Assembly: GCF_000150275.1 (NCBI RefSeq)
Contig: NW_002060950.1
Location: forward strand, 316,679-380,678
Length of the DNA stretch: 64,000 nucleotides
Direction of reading: 5' to 3'
Source of the DNA: Trichoplax adhaerens
Taxonomy: Eukaryota > Animalia > Placozoa
In this document: piece after piece, positions 1 to 64,000 of the stretch
Position numbering within the stretch: the first letter of the stretch is position 1
Layout: each line of letters opens with the position of its first letter
Translations under genes and position numbers: made by a program
The notes under the pieces: generated by a model
Databases searched by the model: none
What the model saw: only the letters and a program-made list of their open reading frames with translations
Told to the model about the DNA's origin: nothing

Positions 1-3000
1 CGCTGACGAAGGACGACAATGCAGCTACCCTTGAACATGGCAAGAAAGAGCAGATTAAACGTCATTCTGATGCATCGCCTTGCACTGACAACTCCGATCA
101 TAATGAGGTATTGAATTGAACTACGTTTCACCAATACCTTCAATATTCCTTGTCGATAGTCAATTTGAATACACTAATGCGAATGAAAATGCATCATCTA
201 TAACGTTAAAAACATCAATCAATTGACTTTTGCATTTAAAAATGATTTCAATTTAGATGTATCAAAGTTATTCATACAGTACAGCTAACTGCTTAACTAC
301 AGGTAAATATAGTATATAAGGATATTTACTTGTATACTGGATGGATGAGAGATGACATCAATACGCGAAGAAACGATCGAAAAAATTAACATAATTATAG
401 TTCTCATCTTCCCAGTCTATGTTTAACATGTTCCATATGCTGCTAATGTAATAAATCTCATAATAAACAATTTCTATCATTATGAATAATAGTTGTATCG
501 AATTAAGTATCCACTCCATACAACCAACTAGAAGCAAACTACCTCTTAATATTATTTAAATACCAAAAAAAATGTTTTCAGAAACTAGTTTTAAAATGGA
601 AAATTGGAACATGTAAATAAACAATCCATCTCCTATTAAATTAGGTACCACCAGCTAGTCAAAAACGACTGTTAGAAGAAAAGAAAATTTCATCACCGGT
701 GTGGCTAAAAATCAAGCGCGGTCGATTTAGTAAAACAAATACAAAGAAACGAGCAATTGGCAACAGTAATATCATTCATCAACCTCTCGATTCTGATAGC
801 GATTACGTTGAATCTGATGATGATAATAATGCAAATACATCAGAAATTGAAATGGTCTTATCTCAACTTCCAGCCAAATATACTGCAAAGCCGGTAAGCT
901 ATCCTATGTTCATCTAATTATATGTGCATTATTATATTGATTCAATTAAAGGAGACAACCTGTTAATGCTCAGCGTAATGGATAGATCTTAGAGAAATTA
1001 GGAGTTTTTCTTATGCGTATAGTAATCACTTGAACTACCGACAGGATATTTTTTCACTTCTCAGACATTAAAATCTACTGTAGACTTTGTTATATTAAAA
1101 TTTTAATTAATGTCGCAACCGAACCCCTTAGCAGTATGAAGCCATATGCTTCAAAGTCAATCGGAAATAATTAATTAGTTCATTAGCCGATCACCATATT
1201 GGGTAAATAATTAGGCACATGAATTTCTGAATATGACAGGGGTATTAATCCTAAGCAATACCAAAAACCATATTCTAAAAGCACATCAACTATCACCAAA
1301 AGTTGATCTCATTTTCGTCTAACTTTCAAGGATACAACTGATATATATTATCCTGTATATATAACTCATTCATTAAAATATTATGACTTTGAAATTTCAA
1401 TATTTTATCACATTACAGTGAATGTAGTCTATCAATCCTGCCATATCAACGCACCAACATTACTAAGAGAATACGCATATTGTGGCATAAATACTGTTGA
1501 ATTCTCATAACAAATCCTTATCACAATGCAGCACGATATAGCTATAGTCTATTGCTTTTTACGATTTTAAATTGAAGTTATTCAATAAGAACATAGTACT
1601 AATGTAAGATAGAACGTCTACCTTTAAGATTAGTATTTATAACGTTTTTCGTATGAGGTTTCATTATTTACTGTTCGTTACCATCAGATAATTATAATCC
1701 TATGCTAGATTTAGGCACCTTATAGATTAGGAAATAAAAATATAAAATATACTCCATTATCTGATTTTATGATATACAGTAGTATCTAGATAATAAAAAT
1801 CAATACGCCTTAACCAATTTCTATATTTCATATCGGAGTGATAATTAATTGTAGCCAAGTAAAAAAATTTCTGGCAAATTTAAAATTCCGTAGTGGGACT
1901 ATTGATATTCCTTAAAGTTACGTATAATTAGTAATACATTTAACGATTATTTACAAACTACCGTGCATTAAGTGGTAAATAATTTCGAATAAGATGGTAC
2001 AGTAATAGTAGTATCACTGTAAATAGCAACTGCAATTTCTATATAGTAAATATGAATTAAATCATACCTACTAAATGTTAGCCAAAGTCAACCTTAATTA
2101 CAGTATTATCACTAATAGTTTTCTGTCTTATGCACAAAATATAATAATCGATCAATAGTTTGGTGCTTCTATTATAGCGATAACTTTAGAGTACTGTAAG
2201 CTAAACCTCGACACGATATACGCCAGATTGGCGTATTCAATTTATAAATTTAGTCGATGCTATTCTATGGGATAATATTTTACAGACAAATGCCTAATCA
2301 GTGATTTATCACACGGCATGATTTTGTAATCATAACTATGGATGTTGTAACTATTTCTTACATTCTTAATATATGTGCATAGCATTTGCCCATATATACT
2401 CTATCTATTCTTGCAGTAGCTAATTAAAGTTTTTCATGCGTTATTCTCTTACTCAAAAAGTCAAGTAGTTGGGCGTGTGCACGACCATCAAGTTTGCCCG
2501 TGAAAAATCGAAACAAGCATATAACAGATATCCTAGAGGTATGCTACTGAATTTAGAAGCTGCTGAAGAATAAGTTATTAAAATTAGCTTAGCCAAAATA
2601 TCAACTTCACGTCATTTGCTACTCGCTTACTTGATCCATTTTTATTCTATATCTTCCAGATCTTACAAAAAAAATATGAAAATTTAGGAGATCAATGGCG
2701 TGTAAAAGGATACACTAAAGCAATTTCCTCAATTAAGAATTATCCTAGAGAAATTACTACCCGAGAGGTTAACTGAAGCGACATATGATCATCTTGTGAT
2801 TGTTGCACATAAATCACTTTATGATGTGATACAATTTTGTCATACATTATCAATTTAAATTTATTTAGCTTAATTAATTATAAAATCCCCAGTATACTGT
2901 AACTTATTTAAATTGGAGTATAATCAATAACGAACGCTTTCATATAAGAAATACCCACAGTATCGATCGTCCTAGAATAAATCATGGTACAATTAATATT

Positions 3001-4630
3001 TTTATTTCTTAAATAATTTTTTGATCAAATTTGTAATTAACTAGGAAGCAGAGGCAATTCCAAATATCGGAAAACGTCTAGCAGATAAAATATGGGAAAT
3101 TATTAGTTGTGGTCATCTTAGAAAATTAGATTACATGGATAATGATGTACAGACTGCTCTAAATGTCTTTACTAAGATATGGGGAGCAGGTCCAGCTACT
3201 GCGCACAACTGGATTGCTCAAGTAAGTAAATAGTTAATTACTATTTAGAAGGATCACTAGCATTACACCTTTTACATATTCAATTAAGCTGCCGTGAAAA
3301 ATTGGACCGGAGCAAAATTGCCTTACTAGTTGCAACAGTATAAAAGAAGCTAAATCACTAAATTACTTATTTAAGGGCTTGTATACACTGGATGACATAC
3401 GGGCCAAAGCAAAACTAAATTACCATCAAAGCATTGGATTAAAATACTACGATGATTTCAATGAAAGGATTCCTCGAGCTGAAGTGGTAGAGATTGAAGC
3501 TGTAGTAAGCGATATTTTATTAAGAATTTTTCTTGATATTATCATTGCAAATTAGCGTCTGCAATCGGGTCGAATAATTATAATCAAGACTATAATTTAT
3601 GTCGATAATTAAGAACTAATCAAATTTCTTATTAACAGATTCGAGAAGAAGCTACAGCTATTGAACTTGGCCTAGAAGTGATAACATGCGGCTCTTATCG
3701 CCGTGAGAAGCCTACATGCGGTGACGTAGATATTTTGATTTCACATCCAAATGGCCGCTCTCATCAAGGTGTTTATCATAAGCTGCTGCGGCGGTTACAA
3801 GCTAAAGGTACTTGATAAATGATAGTTCCTTAGTAATATTGGACTTTGTTAAGAAATACGGAAATATCTTATTTGATTAATCATACCTTTGTACATAAGA
3901 TTTCTTAACTGAAATCTTAGTTAATCAAGACGTCGATATCGATCATCAAAAGTTATTAGGCGTTTGTAAATTGCCAGAGGAGGGTAGAAAGGTACAATCA
4001 TTACAAAAAACTGTATCAAAGAATTGTAGTCAATATATTCCTAATTTTAGATAAGCTTCAAATAAATATATCTTATATTTTAATTTTTATAACTTTCAGT
4101 ATCGCCGCTTGGATATTATTGTTGTCCCTTACCGTGAATGGGCTTGTTCTCTTTTATACTTTACTGGATCTGGGCACTTTAATCGTTCAATGAGGTTACT
4201 TGCTCGGAAAAAGGTAATAAAATATTTGTAAAATTTATTCTACTAGGCGGTATTAATAAACGATTACCTAAACAACTAAATTTAATATTATTATTAATCT
4301 ATTGGATACACATTAGAGAATGCATCTCTCTGAACATGCAATTAGCGTTGGAGTATTACGTAAGGTGACTGCATGCTCTGTATTAAAATATGTATGTTGA
4401 GTTATTGATTTATTATTTATTAATGTTTAAATAAACATTTGCCTGTTTCAAACAGTGCATCGCTACAAAAATATTTAATCTATTGCATAAATTACTTAAT
4501 TTTAATGTGCTTGCTTCGTTAGGGAAATCAAAAACTAACTCGTGGTACCCCTGTACCCACGAAATGCGAAGCAGACATTTTTGCTTTACTGGGACTCGAC
4601 TACTTAGAGCCAAAAGATCGAGACTGTTAG
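1..4630 (+). CDS. POLL: DNA polymerase lambda (family X), 5' end (BRCT region) outside the window; exons approx. <1-107, 645-892, 2461-2537, 2660-2766, 3045-3220, 3376-3504, 3639-3807, 3900-3991, 4100-4213, 4318-4363, 4523-4630
   Basis: Spliced translation gives the 8-kDa lyase region ([27 protein letters not shown]), HhH motifs ([21 protein letters not shown]), the catalytic [53 protein letters not shown], and a C-terminus [14 protein letters not shown] like Pol lambda. GT-AG introns. Confidence 0.92.
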
Positions 4631-5633
4631 TTGTGCTGTTAAACAGGAATAACAATAATGATGGCTATTAGCGTTTAAATGTGAATATAATATATTGTAT
4701 TTCTGATATTTTTTTACAATTGTATTATATAGATAGAGAGAAATAATCTATAACCTTATTCTGAAACAAACTATTTGACGTTCGTGTGCATTTTTGTTAA
4801 GCATTGATAAATTGTAACGCCTCGGCAGCTGCGAGTGTAAATTTTTTAATGGTAACAATGCTAACAAGACTTGCTATGTGATAATTGATCGAAACGATGC
4901 AAAACCAGATATAAATAAGAATATTATCGTTACGCAAAGACCTTCCAGTCGACAACTCTGAGATGCAAAATTGCATATCATGAGTGATTTATCTAAACTC
5001 GTAAATATAGATTAACAAGACTACTCGATACTGAATTGTGTTTCTCATAGTTTCGAACGACTACTACCATATTGTACATATATCAAGCTACTACTCTCAC
5101 AAATGTTAAGTTATACGATTAATAAATATCATGAATCAAGTTGTGATATCGGAATATAATACATAAATCGATTTTCATGCAAACTGCTGCAAGATTGACA
5201 CACTATTATCATTGACACTGATAAAAAAACATTGCTTCCCTAATAATGTAGAGAGAAGCTCACTGGATCTTGTTGAATAACTTCAAAATTTATTGTTAAA
5301 ATTTTGATCAAAATGAATAAATGATAGAACGATAAATAAAGATTGAGTATCGATTGTTACGATTGATTAATAAGTCTTTTTCAAACTTAATTTATATTGG
5401 TCAGAATTTTGACATAAGCGGTAAATATTTACTACAACAGTAAGAAGGTACATTCGTAAATAAGATTTAAACATTTAGATTCGGCTATAGCCAAACGGAT
5501 ATATTTCTATAAATATTGATAACGGTTCTTCTTCAAACATATAGTGATATTATTTGATAAATGTACCAGTAAAGATGAAGTCAATATGTGCGTACACCTT
5601 GAAAAGACTGCTTAATATTATAGTACATAGACT

Positions 5634-8600
5634 TTAGCTATCTAATTTTCGATATTTATCAAGCCAGTTATCAAGCATTCTATCCACTTGAAATGGCATC
5701 CTAGTTATATTTTGTTTAGCCACAATAATTCCACTAGATGTACATTCACAGTCTAACCATTCGTGCATTAGTTGTTCTTCACAGCCAAGCTGTAATAACC
5801 AAATGAACAAAAATAAGCATCAGCTACAGCATAAATATAATTGTATTTGAAACAACTACAAATAGATAGTTAAAAAATCATTATATTACCTCAGAATTAA
5901 GAAGAAAATGTACTGGTAATGGAACACTTAAACTATCTATCAACGGCAGATATATTGTCTGAGTATTTTCACAATTGTCTACATTAGCACCAGCAACTGC
6001 GTCATTGACTGTATCCGATTCGATTCCAACAACGGCGGAAAAATGACCGCGAGTATAAGCTAAAGCAACTGGATTTGACACGCAAAAGCTCCTTTCCCAT
6101 AACAAGGGTAAATATATTCCTGTAATTAACAAGCGCAAAGTTAGGAACTGAGATATAATACTAACCTGTTCTATGCCTAATGACTAATAGAATGAAGACA
6201 TTACCTTGGAATCGCGCTAGACCTAATGTTTCCCCTTTATAGCTGTTAACATATTTTACACCATAAACAATTATTGGTCGCCTCATAATATGCGCTAATA
6301 CAAATATGTGTATTTGCTCTAATGGAGCTCCTTTTTTTCTAGCGCTGTCAATAATATTTGACCAATCCTTAACGCACTGCTGTTCGTCTAGGCTAAATTC
6401 TAAAATACTTGCTTGTATAGCTTCTGCTTCTCGCCAGCGTTGATAGAACCTAATTTTAAAACTTGTAGTTAATTTAATTTGAATCCAAAATCAAGACGTT
6501 CAAGCAACATTTAACAGGACACCCCAGCAAGCAATCATTACGATATTGCACACTACTAAAAACCTTGGATAAGGTGTTCTCACCTGTCTTCACAGCGAAG
6601 GCTCTCCCTTAAGGCGCGTCGTAATACAGCATTTTCATCCATAACTCCCCAAGTAACTTGCATAACTGAATCCAATAAACAATCGCCAGCTGTTCGATTC
6701 CATAAGGTATACAATTTACTGTCTAAGTCTTCCGTAATTTCGTAACTCCAGTTGATAACAGTGGAATTAACTTCTAATTCTAAATGCAATTTAAACGATA
6801 TACATGAATGTTGGAATAATCTGAAGCTTATAATTTTTTTGATTGCACGGCGTTTGGATAATGTAGATAAATATATTACATACCATTTTGAACATCTCTA
6901 TCGATGATTTCGTTAAACAATTGTTCTTGTACATCAGGAGATAAACTGTGAATCCCTAACCGATTTATCAACAGTAATTAAATCAACTAATTGCAATTGC
7001 CGTAGAAGATAGTTTCAGGGATTAGTAGTCCTTGATGGTATATTGTGATATTTACGCTATCAATTGCTATTCCATACGTACGGTTAACTTGTATAAAACT
7101 GAACTACTTACCAGCCGGTAAGGCAAATGTGACAATATTTGTCACAAAATAGCAGGGCCACTCTCCTTTACGTTGTCTAATCGACATTGATACAATTTCT
7201 CGAATGTCTTGGGCTAATTCTGGTTCAGCATCTGAAGGTAAACATTTATGAGCACGTCGATCGGCTACTGGTGTTAATAGGATATCTAACAAATCCTGAT
7301 GATCATATTTAATAGCCAGATGTACCAGGGTATACCCAATTTCTACTGGATTCGTCCATTTTAATAACATCAAATCTTCATTAGTCAACTGTCTAGATAC
7401 ATCGCCACCTAGAATATCCAGTTTCAAGAAAAGTATTATTTAGGACAATTTGATTATTATGATACAATTGCAAGGCAATATTTATAAGAAATAACCGTAA
7501 TTTAACTTGACTACTTATATCATCAGCAATGTCATGCCCAATAAAGATTATCTGCATTTCACCTGATGCAATGTATTGTTCTACTGGTCTTCGTTTGCCA
7601 GTCTTAACACCCTGGCAAGCGCCCAACCATGACCAATCCTCAGTGGATAAGTGATTTTTGATCTGGTTGAGATCTTCTTCAGTTATAGGAAAAGCATCAT
7701 AGGAGTGAAGGTTATCGATTTTTACTTCAGTATCGTAAGGATTATCGATCATCTCTTCTGTTGGTGAGTAGGTGATGTAGCAACTTTCAGGTTTACCTCG
7801 ATTACAAGCATGATTTGTAAGTTGATTGACTGAGGGAGACTTCGATTTGACTGACGTTGACGTAATGTATTGGTCGCTATTACTACTGGTATTGTTTTGG
7901 CTACTATTAAGTTGATTAAGATCAATTTGGGCTTCTTGTGGATAACGCGGATTTTGGCACATTACACAGCGCAAAGATTTGATGAAATTTTCGTAGGTAC
8001 ATCGACTACAAATCCATTTATTACAATATTTATAATTAATCACATTAGTACCAGTATCAACATTGGTACTAGTACTATCGCCATGAGATGTAGGATTATT
8101 CGAGTGATTCCTTTCATTGTTTTTATCGTTATAAAATTGCATTTCTTCTCGTGTACGAATATCTGAATAAATACTCTGTGATGGCACTCTTTTAGTCGCA
8201 CCAGGTGAAACTGGTCCCATTTGGGCCATGGGTTTGATGTTGCTATTACTATTATTACTATTATTGCTCTCTTGTTGGATAGATTCATTCTTCCGGTTGG
8301 TGTGTCCTTTTGTTGCATTTTTGCGCACGGCTCTAGTATAAACCCAACCACACATGGAGCAATTGGATGAATTGAGGCAATTTTCATAAGTACACGACGC
8401 ACAAGACCAAATTTGATCACTTCCACGTTGATATTCATTAGACTGATGAGCATTCTTACTGTTATTATCGTATTGAGTAATTAATAACGTCGACTGTTGT
8501 GTACAACCAGCCGATCCATGGCTTTCTTTTGCCTTTTCAATGTTGGTATAACACATAGCACAACGCACTGCTGACATGTGATTATCGAAAGTGCAGACTT

Positions 8601-8640
8601 GACAAGTCCATTTACTGCCTGTGCTCGCATTGACCGACAT
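5634..8640 (-). CDS. ZRANB1: TRABID OTU deubiquitinase (3 NZF zinc fingers, AnkUBD, OTU)
   Basis: Three RanBP2-type NZF motifs (WTCQVCTFDN, WSCASCTYEN, WICSRCTYEN); GYTLVHLAI ankyrin; LWNRTAGDCLLDS catalytic Cys; LAYTRGHFSA catalytic His; last exon ends WLDKYRKLDS*. A probable 5'UTR intron lies at about 8857-8966. Confidence 0.95.
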
Positions 8641-9163
8641 GGCGTTATAATATTACTCCTTCAATTTGTGATACTCTGTTCTCCAATTTTGTAGAATAGA
8701 TAAATAGATCTCTCTCTCTCTTAATAATTAGTAGTCAATTTATTTGAAGCCGACAATAGTATTTGATAGCTGTAATCAAAAGGGAAGAGAATGTTTACTC
8801 GTCCTGTTTTTGCTGTTAAGATGGACGAGTATAATCTCAATCTATATGTACCCGACCTACAGTAGAAAATTTCAAAATTGTATGTGTTATCCTAAGCCGA
8901 TAGTACGGTAATTCACTCTCCTCAATCGATCTACGTTCTGCTTCATTGAAAATGTTGAAACTTACCTTAATTGTGATTATAAAATTTCAAAAGTTTGTGA
9001 AATTCTGACCGAGTTGACGAATCCATCTTTGCCATCTAAATAATAAAAACTATTTTGTTAGTATCGGCTTTGATCAATAAAAGCACTTTTGTAAGTGGTT
9101 GATTTGACAGTATTGTATGGAACACTATACTGTTTATGGCTCATTTTTCATTCAGTTTTTTAC

Positions 9164-9965
9164 ACAGTACATACTGTAGCTTACAGTCCGCTAGCATTTG
9201 TCTTATGGATAAACGTACTGTAGGCTGGACAAGTTAGTACTGTATGGTACAATACCGTACCGTGTACAGTCGACCCGAAACCCGACTCCGAAGGAGAGAT
9301 TCGGGTCAAAATTCTCGTCGGTGATACAGTGTTTGTATAGCGATTGCACTCATTCGGGTTAGAAAATCAAACATTGGATCGGGTTTTATCGGGTTCGGGT
9401 TGCCTTTTTCACTCCCATTTAAAAGGACTCTCCCGAATAGAAAATTCAAATTGGTCCCATATCACAATAATGGATTACAGGTAAGTATCTGCTAGCAAAT
9501 CAACTACCCGATGATTGTTTTTTCTTTAAATCTGTTCCGATGTAACTGTGTAGGGTGCAAATAATATGACACCTATACCAGAACCATAGAAACATAGTCA
9601 GTAGCTTATACAGTATAGGATTGATTGATTTATGCTCTCCCAGTCAGTACCGGAATCAATTGCGCCTGCCCATAACGTCCCCACGGCACCCAATGACCTC
9701 AGTTTCTTTAAATGGAACGACAGTTAGGGTGTACCGTATGCTTGTGTGGCTGGTCAGTTTCTTTGTTTACAGCTCGGTTCAGCAATGTCTGTCTGTCTGA
9801 GGCTGTGGCTGAAATATTTTTAGAGATGACAGTATTGTACTGTACAGTACAATCGATTACGTCACGCAAGATGGACCGTAGTCTGTAGTGAAAAGATGCT
9901 AGAGTCACGCCCATGGAGACCTTTCTCTACAGTACAGTACAGTGTACAGTACTGTAGTCTGTACT
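9164..9965. promoter_or_regulatory. Divergent promoter region of ZRANB1/CHMP3 with TACAG/CTGTA arrays and an ACCCGA/TCGGGT cluster
   Basis: Lies between the head-to-head genes; e.g. tacagtacagtacagtgtacagtactgtag at ~9928-9957, and seven ACCCGA/TCGGGT hexamers at 9273-9400. Confidence 0.6.
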
Positions 9966-10262
9966 GAACATAACACGGGATGCACTTGACTGGATCACTA
10001 TAGTCGATGGTATACCGCAATTCACTATAGTAACTGTTGCACTCTGCATCCTGAAATAGTTCACCATCTCGGAAAAAGGAATACTATCATAAACTAAATC
10101 CTATCAAGATCTCTTGCTGGTTGAACAACTCTACTCAAATTGTCTATACGGTATTCCTCAAATTACATAGTTTATCTTGCCCCTTGAAGTATAATTAGGT
10201 GTAAGATCTATTTTATAAATTTGTCTAACGATCATTGCACACTCGACCAATAGTCAAGTAGA

Positions 10263-11762
10263 ATGGGTTTGTTTGGAAAGAGTCCTCCACCAAAAACGCC
10301 TCGAGAGCAGGTCCGCAATCAATGTAGTCATAGCGGAGTTTTCCATTATTTCTAAGGTATCTTTTTCATTATTGAATCCTATGTTAATCTCAACCGTAGG
10401 TCAGAGAGTGGTCATCCAAGATTCGTAAAGAAATGAGAGTAATAGACAGACAAATCAGATGTAAGTATTAATCCTACAATAAAAACATGGACTGTATACT
10501 GTAGACAGTAGTAAGTACAATTATAATCAATTAACATCAGTTATTCAACCATCGTAAACTGCAATCATTCCTGCTGTAATTATAAATAGATTAGTGTTTA
10601 CTTTTTCTCCTATCTTTACTGTTCCATGGGTGTAATATTGAACCATGAACTACTAGATGTATTTTTATTAGTCGATGATTGAACATGCATTGAAATAAAA
10701 TGACTTACATTATAAATCGTATCGAATTTGATGTGAATTATAACGTATTGAAACAGCTATCGACATGGAAAAGCAAAAAGTGGTGAAGTCATTGAAAGAT
10801 GCTGCTAAAAGAAATCAAAGAGATGTATGCACAGTACTAGCTAAAGAAATTATCCATTCTCGTAAGGCAGTATCAAAGCTTTACGCAGCGAAAGCTCAAT
10901 TAAATTCGGTAGATATGCATATGAAAAATCAGCTAGGTAGGTTAGCACAGCGATGCTATTCTCTTGAGCCCAACATTTCCTAGTGTGATTCAAAATGCGC
11001 ACTATAAATCATTTTTCCTCATCATGATTACTTTTAGCCAATAATGTTGTGTTTTAAGATGCATAATCTTTGTATAACAAAATTTCGACAATAGCCACAG
11101 TTAGGATAGCTGGTTCAATTGAAAAAAGTACGGAGGTAATGAAATACATGAATGCTTTGGTAAGACTTCCTGAGATTTCGGCAACCATGAGAGAAATGTC
11201 TCAAGAAATGACCAAGGTAGGAAATTCACATTTTCAATGACAATGCTTCAACACTGTAGATCTTCGACATCAATCAAAAGTACTACTTCATAAAATTAAG
11301 ATAGCTAAAAGTTTGCCAATTTCATAGGCTGGCATTATGGAAGAGATGATGGATGATGCCATGACAATGGATGATGATGAAGAAGTAGAGGAAGCAGCCT
11401 CAGATGAAGTTGACAAAATTCTCTTTGAAATAACAGACGGTTTGAACTCTTCAAATATGCATTATGATTCTCTTATTCTTTACAGACAGTTTATGACCAT
11501 CTTTGATAAATTTTTCCAATTAGGTCAATTGGGTAAAGCTCAAACTGCTGTTGAACCTTTGCCTGAGGTAACGTAGTACATTAGTTACCTTTTGTGTTGT
11601 AAAATAAGATTTCTTTCTTTGTCTGGTATGATATAAATATAATCAATCAATATGACTAACTAGGCGACATCAGACGATGCCAATCAAGAAGTTGATGCTG
11701 AACGATTCGAAGAGGAACAAGCCGAAATGCAACGCCGATTAGAAGCATTAAGAAGCACCTAA
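10263..11762 (+). CDS. CHMP3: ESCRT-III subunit CHMP3/Vps24; exons approx. 10263-10310, 10400-10460, 10757-10937, 11095-11216, 11328-11439, 11524-11567, 11664-11762
   Basis: MGLFGKS...VREWSSKIRKEMRVIDRQIR, LAKEIIHSRKAVSKLYAAKAQLNSV, GSIEKSTEVMKYMNALVRLPEISATMREMSQEMTKAGIMEE, C-terminal MIM-like MQRRLEALRST*. Confidence 0.95.
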
Positions 11763-13057
11763 AATCTAAATACGTGATTGATATTATAGTCTATGCTATT
11801 TTATTTTATCTAATTCAATAGCTAATTACCCTAATAACTACATACTGTTATTAAAATAAGAATTAACCATGGACAAATAATGATGCTTACTCATAGGATA
11901 GAAATGTTCACGTTGTCTCCGTTGGACAAATATATTATACCTGCGTGTTTACCTATTGATGTAATTTGCTATCGTAACTTTCTAATAGTAACTCAGAATA
12001 TTCTGATGTAAATACATTGATGACCGTTATTTTATATTCTGGTGCTTCACCACTTCTACGCCATTCTATAACTCTATTGCTAGTTTGAAGATTGTCTTTG
12101 TAGAATATCTATTAACTTAGCCTTATCACATTGAAGAATCTATGTAAATATAGGTATCATCAAAATATTTTCTCGTAGCTTAAGCTTTATACTCAAAACT
12201 GTGAAATGCAACAGTCTTACCATATAATGCGGGTATATTGCTATGGTATCTCTCTAAATACATATTGCAGAACCGTTGGATTTTGTAGACCATCTCAATT
12301 AGCTTTACAATTCGATCTTGTATCAGTTCGTATTGCAATACTTCGTACTCTTTTTAAGCATCATCTGTCCTGAATTGTTGGAATTGTTGTAAACTTTAAA
12401 TGTTAAGTTATTAGAATTAGTACTCTTTCGATAGAGTTCGCGGTAGTAAATACACGTATGCGAGTGCTTATTGCATTCACTTTGATCTGAATGATGGAAT
12501 CCTTAAACATTCTTGTTGATGACAAGATCAAGATACGCGTATACGACGTACAAATATTACAGTATGTATGAGACAAATTCCATAGTAAACTGAAGCTGAA
12601 AGAAGCATATACAGTGGATTAACCTCTACTTATGATTGAAAATATCGAACTTTAAGCAAGTCTATCTCGAATAAAACGAAAGCTTTCATGTTCTTATGCT
12701 CTTTACTGTAAACTCTACATTTCACTAGAGCATCCTCCTTTCGTAGTCTTACAAATCACTGTAACCTTTATCATGTACGGAACAGTACATTACATAATGC
12801 CACCAGTTAGACACCACACAGGTTAGTACGGGTTCGGTACCGGTCCTGGTTCGGTACGGTACGGTACGGTTACCTTCCAGCAGCATCTTGCGCACTAGAT
12901 TCTGCTCTACTGTTAAAGCAATCTGCTGCAGCTGGCTGCCATTTCTCGATAGCGGTGTGTCCAACCCTCGAGGGGAATCCCATAACGAGAATTGAGTGTA
13001 TCTCCTAATCAATTAATCATTCAAAGCCATAGTAAATGCAGTTAAGAACATTCGGCT

Positions 13058-15213
13058 ATGTTGTGGAATAAGGCTACTACGCGTATTCTCTTAAGGCTGA
13101 CGCCATTAAACACTTTGTGCAATAAAAGTGGAGACTTACCTCGGTGCTGGATGGTACCAATAACTGCCAGTAGACAACTTCATGCTTCAGGTTGGTGATC
13201 GTTCTTTGCAATCAAGTTGAAATCGATACTGTTGATCTATTTTCTAAGCTATGCCACTGTTTTATGCATGATATTGGTAGGGTTACAGTCTACTTACTTA
13301 ATTGTATTTGCTATACTTCCATCGCCGTTAAATTGGAATGGTGTTCAGTTTTGCATTAATTGTTGCAGCTATTGGTAGTATTCATACAGATGCTACACGA
13401 GTAATGTATCTGCATGATAAATTGTGCATTTCTATTGTACAAGTTACATCAATCACTAGCACCTTGGATCAATTTAAACGGATTGCAATTGAATTTAATA
13501 CATACGGAACAAGTACTTTACTGTTTATGCACAGAGTAACAATTTTGACTTTAAATTCTCTAAATGATTCATACACTCATAGTACTACAAGTCAATATAA
13601 GGCTTTTTACAAAAATAGCCTCACGTTTAGTATTTCGTGTATCAATCGTTACAATTCGTTGGTCTACCATAATAATAAATAAATAATCAAGCAAACTGGG
13701 TGATGATAAACAACGTAAAGGGCTACCGTGCTAGTAGATACCTATCGATAAATATATAGCTGTAAGCTCAGTGAATATCCAAGCATTTTCACTTAGTTGC
13801 TTGTAACATTACTCTATGTTCTATCAATGCACAAGCAAAGGAGAAAAATTAAAGTCAAGAGTATGAGATAATTAAGATTGCTTGATTGATGTTCTATTCG
13901 CTATTCAAGAGCCACTATAGTGTGAGGATAAGATCTGATCTAAATAATCTAATTTAGCTTATTTCTGTTATCTGTGGATTCTTCCAGTTATTTTAATGTT
14001 TGTATGCGCTCATAGCTTATGCTGATTTTAATTTTATATTCCATCTTAAGCAATTTTTTCGGCCGGGCCTACTAGAGCTAGAAGACTAAAGCCTGAAGAG
14101 GTAAAAATTAACAACGACGTCTTGTGATATCTTTTAATAGCAAATTAATTAACTGACGAATTAGCTAGATAAAATCGATCACACCAATATTCTACTAGCA
14201 TGGATTAATGATATGTTCAAATCAAACACTTTTGAAATTATTCAATTCTCGTGCAGCTGCGTCCTATCAAAAACAAAGTAGATGAAGATGGAAATCCACT
14301 TCCTTGTGCGCTGTGTAAAATCAAGATAGACTACAAAGTAAGCAACATTTTTAGATTAACGAATAAGTTTGAACCATAAAGTTTAATTTATACATAGTAT
14401 ACGAATGTATTCACTATATTTTATGTATACAACCTTATTATTATCGTTACCGTAATATCGTTGTAACCCGGTAGTAAAAGTAGTCTTGAAAGAATGAGCA
14501 GTAGCCCCGTTATGTATTGCTACAGGCTTTCACTTGTGTATAGAAAATCAGCTCAACATTCTATTATTTTTAATCCATGATTATCTTTGCTATTTACCCA
14601 TGTCAGAATGTCAGGTTACTTTCTCAATTCATATCCAATGATACTGGAATGATCTATGGCCGTAGGATTACTGGTATCTATTTTAAATATAACTTTATTA
14701 TTTATAAGTGTTGATATAATAATAACTCAGAACGATGCATACGTATATTCAGTCCTAATTCTACGCTACTCTTGTGTATCATGGCTATAGTTTCTGGAGT
14801 GTTAATAACTGCTACAGTTTAACTACTACTCAATGATAGCATGATTTCTAAGCAATTGTGTCTGCGTAAGTCTTATCATCGCAGAGAGATTATACTAATT
14901 CCTGCTTAAATCTACTATTATTCTTAGGACTTTGTGGTCATAAACAGAAAGAACTTACAAAAGCGATAAGACGAGCTAGGACGATGGGTAAAGCAATTAA
15001 TTTTATGTTCCTTTATTCAGGCTTTATTTACAAGATCTTATATAGATGCAATTTGTAGACATGCTATACTGCACATATGGGTATATATATATATACCACA
15101 TGCATACATCAGATTTTGAGCTAAATTTATATTGTATCATTTTTTAATCAACAGGATTTATGCCGTACACGTACAAGTACCCTGAATATTTAAATGATCC
15201 AAAACCATTTTAG
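13058..15213 (+). CDS. MRPS18C: Mitochondrial ribosomal protein S18C (bS18m); exons approx. 13058-13190, 14051-14100, 14257-14337, 14608-14673, 14929-14987, 15154-15213
   Basis: Basic presequence-like [86 protein letters not shown] is the S18C signature. Confidence 0.9.
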
Positions 15214-15329
15214 TACAATCAATATAAATAAAATATCAATGATATCAACTATTTATAGTATCTGTGATAGTCGTTAGATAAAATTTGAAGAAAAATATTT
15301 ACACCAGGAAAAAGAAATAAAAAATTCAG

Positions 15330-18300
15330 CTAAACGGCACTATCTTCTTCGTCATTATCGCATTGTTCCTGAGTGCTAGAATCTAAAATAGTAGAATAAT
15401 AGGTTACATACTATACGCTAGTATCGATAGACATTAAAGCAGTTTCCAATTTTGATTGACCAACTACAGTAAATCAATCTTACCATCCAGGCTTTGGTTT
15501 ACATCGTACATCTCTATGAAATTATGGCTAGGTTCGTCACCAGTCTTTTCCTCTAGAGCTTCAATTTCTTTAATAAGTTGACTAATTTGGCTTTCTGATT
15601 GGGTCACGCTATCTCCTAAGCTCTTATACGCATAATGGAAATTACTATTAATTTAAATCAATGATAAAGGAACAACCACGATCATTGTGTTCAATAACAG
15701 CGAACGTTCGATATAATACCTTAAAATTCTCCAACATACTATCAAGCATCGCGTCAACCATTGCCACTTGGCTTAAGCTTCCGTTAACATCAAAAAAGTT
15801 GGGCCTTTTGTTTTTGATTAAATTATCAATTATATTCAGTTATCATTAGTATAATAATTCCAAGTATTCTTACAGTAGAACAAGAAATTGATGATTAAAG
15901 CATTACTTAAATTTAGACACAATCGTCTCGTAGACTGAATGTAAATTATCTCCCAACGGCGACATCATATTTGGATGTTTATATTCACAAACCGAAGTAG
16001 ATCGCAAGTTCATTACATCACAAGGAAGTGAAGTATAACAACTGTAGACGGTAAAAAAATTTTAATAGCGTTACACTACAGGAATCGTTTAACATTTCAC
16101 GGAATGCATAATTCATACTTTAGATTCGTATTCTGAGCGGCATAAAAGGCGTAATCAATGGAATGTGTAGAGTGTCCATCACTTGAACGATGGGTAAATA
16201 AAGCAAAAGCAAAATCTACCCGCAAGTGCAGTAGTGTAGATAACAAAGTAATCGATAAAGTTAAATTGCAGTAACTGTGACAGTAGCTACAAAGAAGTAT
16301 TACTGGATGAAAATGTCGGTATAAAATTACTTAATCAGATATTTACCGGTAGTATTGTGCTCATTGAATACTTTTAAGAGATTACGATGAACTTGTTTTT
16401 CCCTCATACTTATCTGCAGTGAAGTATTGCGACGAAATCGATACCAACCAACAATTGCCTATGATATTAAAGTACGGCAAAACAGAAGTTAGCAAAATAA
16501 TCAGACATTTTTATAACAATTATTACCTTATTTGTCATAACTAAATACGACTGCTTTAAATCTACGCTTTTAAAGTAATAGAGCGAATCGAAAATAAGGG
16601 AACCAAAATGTATAATTAACCTTCTTTGAGCAGTGACCAGCGAGTATTTTATCTATTATACTACACTCAGCTGTACCAGAACCATCATAGAAACTATAGA
16701 TAGAGCAATAATAAAATACTGTTACCATACATAAGTATAACTTCAGAATATCAACACATAACCTAACTTCAAGGTTCATACCATTTCTGAGTTTGACATG
16801 GAATAAATGACGTAATGTCTACAAAAAATTATAGTTAAAGTAATGATCAATTAATGCTGTATAATTATTTAGGCAGCAAACTTTAACTAAAATCATTAAT
16901 TCATATTTGAATGGTAAATCGGAACTAATCACGTCCACATAGCCAAAAATAATAGCTGCATAATAAACGACTGTGGAAGTTTCCGAATAATGAAATCTTC
17001 ACTCACAGATATTTCATATCTGGAATAAACCTATATCTATAGAATCCACGCCATAACTTTGGTAACATACTTTACTTAATTCTATTGGCTAGAAGGCTAA
17101 GTATTTAATTTATATAAAACTGCACATTTTTCACTCACGTGTAACATTTTGATATTCATCTACTTGGGTATCACTGTTATCGTTCAAACTACTGACTAGC
17201 AAATGATCCTTCTTGTTCCCTACAAGGAATCCTTCCTATTGATGGCAAAAATGAATAAACAGTTACACGGAGACATCTTTATAAATATAATCTCAAGTAA
17301 TATATATACAAGAGCAAATAGTATGCACCGAAACATTGAACCAGAAATAATTATAATCGACAGCCTATAAAACTATAGTGATGATATAAATGTTATAAAA
17401 ACAGATCAAGACCAAAATTTATCTACAATTTTGATTAATGATAATATTGCAGAGTTTTAAATTTCAGCTGTGGACACGAGGTGGCTATACTGATTGAGTA
17501 AACTTCGAAATTCTACAATTCATATCAACGGACTATATGGTCTTATTTGAAAACTTATCAACGATAGCCTATGCAACGTGCCCATCTTACCAAATTAACC
17601 TATTTCGAGTGATATACTTATAAATCAAACGCAATCAAGCAGATCTTTTAATAAGCAAGCTATTTACTTCGTATTCTAAGTAATCATTGATTATCAATGA
17701 GCTGTCAAGATTACGCAACCATAATCGAAGAAATAAAATGGACCTTTCTGTGCTGTGTGCAGCACTTTCTTATATATTTATAACTATGCTAATTCGTATT
17801 TGGAAAAATTCAGTCTTAGAAATAACTCTACTACATTTATCACAAATAATTAAAAATAATGTACAGTGTAATAACGATTACTTTATATCCGATGCAATAA
17901 AATTCAACCCATCAGCCCTAGTCATGTTCATCAGATTTGTATAAATTACTGTGACTAAGTGATAAGCTAATATACTGTACGTGAGACTATCTTGCTGTAG
18001 CCGGTATAGTTTCCTCTTGACTTAAGACCGTGAAGATATATCAGTTATACAGCATTCTACAACCTACAGTGTTACACACTAACGTCAAAAACGGAAGCGA
18101 TAGCATAAGTATACTGCAAAATCCGCTATGCGGATACTTGGTAATTAGTTGATTCAGTTTAGTAGTTAATTTAGACTTGAAAGATAGCACTACGATAGTT
18201 TACAATTTCCTGGCAAACGTAAACTGTAGTTTAAAATCAGTGCGTTACTCTCCACGATGAAGTGCTTCACGTTATGACCATATCTGCATGTCTACAGTAT

Positions 18301-18788
18301 AATAGCAATGGCCTAATATCAGTCTGTTATACGTAGAGTATATGATATCTGTCTACCCAAAGTAGCCAATTTGTATGCTATACGCGTTCATTGAAGCGAA
18401 GAATAATTTACATGGATGCAAAGGTACAACACTCCACTACAATTGTAGAGCTCTTCGTTATTGTTAATGCAACAGCTATCGTTACTGTAATAACTCCTTG
18501 ACCAATATAGAATACCCGTATGATGGAATTATAGAGTGGATCAACCTCACAACTCTATATTAAACATTCGACATCGAAGTAATCCATGCCTACATCATTC
18601 TTTGCTCGGTAACATCATATCAATATATCCCAAAAGTAAAATGACATCAAATCAGGAACATGCTGGCAAGCAGCAATAATTCATACCGTATCTCCATCGC
18701 TATTAGCCAATTCATGAAACAGTGATGCCAGTAAACATCCAGGCAACTCGACTGACTGCCGACTAACCTTGATCTTGCCTGCCGCCAT
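15330..18788 (-). CDS. ABRAXAS: Abraxas/FAM175-family MPN- scaffold (BRCA1-A/BRISC subunit); first exons 18788-18687 and 17235-17139, then several small exons down to 15330
   Basis: Spliced: MAAGKIKVSRQSVELPGCLLASLFHELANSDGDT|EGFLVG...ITSFIPC...FYDGSG...IVGWYRFRRNTSLQISMREKQVHRNL...FALFTHRSSDGHSTHSIDY, matching the Abraxas MPN domain (EGFLLG, VGWYKFRR, STH motifs). Not represented in the ORF track. Confidence 0.88.
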
Positions 18789-19224
18789 TCGTTATACCAA
18801 GTTTTAGTATCGATGCAAACTAAATAAACGTTAAGACGGCGAGATAGGCAGGAATAGCCTCGACGTGATGGTAGCAAAGATACTTGTCCTGGATTACCGC
18901 AGCTTATAGTACTCTACTATGGTTGGAAGGCTTCTGCCTGAGCGGCTTAGTCTACCACCAGCCACCAACGATGCTTGTTCAATCGTTGGAGTCTTGAGTA
19001 GTGTCATCATGGCCCTGCTATACAGTTGCAGGTAGAACTTACTTTTACTAGCTAACCATACCAACATAAACTCTTGTTGGATACGCTATACTGTCACGGT
19101 TAGTCTGTAATGTGCATCGTTACTGTAGATTGCTGCTGGCTAGAAAAGCAGTTGGAAAAGACATCAACAAATCTTCATCGTTAATATTGATTGCAGAGAA
19201 TCCAGCCTTCAAATTCAATCCATC

Positions 19225-22200
19225 ATGAGTAATAATCCTCGAAGAGTAGCTGTGGTATGTTCATGATTTATGCTATAGCTCTTGCTACTAGAGTATCAGT
19301 AATAGTATAGTCTAGAAGCATGAATTTATAAATAGAAGCTTAATGAATGCAATCTGGCTTGCTTGGTTCCATCTGCTGTAGGCGATGATGATTACAGGCT
19401 AGCTCAGAACCTGCTCTCTGCAAAGTGAGCTGAGACAACGCTATTTTAATATCATAATTTCAAATTGAAGCACGTAATATGCTTACATGATCTTATTACC
19501 CAATCATGCAATAGGTACTTTGTGGATGTGGCCGTGGTGATGGAAGCGAAATCCATGAATCGTCCGCGTAAGCAATATACGTAATGTTACTTTGTAGAAG
19601 CTGCAGATGTAGAGATCAATATTATCTCAGCAATTTACTACTATATACCATTTAATTAACGATAAGGGATAGCGGTATACAGTTACTGTCGTAGTTTATA
19701 TCAAATCACCACTCATGTATCTTGCAATACGAAAGAAGAGACTTTCTACAATAGTTGCAATACTTAATAATAGCGTCTACATCGCGTACATAATTGCACA
19801 ATGCTGTAGGCTAAAGGATGCTGATCAAATTTGATGTTGGGCTCGTCCATCATCCTATTTCTATCATCTTATTCACTCTCTTTTCCTACTCAACTTATAA
19901 ACTGGCAATAGCATAAGTATATAGCTACTTCAATCACAACTATCAGTCAAACTCTTATGTATCTACAATTCTACATACCAGTATTGATTGTATGCAGCCT
20001 CTACTCTTCAGCTGTATGTTCACGCAGCAACAGTACGATCAATGCCTATGAGATATACTAACTTGATTTTATTGCATACCATTTTATAATCTATAATTTC
20101 AACAAAGATGGTACATTAGTAAGAGAAATTGAGTTGATTAGATTTGAATTACAACATGGATTATTATGAGTTAATGCTATTCAGAAATGAGCTAGAAGGC
20201 TTTTAGCCGGAATGTAATTGCTGATACATTGAGGCTTTGGTAGAATAAAGCTTCACAAAATTTTAAATTAAAAATAAAATATTTTAGTACTACCTAATTT
20301 CTTCATCATTAATATAATTAATAGGGTAATAATCAACCTAAGCCGTGCTGGTGCTGAAATTTCCATGTTTGCACCTAACATGGAACAGTATCATGTCATT
20401 GATCATCACGCCGGAACAGTCGACGAAGGCAAGGCGAGGTTGGTTTATAGATACATTGTATGAGTTGGACTCATGCTTCAGTCAAATAAAGTAATAATCG
20501 TGCTATGTAATTAGTATTATAGATCTGATAAGATTATGACAATTAACCATCCGTAATTGTCCATTTTTCGAATCCTGTACTAGTATAACGTATAAGCTTA
20601 ATTATGTAGTAGTATTTATCGCTATCATGGAATTATTCTGTCCATTTATAGAAATATGATGATAGAAGCTGCACGCATTGCACGCGGCGAAATATTTCCT
20701 CTCAATGACTTGGAACCAGAAAATTTTGATGCTATTATCTTTCCTGGTGGTGCTGGTGTCGGCAAAAATTTGTAAGATTTTATTACGCTTATTATTCCCT
20801 TCGTTTTGATCAAAACGAGCTACAAAAATCTTCAAGTACCGTCTTGGTATCTCCAAAACGTAATATTATACTTAATTAAACCCTTGAATTAACCATTATC
20901 CAAACAGGTGCAATTTTGCTACTAACAAGGAAGATTTTATGGTTCTTCCAGAAGTAGAAAAAATTATCAGAGCATTTCATAGGGCCAAAAAACCGTTAGG
21001 GTAAGTAAATCAATAATTGTGTTTCTACTTGGTAATGGGTACACCGGTAAGAGAAAAACCCGTTTAAGCATGTTTATACTGTATAGACTACATTATAAAA
21101 CTTGTAGTGAAGCTGCTAGATAAGTTATTGTTATCAACATGTTATGTGCTAGTGAATTAGACATATCTTAAAAATAATACCAAAATCTAGGGTTGTTAAC
21201 AATAATAGGTATAAATAAGTAATGTTTGCGATAATTCAAGTATGTTGATTTCAGCTTCGTAGAATATAATACCAATCATATAATTTTATTTTTAAACTAA
21301 GTTCTGTAAGTTTTGAATTATGTTTTTCGCAATTATCATGTTGTAAACAAGTTAGATAACGTATTTAAGCAGCTACGCTTTTCTATCATTGTTGTTGTTA
21401 GTCCTTCTTTTCTAAGATCTGCTGTTGTAGGGAGTTTTCCTTGTCTGTCAGAGCTTGTTGTACTTTTATGTACGTAGTATCTCAATCGATAGAGAACCAG
21501 TAATGAAATCTGCTATTCTAAAATTACCTGTGTGAACTGCACTTTAATTACAGTTAGTAGAATAGGTTTTGTTACAAGACTTAAACTATGCATTCTGTTT
21601 ACTTTGGAAATCATGGTATTCATCTCCTCTATTTATAAACGATAGCTGGTAGCTATGAATATCTTTTATGATATACAATCTAGATTCACTACGTGGGCTT
21701 TCTGTCGTAGTAATGCTTGGGTTTTATAACCTCTTAGGTTTGCAATCATCTAACTCAAAATCTGAGTTATTAAAATTGAGCAAATCTCTAAGTCACACAA
21801 GATCAGAATAGTATGAGTACACCGTTTCATCATTAGCAATCGTGAAATTACCTTATAAGCATAGTAGACGATTCTACTTCTTAATGCTACCGTACTTCAA
21901 TTACTACTGTAATTAGCTGAACTACTAAAGTCGTATATTAATCTACAACATTATCTTGGATACATCAAAATAGGTTTGTTTGCATTACCACTGTAATCGC
22001 CGCTAAGGTAAAACTGAATAAAATTCCTTACAATTTCATTGGCGTTTATTACTTCATTATTCTCTTTATTAAGTCTGATAATTACATAGATTTTCGGTGA
22101 ATTGGGATGTGAACTGACCATTGGCAACGATACACCGCAAAGTGGACGATGGCCACTTGCCTCTACTACGAAAATCCTCGAAAATTTGGGAGTAGTTCAT

Positions 22201-22466
22201 GTTAATAAAGATGTTACGGTAGAATTCTTACTCCTGCTTCCTCTTTTATCTACAGCTGCTAACTCAATTTAACATATAAAGCAAGCCTTATTGCAGTGAT
22301 CAAGTTAATTTTATACTTTTCAAAATATCTATATCAATAGGAAGCTCATGTTGACCAAAACAATAAGATCGTTACAACTCCTGCTTTCATGTGTGGCACA
22401 GCAAAATACCATGAAGTCTTTGATGGAATCTCAGAATTAGTGAAGAATGTCATGGAACTAGCTTGA
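19225..22466 (+). CDS. GATD3: ES1/GATD3 (DJ-1/PfpI glutamine-amidotransferase-like) paralogue A, without presequence; exons approx. 19225-19254, 19515-19567, 20325-20438, 20652-20771, 20908-21000, 21974-22007, 22090-22218, 22341-22466
   Basis: [10 protein letters not shown]|[77 protein letters not shown]; typical ES1/ElbB motifs. Confidence 0.9.
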
Positions 22467-23226
22467 AAATGATTAAATTACTCATCATCAGTAATTATTA
22501 TACACTGTAGCCTTCTAGCGGCTACAAATAACAAAATTGATAACACAATTGCTACTTATTAACACCGATTGAAATAAACTTTGATCGTTAAAATTTAGTT
22601 AGACAATGTTATTTGCTGTTAGCTAATTACTATTAGCCCTTTGTTCAATAGAGATCACATCTTATAGCCAGTGTACTTAAAATCCTGATAATTTCTGCAA
22701 TTCCGCAGCTTCTTGTAACTGGAGCTGCAAACAATAAATAGACTGAATCTAAAATTATGTTATGAATGTCAACGGCAAGCATGTTACTGGGTATCTCTAA
22801 ACCATATTGCGTCTGTAACAACGCCATATATTGCAAAGACTTTGTTTTATCGAATGTGAATATTTCGATTTGATATATAACATACCAAGCAAAGTAAGAT
22901 TGACCCGCTGAACAATACTAATTCTCTAGTACAATTAAAGCGCAGAGGTTGGTTATATGATCGAGATGTCATGTTCAATGTATTAGGTGTTATATTCACA
23001 GAAAAAAATCTGATATTCTTAATTAGTACAATACGTAAAATAATTAAAAAGAAACAGTCCTATCACAATTTCTGCAAAATTTTATTTAGCTACTTTAACA
23101 TATAATGCATATATATATTTCATTTATTGCGAAAAGAAACGAGTAGAACGTATCCTAAGGGGGTATTACTACAATATCTCATTTCCATATTTCTCATCCT
23201 TATAAAAATATATATTGAATAGCAAT

Positions 23227-26200
23227 TTACAATTTTAATTCACGACAAATATTCCTGAACCAAGACTGAACTTGCTGTTGATGACGGTGAATCCAACGAA
23301 TTTTTAATCTTAATCTTTCGATTTCCATTTCTGCCAATCTTTTATAATTTTGAAGCCTTTTATTGTAACTAAAAAATAGTTCGACCTATAATGGAATCGA
23401 AAGTTTCTATAAAATTTTCTCATTACAGGGATAACTACGGTACTAATAAGGAAGCAATCTTTGTTTTAGTAAAATATGCAATTTTATTATTTAGGTCTCT
23501 CATATTAACAAATGATTATTATTGGTCTACCTACATTTTGAAGTTGCATCTCTGTTTTCATTTGACATATGGATAAAGAAATCAGCTTAGGCATACTAAA
23601 AATCTCTTTTCCATATCTAAGTATAATGTTAAACAGAATATCCTGTGATCATATATTCAATTAAGTTATACGAATACAAACATCTATATAGCAATTCCTG
23701 CGATAGGGAACTAAATTTGCTATTATTTCCCTGATTTAAAGCCAGTTAAAAATTTAATTTCAGTATTTACTGTTAAATCGCGTAATGAGTAGCTAACCTA
23801 TTATAAAATTGATCCCAGTGTGAAGTAATAAATTTCCATACTAAATCTGTGCCTACTGGATTTTTAGCAATAAGATCAAGAATTTGGACGGTCTGATCAG
23901 GTTTAACTTGTTTCTCATCCATAATTATTTCTAACAATCTGTGAATAAAATGTTTAAAAATTATTAAATTCAGACGCTGTTATACAGCAGTATTAATTAT
24001 TCACGCATATAATAGTCAAGAGATAATATTTTCGTCCTGCTTAATAAACTTCATATGATGAATAAATTTACACTGTAAGGCCTGCATATTGCATAAGGAT
24101 AGATTGTACTGTTAGGTATATAATGATACATAAATAATATTATTAACCTATCGAAATTTGAAATAACGTTAAAAATTAAGCACTACCACTTCTTAGTGAA
24201 ATTCTAAGGTAGCTGTATTGTCTATCACTACACTCTAATCAAAATTTAATCATCTAGATACAGTACTAGACCGCTTTAAACAATTTTATATTCATTACTT
24301 ATTAATTATGGCGTTATCCTGATAACTTGTAAATCTTTGTCGTAAGAATGCTAACCTTTCTTATAACTTCAATATACACGTAAATTAAAATATAAATAAG
24401 TCCTTTCCTATACTCTCCAACCATTGCTGATTACACTATCAGTACAACATAACTCTATAACCTACTGACCTTTTCAATAACTTTGGATTTTTTGATGCAG
24501 CTAATCCTTTCATGCACAATTTTTTGCTATGATCATCGTCAACTTCATAATATCTTTTCAATACTCTATTCCAATCATCCTCATCACCAATACTAACTCC
24601 AATTTCCACAATAGCGGGCACCAAATTCGGCGATAAACTATATAATATGGTAATTACATTATCATTTTAAGTCTTATACCCTAGCTAGTAGCTATAGCTA
24701 CACTATCAAAGTAGAAATTAAATTATTGCTTATGGTTTTCTGATTCTGTGACATAGCAAAACGGCAATATTTAAAGATACGAAGCTATCTCTCATGTAGG
24801 GTACGTTTAGTAACAACTACAACCCGTAAACGATTTTACTTATTTAATAGTACCTATAACCATGTAACCATCGCTGAAATGCTCTTTTAATTTGATAAAG
24901 TACCGGTTTATATTCAGCCCATGACGCCATGCGAAGTACAAGAACTTTCATCATACTGTTAAATTTACCCAGTAATAATAATTAATACAATCAATTTTAA
25001 TTAGTAAGCCCTTAATATATGGAATAAAAAATTTGAAAGAACTAACATTTTATTGATATCATATTCATCGACTTGATTATTTTGATAAAGGTTTGATCGT
25101 AGAAGATATAGGATAAATTTCTAATATTCAGTTGATATATTAATTGAAATAAGAATTAAGAGTACTAACACATTTTATTGCTGTTCGAAAATAAACTTTT
25201 AGCTTGCAAGACGATTCATGTCGAAATATGCTACTTATGATTCAATTTGATACTCCTTCAATCAATTCTAAGTGTAATAACATCATTTGACCCAATTATT
25301 ACCTTTGCTTTCTGCTTAAAAGGTTCATCAAGAATTGAAGCTAGAAACTTTAAACGCAATATGCCCATGTTGAATGCTTCATAATCATGTTCAGCAATCA
25401 GATAACGCGTCATATTTAAAAAAATCTCAATATTTAGCAGGTCCACCCTAAATTAGATATTCCAAATTTAACTATCATGAAAAAGGAAGTAATTTTAAAT
25501 GTAATTCTTATTTTAAGATCTTATTTATTTTACGTATTTATCTTCTACCTTGATAAATAATAAGAATCATCCAGCAGATTTGCTCTATCATGACTGCTAA
25601 AGTACTATTTTTAATAAAGTGAGATTGTACATCAATATATTGTTATTAGTAAATCTAGCGGACATCAAGATATTATCAAACATTAAAATTGCGTGAAACC
25701 GAAATCTAAAAAAATAATTTTATTTCCGCATATCGAATTATCTTATTTTATTTAATAACCATAAGAGCTAGATTGTCTATTTATTCAGATCTAAAACTAT
25801 TCCTGACGGATCTGTTGTTAGAGGTAGTACGATAATACCTGAGGCTGCTGCTGTAATAGATCAACAAACTTCTGCCAAAGATCTATCTCATAATTGATTC
25901 GATAAATGCCTGTACGATTACAATTTCCTTTAATCCAAGATGTAGATGGAGGTAAAGGAATCATCGCTAATTTGTATAAAAAGTGCAACGCATAGCTATC
26001 AGATATGATAGTACTTTTATGAAAGATAAAAAGTGACGAAATTACGTTTTGTCCTATTAAAAAATCTATTCTGTAATACTTACAACCATTCAAATCAATT
26101 AGTTTACGCTGAATAAAACCGTTTTCTGTCATATAGCAAAAGGGTATCAGCCATCTAGATCATTGTTTCAATATGAATTAGAGACTTTACAAGAAATATA

Positions 26201-29200
26201 TATTATCTGCATCAACACCATGGTGATACGGATAAGTCAATAAAATTATAGCGATCAGAAATGAATCACCCTAGACTGATCATTAGATTTAACCATCTTC
26301 ATATATTGAAAAGAATGTCTTAAGATGATTAAGTCGGATAATTTTATCTAAATAAAATAATTATTAATGCTTTACCTAGCTCTTAAGGTATGCACGCGTC
26401 CTTCCATAAATGGCGATTGACTTATGTTTACCATATTGCTTTTAATTTTCATTGTTAAAAGTGGATAATTCTTTTGGTATATCCATGTATCCATAACTTC
26501 TCCTACATTTATTAGATCATTTACCTGTAACATCAATCAGAATTACTATCATTGAAGTGGACAACTTTATCCTCCTACAGGGTTTATCGCATTAGAAATT
26601 GATCAATATTATGATTTTGTTTTATAATCATATAATCCGGTATTGATAACATCAGTTTAACCATTCTGGTATAATTTATAGGACGGCATGTATAAGCTAA
26701 CGTTATAAATTCTTTGCTGTGTAAATAAAATCGTAAGATCAAATACTACATTAAATACTCTTAAAATTTTTATTTGTATGTGCATTTCAGCAACTTATAT
26801 CATGCAATACATAATTGCAAATCATTGGAAAACTATCATTTAAAAATTATTCTGTTCCGATGATAGAAAAATGTGTATTTCCCTCTTTGGATCTAAATAT
26901 CATCTAATTAATTATTTGCATATAGCTGTGATTCTAGTATATTGTAGGTATTGGAGCTTTCTAAATCAATAGGTCATGCAGTAATTTATATCAATACATC
27001 AACTTCAGTAATAATTAGAAAATATTACATATACTTTGGAGAACTGCAAACATATGCAATCAATTATTAGTTATGTCTCTGGCACTAATACTACTTGATA
27101 TTAGGAACACAGTGTATATATACACAAATCAGAATACATAACATTTACAATTCAACTGGCATTAATATTATTTCATGGTAATGTTGACTAGAGATTATTT
27201 TTTTATTAATAAAACTACATTACTTCTATCAATGGTGTATATAAAAGGATGGATACCTCGGTAAAACTCCGCCATAAATCATGGTTATTAGCATTTCCAT
27301 ATTCATATTTACGTAAAAACTTTTGAACACCCTGAACAAATGATGATGGACCAATGTAATGATACAGCATACGGATTAAAGAAGCTGCCTATTGGAAAAG
27401 ATACGCCAGCTAATCATTAATTTTCAATTATGAAGCGGCTCTTAGTAAGGAATATCTCTTAGTTTAGAAGATAAGCCAGGAATGATAATAGTCAATTGTA
27501 AATTTTTATTTGGCAAATGACTAAAGAAAAGTTGTGTCACTATCAAAAATTAATCTTACCTTACGATATGAAATAGAATCAAATTGCGATTTTATGTTGA
27601 TCTGACTCTCGATAGGTTGATGTATTGGATGGGAATATATTGAGCTGTCAAATTGCATTGCATTTTCATGAGCAGCGCTGACAATAAATCGACACTGTTC
27701 ATTTAATGTTCGAAAAAGAATGTTAACAATCATAGTAGTACTTAATCTGGCTACCTTATATCGTAAATAACGATAATATGTATGTATATCTAGATCTAAA
27801 AATCAGTCATAATATAAAGTTTTTTAGCAGGTACAAGGAGCTATAATCCTAAATTTCTGTTTCGTTTAGAATTTCTCATGAATACATATATACCAACGAT
27901 GGCATAGGAATCTAATGCACTAATAATCATGTAGGTGCTGCATGATGCAGCAAGTACTTTAACATGAAATAATTTTTTATCGCTACTTATTATTGCTGAA
28001 TACATAATGGAGTATTTCAGCTATAAAATCCAAGAAGCAAAATGTATAAATATACCTCTACATATTATGCAAGATTATTTATTAACAATTAATGATTATA
28101 TACTAATAGTAGCTCAGTATTTTAGCGAATTCTATAAGTAAATGATGAAAATGAATATTGATGCTACTTATATTTTATGGCTACGTATATACTAAAGTAA
28201 TATAGTATTTTAGCTAAGCCTGTTAAATAGATAATGGATCCGAAAGTAAGGTTAGATTACTCATAATTGCTGACCATGTAATAATGGTGATACACCATTC
28301 CAATACTATTGATAATATCCTAATAGTGAATAATGCATTCATACGTTTTTGATGATTGCTGATAGTTGTAATAGAGTAAAATGCATTATAATGATTCGGT
28401 ACTTTGACTATATTAACCAATTAAAAATTTTAAGAGTAAGTAATATCTCTCCACATTTAAGATCTCTTATATTGGCGATAACATATATTTCAGATTTGAT
28501 ATTCGCGATCTACTATGAATTATATCATATGTTATATGATTTATTTACTTACAAGATTAAGATCTCGATTCATAAATTTACAGCCTAACTGACTAGCAAA
28601 GGTAGCAAAACCTTCCTTTAGCCATAGATCATTCCACCATTTCATTGTGACCAAATTCCCAAACCACTGTAATAAAGAATCATTGTTTAAGGTAAAGGTG
28701 TGAAATAATTATATATCGTTCGTCAAGTATACACTAGAGTTACTAAAGAACTTTAGGGTGTATTATGCTTTGAGACAACTAGGACGATTAATGATTATGG
28801 TTTAGTACTAATCAATTAATTCTATAATTGATCGTAAATAGGGTGACGTAAAAATCATCCTAGGTTAAGATAACCTGATGGGCAATCTCATGAGCAAGAA
28901 CGGAAGCCGTGGAGGCGTAATTTCTCATCGAGCAATACTGCATATCACATAGTAATTTATCTTGCATTATGGTGATTAGTCCCCAATTTTCCATACCAGC
29001 AACAGCAAAATCGGGTATGGCTACTAAATCTGTAAATAAGAATTCTGTCAATAATATTTTTCAACGCCGACTCATGCAACTACAGACTGTATAACAATTC
29101 ACAATTATTACTAAGTTATTGCAAATACTATAGTTCCTGCATTCTATGTAACAAATGATATAGTCATAGATTAGTTTTAACTACCGTGTGAAAAGTTTAT

Positions 29201-32200
29201 AATATTATCATTTAATTTGCCAGTATGCGATCAATTCCAAATAATGATAAAATTTTTAAAAGAAGATCAACTCATTTAATCAATATATATGTTGAATTTA
29301 GACGGCTATTGAAAAGAATATTGAAAACTGACTTACCTAATTTAGGTAGAGGGAAAGTAATATTAAACAAATTACTAAATAATGAGATGTAAGCAGTGGC
29401 TAATTTTAGAGCATCTTGTGTTTGTTTAATATTTTCTTTGCTAGTCCACGTTCGAACCTGGAAGTAATAATCAATCAGTGCAACTTTTCAGTTTAATTAG
29501 ATTTAATAAATAATAAGTTTAGAATATTAATATCTGTTCCTACTATATTGGAACAATTCTCAATAAGTAACGTTTATTATACTGCTAAACCTCATTTCAT
29601 GTTCAGGAATTTTTAATGGTATATGTTGGTATACTAAAGTAGCTCTGGGTGTGAAAGATAGAAGTAAATATTGATCTATTTTCTGAAATATACGGTATCT
29701 TATATCCATCATCCATCCATCCATACACAGAAAATTATTTTATATACCCTAATACAGGATTAATCTGAAGGGATATATTAAAAGTTATTTGCTAGAAGTC
29801 TTAGCTAATACAGTATAAGTTCGGTATATGGTATAGGTATCTTATTATCTTTAATGACTTACCAAGATACCATTGGAGGAATATCGAGCTAAATTTTCAA
29901 AATCTGAGACTACAAAACCGACTAAGTAAGTACTCATTTTGACAGTGGTAGCAAAAGAAACTAAGGTATGGCCATTGGGTAATATAGAATATGATTGAAC
30001 TGGCATATTGGATAACGCTGAATAGCCAGGCAGGCATGTAATTGAAAGTTTAAAAGTAGATTTCATTGATGGTTCATCAAAGCAGGGAAAAACCATTCTT
30101 GCGTCGGTAGGAGAGAGCTGAGTTACATATAAATATCTAAAAATAGAAGTAAGGCCAAATTTATATCCTATTGAAATTGTAGCAATTACCGTACATAGTT
30201 CTATCCGAACGATAGAATACTTCCATTAAAGAAAATTATCAATACACCCTGTATAAGTCAAGGCTTAGTCAAGCGATAAATACACAACTAAAACAGCCAC
30301 GCCTATAACGATGCTTATCGTATTAACATTGTCTAGATTTCGTCGCTTTGCTTTTAAACAGAGTCATGTCTACGGGAAAATTATAAACTCCTGCTGCAAA
30401 AGTGATTATTGAGTCCATTGATGAATAATTATAAATTACTTCTATTCGTAATGGTGTATTTCGAGCTATTATTACGATTTTCTTATCATTTTAATGTAAT
30501 AGAATGCAATCGCGAAGATAACGCTAGTTGCAGCTAATAATAAGGCTCGTATTCATTACAAATATATGTCAGTAATTATTTAATCAATCAATGCAAAATG
30601 ACTCAGCAATCCTTATTTATTATATAAGTTATTATACTGCAATAAAATTAATTTCTTGACTATTATACACAATAACGCTGTCTTTGAGAAATCTATATGG
30701 GTAGCAATGTAAAAGCATCAATAGCTCTCATTTGCCACTAATATTCGTATCCTCCTAAAATGGTATGAAATTCTTAGCCGTTTTTGCAAAGCTGTACTGC
30801 CTGTAAGAAATTTATATGTGTAGCAATGCAAAGAAATGAAACCCTTATTTATTATGTAATGGATCTTTTTGACATGATATCCATTTCTTAACCGCTTCTG
30901 TATACTGTTGCTGCTTCTAAGAAATTTATGTGTAACGGTAAATAAAGAGTCCACAGCCCCCATTAATTACATATATGTTATATAATTATCTAACACATTC
31001 TCTTAAAATAGAGCCAATTTCTTAGTCATTTCTATATACTGATTCTGAAAAAAATTACAAGTATAGAAGCACAACAGGCAAGCAATTATTTCGCTAATGG
31101 AAATGAAAGAGTTGATAGCATCTACCTGTATTAATTACGTGCATATCTAGAAAAAACCATGGCATTCCTAGTCATTTTAGTCTCATAAAGTGTTTCTCTT
31201 ACAAATTCAGTAGTTATTTGCAACTAATGACATGTTATTGTCCATACTTTTGCTACAAACAAGTATAAAAATTGCGTATTCAATAGATACAAAAGAGTCA
31301 TTGATTTCTATTTCATAACAATCAGTATCTAACTGAAATTGTAATCATTTCCAAACCTTTTCACCAGAGTGTTGCCTTTGAGAATAATAATGGCTATTTT
31401 TATAATTAACGACATGTTATTATTGATTATAGTTATTAAAACAAAAGTCCATTTATGTACGAAATGAATAGAGAAATTGTCAAAATTAAATAATCACAGT
31501 CATTTTTAAGAGTCGTACAGTTATTATTGTTTAAATGATGATCAATATATCATTTTAGGACAGATTTAAAATCGAGTAGAGAAACGATATACCATAAAAA
31601 ACAACTGCCTTGCCAACAGTATGTAATAAAAAAATGGAGATAGATTGAATATAAATTGGATTGTAAATTACCGAAGCTGATTTACTAGTGATAACGGTCA
31701 AGATCAGTATTAGGTAGGCCAAATTTGAGCTAAGATAGCTTGGCAATGGACTATAATACTAATAGATTTTTTCAATTTATTCATAGATACAATCTCGCTA
31801 CTAAGGAATAGATTTAATTCGTCATATCACAACGAATACTTTAATCATTAATATATATAAAGTAGACTCTGATTATACGAAAGATTAATAAAGATCGCTT
31901 ATCAAGAGTTAAATGAGATATGATATCGGTAAGGTTAAATGATGATAAATTAGGGTATTAATCCTTCATCATAAGCAAATAGGTTAGTAACTGTAAATGA
32001 TAGATTAAACTACTAAAAAAGAGAGAGAACGTTATGAATGTAATTATTGTGCCATTTATCTAAGGTATTCATTGATAGAATACACTTTAGAATTTACGGA
32101 AATAGGATCGAATTTGCTGTTTAACATGATTGTATACAAAAATATAACAATATCCAAACTCAGACAGGCGTTGTGATTTGATTTAATTACAAAATAACTT

Positions 32201-33180
32201 TTTTTAGTTATTTGAGATGTAGCAGGATAATATATTCTGAATATTAGAAGCAAAGATGGTTTCACTTTCGGATAAAATGCATACATTAGAGAAACTGTAA
32301 ATCCAAAAATTATGAATTGGGATAAAACGGAAAAATAGATATAATATTTACTAGATCAGTACTTAAAATAAAAGGAATAGGAAACGTTCATATTGAGAAT
32401 GGATCAGACTGAATTAGATGTATTAAAATTAAAATTAGAATCATAAAGGTTTCAGACCTTTGATTAGTGTAGTAATCGAATTTTGTTTTACCTGGTTTGT
32501 TTGGATCGATTTTGGTAATAGCTGCGGTAGAAGCCATAACGTCTATTAACTACAATTTGACTCTTAAACCATAGATGTAACTGATAATGATGGCCGCCGA
32601 TTAAATGATGATCGAGTTGTATATGAAACAATTCATTTTTTAAATCTTGCTGAACGTTAAGGATATGGTATTTCAGTCCATTGCCATAAACAGCCATCCG
32701 TTGGATATCAATATCTTTTTTATGCAAAACAATTCTATCGGTCCTATTCAAACAGAGAATTTCAATTTTACTTCTGCCAATAATATATAATTGTTGATAA
32801 TTAGGCTGTAAATCGATTTCATAATGTAAAGGTTTGATTTCATCTGGTAAGCGTTCGATTCGATCGAAGGTCGTATCATTTTCAATAATAGAGGAATTAA
32901 ATTGGGATGACAGCAATGAATTCAGATAAAGGTTAGAAATAGTTGGATTAGCTTCAAATGTGCTAGTATTATGAGTATTTTCCTGCTTTATTTTATCCTG
33001 ACTTGTAAGCAAAGTCATAGTAATAAGAAGTACTACTATTGCTACGACAATTGAAATTAGGATAATATCAGCTTTCTTGTTCATTTTAGCAGGCAACATG
33101 GCTAGCGATCTGAAAACGTTGTTATCCTCTCTAGAAATATCGGCCACATCATCTTTCTCTACTCGTTGATATGAATGCAT
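23227..33180 (-). CDS. Type II membrane M1 zinc metallopeptidase with TRH-degrading-ectoenzyme (pyroglutamyl peptidase II)-like signature; multi-exon
   Basis: N-terminal TM anchor ([20 protein letters not shown]), [119 protein letters not shown]1-like C-terminus. The ORF-track start at 33228 is a GTG at a splice acceptor; the first ATG is at 33180, so an upstream exon is likely. The last-exon boundary is approximate. Confidence 0.88.
30680..30950. repeat. Degenerate ~115-bp tandem repeat (about 2.5 copies) in an M1 peptidase intron
   Basis: agaaat(c/t)tat(at)g(g/t)gta(g/a)c... recurs at ~30687, ~30806 and ~30920; tctta(g/a)ccg recurs at ~30771 and ~30886. Confidence 0.7.
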
Positions 33181-36100
33181 GTTCCATGCGATAGTATCAC
33201 TACTTTTTATCACGCTTCCTTGCTTCACTATTTAAGAAGAAAGAAATTTAGAACAAAGAAATTAGAGGATCTAATCATTCTTCTTTATCATAGAAGTGAT
33301 TAATTTTTGAGCATTTTAAACTATTCATTTACACACTTTACGATTACAGGAAAAAATAACATCCTACTCCCCAAATTTTCAATCTCTATTACCGTTTTAA
33401 AAGTAATCAGAATTTACGATAACGCATTATGTTTAATAAAGAATAATAAAGTTGAAAGGTTTTTATAAATTTAATCAGCAGCAGTTGATCTACAGTGGAA
33501 TAAGGTCAATACTTCATCGAAGGAAATGTGTAAATAATATTGTTTTAAATGTTTCTTACATATAATTTATGATGTAGTATATACTTTAATCTTTAGGTAT
33601 TCTGGAAGAAAATGAAATAGAGCATAACCGTCTGAAATGGGAAATGTCAAGATTACATGGCAATATAATTTCAAAGTCATGGCGTGCAAAGTATTCTAGC
33701 TTTCTAACATGATCTATGCTGTAATCTCAAACTGTTATTGCAGGCTATGAATAAAAAGAATGCCGCAATATCTTTATTATGTCCTGTTCATTTTATCACT
33801 TTTGCTTGTTAAAAGGCAATAGTAACTTGACTACAATATGATTGTAATAGTGTAATGTAATGCATATGAGAAGTCTACATGAAATGCTCATAAAATGAAT
33901 AAACCGTAACTTAGATATGGAAAAATTCGTAAATTTTATAACAATAGGTATATTCAAATAGCGCTATCGTTACAAAATGTTCATATATGTGGATAGACAA
34001 GAAATTGGCGTCATTCCATATTTAAAATATTTTCCTTTGCTTTTACTATTCTAGACTTAACGGGAGTTTAGAGTCAAGTAATCGTAGTAAAGGATAGAAT
34101 CGATTGAAATGCTAGGCAGATCTGTTAAATAAGTCAGAATCTTTTTACTTTTTCTTTGATAGAGATCGTATTATAATAAAAATCGATATTAAATTCTTTC
34201 TCTCAAGCTGCAACGTCGTAAATTAATGTTAGTAGTTGAAATCAATGTTGATTAAATATAGTATAGCTTCTACTAGGCTGTGAAGATACAATTTGCATCC
34301 ATGATACTATTCATGCATACTTATATAAGGTGCTAGATCTATTGAAACTAAGGGTAGTACCTGCATTATTATACTTAGTAATTTCTAAAATAATTGAAAC
34401 GTATTAATCATCGTCATGATCACGATTAAGTTAGATGTATATATTATCAGAGCTATACGTATGCGATACGCACTATATATCCCCTTATTCAAATACTGAA
34501 GATACAGAGATTTCAATGCATTAGTATTAACTAATTGGATGATTTCAACATTTTTTTAATCATTTTTTACCTTTTCTGGACCTTAAAAAAATAAGGCGAT
34601 TCGTTGATGGAAGAATGATAATTTAATGAATGAACTAGAGCAAAGGGAGTAATCATTTATATAGGTAAATATTCGAGCCTAGGTCATCAGAGGGATACAA
34701 TAAATATACGGCTAATTTAAAATTCATTAATTTTAATTGATAAAAGCCGGCAGCATAGTAAATTAAAATTGTTCTGACATAATTAATTCTATCAATTCTA
34801 TTATCGCGTCATATTAAATAATATAAAGGAATTGAATTTGCATTGAATAAAATCAAAACAACAATACTAGCCAAGAATGGTATGAAAATAATAATTTACA
34901 CTAGTAATTGCTTGATGGGTGCAAGCCGTGGATAATTGTATCTTTTTTTATATCGAACTTTGAAATCTTTTTTAAGATTGCGAAAGTAATGGTTAAAAAA
35001 AGTAAACATAAGATGATATTGACTGTTTTACCGTACTATATTTTAATGCAATAGAAGCAATTGTTTCGATTCAACAATTATACTCATTTCGTCACCTAAC
35101 CTTTATTAACATTGATCGAATTGCCCATTAGCTAGCCTAATAGTGTTATGCAATTTACATTTTTTAATATTAAGAATCCCATAATAAAGATCATGGCATA
35201 TTATGCTACGTCTACAAACGGCATTGCAAATTTGGATTCGATGACTTAAAAGCTCAATCACTTTATCTACTAGTTCTAAATCCTATTTAATACAGTCAAG
35301 ATGACGATACATTTTTTAGCTAAAACTATTAATACACGTATCATATCATTTATTTTCTCTTCCTATAGATAATATGATAACCATAGTAATAAATAGGAGT
35401 AATGCTAATCTAACATTGATACTAATCTGTTTGCAAAATGACGACTTGATAGTCATCATTTTTCGATAGAAAATAGGATATGGATGGTAATATTCGCTAT
35501 TAAATAGTTCCATACTATTTAAATAAAAGACCACTTTGCTGCTAATTTAATATTACAGTAGCAATTTGTATGCGAATTACAGATGCATTGATTCAAGGCT
35601 GTCATCCATGTTATATTTTACAGGTAGTAGATTATGTTCATATAGCGTAGATCTCTGCTTTTACAATACAGAAAGGCTGACTTAATTGCATAGAATATTT
35701 AATTTTGAAACAAGCAATCTAAAAATAAAACATAACAACGTCAAGTATCGATCTGAAAGTATCATCTATAAATAATTGAATTAGAAACAGCATATGTTCA
35801 CACTCAGAGCTAAAATCTATCTATTCTAAATAACTCATTCAAAGAGAATGTAATATATACGAAAATGATTATAATACAATTTTACCTTATTGAAACTCTT
35901 TTTCTTGAAACAAATTAACATAAGAGCGAATTATAACTATGATTTTACTATTTTAAACGTACAAAATTACCCAGGAGATGAGTTGATTGTATATTTTATT
36001 AAATAGAATCACTATCGAATCATCCCGTTTACAAAAATCCAAATTTCATTTAGTCAGCTAGCAAATATAGACATCTATAAATATCTATCTTATTAGAAAT

Positions 36101-38772
36101 CCGTTTTGCACAAGTGCTAAAATAACCATATTGTTCAATAGATAATGGATTAATTAAATGTATAGGAAATGGTGAAACAATACCGTCTAATTTGACATAA
36201 AATTGTCTCATTGTTTCTACTTCACTATTAACAGTCATAGCATATCAAAGATTACGCTTATCATTATAACTATAGCCGGAAAACTTTGAATAGCTGCTTC
36301 AATGTTGAACATATAATAGTCTTGATGGCTGTGTTTAATTTTCTCTTTAAATTTTTTAACGTACACCCACACTGATAGTTTACAACTCTACTTTACTCTA
36401 GTTTTCCTTCTAGGTCTATTGCCTATTCATAATTATCCCCTCTTTTCATGACAGGTGCGGAGCATTGATGATAATAACCCTTCGATTATTTTTGGCTAAC
36501 CTATCTGATTGTAGTATGGTATCTATTGATGGAAAGTTACTATTCTCAATACCAACTTCATGATAGAGGATATCGCAGATTAGCTGGCAATATTGATTGC
36601 AGGAAAATACTGCCATATCAAAAGTGATATGAAATTTTATTAAATCCAAAATACGAAATTGAAATTTCCTTGTTACTACGCTTTATAAAACCTGTATATT
36701 ATATTGGATAAATTTACAACACTAGATACATAATAATTGAAATACATGATCACCCTATCGAGACTATGAATACAATTATTTTATGTAAACTAATGCTATG
36801 CACGATCTATAAATAAAGAAAAGTAAATAAATATGAATGCATTTTCTTTATTACAAGTAAAATAAGAGTAAAGAAAAAATGTCCTCGCAATAAAGTATGT
36901 ATGCTCTATATATTAAGATCAAGCATATTAATAATAATGACCATTAGTTTTTTTTGCTTTGATTGTAAAATAATAGTTAAAGAAATGCCCTCTTAATAAT
37001 GTATTTATGCTCTAGGTATTGACTTTGAGGGTATTAATAATAATAATGACTATTAGCATTTTTTTTGTCTTAGAAAGACCGATCGTTCATAGATATACGG
37101 TACAACATTATCTTGATTTCATTACTGCCTAATTAATTAGTCATTGCGATCACATACCGTTACAGTAGTCACTCTTTGTCGTTATATTTAGAAATATGCA
37201 AAGTAATATCATTAGTATTAACAAGTGAGGTAAATGAGTCAACACGCGCATTTAACACTTTTACTATCAGACGTATTGTATTGATCGGGTACTGCTCATT
37301 TGCTCAAGTTAATTTAACAGGCTATTTATTGCGTTGACTCCCTTGATTCAGTTTCTGTCGTATTTTTTTAGTTCATCATTTGCTACAGTACTCAACTATG
37401 GCGGCTAATCTAGTAAAATAGATGATATTGTAGTATCATCCAAAAGAATGAGTTTGAGATGATGTCACTGAATCGGAAAACGGATAGGAACGAGATAGCT
37501 AAAAATGCAAACTGTTACTTCATCTATCCGTGCAATAAAAGCCGATAGCTATCATGGGAAAGTCAGGCTTATGCCCTCCATTAATATTGTATTACTAATA
37601 ATTTGCTTGATATCAGCTATCCAGATATTAGGTGTATTGATAACTCATTACAGCATAAGTTATGCTGTTGAACATTTGAATACCCATCTATCTTGCAAGT
37701 ATTTGCACCAGGTCTGCAATAAGTCTTTTAACATCGTTCAATGTCCAATATACAGGTATCCATATTTATAACTGAACTTTACTGATTGTCTCTGCTATAA
37801 AGATGGTGATACAGTAGAAAAAAGATGAAGATGTCTTCATTTCTACCAGTCTTGTCACAGTCTTAGTAGAGTGATTTCTCAAGCCCTAGAATGGGTACGC
37901 GCTCGCGCTCGTGTGCATGTCGAATTTTCTGAAACATTTTATTCCATATATTGTAATACGCGTCAGTATAAATAAGTTTTAGAATATTCCATGATTTACT
38001 ATGGATATGATACGGCCGTATAAGATATGCATATACGAACATATACCAATCTTAGATAACTTCCACATGCCGTATTGGGATTATCTAAGTATGATTATTT
38101 CCAACTTTGTATATTCTGAATCCGCCTGGTGCTATATGCGCGCATGGATAAAGGTATCGTATATGCTCGTACGTTTTATATGGCGCCCAGTCTAACTAAC
38201 TTATCTCTGTGCCATCTCTAAGTCTAATGATAAATGAAACGCTATCTACCGTTAATCATCTTGTTTCCGTCTCTATCAAGAATATCTACACTATAGTCTC
38301 CTCTTTTGCTATACTATTTCGACAATTTATTACAATTCTCATATTTTTTTCTTTTTCTCTCCGATGATTGAAGAAAAACGACCAGAGCTGCAGGAGATAC
38401 GGTGTAGAAGTTTACAGTATGCGGATCGTTTCTACAGTACAGTATAGAACAAGCATGTTTATTTTCTTTTCAGACGTAGAAAAAGGGGAAAAATATTACT
38501 ATAGCTAATCTAAAATAGCTATACTTTACAATATTATGTAGCTAGAGAGCTGAACTTTTTATACGAGTTGATAGAATTACGCTACTCGTGATGGCCATTA
38601 TAAAATTCTCAAACAATATCAGTTTAAAGACAAAATCTGCTACAGTACAAAGTGAAATTTTGTCCGAAGGTACTGTATGGTCTAGTCGGTCCTGACTCCT
38701 GACCTAGCTGTCCCCGTGACTCATTCCCATCCGTCCTGTCAGTCCAGTCTAATCCAGTTCAGAGTCGAGCTG

Positions 38773-38828
38773 CTGTACAGTGTACAGTACAGTGTACACT
38801 ACAGTATACTGTACTGTAGTGTTGTAGA
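38773..38828. promoter_or_regulatory. TACAG/CTGTA array upstream of GATD3 copy B
   Basis: ctgtacagtgtacagtacagtgtacactacagtatactgtactgtagtgttgtag, ending ~70 bp before the ATG at 38897. Confidence 0.55.
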
Positions 38829-38896
38829 GTTAAGCACTAGCAGAGGTAAAGTGCAAGCTGCAATTCATCCGTGAACAAGAGCTCATTTTGTTGCAA

Positions 38897-41229
38897 ATGT
38901 TTTCGAAAGGCTTCCAACTTATTTCTCGCCGACTTATTTCCACTACACCTGGTGTCATGTCTACGCCCAAGAAGATAGCTCTGGTATACGAGTATTGCAT
39001 GATAAAAGAATATGATAAGAGGATTATTATACGTGTACAGTAGAGGAAAGAAACGATTTGCTGACTATTTGCTGTTGACTATTGAGGCGATGATTGATGA
39101 TGATGATACGCGAGAGAAAAAAAAATAGCTACAGTCTACCGAAAAATGAATACTGCACCCATAGTATGCAAAGGAATAATCAGTTACAGTCACTCATATA
39201 GACATACTGTATCATCTTACTTAACGAATTGAATTATGCAGTATCTCATATTTGCTGTAAGAGAATCAACCGGTATAATAACAATTATATCAATCTAGTT
39301 TAGAAAAGGTGCTATAAAATGAATCGATACATTAATTTACTCAGACTTCTTTTGAGTACAGTATTTTGCCTCAATATTCCCACATACAATTATAATGATT
39401 CACTTAGAATAGTTGTTATCAATGATATCAAGTTATTTTAATATAATTTACTCTACGGAGTATACGCTTATGTAGTAAAATTAGACGCGTGCCTAACACA
39501 GGAACTCATTTTCTCTTGTAGGTTTTATCTGGCTGTGGAGTCTTCGATGGAAGCGAAATCCACGAAGCTTCTGCGTAAGTTTCTAGATGTAGGAAGTTAT
39601 AGTGGTAATAATGCATGATTTACCTTTATAGTTGTTAGGATTTGACACCAGCTGTCCCATAAGTATGCCTATACAACGTAATATTTACAATATATTGAAA
39701 TAGCGTACTATTTATGTACGATTCGGTACGAGCATATGTATACTGTACTGTATTGTCAAAACTGCCATTAGACTCTGCAAGAATTCTAATAGACGTTATT
39801 GTTAGTCGCTTTGCACCTAATGTATAAGTCAATAAGTTACTATACTTCTAGAAATCCATTTTATCTTACTGATAAAACGATAAAGTAAGTTATTAAATAA
39901 TGATTTCAATGCTATTTTTTTAATACTTTAGTGCTTTAGTGAGCTTAAGTCGTGAAGGAGTGAAATACTCTATATTTGCGCCTAATATTCCACAAATGCA
40001 TACTATCAATCATCTGAATGGACAGGAGGAAAGTGTCAACAGGCAAGTCCAAACTTACAGTATTATAGACATGTCAACAACTATGTTTATAAAGTGTACT
40101 AACATGCTAGATGAAGATTGTTCTATTGATTGAAGTGAATGATTATACTTGTAATTGCTAGAAACGTTCTTCAAGAATCAGCACGAATTGCTCGAGGTAA
40201 TATCGCAGCTCTTGATACTTTGGTAGCCAATGATTATGACGCCATTGTATTCCCTGGAGGGTTTGGAGCAGCGAAGAATTTGTATGTTGGTGATTAAATT
40301 ACTGCATAAGTGATTAATCTAGTTACAAATTTGATATCTTGTCATATAGATTATGTAGTAGTACTAATATTGCACGGAATTATTCTCTACTAGGTCTACT
40401 GTTGCAGTTAAAGGCCCAGACTGTGAGGTAAATGATGAAGTGCAACGTGTTATCGTAGACTTTCATAAGTTGAAAAAACCCATGGGGTAAGAATCAATAG
40501 AAGAGACAGTTAATTTGATTTTGAAATAGATTTATTTACGTTTTAATAATACAAAAATTTTAGCAATATAGTTCTAGAAAATGTATCATACTTTCATCAT
40601 GTGATTAAGCACAATCTTGTTACTTTCTACAAAATTTTAGATTTTGTTGCATCGCCCCAACAATCGTGGCCAAGGTCTCTTAGGAAGTTAATTTTAGTCA
40701 TATCCTTTCTTAGCATTATCTTCATATGATGATTTAGTATAATGCCAATTTATAATTTTTATCAACGTATAGGTTCTTGGAACGGGTGAAGTAACTGTAG
40801 GGCAGAGTAAAAACGACGACGGGAAATGGCCTTATGCCGATACTGCACAAGCAATTGAAAAAATGGGAGCCAAGCATGTCGATACAGCTGTTAATATATC
40901 CTTTCTATGCTATAAAAGTAAATTTTAAATTGGTAGCGGTGTTCTTGCTACTTGCACTGTACAGTGATGAGCGCTGGTTCGTATTTTGTCAATCCAACTT
41001 AAAAAATGATGGTACCTATCATCTACAGTTTACAGCACTAATAACTATAACATTATAAATATAGCCCAATTTTATGACTGATAAACATTTGCTTAACTGC
41101 TTTCACGAAATTCATGTTGATCAAGAAAATCGCGTAGTGACAACTGCTGCATTTATGTGCGACGCCGACTTTCATGTGGTACACGATGGTGTTGCTGCCA
41201 TGGTCCAAACAGTTCTTAAGATGGCCTAA
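38897..41229 (+). CDS. GATD3: ES1/GATD3 paralogue B with mitochondrial presequence; exons approx. 38897-38983, 39522-39574, 39931-40041, 40162-40281, 40394-40486, 40641-40674, 40773-40895, 41107-41229
   Basis: [17 protein letters not shown] presequence; [75 protein letters not shown]. Closer to the canonical ES1 consensus than copy A. Confidence 0.93.
40896..41106 (+). other. U12-type AT-AC intron in GATD3 copy B
   Basis: 5'ss ATATCCTTT at 40896, branch-site-like TTGCTTAAC at 41089-41097, terminal AC at 41105-41106; removal joins ...TAVN|EIHVDQ... in frame. Confidence 0.92.
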
Positions 41230-42127
41230 ACAGTCGGGATTCATGTCATCGCTCTGATAATATTATATAATTTGGTCGAATTGTAATTGCAGTATAAGAA
41301 CTAATTCGGTCCTCCTAAGTACAGTTCTGTACTGTAGATTAATTTTCTAGACTACATTTATAATGTCCTTAAAATTTAAACCTATCCAAAGCAAATATAC
41401 ATTCAAATACTTTATGAAGCGGCATGTCTCTGCATCTCATCAAGATTGTTGTATTTGCCCAATTACGTCGGGTGAAATGATATCTAATGACATAATCATA
41501 ATACTATCGTGGTATTGCTGAGAAACTTTACAACTAATTTAGTGAGTAAGTTTTTCAGGTCGATAAGTAAATGATAATAAAGGTATTAATCGTGCCATGC
41601 AATTGTTATAAATATAAAGACTACGTCCTGTATTAACTCTGGAAATTATTTTAAACAATACTAAAATCATAATTTGTACGAAAACAGATCTTTTAATTAA
41701 AAATTTAAATCATGTCAAACTATCATTTGAGTAAGTCGCATATGAATACATAGTTCAATATTGACCTATTTGATATATCATAATTACAAATAACAGTGTC
41801 ACTTGCTCTATAGCCGATAAATCATCTGTGAGGAAATGATAAAATACAGTATGTTATATTAACTACTGATAACAGAATATACATTTGCATATGTAGTAAT
41901 ACTTTCTATATTTGAAAATGATCAGTTCTTTATGAATCGTAAAGATTCCAAGTCAATCTCTAGAAAATACTAAATTCTTAACTAGGTAATTAAGTCAAAA
42001 AGTCATTCATTCTCTATTCACTATTGAAAGATTATCATACACAAGAAAAGAATGTCAGAATTGATTGTCATGACGTTGCTATGTTAGGCTACAATGTAGG
42101 AGAAACAACTATATATATTATTAAGCA

Positions 42128-45100
42128 TTAACCACAGCATGATTTCTTTTGAGCAGGAGCAGAGCTGCTATCCACATTAAATCCTTGCTTAGGTTCATCT
42201 ATATAGTACATTTAAGTAATTTGATTATTATAACAATACTTGTATATCTAAAATTCCGTTAATAATTACCAACTTATTTAAAGTATTTAGAATCAGCACA
42301 GTACCATAAGATAGGACTGCTTCTAAGCATTCCTTTGTCATTACATCAATTACCTGCAGGTGATATTACATTATCCCTTATGAGATCTTCAGCAATTTGG
42401 AAAAATAATGATTCTAAAGACAAATTATACATTGATATTAATAGGATGTAGTGTGATATGATAACTATATCATCAACGTGATTACTTGCACATCGTCATT
42501 TTTATCTGCTATTAATCTTCCGATATTAATATTGCAAATTATATAGTACAATACAATGATATCAATAGAATGTGGTACGATATGATAACTATATCATCAA
42601 CTTGATTAATTGCACATCGTCATTTTTATCTGTTATCAGTCTTCCAATATTAATATTGTCAATTATATCAGTACAATACGGAAATCCTTTCGTACTTGTA
42701 TACAAGTATAAAACAATAATGGTAAAAAAGATTTTTCAGTTTGTTCACGACAGTTAAACTACTTTTTCATAGTTGTTACCTCATTGCATCCTTATAATAT
42801 CATTAAAATTATTACGTTATAATATTTCGCAAGCTTTAGTGTAAACATACACTGAATAAGACATATATACGCCATGAAAGATTGTACGATGTAAAACTTA
42901 CCAACACTTTCACCAGTTACGCTAGAAGTTTCAAATGCTTTTGCACGTACGTCTGAAGGATGTTGGGTAATTATATTAGCATGATCATATAATAACACAA
43001 GTAGAGGCTTATAATAGTATAGTAACTATAAGAAGGTAATCAATAAGATAGTTATACCGTGCTGTATTAGCAGCATTACCCTAGGCAAAATAAGTCTTAC
43101 ACATAATAAATTATTTACCGTCAGCTAGTGCTTGGATGTCACTGTGCGATACCGCACGTGCTTTGTCACCGCTGATTAAGTCCTTTTTGGTACCACATAA
43201 ATAGACCTTACAAGCCTGTAATATTATATAATTATTATTAAAGTATTAATGATGATAACGAAAATTGATGCAATCAAAAATTAAGTTAGATTATTCTATT
43301 ACAGTAGGCGAAGCAATGACATCGAAATTAAAGAATTCATAAGACTAATGTTTATATTTGGTTGTTAGGCAATTTCTTTACTAGAAATAGCATAACAAGG
43401 ATTAGAAGGTGATGGATAAATTATTCTAGATAGACTATACCTCTTCACAAGACTTGAGTTCATCAATCCACTCTCGGGCAACTCCAAAACTAGCTGAATC
43501 TGTTAAATCTAATTAAAAATGTTTCCAAAGTAAATTTATGTTCTAAAGACGCGTATAATAGATAAGGAAAGGCAATTTATAAAGTATATCAACGATTTTA
43601 TTCGAGATTGCAAAACCATAATATAGATACTGTACATACCAAAACAAACTACGGCACCTTTGGCCCCACGGTAATAAATACGACTCATGGCTTTGTATCT
43701 TTCTGATCCAGCAGTATCCTGATCAATGAAATGATAATTAGTATAATTTTACGGTATTTATCACTGAAAGAAGTTGTGGTACTCTCGCCTCTAGATAGTA
43801 AATGACAACATGTATAATATTTAATCAATGTACTCTATTATAAACGTTTATTCAGTCAATATTTCTGTAACAGTATTCACTATATTCTCTTTGTGGAAAA
43901 AGCTTAATTCGTACAATTATGCATGAATATGTTATTGGGTTCTACGTAATCGAGGGAATGCCTCACTCTATCCTATCCTAATAGGAATAGTGCCATTATG
44001 TCATATGCTATTACACTAATTGTTGATATCCTAGTTGAAGTTTATGTTCAGTCGCGGTAAGCCATAAAGTAATAATAGCACCAGTGGTCCATTATAATGA
44101 TTGAATTCAGAGGCAGCAACACGAGGTATACTGTACGTAAACCTTGTTAGAGTAGAGGGCGCACATACGACATGCGCATCTACCTTTGAATTGATGTAAT
44201 TTCCTATACGGCTGTCCTTTTTAACAGTTATCCTGTCTATCAGCCTCCTATATTAAGGTTAAACTTTTAGCTGAATTCTACAGTACTATAAATACGTGTA
44301 TAGAGCTATGGATGATTTCCTTACGCTAGTTTTATTCTCTATCATACTACTGTATAATCAAGTATTAAACAACGAACGATTATACCTACAACAGAAATTC
44401 TTTTTAAATTTATAATAATTATTTCGGGCAATGACGTTGTCCATATCGTGTATAAATAAGAGCTAAGGTATACAGTTCAGTAGTAATTCATTAGTGATTA
44501 TCATCAAGAATACGCATACACTGTGTTATCACTTGTACTATCGGATAAAAAAAGCAATCTCCATATGCAATCAAGCAATAAGTAATATACGAATACAATT
44601 AATTATACAACAGAAAGTATTTCAACTTTAACAAATTATTTGGGGTAACGATAGCCAAGTGTACGATTTACGAGTCATAAGTGATATACCATCAATATAC
44701 GTGTACCCCATGTTTTATCACCTGTACAGTACTAGCAGATGAAAAAATATCAATCTACCAGTTTCTATCGAGTATAATCTTGGTAGTATTGCAAAGATGT
44801 AGCGTTTTCATTGGATCGATTGTTCAATATATTAGTAACCTATCATCTACAAGATTGTACTGTTCTATATCATTATTAAAGTAAAACCAGACTGTAGGCG
44901 AAGCAATTGCATAAGTTTCTCAAAATAATTGTTAGAGGAAATGGCACGAATTGTTAATATTGGTGACGATATCTCAAGTTGAAAATAGTCCAGAACTTAC
45001 CCAGATACCAAGGGTAATTGCACGACCTGCCACTGAAACTTTTTTAGCTCCAAAAGCAGCGCCAATAGTCTAATAAACATAACATATTGTCAATCAACTT

Positions 45101-45618
45101 CAGATGCACTTGATCAGCATTGCCGCGATATTGTACAAGAATAGTATGAGGCAGTTCATTAATACAAGTGAAAACAATAATAATAACATTGATGATTTGG
45201 ATCCATTTAGAAATACAGTCCATGTTCCGTATTATAAAATGACAACAACGCCAATGTGGCATTATCATCAAGAAAGGAATATTAACCAATATCATCGACT
45301 ACTGGTTTATCCATATAGTACACTACAATAACTTTATCCTAATTTCTTCATTACAAGTCCAGTCTATCAATTAAAAATGGACATTATTGCCTACAGAATT
45401 GCCTGCCTTTGAGCAGATTTGCTGATTAATTTACAGTGTAAGTCTTCTTGCTAAATAGAATAGGCTTTATATCCATTTCAATTTGATACTTAATGACGTA
45501 CATTTTGATAAGGAGTAGAACCAGGCGCTTTACCATGTAAATAGCGTTCAACCAGGCAAGTTTTGCCGGCGTATTCTCGACCTAATAAAACTATTTTGGC
45601 ATCAATTTTACTCCCCAT
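42128..45618 (-). CDS. RAB24: Rab24 small GTPase; exons approx. 45618-45502, 45069-45001, 43718-43641, 43508-43441, 43216-43119, 42952-42902, 42413-42354, 42198-42128
   Basis: [26 protein letters not shown]...PYQNTIGAAF...[38 protein letters not shown]-terminal KKSCCG*. DTAGSE (Ser in place of the catalytic Gln) and TKxD are Rab24 hallmarks. Confidence 0.94.
42433..42679. repeat. Two-copy ~124-bp tandem duplication in a RAB24 intron
   Basis: Units at 42433-42556 and 42557-42679 share gatatgataactatatcatcaac..gatta.ttgcacatcgtcatttttatctg...cttcc.atattaatattg...gtacaatac. Confidence 0.9.
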
Positions 45619-45810
45619 GTTAATTTTATTAACTACAGTATTATGCCAGTGTTGTCATGGGCGGTTTTCTGCTTCACTTGGCCCACTTCATCAAGGTCTT
45701 TCTATACAATTTGCTATTTTTCTCCTATGCTACAGTATCATCGAATGACGTACTGCAGCGGTCATGTGTCATGTTAGTGACCCGCTGCGCTGCATTCACT
45801 CACTTGGACT

Positions 45811-46408
45811 TTGATACAATCTTACTTCACCTCACAGTTGTTTGGGTACAGCACGATACGCCAGTTTGGTCAGCGCAATACTGTCCAGTGTTCTGTGTCC
45901 AGTGTCCAGCAGTCAGTGTCCAGTATGCAGTAGCGTTGAGGCTATTTTTAGCAACAGTTTGTCATCCCTACAAGAGGGACAAGAACTGTACTACGCTACG
46001 GTAGAGTCAAGACAATTGATACAATCTTACTTCACCTCACAGTTGTTTGGGTACAGAACGATACGCCAGATCCGTCAGCGTTAATACTTACTGTCCAGTG
46101 TTCTGTGTCCAGTGTCCAGTAGTCAGTATCCAGTATCCAGTGTCCAGTGTCCAGTGTCCAGTATCCAGTATGCAGTACAGCAGTAGCGTTGAAGCTATTT
46201 TTAGCAATAGTTTGTCATCCCTACAAGAGGGACAAGACTTTTAGTACAATACTGTACACTGTAGTTGTACAGTACAGTGTACTGTACTACGCTACGGTAG
46301 AGTCAATACAATTGATGCAATCTTACTTCACCTCACAGCTGTTACAAGAGGGACAAAACTTTTAGTACAGTACTGTAAACTGCAGTTGTACAGTACAGTG
46401 TACTGTAG
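45811..46408. repeat. Compound tandem repeat (2 full + 1 deleted copy) between the RAB24 and ALG12 starts, with internal (TGTCCAG/TATCCAG)n expansion
   Basis: Units start ttgat(a/g)caatcttacttcacctcacag at 45811, 46016 and 46312; they share tacaagagggacaa, and units 1-2 share ctacgctacggtagagtcaa. Confidence 0.92.
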
Positions 46409-46548
46409 CAATGCGCGTGCGTATTGGGCTTGGACTGGACGTCACTGCCATCAGATCAAGGGTGACATCAATTTAGTCAATCAGTCAATGAATTAAACCG
46501 AATTTCAATCAAAGTTAGCCAAGGAATCCCTCGCCATTTTTTTCAATT

Positions 46549-49500
46549 ATGCCATGGGAAAAGTATTTAGTGGTAGCAGTGGCATTTCTGCATTTGCTTG
46601 TATGTCCATATACCAAAGTCGAAGAAAGCTTCAATTTACAAGCCATTCATGATATCATTTATCATAAGGGCAATATACAAAAGGTTGAACTTTGCAATAG
46701 GCATTACTTTCTACAACTGGTTGCATATCCACACACCTTGATATCTTTCCATATTTGATCAGACTTGTCATCATGCAGTAGTAGTATAATGTCACCTACT
46801 GGACTTGTACAAATCTTGTTACCTACAGCAATCCTTACGGCTGACATTTGCAAGGCTGCATCAAACGAATAATCAATCAATCATACAGTATTGGATTCAG
46901 TGCATGTGCTAGACATGGTACAATACATCGAATAGTACTGTAAATATTCATCATTGCAACGCCACTGCAGCTTATTCAGCTTTGAAGATCGTCAAATCAA
47001 TTTGGCATAAGAACTTAATTGCAAGCCTGTGTACACGTGTAATAAACATTACTGTCAATTCTGTACCTCAGTGATAAATAGAGCTTATTCGTCTCCTCTG
47101 TGCTTTGATAATGATACCATTTTCTCAAGAAGGAATCACCTATACTGATAGCAGGGCTAGTAGTTTTTGAATCATTACAGTAGACGTCAAGAACAACGTA
47201 CCATACATGCAAACGTATACTGCCATTAGCTGTAATCATTAATTATTTATATAATCTAATTCCACTTACAGTATTACAATATTATTACAATGGTAAAAGG
47301 AAAAATGATAATAATTATAAATTTATTAATCGGTATAAGCCATGCAATATACCCATAGACTATGATGCATACCTATGCGTAGATCCCTATGTTTGATGAA
47401 TACCGATATTTATAGCGTATTAGACATTTTTAATGGATATTCTACTCAATTAATTCAAATCTGTTAAAATGATACCCACGAAAGATAAAGTATTCATGTT
47501 ATGCTATATCACTTTTTAGTATGATCACCATGAATTTCCAGGAGTCGTACCTCGAACATTTACTGGTCCTTTAGTAATCTCGTTAACTGCATGGCCGTTT
47601 ATCATCATCACCCATTCTAAACTAGCAGCTTTATATATCGGTACGTTGCGTTAAATAGAGTATTTTATGCTATAATATTAAATAGACTATAGCATAGCTA
47701 CAGTCAGGTAGTATATTCGTGAGTACTGCATGCTTGTGTTACATCTATCAAGCTGTACAAGTAATGTTGGTGATGATTGGATATTTGCTAGTTAGGTGCT
47801 GCCTTATGGCATGGGGATTAAAAGGGTTGTTAACGCTATCTGATGCTGTTCGAGACACTTTTGGTACAACCATTGCTCGATATATGCTATTGTTAACAGC
47901 TTCCCAATTTCATTTTTTATTCTACATCTCGAGGACGTTGCCAAATACTTTTGCCTTAGTTGTTGGTAAGTTATTTTACAAAATGATCATTTTGATGCTT
48001 TGTCTTGGATATGTACAAATTAAATACATCTACAGTATTTACAACATTTTATATATTTATATGTATATTCTATTCATTGCATCATTGTAATTGGATAGTG
48101 ATGTTTGCAGTTACAAGTTGGATGAGAGGACACCATAGCAAATTTATATGGTTATCGGCGTTTGCGATACTGGTGTTCCGATTCGAGCTATGTCTCCTAT
48201 TGGGAATATTATTACTCTTAGAGTTGATGAGCTTTAGATTATCTATACTGAAATTGCTTTACCATGGTACTCTTGCCACCATCTTTTGTTTAGGTACTAC
48301 ACAGAAATTAAGTCCAAAATAATATTAAACTATACCATTTTACGCAAATACCCGCTTGTTATCGATAGTGGTATTTTTGGATAATTATTGCTTGAAATAT
48401 TCTTATATTTACATGGATCCATTTTGTAGCAATTACAATTGCCATAGACTCGTACTGCTGGGGAAGATATTTATGGCCAGAAGGTGAAGTGCTTTGGTAC
48501 AATACCATCATGAATAAGAGCTCAAACTGGGGCGTATCCTAACTAATGAATAATATTATTTACTGTTATTATACTGATAACATTACATGATGCAAAACAT
48601 TGGCTTTCATGTTGTAATATAATAGTCGATGAACGATTAACAAGCTAAAATAAAAAGCGTACCCTCATGATCACAATTCCGTTCAGTTTCCTTGACAATG
48701 AATGCCAATATCAGACCTCACCGTTTCTATGGTATTTTTATTCAGCTCTACCAAGAGCGCTATTACTTGCCTATTTACTTTCTCCTGTAGGTGCTATTAC
48801 TGATAAACAGATTAGGACCATCTTCTTTTCTGGTATTATTTTCGTTTTAATATACTCGATACTACCCCATAAAGAATTGCGATTTATTATATATGCTTTT
48901 CCACTCCTTAATATTTCTGCGGCTAGAGGTCTCATTTTTATGTAAGTACTTGTATAACTTGAAAGTAATCATGCACTTGTTGATTATCACCACTGACTAT
49001 AACCATTAATCTGTGTGCACTGATTAATTCATACTATAGTCAAAGGAAATTTAATAGAATTTCGCCTAATTTGGGAGCTATCAGCATTGTTGGTGTACTA
49101 TTATTAAATTCGATATTTTCTACGATAATGTTATGCGTTTCATATCACAATTATTCTGGAGGAAATGCGCTGCAAGAATTACATAGTCTAGTCAAAGAGA
49201 GACAAGGAGGTTTGTTTGTGACTTCTATGTTCCTGCTATTGCTAGTATTGGACTTAAATTAAATGTCAACTTCGTTTTGAACTGACCTGGAACTTATTAG
49301 TTTCAGTGCATATCTGTAATCTCGCTGCACAAACGGGTGTTTCAAGATTTGGTGAGCTCGAGCCTTCTTGGAAGTAAGACAATATCAATAATTATAAATA
49401 GTTGTTAATAAAGTTGAACAAGTTTTCTCACAATTTTTCAGTGATAATGAAAGTTTGATCATTCTTACAGCTATTCTAAAGTTGAAAATATGAAGAAAGC

Positions 49501-49711
49501 CGATCCGTGGATTTTAAAGTATTCCCATTTAATAATTGAAGCTGCTGACTGGGATAGTTACCAGATTACTCATCGTCAACTTTCTGTCGTCAATGGTTAC
49601 TCCGGTATAAGAATTAATTGGAAATTGTTACCATATCCTCTAGTTATTTCAACTGAACCGCAATTAATGATTTTAGAAAAAGTAAAAATTAGGGAGAGTA
49701 CGGTGTCTTGA
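46549..49711 (+). CDS. ALG12: Dol-P-Man alpha-1,6-mannosyltransferase ALG12; exons approx. 46549-46683, 47520-47641, 47791-47965, 48099-48293, 48430-48533, 48715-48941, 49040-49208, 49301-49373, 49471-49711
   Basis: [70 protein letters not shown]|[40 protein letters not shown]. Confidence 0.95.
48534..48714 (+). other. U12-type GT-AG intron in ALG12
   Basis: 5'ss GTATCCT at 48534, branch site TTCCTTGAC at 48688-48696, no polypyrimidine tract, AG at 48713-48714; joins NWG|TSP in frame. Confidence 0.85.
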
Positions 49712-51256
49712 TAAATTAATTACTTTTAAAGCCTAATTGCTCTAACTAGATGAATATTTGCCTACTCGCACTTTTACAACATCTACAATACTTGGTGTTG
49801 TTTAATTATTCATCAATAAACCTTTCATATAATTTTATTACATCCAGTCATTCAAATTTGAGGCATCTGAAAATGTATATATATTGTACGTGTAATTTGA
49901 TATCAAATAAATTCTATTTTAAAATCTCATTTCTAAAGATTTAACGTCATTAAAAAATATACGGCCATATTACATTTAACTAACCGTGTAAGTTTTCCTG
50001 AATATGTAATACTAACTAACATGCCGTTGTAATATGTCTAACAACTGTAATACCACAAAATGTTTCCATGTTTGTTCATTGTTGCTCACCTATTTGTTTT
50101 CTATCAGATATTATGCATGTCATAAGTAATAGGTTAATAGGTTACGATATTCCTGTTGTGATGTAAGATGTGAAGCTAAAGTCTACATACGCGTATTGCG
50201 GTTTATTCATAATTTGACATTCGAATCATACGTCTATGATTCTAACATAAAGCCATGCGGTAGTTCTGCGCTTGTTACTGCCATTTCATAGATTTTTGAG
50301 AGGTTAACTTAATTAATAAGTCGCATAAGAGCATGGAGTCTATCGATTTTTATGGCTGGTTATAAAACTTCTTAGAAACTATCCCAGATTGTAATGGACT
50401 CATACAGTAACGGCTACATATACTGTACATGGTTGAGTACTATTTTACACTAATATCGATATAGTTAATTAAAACTTAGTGTATGCTAAATATAATTTAT
50501 TAATTATAGTAGCAGAGATAAAAATTGATTCGAACTTTCCCAACATGGCACAGCTTATACTCGTATCTACAGCAGGCTTGAATTTCGAGAAGTACTGTAT
50601 TCTTTAAGAAAGTTTTTAACTGTTATGTTTAAATAATTATATTATCAAAATAGGAATGTATACGTAGTAGAGCTATCCTTAGGCAATGACAACAATAAGA
50701 AAATAGGGATGCTGCAGGGTCATATTTTCATAATGTTACTCTTTATTTATTTACAAGGTACTGTAATAAGAAAACTGTAACATTAGCATTCATTAAATTA
50801 CGTTTAATCACATCAGCTTATTATTATATACACACAATATAGTGTAAAAATACACATGTATATATAGTATACACTTTGCATATGTATAAACTACTGCAAT
50901 AATAATTCTTTTTTCCGGAAATAAAAATCATCTACTTGGTATTGACTTTGTCATGTCATCTAATGATACCAGTTCCGTTTTTTGTTATAAGGCATCCATT
51001 AAATGTGTAATTTAAAAACCATGTTTCTATCATAAAACATCATGCGCGTATGAGTACGTGCTTTATAATTTCCCTTGAAAATTCCAGAAAGAGGTTTTTA
51101 GAAAATAATTTAAATCGTTATATAATTCGCATCAATCACATCGAGTTGTGTAGACTTCATACGCGTGTATGCCATAAGTGTATATCCTCACCGTATCGAC
51201 TTACCAATGTCGTAGGAAAAATATATGAAAATCTTAAATTAATTTTGATACTTTAT

Positions 51257-52615
51257 CTATTCAACTTCAGTAGAATCGCTAGGCGTGACGATTTTACCAT
51301 CTTCATAAACATAAAAGTTGTAATCCTTGGTATTTGTAATAATTTCGCGTAACTTTGCATCAATATTGTCTTCGGTAATAAAATTTTCACTTTCCACCTG
51401 CGAAATCCCAAAATATTATCAGGGTTATCGGAATTATTAGGGGTAAGGGCATTTAACACTGAGAAACGATATCGCATTTTGTGTATGTCTATTAAGTAGG
51501 GCATAACTTAAATCTATTCTTTGTAGCAGTGAAGATATTAAACTTATTTCTATATCTTCAACGTTCAACTGCTGTATTTTATAAATCTGATGCTATATTG
51601 AATATATTTTACAGAGTTCGGATTCACTCCGAAAAAGTTACACTTTGGCTTGTTGTTTAGTTATATGTCATAATTAATCCGCGTTGCACAATAATACCCG
51701 TACGACATTACAGACAACTACTAGATATCTTGCAAATTTAGAGCACTTAAAAGTTATATTCACTTATGCAAACCATAAAATTTTATTTTATTACCCTACA
51801 TACCATATTGTACCTTTTGTCAGATGCATTACTACATAATCTTAGCACATTTAAAGCATGCAAGCGTATTTACTGTACTGTATTTCCACATAATCATTCA
51901 TGACTTACCATTTGGTTGGATACAGCTTGTGTATATTTATTGAGGATCTTCTCTTCAGAAGCTTGTTGCTTGGCTGCACCAACTTCTCTTGATACAGCTG
52001 CTTTTTGTCTGATTTGTTTTTCTCTTATCTCTCTATACGTAGGATCGAGCACAGTAATAATTTAACTACTAAACAATACATAATGTAAATGCAAAGGATG
52101 ATCAACTAATAACGTATACATTTAAACGACCTAGTGATACAACAGTAGTACAGTACTGCAGCTACGAGTTTTGTATATTGTTTAAAAAGTATTACAGCAG
52201 TGTTGAACTCTCTAACGGTTAGCGAAGATTCGTATAAAGTAGAAGATGTAGTATTCACTGCTTACAATAAACTATTAGGAAGTATGCAAATGTACCTTCG
52301 TTTTGAAATTTTCTTATTACGCTCCTGAATGATCCGTTCAGTCACTACATCTTGCCGTTTTTCCTCTTCCTTGGTGTCTTCTTGACTAGAAAGTTGTGTT
52401 TGCATGTATCGCTGATGATGGTCGAAAAATTTCTTTCTAAGCACAGCCATTTCTTTTCTCCAACACATCAATTTACGTTCATATTCTTTCTTCTCCTTGG
52501 TTTCCATGCGTAAAGTCTCCGGTATAGCGGCCATACCACGATAATGTTGCCGTGTTACTATCATTTGGCAAGCAATTCGTGCACGTTGGAACATCATTAC
52601 TCGACCAGCTGCCAT
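51257..52615 (-). CDS. MRPS26: Mitochondrial ribosomal protein S26 (mS26)-like; exons approx. 52615-52296, 52032-51909, 51397-51257
   Basis: Arg-rich presequence, long charged helix, and C-terminal VESENFITEDNIDAKLREIITNTKDYNFYVYEDGKIV resembling the MRPS26 motif NFITxENLxxxIExAL...YNxAI..eG. Confidence 0.75.
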
Positions 52616-52679
52616 GTTTTCCGTGGTGATCTCGTGGAGGAGCTCCTCCTGTACGCTGGATAGAGATCTCTATGGCCCG

Positions 52680-52770
52680 ATACGGTACGGTACCGTAGAA
52701 AGCCGAGTGCACATTGTACTGTACCTTACAGTACTTAACATTGACATACAGTACTGTACACTGTACTGCA
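52680..52770. promoter_or_regulatory. GTAC/TACAG array upstream of MRPS26
   Basis: tacggtacggtaccgtag...gtactgtaccttacagtac...acagtactgtacactgtactg, 65-155 bp upstream of the minus-strand ATG. Confidence 0.5.
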
Positions 52771-54597
52771 AGTTGCGCATAATATATGTCGCATATAATC
52801 TTGGTACTAAACTATGAATAAATCTTACTAATACGACATCTATTTTACACACAGCTGACGAATAAGTAGCGCACGACTACCCAATATTTCAAAACGCTAT
52901 TAATGCCGAAAGTTAGAAACTTAGAAAGTTAGAAGAAACTTAAAATAAATAAAATGGATTAGGCTCAGCTCTATTGGATACTTGAACCACAGTAGTCTAT
53001 CTACTCAACTTACTGGTCTACCGTATCCTGCTAGCTGTGCGCTGTGCAGCAGTCGCTGACGGTAGCATGTCGTTATGGTGCTGATGGCTAAATCTGCAGA
53101 TACCTGCTCATACTAAGATTTCGATGCCACCTTTACGTTGGCTAAAGTAATATTGACGATTCTTTAGTCTATGTCATTGAATAGAAGGCAAATCAATCAA
53201 TACTAATACAGAAGTACTGGATGTATTATTAGTTACAGTGTGAGCCATACTCATACATTGCTCGTATTCCGTAATTAGGATAGCTCAGCTAACGTTTCTG
53301 TCAGTCAATGCCCTAATTACTGAAAGTCTTGCGAGGTCATTACAAACTACGAGAAATGACCGCCAACATTTGATATACGCGTATGCAGCCTGAAAATAGT
53401 CATTAAATGAAAGCAGAGACTACTAAAACGAACGTGAAAGTTTCCCTTTTTACTGCACAGTACTGCAGAGTCGTAATGCATTGCCTGTAAATTTTACGTT
53501 ATCGTCAATTGTATCCAGTTGAATAAAATTTTAAAAATTATAGTATTACATCGAATCGAATCGATACTTATACTTCAAACATTGAGTGTTGTAAATGGCA
53601 TTAGCACGCAACATTACTCCTATACTATACATTGTACAGTATCTGGTAGACTAAATCATAAATAGCTCAGGGTATCGGTAATGTGTTATTGTTTTCAACA
53701 GTTAATGGAAAAAGTTTTTCTTTTTAGTAAAGAATTAGCAATACGTAAAGTGAAGACCTTACGATCTACAGTAATTGGATATTATAATTACATCATTTAG
53801 TCGGCCTATAGGATAAAATTGATTAAAATTCGCGACTCCGGGTATTTTTTATTCCATTAATAGTAATACTTAAGATATTCGTTATGCTTATGACAGGACA
53901 ATTGATAGACGCTAATTATAATTATCAATCGAGCAAGTCAGTGTCGTATTTTAGCATTACGCATATCTGTGTATAGTATACATCTATATCGATTTATATT
54001 TTAGTGATATAGACATAGAATTTATACTGTACGTTTTACAGGAGAATTCGTAATTACAAGATTACAAAAGGTGCAATAGGAATACTGTAAATATATCATC
54101 AGTAATTGAATTTTATTTCTATTTGGTGCGTCTTGCATATTGTCGGCATGTAGACATAAATAAAATTTTACTGGCTGTTATAAAATTCATAGTAGAAAAA
54201 TTGCGTTATCTCCATCTAATGAAAGATAGTTAACCGAGATAAAGTGCCTTCTATACGCGTAATTGGCGTATTTTAGACTTTGTAGAATTAAAATAAAAGA
54301 ATTTGTATTGGATAGATTAGGATTAATTAAACAGATTTGATTAAGAAAATAGATTTCAGGTATTTTTATACATTATATCTTGTTTCGATTCAGATATAAG
54401 AATAACTTTAATTTATAGAGCTTGATAGATATTTAGCACCGCAATATACAATGTAAATCATTGTATTGATCACGATGCTTTAAGATCGCATAACTATCAA
54501 ACAATACAAGTCGTAAATTGCTGCTAGTATTAAATCTTATATCGCTTCTTAATTTCGCAAATAAACATAATTGCTAGCTGTACATTACATGTGTATA

Positions 54598-57500
54598 TTA
54601 TTTTACTGCATGGTCTCGTGTTGTAATAAATAGATTTAGTACAGTAAAATTAAGACACAACCGCTCTCTTTTGGGCTTTTGTGACTGAAAATTGTTGATC
54701 CGGTAAAGGAATTGTTTTATTTAGTGAGTAGTTATGAGTTGGCGTACCAGATAACGGTTCCAACTTGCCATTAGGTGAATTAGATCGAGAATCCTTCTTG
54801 GCACTGTTTCTGATGTTAGATTGCTTTTTCTGATAATGAAAAAAAGATCGTTTATGAATTTTTCATCTAATTATGGATGCAAAATTACATTTCACTTCAG
54901 TGATAGAGTTATTATCTGATCTAAAGTTACCTTTGTAGATATCAATGGATTTATTACACCAACATTTGGCGATCTGCTAAACATTTTGTTGTAATTTTCT
55001 TCCCTATTAATAAGCTCCAGTTGATAGAATCGTTTCTCATCCTGTTTTAATATTTCATTCAAAATTCATTATACTCTAGATAAACTTTGTCTTCTGTAGT
55101 ATCGACATTAGAAATTTTTAATACTCACCACTAATTTTTTGATTTCGGAATCTTTAAGTCCTAGAATCTCTTTCAGTTCTGCAATTTGTTTAACATCCTC
55201 TTCACGAGGTTCTCTATTTGCATATCTTCTTTCAGATTCTTGTAGCCTACATAATATGTATATGTATTATATCAGTAACAAGTATCGTTTGACATTTTTG
55301 CGCTATATTTTTCTCATCATTTCTAAAATATCAAATGTATTTATTCTATATCAGTAGTTAATGAGGATGCACCGTATACAATAGGACAATTATTTATGAC
55401 TTACATCTCATATAATCCGGCTATTTTTTGATGTAAAAATTCTTTAGTCTGGCTAAATTCCCCTAACATCTTTTGCTTATCTCGCATATGTTCAGCCGCT
55501 AATGAATCCATTTCAGCTTGATGGGCAACTCCTAACTGTTCTTCTTGCCGTCTATATATCGATTGTAAAAATGAATTGTTTTAACTATAGATATTAAGTA
55601 TCACCATATCGACCAAGTTTATTGTCTACCAAGTAATAATTAACCACCTTAATTGAAAGCTTGCGTCCTTCTTAATTTCCTCCATTTCAGTATCTTTAGC
55701 TTTAGATTGCGAATCTAAAGAGTCAACTTTCCTATTAATTTCAGCGATCTGTTTTTGCAGGTCGCCTATTTGAATCTCACGCTGATCAATCTTAAAATTT
55801 AATTCATAGACCAAGTTGTCATGGTCTTGATTCTGTAAAATTAATTCATAAAGACAGAACGATTTTATGTTTAGTAATTCATAGTAGGTAGTTGTTAATA
55901 AAAAATTTTGAAAGGTAACTAACAGTGAGTTTAATTTCAATCTTATAAGCAATGAATAAATTCTATTTTACCTCTCGTTTTCTTAATTCCATCGCACGCT
56001 GAAGTTCCAATCGGGAAGCTTGTAACTGTGCTGCATGCTGCTTATTTAGTTTATTAAGTTCTTCCATATGCTGATGAGATAAATCCTCTCTTAAAGAGTC
56101 TAATTATAAAAAAAGATCAGTTATAATCAAGCAATTTATAAGGAAATGTACTAAATAGAAATATATATTACCCTGTGATCGTTGATGAACTAATTGAAGT
56201 TCTTTAATATCGGCAATACGCCGTCTTTCTGCTTGCTCCCTGATGGCTTCAATGGCTAATTGGCTAGCTTTTAGCTGTTCACTAACCTCATTTTGTGTTT
56301 CAACTTTCGTCTTTTCTTCTGTTACCTGTAATAATAGTATTCATTAGAGAGATAAAGTAGTAGCGTAATCTATGCTTAAAACTATTTTTCTCCATAAAAG
56401 TGGCGGTTATATTGATTAAGAAGTAATAAGGTTAAGATCATTTCCCAATAACTTGCCTTTAACTCATAATTATGCTTTTCATTAATATCACGTATTTCTT
56501 CCTCATACTCCTTTTTGATGGCATTAATTCGTTGTTTTACGTCATTTGTTGTCATATCAATTTGCTTCTTCATGGCGCTAATTTTTTCTTCCGTCTCTTG
56601 AATAATTTCTTTTTCTCTCTCTTTTGCTTCTTTTGACGAAGTATCTAATGTTTGCTGTAAATCTAATACTTTAGATTGCAGTTCTTTAACTTGAAAGTTA
56701 GCTTGAAATTTAACTTCAGCAATCTCTTCATCTTTAATAGTTGTTAACTTGTGTAATGCTTCTTGTTGATCTTTTAAGTGAGTCTCCTCTAATTGAGCTC
56801 GTAGCTTTAGATTTTCATTTCTATTTCACGTAATAAAATGCAATATAGTATGGATTTATATTTGGTTTGTTGCTGATAAAGAAATTACATTATATAAATT
56901 CAATTTCCTAATTTAAAAATAGAGTCAATTATCTATTTGTAATCACAATGCTATCAGTTACTAATATGTTGCACAAACAGACCAAATGTATACTTATTTA
57001 CGTACTTAAGTCGTTCGGACCAGAATGAAAGCATATCTTTGGAAACATCATCAAGTTTCTTTCTATGATTTTCTTCAGTAATTCTGATGCGACTTTCAAA
57101 ATCATTTTTAATGACATTAATTTCATTCTGAAATAGTTCATATAATAGCTTTTGGTAAGTATCCTTACAAAAAATGAGTATCTACTCCTTACAAATTAAA
57201 AACTAATCATTTGTACCGATAGCGAAGACAGCTGTCGTTGCGATGTTTCTAATTCAGCAGATTTATTTGCAACAATGCCCTCATATTCGGTTACTTTCGA
57301 TTTCAACGATTTGATCTGTGTAGTTTTAGAAGTCAGTTCCTCGGAAGAATTATGTACAAAGTTATTTAATCTTTTTAATTCGGTTCTGTCAGCATCAATA
57401 GCTCTATTTAATTCCGAAATGCTAGACTTCAAATGGTTAACCACTTCTTCGTGATTTGTTATAATCTGGCTACGGTCTTGGTCATAAATTCTATCTAATT

Positions 57501-59381
57501 GATGCTTTTGCTAAGGATAGATAAAATTGAACACATATATATTAAGAGTAGAAATAAAATAGCAAGCTGCATTATTCTTTAATCGATTTCTTAAATCTCA
57601 GTAAAAACCTTTCACATACCTCCTCTAATTTATTCTTTGCATCTTTTATTAAATTATCAATTTCCAATTTGTGTTCTCTCTTTCTTAATTCCAGTTGTTG
57701 TGTAAATTCTGCCTGAATCTGCATTTGCCTATCGGCTGCTTTCGAAGCGGCTAATTCTTTCTCCTTCTCGAAAATACTTCTCATTTCAGCTCTTTCAGCG
57801 GAGAGTTTTTCAATTTCGTTTTGTAATACCTTTATTCTTTTATTTTTAAGCTCTGATTCAACTTTATATCTTGATACCACGTCTGTCTTTTCGCTGTTGT
57901 ATAACTTCATTTGTTCCATAGCAGTAGTAACAGTAACGTTCATCTCATTTACTTTACTCTCTAGCTGACGGTTGATTTCAGATAACTTCAATAATTCAGC
58001 TAATGAAAAAGAGGAATCAATTAGAATCAGAACAGATGTCAGTATATCTAGACAATGTTAAAAATACACCGGCCACAGGTATTAGGTTATTTTTAATTCG
58101 GAAATGAAATTTAGGCTACTATTAGATTAGATGCTTTTTAATAAACAGATATATTATTAAACTCTCAATTGAGTAGAAAGATTGGGTAATGATTTATGAA
58201 TAGTATTTCTGTTATGCTACATATAATTTACAATTAACTTATGCGTTTAGTGATTCTAACGATATAAAGTCTTCAAGTAAGATTTTAGGCCCGATATCAG
58301 TATATAAAGTATATAGCATATTTATGGTTTAAGACTTACCATCTTTCTTAAGCAGCAAATTTTCATGTTCATCACCTCTTTCATTAGCAATCGATAGTGC
58401 TGTTTCCATTTCATTAATTCTATAAGCTGCCTTTGCTATTTCGACTTGAGCATCACCCAGTTGCTTTTCGATACCATATGTAACGCTATTGCTTGATTCC
58501 TTTTCAAATTGAATTTTCTGTAGCTGATCTTGTAAAATATGAATATATTCTTCCTTAGCGACGAAATCTGTCTTCATTTCATTAATAACTTTTTCATGTT
58601 CTGTTTCCTTTTCACTTAATGAACGGTTTGTATCTTCAATTTTTTTCTTTAATTGATCGATATAATCTTGATGACTGTTTGCTTCAGTATTCTTGATCAT
58701 ATGAAGTTCTGCTTGATGATCTTGCTTCAGCTGTTCAATCTCCTTCTCATAAGTTGATTTTAAGGTAACAATTTCTTCATCCAATTTGGCAGCTTTTTCA
58801 TTTAAAGCTAATTTTATTGCTTCAACTTCTCGACTATGATTTTCTTTAAGTGAATCAGCAACCGACTCAAGGTTATTTATCGATGCTTGTTTAATTTCTT
58901 TAAGATGACTTACGGTTTTATCTCGATCGTCAGTTACATCTTGAAGCTGATTTTCAATTTCTTTCAGTTTTGATTCGTAATCATTTTTTAGTATTTTGTT
59001 CTCTTCTAAGTTAGTTAATTTAATTTGCTCTATTTCATCTTGTAAGCCTTTTTTAATTGTTTGAGATTCTTTTAGAGTACCTTTAATCTTATCGTAACGA
59101 TCCTGTAAATCTAAAGCTGTCTCTAGCTTTATTTTATATTGGAGCAGTTTATTCTCTGTTTCAGTAACCATTTGCTTGATTTCTTCTTCATAGCCTTCTT
59201 GTAAGCTTTGTAATGCTACCTCATGGTCGTCCAGCTTAGTATTTAGAGCATAAATAACTTTGGTTAATTGAGCGATTTTCTTGCACATCTTGACAGCGAT
59301 CTCATTAGGAGCATCCATCGGACTTCCAGTTGCGCTCTTGGTACTGGATTTACCAGCACTGTTATAAACTCGAGTTCCCAT
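54598..59381 (-). CDS. FAM184A: FAM184A/B-like long coiled-coil protein, multi-exon; 3' end uncertain
   Basis: N-terminal KMCKKIAQLTKVIYALNTK and C-terminal RYANREPREED...KRFYQLELINREENYNKMF motifs of FAM184; heptad-rich exons in between. Confidence 0.85.
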
Positions 59382-60607
59382 TTCTTTTTCAGTTAAAGTT
59401 GTATAATAAATTGAAGTTAATTTGTATTACATAGCCACAACTAAATCAACGAATCCCAATAGAAACTACTAGGTTGTTGTAAGTAGAGAGTGTAGAGTCT
59501 GTCGACGCGTGTCAACTTTATCAATCGGAAAGCTTAGCTCACGATTAAATATTCTTTCTTTGGATTATTGCGATGATAATGAACGTGTATTATAAATAAA
59601 TGTGGTAGTTTTATAATTGTACGATTTCCAGTTGTTGCATCAATATTTGATCGATTTGCCTACAATTCTATCTTACCGTTTATCGTCGATTACACACTTA
59701 CTCGTCCATCAAAAGTTTCTATCATATTACCAGTATTTCTGTGCGCATAGGGAGGTATTACTCTAATCGGGTTTGATTCGCATGAGCTGCGTTAGTAGTT
59801 GTTTAAGTAGATATTATGCATATTATTATTATTTATTTGTTATTGAGTAATTAATGACTATGTTACTACAGCCCCATGCTAGAGCACTGTTTCTATATAC
59901 AAATTACAACGAACTTTAGAGGTAAACCACAGCAGGAGCTGTTTTGTTTTTCCCGTTGCCATAGTAAAGAGTACATCTGCGTACTTGGTGTCTGACATTC
60001 AATCCATTTCCGTTCGATGTCCGGTCTCTAGTCTCAGTTTGTATTACGCTATTGGATTAGTATTATGTGCTTATTCATCTCTATTTTAATGCTTTTCCCT
60101 TGATTTTATGTTATTTCTTACTTTATTATTAAGTCAGCCATAATCTCAGAAAATAATGAAAAAAAATTATTTTAAATGCGGGCTACCGTTCCCGTTCATA
60201 TCTGAGAAGTATGATCAGTATACAGTATAAATATCGCCATACTGGATACTGTATGACAGAATAGCACTACTACAGTAATCGTGAATAAGATACTGTTTTA
60301 TACTTTACTCTCTACATATAAAAAAAGAAAATTAAAATCATCTTTCGCATCATTATAGCACTACACAGTGATCCAAGAATCAAAAAATATGCCGAGTAAA
60401 CCCTTCCTTAATATGGATGAACAGTCATAAATTTCTCTTACTTGAAGACTGTACTGTGTCTAGTACACCACTACATAATGATACAATACTAGACAAGAGG
60501 ACTGCTGACTGGTAGTCAGTGTCGGCGGACTGGTGCATTCTTAAGTACTTACGCATGCGTGGTATGATCCATTTTTCATGAACAAGCGTAAATAGCGTCA
60601 ATTCAAT

Positions 60608-63600
60608 ATGGCGACGGACGCCAAACATACTGGGCTTTCAAGCTATAAAAAGGCATTTACATTATCCAGAAAGGTACCTATAAATTTTTAAGTTGATTTG
60701 TTGTCTATTTTACCTAGTTGAAATATGGAAAATCAATGACATTGAACTAAAAGCGTCTCCTTCATAGTAAAGTCATTAATTGAGGCGTTAATCAACTGAT
60801 GATAACAAGGAATAATGAACTCTTGTATGCTATTGTCGCACTATACGAGATAGTGTTGAGGTTAACCTTAGTCAATCGATTGCTAATAACTCAATGTATT
60901 TGCCATGCAATTCGACATCGGCGCATTTACTTACACATATGCAAATAATATAATATTAATGGCAGCTTTATCTCCAGTATTGAAATAGATATGGTATGTA
61001 CATTCTAGTTCTAAAGGTACTCGAAACAATTTAGTCTTTCCTTGCACGCATCGTGCATGAACATTACCCACAGACATTGGCCGATTTTTGCAATACCGTG
61101 CAATAGTAACCCTATACCTTAGGATTTATATTATTTTTTTAAAATACAGATAAGTTATATTATTAGATCAGTGTCTTTGTAACCCTATCCTTTATTCATG
61201 TATAATCCCATGATGACTCGTTTTATTATCTTATCGCTTATTATGAATATAATAAAAATAATCAATCGATAGACGTACTTGTCGATCATCACGGGCAATC
61301 GCAAATATTTTCTTTTACTCATATTATCATAGGCATACGCTGAACGATATATAAGTTTGCAGATCTCTTCATACTACCCCACCTGTAGTTTCCATTAAAT
61401 AAACATCGATCTGAATGTTGTTGTTTTAGTAACAATTTTTTTGGATGTCATGGTAGTACTATCATTGTTAATCTAACCATTTTTAGTATTTCTTGATATC
61501 AATAAACTCCAAAATTTGTTGTTTCCTTTTTCTATCACCTTTCATTGATGCCTTCGCTCTATTCTTCGTTTCAGTGCTCTTATAGCCATTACGTGTAATA
61601 GGTATATACTACTTTATGTGGTATTGCACGCAAAGATAAGTGTATGATATACGCTTATATGTTAGATGTATTGTAATTTTACTTTCGTTGAGGGGCTAAT
61701 TTGCAGTTACTTTGGTGTAAAATTTAATATTTGAGTTTACGCGTTGTCGAGCGTCGATAAAATAATGTTATGCAATCGATCGCTTGATATGTAGTATTAT
61801 CCATTCACTCTACATCGATGCATTATGTGTAAATGCTAACTGGACGGATTACTAGCCTTTCTACTCTTTTATAATATTATTATTCCTTTATATTCCTAGT
61901 CTAACAAATTTATACCTGATCAAAGAGTATTGGCACCATTCGATGGTAAAGTGATCGTATTGTTTGGCCCACTATTAGTAGTACGAGACCTCATCTACAA
62001 TATGGTTCAACAGCAGCCTGTTCTATTTACTGACATTATCTCACGTAAGATATCATTACACAATCGCCGTTATATATCTATCAATATATAAATAATAATG
62101 TAATGACAATATATAGTTTTGCCCATATTTTATGAAATCTTTCACTCCTACACTATGTTATCTAAAAACGATATTATACGAACACCATAGTTTTGCATGC
62201 GTATGATTAAGAGCCAATACTATATAACGAAAATCTAAGTCTACTAAAAAGATAATACCTTACTTAGAATAAACACAGGAGGGTCTATAAACGCAATAAA
62301 TTATTTGTTTACTTGGTAGATATAACTACAACACTACTGTAAATTTTAAGAAAATCCATGAGATCAACAAATTTCATCGTAGCAATAGTTCATACATTTT
62401 ATTTATACTATTCAATTCCGACTTTCGCTGCTACAATATAATTGCGTGTTCTCCGTATTGATCACCAGTCTATTCTTTATTTGCTGTTTAATGCTATCAT
62501 GCTGCATTGTGGTACTTATTGTAAATGCAAGTTTTATAGGACATTGCTATTCATATGGCGTTCCTTCGCATTGTTAATCAAAGCACTGATGCTATAGTAC
62601 TTTAGTTTTTTGATCCAGCTGCAGCGAAAGACAACACAAGTTGAAAACAATTAATAAATAAAATTGACAAACTCAATCCCTGGTCAAATCATTGAATATT
62701 AACGCGAATGTATTGTTGAATAATAATACGGTTACTCTGTAGATACAACTAGGCCACCAAACCCCGACGAAATTGATGGATTGGATTACTTCTTCGTCAA
62801 ACGTGAAGATATGAGTATCGATGCACGAAATGGAGAATTTATCGAAATACATTTCTTAGGAGATGGCAACGATATGATTGGTATTTCTTATACTGCTTTT
62901 GAATATGCTACCAAGACTGGAGCCGAGAATATACTTGTATCTACTGATGTTGAAGGTATGTTCAAGTATATTACTACATGTATAATTCAATATTGGCATC
63001 TATTGAAATTCTATTCTTTAGAACTGTTATATTAACCTAGAAGGGACATTTTACAATAAATTTAGGAAATGAGCTGGTAAATCATTTTTCATTTTTTAAA
63101 TGTATTTATTTTACTTATCCGCTACGTAAGGTATGAAAGGCTTGCATAGCGCTGGATTTGAGGCTTACTACATCCATATTACGGTTAGAATTGATCTTTA
63201 TCACCATTATAACTCTTTGTCTGCTATTTCAATTGTATTATTTTTTAGTTTTATTGTCCATATTTGCAGATGTTTACCTTCTTGCTATTGATTTCTTAAT
63301 TTCGTTGCTACATAAGCGACTGTTATATTGAAGTGAATTTCAATTGTCTACCAAGTTATCAATTAAATTGACGACAATTATTGCATTTGACTATTAAAAA
63401 CTTAGGACGGGAGCGATTACGACGATATACCTGATAGTTATTATGCCAAAAGACTTGCAATTGAACCAAACTTATACAACGAAGTTTTACAACTTGCGAT
63501 GGAAGGTAGATGAAATGATAAAGTTGATAACTTTCGAGACAATATCTGTTTCTATCCTAAATATTGATGATATAAAATTTTTAATCGAATGTATTAGTTT

Positions 63601-63962
63601 TCTTTTCATACTGTGTAACTTGCATAATTACTACCCTAGTTTCGGAATCAGAAAATGCAAACGGTGAACTTCCGTTAGCCCAAGCAATCTCGGAATGGGA
63701 TGCCGTAACAGAGGCTCAATCCGGTAACAATGGTGAAGGTGCGTTAAAGTTAGATATACAATTTCGTAATGTTACCTTTACTTTTGATGTATTTACATTG
63801 TTCGACTTGTTATCGATCACGATTTCGCTTCGTAAAATTAGTTAATTACACTACTTTATACGATTTATATTAGAACTAGCAAGAACTCAAAATCAAGCTC
63901 TATTAATGTCGTTCGAAGACGCTCTCAATTTTGCTAAACAACAGAATCTAGAAATATATGCA
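60608..63962 (+). CDS. Guanylate-kinase-like domain followed by an ELMOD3-like N-terminal segment; continues beyond the window. Exons 60608-60673, 61900-62044, 62743-62955, 63131-63183, 63406-63505, 63640-63738, 63874-63962
   Basis: All seven exons splice in phase with GT-AG. GK motifs: VIVLFGP, ISHTTRPPNPDEIDGLDYFFV, GEFIE, DVEG. Downstream LAQAISEWDAV...LMSFEDALNFAKQQNL resembles the ELMOD3 pre-ELMO segment as recalled (AQEEWEAV...ISFSEALQHF). Confidence 0.75.
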
Positions 63963-64000
63963 GTGAGTACTTAGAATTTATATTTATTGATTTTAATAAC

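Follow-up and report, generated by a model that had tools for sequence, protein, structure and literature searches.

The DNA analysed here is a window of 64,000 nucleotides of Trichoplax adhaerens (assembly GCF_000150275.1, contig NW_002060950.1, forward-strand positions 316,679 to 380,678), and all positions below are counted from its first letter. A multi-exon M1 metallopeptidase gene, hereafter the window gene, occupies the minus strand from 33180 to about 23230. We ran family scans and searches of databases and solved structures exon by exon rather than on a spliced protein, and read the following features.

32492 to 33180, minus strand: exon 1, an open frame (PF17900, E = 4e-14) with the start Met (MHSYQ...), a 38-residue cytoplasmic tail, the anchor and the beginning of the N-terminal M1 domain; it closes on two bases of an Arg codon, followed by a GT donor.
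33007 to 33066, minus strand: type II signal-anchor of 20 residues, read by eye in the exon 1 translation and preceded by KMNKKAD (positive-inside).
29863 to 30136, minus strand: exon 2, splice sites read (PF17900, E = 3e-25), end of the N-terminal domain, with TQL-S-PTDAR and FPCFDEP.
30112 to 30114, minus strand: Ser codon TCT; this first anchor site for the N-terminal amine carries Glu in ERAP1, and either Glu or Gln in almost every M1 enzyme.
29337 to 29457, minus strand: exon 3 (ending FPLPKL plus one base), splice sites read, with an equal-length homologous exon in paralogues.
28875 to 29029, minus strand: exon 4 (PF01433, E = 1e-15), aligned to IRAP and APN, with AGMEN at 29000-28986 and HEIAHQ at the exon end (28892-28875).
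28553 to 28666, minus strand: exon 5, splice sites read (PF01433, E = 2e-14), with WLKEG at 28624-28610.
28616 to 28618, minus strand: Lys codon directly before the third zinc ligand Glu (28615-28613).
27560 to 27694, minus strand: exon 6, splice sites read (PF01433), with SISYRK at its end and the catalytic Tyr codon at 27568-27566.
27257 to 27388, minus strand: exon 7 (AASLIRML...WRSFTE; PF01433), end of the catalytic domain.
25839 to 26524, minus strand: exons 8 to 10 (26524-26376, 26154-26084, 25966-25839), splice sites and phases read, translation stop-free, encoding the beta-sandwich linker and the first portion of ERAP1_C.
23230 to 25719, minus strand: C-terminal ERAP1_C-domain exons, bounds approximate, from open frames and tblastn matches (25719-25600, 25452-25261, 24666-24442, 23949-23788, and a last one from about 23376 to a stop at about 23230); PF11838, E = 5e-9 on 24442-24666.

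The M1 domain order was recovered by hmmscan on successive exons as PF17900 (Peptidase_M1_N), PF01433 (Peptidase_M1; E-values across exons of 1e-15, 2e-14, 1e-5 and 1.5e-9) and PF11838 (ERAP1_C). The zinc site, HEXXH-X18-E, reads across the junction of exons 4 and 5 as HEIAH, 18 residues and E, and the Tyr of SISYRK aligned with the reference transition-state Tyr of the Y-x-K-G region. AGMEN at the GXMEN site retains Met-Glu-Asn with Gly and Ala swapped, a form also present in two other representatives, and ITIMQD replaces the usual TYRE after GxMENWGL. By phmmer against solved structures, exon 2 aligned to ERAP1 residues 130-224 with the Ser falling, ungapped, on the Glu of TQFEPT, and the Lys of WLKEG fell, also ungapped, on the Asn of APN WLNEG. 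ERAP1, ERAP2, IRAP/LNPEP and ANPEP share the three Pfam domains, the HEXXH-X18-E and the catalytic Tyr with the window gene, at 45-50% identity in exon 2, but they have Glu or Gln with Asn at these two sites and take free N-termini as substrates; none was clearly closest in bits summed over four exons (IRAP 196, ERAP2 189, ERAP1 187, APN 168-179). TRH-DE chains were not among the structures matched in these four exon-wise searches. The topology, judged by eye, is type II: one hydrophobic stretch follows a basic tail on the cytoplasmic side, no signal peptide is present, and exons 1-10 hold 8 N-x-S/T sequons. The preliminary description had named TQL-S-PTDAR, AGMEN and WL-K-EG, along with an intact HEXXH-X18-E and catalytic Tyr; all were confirmed on the minus strand, the first three motifs and the zinc site within the range it gave. 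Its range of 28553-30137 does span exons 2 to 5, with exon 2 truly beginning one base away, at 30136; the type II anchor it proposed is present, but in exon 1, outside that range.

About 21 M1 loci, lying in tandem arrays, were found in the 105.6-Mb genome, and only the window gene has Ser at the first amine-anchor site; Lys with the Glu kept occurs in three other paralogues. Motif deviations are frequent among the loci (states A, Q, K, T and P), down to dead copies such as L102 (NEIAH) and L105 (YQIAQ/TTANW), indicating that relaxed constraint on paralogues is common here. Paralogue L110, on another contig (G000:C1411, about 604-610 kb), is canonical (TDFEP, GGMEN, HEVAHQ, WLNEG) and, unlike the window gene, still has the Glu and the Asn that are usual in aminopeptidases. 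The two genes share 41% identity over 485 aligned columns, equal lengths of exons 2, 3 and 4, a matching exon order and the same domain order. In exon-wise blastp over 11 exons, L110 reached 593 bits, the next paralogue 496 and outside references about 420 or less (best outside total by tblastn, 462 bits). L110 was the top match in most exons, fast-evolving ones included, and identity to every outside M1 reference was about 36-41%.

We then consider the two sites across the family. In a census of 130 representative, HMM-aligned M1 domains, Ser occurred 6 times and Lys 8 times; Lys was present in 4 of the 6 Ser domains, and absent from the other 2, versus 3 of 108 Glu/Gln domains (Fisher test, P value = 7.5e-5, uncorrected for phylogeny). 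The Ser+Lys state appeared in separate clades, comprising a crinoid with insects, the PSA/Ape2-like P0072, the PSA-like L032 and the window gene. The bilaterian Lys-type proteins, termed aminopeptidase N-like, are Anneissia japonica XP_033121289 (S/K), Ladona fulva KAG8235179 domain 1 (S/K), Timema cristinae CAD7410180 domain 1 (S/K) and Anopheles culicifacies A0A182M616 (A/K). They form a clade of their own that excludes the window gene (SH-aLRT 94, in a tree without vertebrate TRH-DE), and its three S/K members share the two-site state with the window gene in M1 domains that are otherwise intact. Several insect enzymes also have Lys alone, with Glu, as do the three paralogues above, so Lys may serve another purpose. 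The preliminary description had made its reading depend on Ser/Lys being uncommon in unrelated invertebrate M1 enzymes of ordinary activity; the opposite holds in part, in that Lys alone is not rare and Ser+Lys is found in insect, crinoid and PSA-like proteins as well. Among 60 metagenomic relatives scanned in exon 2, every readable site had E and N, at identities of no more than 56% save for two matches of just 18 and 31 residues.

Vertebrate TRH-DE has Ser at the first anchor site, Lys before the third zinc ligand, and AAMEN. Work of 2006 by Chavez-Gutierrez is said to number these TRH-DE residues Ser-269 and Lys-463, and its model reportedly has the Lys form a salt bridge with the Glu of GxMEN and neutralise it. 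TRHDE (pyroglutamyl-peptidase II; MEROPS M01.008, EC 3.4.19.6) is like the window gene in being an M1 type II ectoenzyme with Ser and Lys at these sites; in both, the first half of GxMEN is altered (AAMEN in TRH-DE, versus AGMEN in the window gene) and the catalytic residues are intact. According to a review, TRH-DE differs from the rest of the M1 family by a signature of two substitutions, which lies behind its narrow specificity (PMC7225337). The motifs that we read uphold the earlier picture of an intact, membrane-anchored M1 enzyme carrying the Ser+Lys pair. More than two residues must surely be involved in so narrow a specificity. The window gene implies neither TRH nor a TRH receptor, and its substrates would be placozoan pGlu peptides. 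We found no literature linking TRHDE with Trichoplax, and pyroglutamyl-peptidase I (PF01470) had no match in the genome, which is a weak negative.

The origin of the signature was addressed with a maximum-likelihood tree (LG+C20+F+G4, motif columns masked) of exon translations merged per gene, without vertebrate TRH-DE, APN or IRAP. The window gene and L110 were sisters (bootstrap 98, SH-aLRT 90), a topology that recurred in two further trees, and the pair was nested in a seven-gene clade restricted to this genome (98/94). Joining the window gene to the bilaterian Lys-type clade was rejected (AU test, delta lnL = 37, P value = 0.012). Per-exon trees (23-229 residues) were noisy, with L110 nearest in 4 of 11. 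The terminal branch of the window gene (0.95, versus 0.80 for L110) is not unusually long, so that no surge of adaptive evolution is indicated. Kinship with TRH-DE is not supported by these trees, and it is very improbable in our judgment that the window gene is a true TRH-DE orthologue. Such descent would account for the identical two-site signature and the type II topology, and the crinoid and insect Ser/Lys clade shows the signature to be old in Bilateria; furthermore, the deep branches between M1 clades are unresolved, and the deviant amino-acid make-up of an AT-rich genome (about 30% GC) could draw its own sequences together. It is opposed by the sisterhood with L110 inside a genome-specific clade, by the rank of L110 as top match even in fast-evolving exons, and by the AU test. 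In addition, the S+AAMEN+K type was absent from the best 150 matches for exon 2 among 1.8 billion representatives, where ERAP1 was listed. The structure scores, moreover, give no preference to the APN branch, which has been called TRH-DE's nearest kin (PMC7225337). On this indirect evidence, common descent was not indicated and the Ser+Lys signature appears convergent with that of vertebrate TRH-DE, not inherited.

Our search for a placozoan orthologue yielded only one contig of 835 bp holding exon 1 alone. This contig is placozoan-like, metagenomic, divergent and 30% GC, and its orthologous exon (P0281; 46% identity, 198 bits, paralogues at most 93) includes the start Met of exon 1. The gene therefore predates that split and has kept its open frame.

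The occurrence of Ser+Lys in at least three separate lineages, far above chance, looks like a recurrent functional switch, and for this reason a pGlu-removing ectoenzyme stays the best reading of the window gene, as a case of convergence. We tentatively favour, with a confidence that stops just short of even, a convergent candidate omega-peptidase that clears pGlu-capped peptides and derives from a duplicated ordinary aminopeptidase. The gene is intact and probably expressed, and is read as encoding a glycosylated, membrane-anchored type II M1 zinc metallopeptidase whose catalytic domain is extracellular. It appears to have arisen within the placozoan lineage by duplication of an ordinary Glu/GxMEN/Asn aminopeptidase, with L110 as its sister, and has since lost both holds on the free alpha-amino group of the substrate (Glu to Ser at the first site, Asn to Lys at the other). 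By analogy with the TRH-DE model, the Lys beside the zinc-ligand Glu may form a salt bridge with the GxMEN Glu and neutralise it. The general base, the Tyr of the transition state and the zinc ligands are retained. Aminopeptidase activity would presumably be lost and N-blocked peptides accepted, here putatively the pGlu-capped secreted peptides, whose signal may be ended or altered when the cap is removed at the cell surface. Weighing against this reading are the occurrence of Lys with Glu in other enzymes, the two Ser domains that lack Lys, the further residues that TRH-DE specificity surely requires, the difference between AGMEN and AAMEN, and the terminal branch of ordinary length.

A rather unlikely alternative, though the strongest, is that the enzyme remains an ordinary aminopeptidase for free N-termini, its S1 preference altered or its efficiency lower, and that Ser and Lys reflect drift or fine-tuning in a single copy of a much-duplicated digestive or surface family. 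The tandem arrays of deviant and dead copies make drift plausible, the three paralogues with Lys beside Glu show one of the changes without the other, and the GxMEN Glu itself is kept; however, both amine anchors changed together, the pairing far exceeds chance across the family and recurs in independent lineages, and the frame has stayed open since before a deep placozoan split. We give appreciably less credence to a protein that is barely catalytic or not at all (a peptide binder, receptor or scaffold that has the M1 fold but does not process N-termini), or that cuts inside its substrates or takes off a different block, for example acetyl. Exopeptidase binding would be weaker once the amine anchors are lost, L102 and L105 are clearly dead, and ITIMQD takes the place of TYRE, but the window gene, unlike those dead paralogues, has HEXXH, the third zinc ligand, the GxMEN Glu and Asn and the catalytic Tyr all intact.

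Peptide signalling requires an off-switch. In placozoans, secreted peptides drive behaviour, and many of these carry a pGlu cap. The cap confers resistance to ordinary aminopeptidases, and we know of no cap-removing enzyme in placozoans. T. adhaerens has been reported to make numerous pGlu-capped peptides and to have a glutaminyl cyclase in its endocrine cells (PMC9545775). The window gene is a concrete, expressible candidate for removing the cap and, if the favoured omega-peptidase reading is true, would supply a neuron-less animal with a dedicated off-switch for pGlu-capped peptide signals. If the enzyme is instead an ordinary aminopeptidase, the two-residue signature would have no predictive value outside vertebrates.

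The non-random joint occurrence of Ser and Lys in several unrelated lineages of M1 suggests a simple rule by which omega-peptidases could be recognised from sequence within this very large family. The broader proposal, that placozoans independently made a surface omega-peptidase by a TRH-DE-type switch and that Ser+Lys is a general, repeatedly evolved predictor of omega-peptidases, insect, echinoderm and PSA-like proteins included, is possible but doubtful. Word searches gave fungal Ape2-like proteins for P0072 and PSA-like fragments for P0047, and an atlas look-up gave only generic "aminopeptidase" clusters for the crinoid S/K protein. L032 (S/AAMEN/K) was considered as a TRH-DE relative and ruled out, its nearest kin having Glu and the PSA-type FPCWDEP.

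The window, AT-rich eukaryotic DNA of ~30% GC, holds a single M1 metallopeptidase gene in its 64,000 nt, on the minus strand. Exon bounds were taken directly from splice sites; the junctions were GT-AG throughout and the frame was kept.

Exons of the window M1 gene (window positions)
33180-32492, minus strand: exon 1, splice sites read
30136-29863, minus strand: exon 2, splice sites read
29457-29337, minus strand: exon 3, splice sites read
29029-28875, minus strand: exon 4, splice sites read
28666-28553, minus strand: exon 5, splice sites read
27694-27560, minus strand: exon 6, splice sites read
27388-27257, minus strand: exon 7, splice sites read
26524-26376, minus strand: exon 8, splice sites read
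26154-26084, minus strand: exon 9, splice sites read
25966-25839, minus strand: exon 10, splice sites read
to a stop near 23230, minus strand: more C-terminal exons

Pfam scans, which like all searches with the gene model were run exon by exon, found Peptidase_M1_N, Peptidase_M1 and ERAP1_C, in that order. Because exon 1 encodes a basic tail of 38 residues and one hydrophobic anchor, the protein is type II; the anchor named in the preliminary description exists, but it lies upstream, in exon 1, and not in the interval described (28553-30137, which is exons 2-5). The motifs reported there (Ser, Lys, HEXXH-X18-E and the catalytic Tyr) were borne out. A set of motifs (25 protein letters, not shown) and SISYRK were all found, exactly 18 residues separate HEIAH from the zinc-ligand Glu, and phmmer searches against solved structures paired the Ser with Glu in the ERAP1 motif TQFEPT and the Lys with Asn in the APN motif WLNEG, neither alignment having gaps. 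Exons 1 to 10 encode eight N-x-S/T sequons. Intron 1 (window 30137-32491, 2355 bases) is several-fold longer than the gene's other introns (~100-900 bases), and no long conserved open frame was seen in it.

We then read the N-terminal-amine anchor (first site) and the residue before the third zinc-ligand Glu (third site) across the genome. A six-frame PF01433 search of the whole assembly (1414 contigs totalling 105,631,681 bases, two of them 13.26 and 5.98 Mb long) returned ~21 M1 loci, all of which were fetched and read per exon. Many are tandem, with ~eight genes at G000:C1414 8.87-8.98 Mb and ~four at G000:C1409 0.10-0.145 Mb. The loci comprise two genome-restricted clades, a single-exon PSA-like gene (L001) and an LTA4H-like gene (L030/L112). 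The first site is mostly Glu, with Gln at four loci (L093, L094, L096, L105), Ala at L099 and Ser in the window gene only; the third is mostly Asn, with Lys in the window gene and in L102, L103 and L104, all three of which retain Glu at the first site. Lys alone is therefore not unique in this genome, while Ser and the Ser+Lys pair are unique to the window gene. L102 (G000:C1409:127000-136999, catalytic exons at locus 6639-7075) has FTGMEN, WTKEG and NEIAH for HEIAH, losing the first zinc ligand; this Lys-bearing copy is probably without catalytic activity. At L105 (G000:C1414:8874000-8883999, locus 6038-6501) all catalytic motifs are degraded (TTANW for GAMENW, YQIAQ for HExxH, WLPES for WLNEG) in exons that are still open, and the locus may be a pseudo-peptidase.

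The nearest relative of the window gene, by a wide margin, is a same-genome paralogue with canonical residues, L110 (TDFEP, GGMEN, HEVAHQ, WLNEG). Summing exon-wise blastp scores over 11 exons gave 593 bits for L110, 496 for the next paralogue and at most ~420 for outside references; by tblastn the best outside total was 462 bits. The best outside proteins are 36-41% identical overall, and none is close. Against solved vertebrate enzymes, exon-wise scores gave the APN branch no advantage (IRAP 196, ERAP2 189, ERAP1 187, APN 168-179, APA 151, PSA 134). For trees, each gene's exon translations were added singly as fragments to a MAFFT alignment of full-length references and merged column by column; strictly single-exon trees were too short for a decision. 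A quick tree of 53 rows joined it to L110 (96) inside a seven-gene clade of this genome only (95). A careful tree (32 rows, 570 columns, LG+C20+F+G4, four motif columns masked) gave 98/90 for the pair and 98/94 for the clade, with the caveat that this genome's sequences have a deviant amino-acid make-up. The placement did not change once insect domains were added. Within that clade, the adjacent genes L103 and L104 (G000:C1414:8937000-8956999), which combine the first-site Glu with a Lys preceding the zinc-ligand Glu (WVKEG, FLKEG), are sisters (100/99); Lys was therefore gained twice or lost several times there. The deep branches of the M1 trees were without resolution.

Beyond this genome, the pair is rare. 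We searched 1.84 billion proteins with exon 2 (HMMER) and took the best 150 representatives of 50%-identity clusters; in 130 HMM-aligned domains of these, the first-site/third-site states were E/N in 56, Q/N in 23 and S/K in 4. Lys accompanied Ser in 4 of 6 domains and Glu or Gln in 3 of 108 (Fisher P = 7.5e-5, a statistic that ignores relatedness). In 60 metagenomic relatives, the sites were E and N wherever readable. The S/K bearers include a crinoid "aminopeptidase N-like" protein (Anneissia japonica, P0096) and domain 1 of a dragonfly protein (P0020, residues 9-965) and of a stick-insect protein (P0010, residues 2-872). These three and an Ala/Lys Anopheles "aminopeptidase N" (P0143) form one bilaterian clade (SH-aLRT 94), a possible counterpart of TRH-DE in invertebrates. 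Two further bearers lie outside it: P0072, which is closest to fungal Ape2-like enzymes (38% identity) and fell in the PSA-like outgroup (100/99), and L032, on a 3445-base contig of Logan SRR13325274 (gene at 816-3300; TQFSP, AAMEN, HEVGHQ, WLKEG), whose closest relatives have Glu and the PSA-type FPCWDEP. These results indicate that the Ser+Lys pair arose several times. The L032 contig is genomic DNA of a GC-richer eukaryote with short introns, its M1 protein has a signal peptide, and the introns that follow HExxHQ and Y-x-K sit at the same positions in it and in the window gene.

In M1 aminopeptidases, the first-site Glu or Gln and the GxMEN Glu together grip the free amino group of the substrate. 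Chavez-Gutierrez and colleagues are said to have shown in 2006 that the TRH-DE substitutions are Ser-269 and Lys-463, that the Lys salt-bridges the GxMEN Glu and that reverting both residues yields alanyl-aminopeptidase activity. The window protein likewise has both substitutions, with its catalytic residues intact. According to a review, two catalytic-domain substitutions make up a conserved signature behind the narrow specificity of TRH-DE (PMC7225337). T. adhaerens produces numerous pGlu-capped peptides, and its endocrine cells contain a glutaminyl cyclase (PMC9545775). The preliminary description had proposed an ectoenzyme clearing pGlu neuropeptides, and our best, tentative reading from sequence is close to it: with both sites changed, to Ser and Lys, and the catalytic residues kept, the protein would be a cell-surface omega-peptidase acting on N-blocked, probably pGlu, peptides, and would have reached its TRH-DE-like state by convergence.

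True orthology to TRH-DE, which the shared residues might suggest, is very improbable given the grouping with L110 in trees that contain no vertebrate TRH-DE, APN or IRAP. Constraining the window gene to group with the bilaterian Lys-type clade, a grouping named after the tree was seen, cost 37 log-likelihood units (AU P = 0.012). A literature search found no paper linking TRHDE to Trichoplax. An ordinary aminopeptidase with drifted residues is unlikely, though less so than orthology. That the protein is non-catalytic or otherwise specialised seems improbable; other M1 paralogues of this genome have degraded catalytic motifs, and here the zinc ligands and Tyr are kept. Searched in six frames, the whole assembly gave no match to Peptidase_C15 (pyroglutamyl-peptidase I, PF01470); this negative is weak, as such a search can overlook short exons.

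When exon 1 was used for a word search, a single relative was recovered: P0281, on a metagenome contig of 835 bp and 30% GC (L031, ENA ERZ23499339 scaffold_116764) that stops short of the Ser and Lys sites. It is 46% identical to window exon 1, has the same MHSYQ start and scored 198 bits against the window gene versus at most 93 against any paralogue. The window gene is thus older than a deep split among placozoan-like lineages, with its frame kept, and the contig, which bears the orthologue's exon 1, evidently comes from a divergent placozoan-like animal whose DNA was present in an environmental sample.
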